From Candidatus Wukongarchaeum yapensis (GTDB lineage: Archaea > Asgardarchaeota > Wukongarchaeia > Wukongarchaeales > Wukongarchaeaceae), in assembly GCA_016840425.1 (NCBI GenBank), contig JAEOSI010000141.1, positions 1 through 6,143 on the forward strand: DNA of 6,143 bases, written 5' to 3'. Below the pieces are notes generated by a model, which was given only the letters and a program-made list of their open reading frames with translations, ran no database searches and was not told the origin of the DNA. Numbering within the stretch: the first letter of the stretch is position 1; each line of letters opens with the position of its first letter. The position numbers and the translations under genes are program-made. This document shows, one piece after another, positions 1 through 6,143 of this stretch.

Positions 1-178
1 TAAATCTCTAACTTTATCTTAATGCCACTTTTTATTCTATAAGAGAAATAACTATTATTTATTAATAATTCAGTGTGTAAACATTTAAAAAATTTTACTT
101 ATTTTTTATATGATAAGGTCTGAAATATAGAAATTAAAGACAAATAGCTTAAACCTTTTATAAATCTTAAGTATTGAT

Positions 179-187
179 AAAAGAAAA
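179..187 (-). terminator. Possible archaeal oligo(T) terminator of the nucleotidyltransferase gene
   Basis: TTTTCTTTT on the minus strand about 9 nt after the TAA stop. T-runs are common in this AT-rich DNA, so support is weak. Confidence 0.3.
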
Positions 188-195
188 CCAGCGAT

Positions 196-1224
196 TTATT
201 CTATTTTTTTAATATATTCTTTTCCGGCAAGTTCAACGGTGCTTATAACAATTCTTCGGTATCTTTTTCTTCCGTCTAATTCCACTTCTTGTAAAACTCC
301 TTTAACTTCTATTGTGTCGCCTTCTTCTACAAACTCTGCAAAAAGACTTTCAAGACATAGAATTTCCTCTACATTCCTTTCGGGGGACTCGTCTTTAATA
401 CGGTATTCCACCGGATAACAAAGGCTAGCACTGGTATCGGTAACAGTTCCCTTAACAGTTGCAGGCCCTAGAGTTTTGCATGAAACTGTTTTAAAAACAG
501 GAATATCTTCTTCTATCTCTTTTTCTGAGCGCACACATTTAATAGAGATTGGTATGCCTTCAATATTCAGTTTCGTTTTTCTTTTAGCCACATGTGGAAC
601 GATTTCTTCCATGGATAGGGGAGAAATGTTTTTCAGAAACTTTGAAACTCTCTCAACCTCTAAAGGGGGCATTACTGTAATGCCAGGACATTCATCGATA
701 TGCTCTCTAAAATAACGCATTTTATCCTTTCCAAAAATGGTTATATCTATATCTGAATCGGGTCGCGGACTGCCGTAAAGGATGGATCCTCTAACTCCCA
801 TATCTTCGAATTTAAATCCAAGATTTTCGACTACTATTTCACTAAAAGAAGCGCAAAGTTTCTCTATTCTGGAGGAGGGGTTTTCAACTATCTTTTTAAG
901 TTTTTCAACACCGTCATAGATGATTTCCACATCTGAATATGGAATTGTTAAAAGGTCTACGCCGTAAAAATCACTAACTTTGATTAAATGGGGCTTTTTA
1001 CTTTTTAAAAAGTTCAAAGCGTTTACATAGTCATGAATTCCTTGGGCTTGTAGAAATCTCTTGGAATCCCTTTCTTCTTCTGTAGTATACTTCAAAACGG
1101 CATGAGATTCTTCGGGAGGATGGATATAACCCAAAACGATAAACAAGTTGAAATCATGGTCGCGAAAACAAATACCATCAACTTTAAGCATCTTAAATCG
1201 TTCTTCGGCCAAAAACAGCCCCAA
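196..1224 (-). CDS. Predicted nucleotidyltransferase, Pol-beta superfamily, archaeal COG1665-like, with probable C-terminal OB-fold-like domain
   Basis: 342-aa ORF with the GS...DxD signature GVRGSILYGSPRPDSDIDITIFG. The N-terminal F.VLGY.HP....AVLKY and C-terminal EGD.IEVKGVL..V segments match my recollection of COG1665. The start is uncertain: TTG 1224, TTG 1212 (after GGGGCTG) or ATG 1191. Confidence 0.82.
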   Translation of the reverse strand: MGLFLAEERFKMLKVDGICFRDHDFNLFIVLGYIHPPEESHAVLKYTTEEERDSKRFLQAQGIHDYVNALNFLKSKKPHLIKVSDFYGVDLLTIPYSDVEIIYDGVEKLKKIVENPSSRIEKLCASFSEIVVENLGFKFEDMGVRGSILYGSPRPDSDIDITIFGKDKMRYFREHIDECPGITVMPPLEVERVSKFLKNISPLSMEEIVPHVAKRKTKLNIEGIPISIKCVRSEKEIEEDIPVFKTVSCKTLGPATVKGTVTDTSASLCYPVEYRIKDESPERNVEEILCLESLFAEFVEEGDTIEVKGVLQEVELDGRKRYRRIVISTVELAGKEYIKKIE

Positions 1225-1258
1225 CCAAACATTTTATCAATATCTTCTATCTTTATTT

Positions 1259-1303
1259 TTCATAATTTTATGAAGGAAGGGAAGTATTTGATTCTTATAT
1301 TTT
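1259..1303 (-). promoter_or_regulatory. Putative TATA-type promoter with an overlapping palindromic operator upstream of the nucleotidyltransferase
   Basis: Minus-strand AAAATATAAGA (1303-1293) predicts a start site near 1270. This falls inside the palindrome TTCATAA-TT-TTATGAA (1259-1274; 7-bp perfect arms, 2-bp spacer). Confidence 0.4.
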
Positions 1304-1319
1304 ACTAATCGTTTCGCTT

Positions 1320-3023
1320 TTACGTAGTCAGGTTCTTTTTACGTCTTTTTGAGACATTTTCTTCAAGGCTTTTTGCGGTAACTATTTCGACTAAAACAGC
1401 TTCTTCCTTTTTCGGTCGCAGTATCCGGCCCAAACGCTGGATGTACTGTCTAGGGCTACCTGTTCCACTAATTACTATGGCCACGCTTGCCTCAGGTACA
1501 TCTACCCCCTCGTCAAGGACCTCTCCTGTAACGATTTTTGTTAAGGTTCCTTTTTTAAAGCCTTCAAGGATTTTTCTTCGCTCAGCTTTCTTAGTTTTGT
1601 GTGTTATTTTAGGTAGGAGGAACTCCTTGGCTATCCTATCGACAATTTCGTTGAATCGCGTGAAGATTAACACTTTTTGATCGCGGAACTTTTCCAGTAA
1701 CTCGTCGAGCTTTTGAAGTTTCTCCTCGGCGCCGAAAGCTATTCTTCTTGCTTCATTAAGGGCTAAAAGCGCCTCTTTTGCTTCTTTTACTCTTCCTGCC
1801 CTACTTAAAACTGCGAGGAACTTAGCCTTTCCTCCGCCCTTGAACCTGTAAGAGTATCGGGCATAACGCGCTCTCACAGCCTCATACCTTTCCTGATCTT
1901 CGGGAGACAATTTTACCTCTATCCGCTCAACTTTATAGTCTGCAAGAAAACCTCTTTCTGAGAGATCTTCCACTTTTTCATAGTGAACGATTGGACCCAC
2001 AAGAAAAGGGAGATCTTTATGCTTTTCATCCACCCGTGTAGGGGTCGCACTAAGACCTAATCTTTTCGAGGCTATCAAAAATTCTGCAATTCGTCGATAA
2101 GAAGGGGAAGGTAGATGGTGAACTTCATCAAATATGATGAGGCCAAATTTATCCGCTAAAACATCTGTAATCATATGAGCACTATCATAGGTTATCATGG
2201 TTATCGGCTTTATTTCCTTTTCTCCTCCCCCAAAAATCCCTATATTTTCAGGGTCTACTTTTAGACGAATGGAAATTTTTTCACTCCATTGGAAAAGCAA
2301 GTCGATTGTAGGCACAACTATCAATGTACGTTGGGAGGTTTCATATATTGCGTGTATGCCACAGAGAGTTTTACCTGCCCCCGTAGGTAGCACTATAACA
2401 CCTTTCTCTCCCTTTAAGAGCCATTCGGATACAGCGTCAGATTGAAAAGTTCTTAGTTTATAGCTTTTTTTGAGCTTAAAAGGGAGAGAAAAGTCTGTAT
2501 TAAAGGTTGTAGACACCTTAATACCTTGCTCTAATAAGAAGTTATAAAGGTCTTTAAAATAGATTGGTTTGGTCCTGAAAACTTTATTTTTTCCGTCGTA
2601 GAAAAGGATGTCGAGTAATTTGTTTTTAGACGGTAAAATTGTGTTAAATTTAAAGTTGGGGTTTATAACCAGATCACCGCCTGACAGCGAAAAGATGACT
2701 TTGGGGCTTTCTAAGCCTGGTTTAATTGTTTCGGTGCTTTCTAAATGTAAATTTGTTTTTAAGCTTGAGATTTTTTCAGGTATTTCCCCTATAATCTTTT
2801 TCAACCGTTTTTCTACTTCTTCCCAGCCCAAACGGGTTACAAAATCTAAATTAAGCTTAAAAAAAGATTTGCCATCTTTATACCCTAAATAGTCACAAAA
2901 CGTAAGCAACTTTCGAAAATCTCTTTTTCTCAACCAACGATCAACAGCAAACACTAAAGCCTCCTCATTAAACCCTTTTTCTTTCGCCTCTTCTTCGTCT
3001 AATCTTTCCCACTCCAAAAACAA
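1320..3023 (-). CDS. xpb: XPB/Rad25 (COG1061) superfamily-2 DNA helicase with an N-terminal extension (XPB1-like)
   Basis: 567 aa with Q-motif LRTFQSDAV, Walker A LPTGAGKT, Walker B DEVHH, motif III GLSATP followed by the RED-like RVD, motif V LDEGVDVP and motif VI QRLGRILRP. The N-terminal RWL...FRKLLTFCDYLG segment resembles crenarchaeal XPB1 as I recall it. TTG start with GAGGGGG upstream. Confidence 0.92.
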   Translation of the reverse strand: MFLEWERLDEEEAKEKGFNEEALVFAVDRWLRKRDFRKLLTFCDYLGYKDGKSFFKLNLDFVTRLGWEEVEKRLKKIIGEIPEKISSLKTNLHLESTETIKPGLESPKVIFSLSGGDLVINPNFKFNTILPSKNKLLDILFYDGKNKVFRTKPIYFKDLYNFLLEQGIKVSTTFNTDFSLPFKLKKSYKLRTFQSDAVSEWLLKGEKGVIVLPTGAGKTLCGIHAIYETSQRTLIVVPTIDLLFQWSEKISIRLKVDPENIGIFGGGEKEIKPITMITYDSAHMITDVLADKFGLIIFDEVHHLPSPSYRRIAEFLIASKRLGLSATPTRVDEKHKDLPFLVGPIVHYEKVEDLSERGFLADYKVERIEVKLSPEDQERYEAVRARYARYSYRFKGGGKAKFLAVLSRAGRVKEAKEALLALNEARRIAFGAEEKLQKLDELLEKFRDQKVLIFTRFNEIVDRIAKEFLLPKITHKTKKAERRKILEGFKKGTLTKIVTGEVLDEGVDVPEASVAIVISGTGSPRQYIQRLGRILRPKKEEAVLVEIVTAKSLEENVSKRRKKNLTT

Positions 3024-3026
3024 AAA

Positions 3027-3033
3027 CCCCCTC
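3027..3033 (-). promoter_or_regulatory. Shine-Dalgarno-like motif for xpb
   Basis: GAGGGGG lies 3 nt upstream of TTG 3023 and 9 nt upstream of the in-frame TTG 3017. Confidence 0.5.
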
Positions 3034-3118
3034 TAAAAACCAAAAAAAATAAGGTAACTACGACTTAAAACGTTAACTTTTTCAATGTTAATTAGTTTTA
3101 CTTGCTATACTTTTTGGT

Positions 3119-3391
3119 TTGACCCCCCGTCGGGTTCCTTCAACTAATAGGGTTAAAAAGGGATGCTGCCCGTACTATGACGGTAAACGTTGTAATTTGA
3201 TGAATGCCTGGTGTACCCAATACAAATCATACGCTCTATACATCGAGTATTTACAAAGACAAAGTCGAGAAGAAGTGGAGACGTTAGTGGCTTCACTAGG
3301 GGAAAAAAGCGCCAAAAAAAGCGTAAGTTTGGAACTTCTTGCGTTATTGAGTTTCTTGACCAGTTTTGACTCATTGGGCTTTGTTTTTTAG
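3119..3391 (+). CDS. Small hypothetical protein with a Cys motif (CCPYYDGKRCNLMNAWC) and a hydrophobic C-terminus; possibly a pseudogene or read-through gene
   Basis: 90-aa ORF divergent from xpb. It has clustered Cys, a GNN-rich middle part (EEVETLVASLGEKSAKK) and a hydrophobic tail. TTG start without an SD. No family recognised. Confidence 0.4.
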   Translation: MTPRRVPSTNRVKKGCCPYYDGKRCNLMNAWCTQYKSYALYIEYLQRQSREEVETLVASLGEKSAKKSVSLELLALLSFLTSFDSLGFVF

Positions 3392-3453
3392 CGATCAAGT
3401 CTGGGAAAGCGGGATAAGCTTGCGATATTACAGTTTTATACTTTAATAAAATA

Positions 3454-3657
3454 TAAGAGGAGAAAATCGTTGTGTGAACTGCTCCCAGCTATCGCAGGGA
3501 GCTTCCTGTTTCAACGACCAACTGCGAGGTCTCAGCAGGCTTAAATTCGGGCGGTCCCTGCCCTACTGTGTCCCGCTTCCTGCGTCTCCCTCGGCTTTAC
3601 GTGCTACAGAGACTAAGAAGCGGCGACTCGTAGCACGACCTCTTTGCCTGCAGGTTG
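3454..3657 (-). ncRNA. Putative TnpB omega-RNA/reRNA-like scaffold with about 20 nt of flanking guide; the 5' end is an estimate
   Basis: Contains GTAGGGCAGGGACCGCCCGAATTTAAGCCTG...TTGAAACAGGAAGC-hairpin-AGTTCAC, typical of tnpB 3' ends. Stems: GGGC/GCCC (3563-3549), CCTG/CAGG (3539-3505), GACC/GGTC (3531-3516), and an 8-bp stem at 3637-3600. TGAA (3513-3510) can pair with the terminal TTCA as a pseudoknot. Expression is not shown. Confidence 0.55.
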
Positions 3658-3722
3658 ACACAAGAACATACTATAGTGCACATAAATGCTTTTCGGCTTT
3701 CATCTCCCAGCTTTCGCAGGAG
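3481..3722. repeat. Pair of directly repeated subterminal hairpins (3482-3501 and 3704-3722)
   Basis: Plus-strand ctcccagctatcgcagggag versus ctcccagctttcgcaggag: one substitution and one indel. These are the likely TnpA-binding hairpins. Confidence 0.85.
3679..3696 (-). promoter_or_regulatory. BRE/TATA-like internal promoter of element 1
   Basis: CCGAAAAGCA-TTTATGTG just inside the left end resembles archaeal BRE (CCGAAA) plus TATA (TTTAT). It points toward the RNA scaffold, with a predicted start site near 3655-3660. Confidence 0.35.
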
Positions 3723-3938
3723 GAATTCCCGTCGAACAAAGTTAAAAAAGGTTAATTACTAAAATTTTCTTATAAGTAACATGGAAAAATATTTTGTTTA
3801 TCTTGCAAAAATTATTAAATCGATGAATATTTTAGAGATTTTAGGGCAAGATTTGTTTTTACTATTTTTGTGTGTGTTTTGGAGCGTGTTTTTGTTTTGC
3901 CGCGGGTTCTTGTTGCTCAAAGTTTAGGAAGGGGATTT

Positions 3939-4868
3939 GTGCTTACAGATGCAGAGCTTTGGAAAGGTTTAGAGAAGCCAGAGATCAGAGAAGGGGTTGT
4001 GAATTTTTGTTCTAAGGATGTGAAGACTGTTCCTGATGACGGTACGGTTACTGAAGCGCTTAATGTCATGGCGGAGGAAGGGATGAGAATGCTGCCCATA
4101 GTGCACAAGTTTACGCGTGAAGTTGTTGGGGTGGTGAATGAAAGAAGTGTTTTAAAACATTTAACGTTGGAAAGCACTTATCTTCAGTATGATGAGTATG
4201 ATGTACTTCCAAGCTCTTCTAAAGGCGCAATCATGAGCGCTATGAGCGCTTATGCAATCGATGTGAGTGAAAAGGAGTCCATTGTTGCTAGTGAATACTT
4301 AACTTTTTCTTCCGCTTTAAACTTGATTGTGCAAAAACAGATTGGTTATTTGCCGATTATTGATGCAAAGTTGCGCCCTATATGCGTGCTGGCGGAAGAC
4401 GATTTAACAGCACATGCTGTTCAAAACGAAGCTTTTGATTTTACTTTAAGAGATTTCATAAACATGTCTGTTGCCACTATAAAAGACACAAGTCGTGTTC
4501 GTGATGTATGTAGAAAGATAATTGAAACGGGTTATCGGAGAATTCCTGTTGTGAATGAGCAGGAAAAGATCAGAGGAGTCGTTACGGTTAGGAGCTTGTT
4601 GAAACTTTTTAACATGCCTGAATCTAAATCCCGTTTTGCGACAGGAAGACAGGATGACGTTCTTAACACACCTGTTGTAGACATTATGAGCGAAAAAATT
4701 GTTTTAACTAACGTTGATGAAAAGATTGTTGATGCGGAGAAGAAGATGCGTGAAGAGAGAGTGGATACACTCTTTATCCTAGACAATAAAGGGTGCTTAG
4801 AATCAATTTTCACAATGTGGGATATTTTACGCGCTTATTCAGGTTTCCTAGGAACTTACCCCGGATAA
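3939..4868 (+). CDS. Tandem four-CBS-domain protein (MJ1225/AMPK-gamma-like adenine-nucleotide sensor)
   Basis: Four CBS repeats with hP/h-V motifs (RMLPIV, GYLPII, RRIPVV, TLFIL) and nucleotide-site helices (GVVNERS, CVLAEDD, GVVTVRS, SIFTMWD). The ORF track starts at 3870, but GTG 3939 follows the SD-like AGGAAGGGG and the upstream part is T/G-rich and looks like UTR. Confidence 0.9.
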   Translation: MLTDAELWKGLEKPEIREGVVNFCSKDVKTVPDDGTVTEALNVMAEEGMRMLPIVHKFTREVVGVVNERSVLKHLTLESTYLQYDEYDVLPSSSKGAIMSAMSAYAIDVSEKESIVASEYLTFSSALNLIVQKQIGYLPIIDAKLRPICVLAEDDLTAHAVQNEAFDFTLRDFINMSVATIKDTSRVRDVCRKIIETGYRRIPVVNEQEKIRGVVTVRSLLKLFNMPESKSRFATGRQDDVLNTPVVDIMSEKIVLTNVDEKIVDAEKKMREERVDTLFILDNKGCLESIFTMWDILRAYSGFLGTYPG

Positions 4869-4908
4869 ACAAAACAAGGCAAAAAGAAGAAAGTGGAGCG
4901 ACTGGTTA

Positions 4909-5514
4909 TTGGCTGGCGGATTAACCCATATTGCTGTTTCTTTTTTTATCCTAGCTTTTGTAACCCAATTGGGTTTGGAGCAGTTTCCTTCTAAAATTGA
5001 ACTGATAAGGGATGGATATAATGTAAAAATTGAAAGAACTCCTTATTGGAGTTTAAAAATCTTTGCTTGTTCTATTTTTGGTATTTTAAGCGATGCCGTG
5101 GATAAACCTCTATTCGGGACTAGACTATGGTTCCATAGCTTGATTATACTCTCAATTTTTTGGGTAATCTGTTATGCTTTGGTAACGCGATTTTTTGAAA
5201 GTTTAAAACCCTGGATTCTGCTAGCAGTAATAGCATCTTTTTCCCACATACCCTTGGATATGGGGGGTGCAGTGCCACTATTCTACCCATTATTAGATGA
5301 TGCATATTGGATCGAATTTGATTTGAAAATAAAACAAAACTTGATACCGTCTATTGAGGCGTTCAAGTTTAAAGTTTGCTCGATTCCTGTAGAAGAACTT
5401 CCAAGATTTACCACAACTACTGCCGTGACATTTGAGGGCTTAATACTGTTTTTATTTGTTCTTGTGTTTGTTATCATTGACACCGTTCTTTACAAACGTT
5501 TTATGAGAAAATGA
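4909..5514 (+). CDS. Membrane-associated metal-dependent hydrolase (YdjM/DUF457-like)
   Basis: 201 aa, multiple hydrophobic segments, with the family motif order: THI, (P>S)DAVD, R..FHSL, SHIPLD, GAVPLFYP. TTG start after GGAG, 40 nt downstream of the CBS gene, so probably co-transcribed. Confidence 0.8.
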   Translation: MAGGLTHIAVSFFILAFVTQLGLEQFPSKIELIRDGYNVKIERTPYWSLKIFACSIFGILSDAVDKPLFGTRLWFHSLIILSIFWVICYALVTRFFESLKPWILLAVIASFSHIPLDMGGAVPLFYPLLDDAYWIEFDLKIKQNLIPSIEAFKFKVCSIPVEELPRFTTTTAVTFEGLILFLFVLVFVIIDTVLYKRFMRK

Positions 5515-5549
5515 AGGCTGCAAACACTCCAAATAATTGACAATTTTAT

Positions 5550-6017
5550 CTCCATACCGCAAGAAGACCTCTTCCGCAAGGGAGGGGATGAATTGCGACC
5601 GATGTCTATTAGGGGTGCTTAAATATGAATTTTGCCCAAAATACATTTAGGATAAAAAAGCTCCTCTCACCGAGCTACGGGAAGCTGACCTCGTTCTTAG
5701 AGTACAAACTCAAAAGAGTAGATATCGTGTTAAAGAAGGTCAGCGAAAAAGAATATACCAGCAGGATGTGTCATACCTGCGGTGATGGAAAGAGAAAAAA
5801 CCACACAAAAAAGGGGAAGCTTTAACTGCAAAAAGTGCGGTTACAAAAATCATCCCGAGGCGATCAGGGCTTTAAACGCCCTCAAAACGTATCAGTATGG
5901 TGCGTTGGAAAACGTTCCTAACTGTAATTCCTGCGTGAACTCGGGCAACGTGGTCAAATGGGATCCGTCTCATTTGGCATGTACGGAAGCTTCGTCTGGA
6001 AGGGCGGAGTAGTTCAC
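5550..6017 (+). mobile_element. Internally deleted IS200/IS605 (IS1341-type, tnpB-only) element, 468 bp
   Basis: Target TTTAT | left end CTCCATACCGCAAG-AAGA-hairpin CCTCTTCC-GCAA-GGGAGGGG-ATGAA; outer stem CGCAA/TTGCG. Right end GAAG-hairpin CTTCGTCT-GGAA-GGGCGGAG-TAGTTCAC. A tnpB remnant lies between the ends. Confidence 0.88.
5625..6012 (+). pseudogene. tnpB: tnpB (IS200/IS605 OrfB) remnant: N-terminal stub fused to the C-terminal Zn-ribbon/RuvC-III region, frameshifted
   Basis: SD GGGGTG plus ATG 5625 and N-terminal TFRIKKLLSP, then directly SYGKLTSFLEYK...EYTSRMCHTCG. A +1 frameshift in the A6 tracts (5795-5812) leads to RGSFNCKKCGYKNHPEAIRALNAL, where the typical HAD.NGA.NI motif shows Asp>Glu. 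WED/REC/RuvC-I and II are missing. Confidence 0.88.
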
Positions 6018-6037
6018 TTATCTCGCTCCCTGCAAAC
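5930..6037 (+). ncRNA. Structured 3' end of element 2 (omega-RNA-like core plus flanking guide); the 5' limit is unknown
   Basis: Stem 5948-5982 (about 15 bp with G-T pairs and one bulge, TCCG loop), right-end hairpin 5990-6009, and GTGAACT (5935-5941) perfectly complementary to the terminal AGTTCAC (6011-6017). Guide would be TTATCTCGCTCCCTGCAAAC. Confidence 0.45.
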
Positions 6038-6056
6038 TAAAATCTAATAATTTTCC

Positions 6057-6088
6057 ATTTTATTGATTATTTCTTCTATTTTATTGAT
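6057..6088. repeat. 11-bp direct repeat ATTTTATTGAT x2 with 21-bp period
   Basis: Exact copies at 6057-6067 and 6078-6088 in intergenic DNA upstream of a strong SD. Confidence 0.5.
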
Positions 6089-6120
6089 GTTTTTCCACCA
6101 TTTTCCTTCACTATAGGTTA

Positions 6121-6128
6121 GGAGGTGA
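6121..6128 (+). promoter_or_regulatory. Strong archaeal Shine-Dalgarno motif for a gene starting at or beyond the right edge
   Basis: GGAGGTGA followed by GAGGAGG and a TTG at 6139-6141. The gene itself is not visible. Confidence 0.5.
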
Positions 6129-6143
6129 ACGAGGAGGGTTGAA

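Follow-up and report, generated by a model that had tools for sequence, protein, structure and literature searches.

The 6,143-nt stretch of DNA analyzed in this study (hereafter, the window) contains, at positions 3474–3741 of the minus strand, a non-autonomous, protein-free IS200/IS605 mini-element (PATE). On the basis of comparative sequence and structure analysis, we consider it fairly probable (about 0.65) that this mini carries a stand-alone omegaRNA guide that would be used by the TnpB of a sister element, and we place less confidence in the window copy itself being active today than in this RNA-guide reading of the element. Compensatory base changes at ~70% identity argue that the RNA, beyond the ends of the element, is under selection. 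The element would represent a clean and comparatively well-supported Asgard case for gene-less IS200/IS605 elements that carry guides and borrow the TnpB and TnpA of their relatives. The features to which we refer below are as follows.

3474..3741, minus strand: whole mini-element, 268 bp, with its left end at 3741 and its right end at 3474 (alignment of 12 minis and the empty site of a sister)
3742..3746, minus strand: TAM TTTAA, directly 5' of the left end (conserved at in-genome copies; empty site in the congeneric genome G001)
3692..3741, minus strand: left end, a subterminal imperfect hairpin (3704–3723) followed by the conserved ATGAAAGCCGAA (aligns with sister minis and with the full-length tnpB element on contig C137)
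3680..3687, minus strand: TATA-like box ATTTATGT with a BRE-like, purine-rich AAAG before it (position kept in all mini lineages)
3567..3662, minus strand: conserved 5' RNA domain of ~96 nt with the invariant ACCTGCAGGCAA and GTAAAGCC (covariation in 15 copies)
3657–3662 with 3567–3572, minus strand: helix S0, which closes the 5' domain
3630–3637 with 3600–3607, minus strand: hairpin S1, an 8-bp stem
3609–3623 with 3573–3588, minus strand: helix S2, pairing of the S1 loop with sequence downstream of S1
3549..3563, minus strand: omegaRNA stem 1 (P1), GGGCAG-GGA-CCGCCC, overlapping the relic codons VGQG (5 of 6 pairs doubly changed across 41 sequences)
3505..3540, minus strand: omegaRNA stem 2 (P2), GCCTG at 3536–3540 with CAGG at 3505–3508 (98.8% paired in 41 sequences)
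3516–3531, minus strand: short stem 3 (P3), GACC/GGTC, inside P2 (covaries among minis)
3474..3502, minus strand: right end, hairpin P4 (3481–3502) and the terminal AGTTCAC (3474–3480) (~28 genome copies; strong covariation)
3454..3473, minus strand: flank-derived guide ACAACGATTTTCTCCTCTTA, outside the element (the sequence after GTTCAC is different in every copy)

The boundaries of the element were established by comparison with its sisters. When the 12 minis of the same genome were aligned, divergence began exactly before TTTAA+C and after GTTCAC, so that both the first and the last base of the element are C, and 14 in-genome copies had TTTAA directly before their left end. Fifteen tnpB-linked right ends were aligned with the minis as further evidence for the identity and ends of the element. 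For one sister copy, C77a, G001 has the empty site ..CCTTTAA/ATTGGTAAG.., and in the window's genome (G000) the corresponding flanks enclose an insert C..GTAGTTCAC, with no duplication. This polymorphism defines TTTAA as the TAM, indicates that no target duplication arises, and sets the window element at 3474–3741; the ends, the TAM and the guide at 3454–3473 proposed in an earlier note on this DNA were thereby confirmed. A TTTAA TAM has been demonstrated experimentally for SisTnpB1 of Sulfolobus islandicus (10.1101/2023.03.06.531077). The hairpins of the left end (3704–3723) and the right end (3481–3502) constitute a 17-nt direct repeat with 94% identity, and there are no terminal inverted repeats. 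As to the claim that both ends are intact, both hairpins are present and align with the ends of sister elements, but the left-end hairpin of the window copy is less perfect, by one mismatch, than the right-end hairpin. The latter, P4, is both the hairpin recognized by TnpA and the guide-adjacent stem of the omegaRNA. The guide occurs once in G000 and contains a T4 run at guide positions 8–11, which could act as an archaeal transcription stop after ~11 guide bases.

The window is contig C144 of the G000 assembly (2.16 Mb, 277 contigs, 38% G+C). The mini-element sits in a 712-bp spacer (3088–3799) with an XPB/Rad25-type helicase gene on one side and a CBS-domain gene on the other, whereas the syntenic spacer of G001 is just 49 nt long and, having been remodelled, provides no clean empty site for the window element. 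A search of G000 and G001 for an empty allele by the TAM+guide pattern returned only chance near-matches with unrelated flanks.

At 268 bp the element is below transposase-coding size, and it contains no conserved ORF and no Pfam match, in agreement with its earlier description as a protein-free mini-element. The tail frame TVGQGPPEFKPAE and the TAA at 3599–3597 that blocks it were both recovered in the frame-2 translation, and translation in frame revealed neither a RuvC-III nor a Zn-finger relic, as expected from the proposed loss of RuvC and Zn-ribbon coding. What the element has retained is a promoter-like sequence. In full-length elements (L176 and L182 in genome G310, and the C137 element), the same left end and TATA box lie upstream of the tnpB start codon. 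The BRE/TATA-like motif described previously, found here at 3680–3687, is therefore homologous to the tnpB promoter of the full-length parents, and the minis fuse the promoter of their parent to the RNA. In all mini lineages the TATA box lies ~20–25 nt upstream of the first conserved helix (S0 or P1), with a spacer that is not conserved, and we infer a predicted transcription start ~20–25 nt downstream of the TATA box, near 3657–3664. The TATA-like box of the window copy is weaker than those of its sister copies. A promoter and terminator scan relied on bacterial-type models and was uninformative for an archaeon.

The genome that hosts the element contains ~28 related right ends and 31 TnpB Zn-ribbon matches. 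Among the right ends are those of intact tnpB genes encoding 397–412 aa, which have the same right-end type as the window element and a full Pfam architecture; their ORFs end in ..GQGLSEFTPVE.. with the stop at most 18 nt from the right end. The copy count and the search for a full tnpB with the same 3' end that had been suggested for this element thus both gave a positive answer, and cognate intact genes were located on contigs C59 and C137. The best match outside this genome for the resident TnpB proteins is in a Candidatus Hodarchaeota MAG (78% identity), which identifies the host as an Asgard archaeon of Hodarchaeota-like character. The protein-free minis comprise ~10 copies of 205 bp together with a copy on C154, a sister of the 268-bp form; this longer subtype has only two copies in the genome, that of the window and that of C154, which are ~70% identical. 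A single intact tnpA, adjoining a tnpB, was found on C70 of this 92% complete genome, and the sequence of its left-end hairpin differs. Evidence of mobility is confined to the short sister family, namely the presence/absence polymorphism of C77a. The window copy looks older than its sisters and shows mild signs of age: a mismatch in P1, a weaker left-end hairpin and TATA box, the T4 run among the guide bases, and a single, distant sister.

Contig C77 has a second mini (C77b), which lies within a 641-bp stretch (L215, 3908–4549) that corresponds to 71 nt at G001:C18:28049–28121; the C77b spacer, like that of the window, has thus gained several hundred bases beyond the mini-element. Unrelated tnpB families on C172, C265, C216, C228, C61, C212, and C97 have the right-end terminus GTAGTTCAC in common, and the right ends of another tnpB group (C117, C63, C270, C5, and C7) finish in (G)TATGTCAG. 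The two termini suggest two transposase specificities, each common to many TnpB lineages.

The right-hand part of the element, ~93 nt at 3474–3566, shares homology with tnpB 3' ends, both those of the genes on C59, C143, and C205 and those of ~30 loci in other archaea. The stretch between the VGQG codons and the right end was aligned for 41 sequences, comprising the window, 5 other protein-free minis, and 35 tnpB-linked copies, most of which belong to other groups of archaea (DPANN, Bathyarchaeia, Hadarchaeota, and methanogens) and 3 of which come from MAGs labelled bacterial. P1, P2, and P4 together showed 93.6% standard pairs, with double changes at 14 of 19 pairs, compared with 27–50% pairing in slid controls. 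In P2, a pair swaps between C-G (33 sequences) and U-A (8 sequences) with zero breaks. P3 covaries among 15 copies (GACC/GGTC, GATT/AATC, and GACG/CGTC); a long form occurs in the tnpB genes of the window's genome, and a short form in the window and in L058 and L101, which are natural tnpB-linked copies. A candidate pseudoknot joins the P1 loop GGAC to GUUC at 3476–3479. In all 41 sequences, the P1 loop G(G/A)A(C) is able to pair with the UUC at -5..-3, in positional correspondence to the ISDra2 pseudoknot (PMC10097598); since this pairing is near-invariant, the pseudoknot is compatible with the data, yet unproven by covariation.

The window copy was compared with its C154 sister at the level of individual pairs. 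At ~70% identity, 24 pairs differ between the two copies, 18 of these stay paired in both, and 11 of the 18 are double changes. Random, non-compensated decay of the stems, which the earlier note had named as evidence against its reading, is the opposite of what was seen: compensatory changes keep the stems at this degree of divergence. The folding z score of the 191-nt scaffold was -3.7. The conserved RNA core that had been described as intact is present in every part, and its stems 1, 2, and 4 covary, but P1 of the window copy has one A.C mismatch and the pseudoknot lacks support from covariation. In ISDra2, deleting the 5' region of the omegaRNA or its stem 3b leaves activity equal or better (PMC10097598), which suggests that a short P3 is tolerable and that the 93-nt scaffold of the window is, as judged from these comparisons, plausibly a complete and minimal one.

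The earlier description of the element as almost all omegaRNA scaffold did not hold. The ~96 nt at 3567–3662 constitute a separate 5' domain, which occurs in no tnpB-linked omegaRNA examined and does not resemble the 3' coding part of the resident tnpB genes; the 3' regions of other tnpB families of this genome are unrelated as well. The 8-bp stem noticed previously, formed by 3600–3607 and 3630–3637, is real and corresponds to S1 of this domain. S0, S1, and S2 are supported by 15 copies from 5 genomes. A count over ten helices, which takes in the stems of the core and one long-range candidate pairing besides S0–S2, gave 96.5% paired cells and double changes at 18 of 54 pairs, compared with 37–45% pairing in slid controls; as the copies represent only four independent lineages, these statistics overstate the number of events, although the direction of the evidence is still clear. 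S1 and S2 interleave, and their arrangement would correspond either to an H-type pseudoknot or to two alternative folds. The long-range pairing of ACCTGC (3649–3654) with the P3 loop GCAG(G/T)T was set aside: it fits most copies, shows zero covariation, and is broken in genome G312. An alternative ACCU/AGGU hairpin is equally unproven.

The 5' domain has a narrow distribution. It is conserved at 74–79% identity in protein-free minis of G309–G312, which belong to two other families of the same phylum and contain ~15 copies with 84–91% identity to the reference copy. A search of 151 Asgard genomes with a covariance model built on the domain retrieved only protein-free minis, one decayed copy (G307), and one doubtful match. 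When these results were combined with a phylum-wide BLAST of 400 genomes and with one metagenome, the domain was found in protein-free minis of three genera; the pattern scan of that metagenome gave 12 loci with the domain, all 12 of them protein-free minis. In 97 tnpB loci the covariance model found nothing beyond the common P1 hairpin, and an Rfam scan of the whole window on both strands gave no match at E up to 1, known small ribozymes included. An origin of the domain from tnpB coding sequence was rejected, given that no RuvC-III or Zn-finger relic was recognized and that 0 of 97 tnpB loci matched beyond P1; a likeness of GTGTC.ACCTGCAGG to KCPYCG codons was too weak for use. The 5' domain appears to be undescribed and lineage-specific, and it was found in no TnpB-linked guide RNA.

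The doubtful match, L228 (G301:C2:25843–25956, minus strand), scores a weak 31 bits and has no recognizable omegaRNA core downstream. It reproduces the interleaved S1 (CGAAATG/CATTTCG) and S2 (GTTCTGGGT/ACCCAGAAC) and may be a remote relative or a chance match.

For the RNA-guide reading, we propose the following course of events, which draws on the published retention/homing model (PMC10055086; PMC10691335). TnpA acting in trans would transfer the element, in single-stranded form, to positions immediately 3' of TTTAA, and the inherited promoter would drive an RNA of ~190–215 nt through the right end into the flank. The TnpB of a full-length sister of the C59 or C137 type would bind the scaffold and, with 16–20 flank bases as the guide, would cut the empty donor joint TTTAA+ACAACGATTTTCTCC.., after which recombination would restore the element. 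The most likely outcome of such a cut, as analyzed here, would be to favour the retention or homing of a gene-less element. In the omegaRNAs of the resident tnpB genes, stem 3 is long and the 5' domain is absent, and compatibility of the resident TnpB with the mini RNA is thus presumed. The 5' domain itself would be an add-on of the protein-free lineage, and our best guess is that it serves RNA stability or maturation where TnpB is not bound co-translationally. A more ambitious proposal, which we hold only tentatively, is that the domain (S0, the interleaved S1/S2, and an A-rich linker) represents an adaptation specific to omegaRNA elements that encode no protein, and a new class of structured RNA in Asgard archaea, in which a pseudoknot cap would protect or mature the guide RNA, for example, by blocking 5'-to-3' decay or by self-processing. 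If true, the domain would allow an element without a gene to rival full-length elements in securing their nuclease, and such minis would be "parasites of the parasite".

The signs of age described above could also mean that the element is an inert derivative left by an internal deletion, either still mobilizable by TnpA or an immobile remnant, whose hairpins serve recognition at the DNA level or are simply inherited and which makes no functional RNA. Deletion of the core between repeats readily yields PATEs (PMC3119063), a decayed copy is present in G307, and the window copy has its A.C mismatch in P1, weakness in both the left-end hairpin and the TATA box, and a lone, distant sister within the genome. 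We nevertheless regard this explanation as unlikely, for it leaves the structure in the interior of the element unaccounted for: S0, S1, S2, P1, the long-range P2, and P3 are distant from the ends and are compensated at ~70% identity, and the position of the TATA box has been kept across lineages. TnpA needs only the subterminal hairpins, as PATEs with a length of 52 bp are still mobile (PMC3119063); ~190 nt of compensated structure is thus unneeded for transposition, which argues for selection on the RNA.

Alternatively, the RNA may be functional without being primarily a nuclease guide. The 5' domain could be the part under selection, as a cargo ncRNA, a self-cleaving or exonuclease-blocking fold, or a decoy for TnpB, with the scaffold serving as a means of mobility or a handle. 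The domain covaries and equals the scaffold in conservation, it is missing from all 97 tnpB-linked loci searched, it occupies the position of the dispensable 5' region of the ISDra2 omegaRNA, and its pseudoknot topology and A-rich linker would suit such a role. However, short sister minis without the domain work, or at least spread; the scaffold of the very copies that carry the domain is also structurally constrained; and no Rfam match, small ribozymes included, was obtained at E up to 1. A functional RNA that is not primarily a nuclease guide is therefore, in our judgment, quite improbable. A small protein encoded on the plus strand (ORF 3474–3755, 93 aa) deserves mention because open antisense frames of 68–118 codons occur in several copies. 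G+C-rich structured RNA is stop-poor by composition, though, and indels of 1 and 2 nt break the frame between copies, and C154 has three short frames; substitutions track base-pairing rather than codons, and there is no Pfam match. With a frame that is unconserved across copies and no family match, this ORF was rejected, and we give a protein product next to no credence.

The concept behind the RNA-guide reading has precedents, as the earlier note had recognized: PATEs with omegaRNAs are described in PMC10055086, and stand-alone omegaRNAs in PMC10691335, as far as its summary of the original work goes. Like PATEs, as described by Dyall-Smith et al. for Haloquadratum and Natronomonas (PMC3119063), the window element has near-terminal palindromes that are alike at both ends, no terminal inverted repeats, and no target duplication; it is too short for a transposase, and its ends are common with those of resident tnpB elements. 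It differs from PATEs in that its host is an Asgard archaeon, the parental tnpB promoter is fused to the RNA, and a conserved 5' domain of ~96 nt is present that is not derived from resident tnpB 3' ends. The PATE-like elements of Geobacillus stearothermophilus "often encode omegaRNAs", for which TnpB must act in trans (PMC10055086). Stand-alone omegaRNAs of OMEGA systems, according to the summary of Altae-Tran et al. 2021 in PMC10691335, function in trans with compatible effectors. They resemble the window element as mobilized guide loci without effector or transposase, with effector-bearing copies in the same genome; compared with those described there, the window element, a putative case of this kind, represents an archaeal TnpB lineage and has the extra 5' domain.

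Two full-length systems allow the layout to be compared. The omegaRNA of ISDra2, known from cryo-EM (PMC10097598), has the same order of parts as that of the window: stem 1, a pseudoknot before the guide, stem 2, a variable stem 3, and the guide-adjacent stem 4. In both, stem 2 has its 3' strand at -35..-32 relative to the end of the scaffold (CAGG in the window; PMC10097598), the flank past the right end supplies the guide, and a 5' extension lies outside the protein-bound core. The 5' region of ISDra2 is disordered and dispensable, whereas that of the window is a conserved, covarying fold. In addition, sequence similarity is undetectable, the stem 1 loop of the window is only 3–5 nt, and the TAM is TTGAT in ISDra2 and TTTAA in the window. 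SisTnpB1 (10.1101/2023.03.06.531077; PMC11043419) is likewise an archaeal IS200/IS605 system with a TTTAA TAM and a right-end omegaRNA (two hairpins); unlike the window mini, it is a full-length tnpB element, and the likeness noted here is one of TAM and layout. The ~93-nt scaffold with its TTTAA TAM may constitute a guide RNA of naturally minimal size that serves an archaeal TnpB family, and the 5' domain could teach how a stand-alone omegaRNA is stabilized, matured, or loaded.

The neighbourhood of the element contains two further features. The spacer that holds the mini-element also has, at 3119–3391 on the plus strand, a small ORF whose 90-aa product is rich in Cys (..CPYYDGKRCN..WC..) and has a hydrophobic tail, and for which a Pfam search gave no match. 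It is missing from the syntenic G001 spacer, and copies with 77% identity lie at G000:C214:3643–3812 and G001:C82:7026–7208; the ORF may represent a small gene that is mobile or has been duplicated. At 5545–6019 of the plus strand, the window has a second IS200/IS605 remnant, with a frameshifted tnpB fragment (PF07282 match at 5625–5825). The left end of this remnant (CGCAAGAAGACC-hairpin-GGATGAATTGCG) is similar to the left ends of the G310-type elements found in other Asgard genomes, and its right end also terminates in GTAGTTCAC, at ~6011–6019. Related copies are present on C61, C212, C177, C97, and C246.
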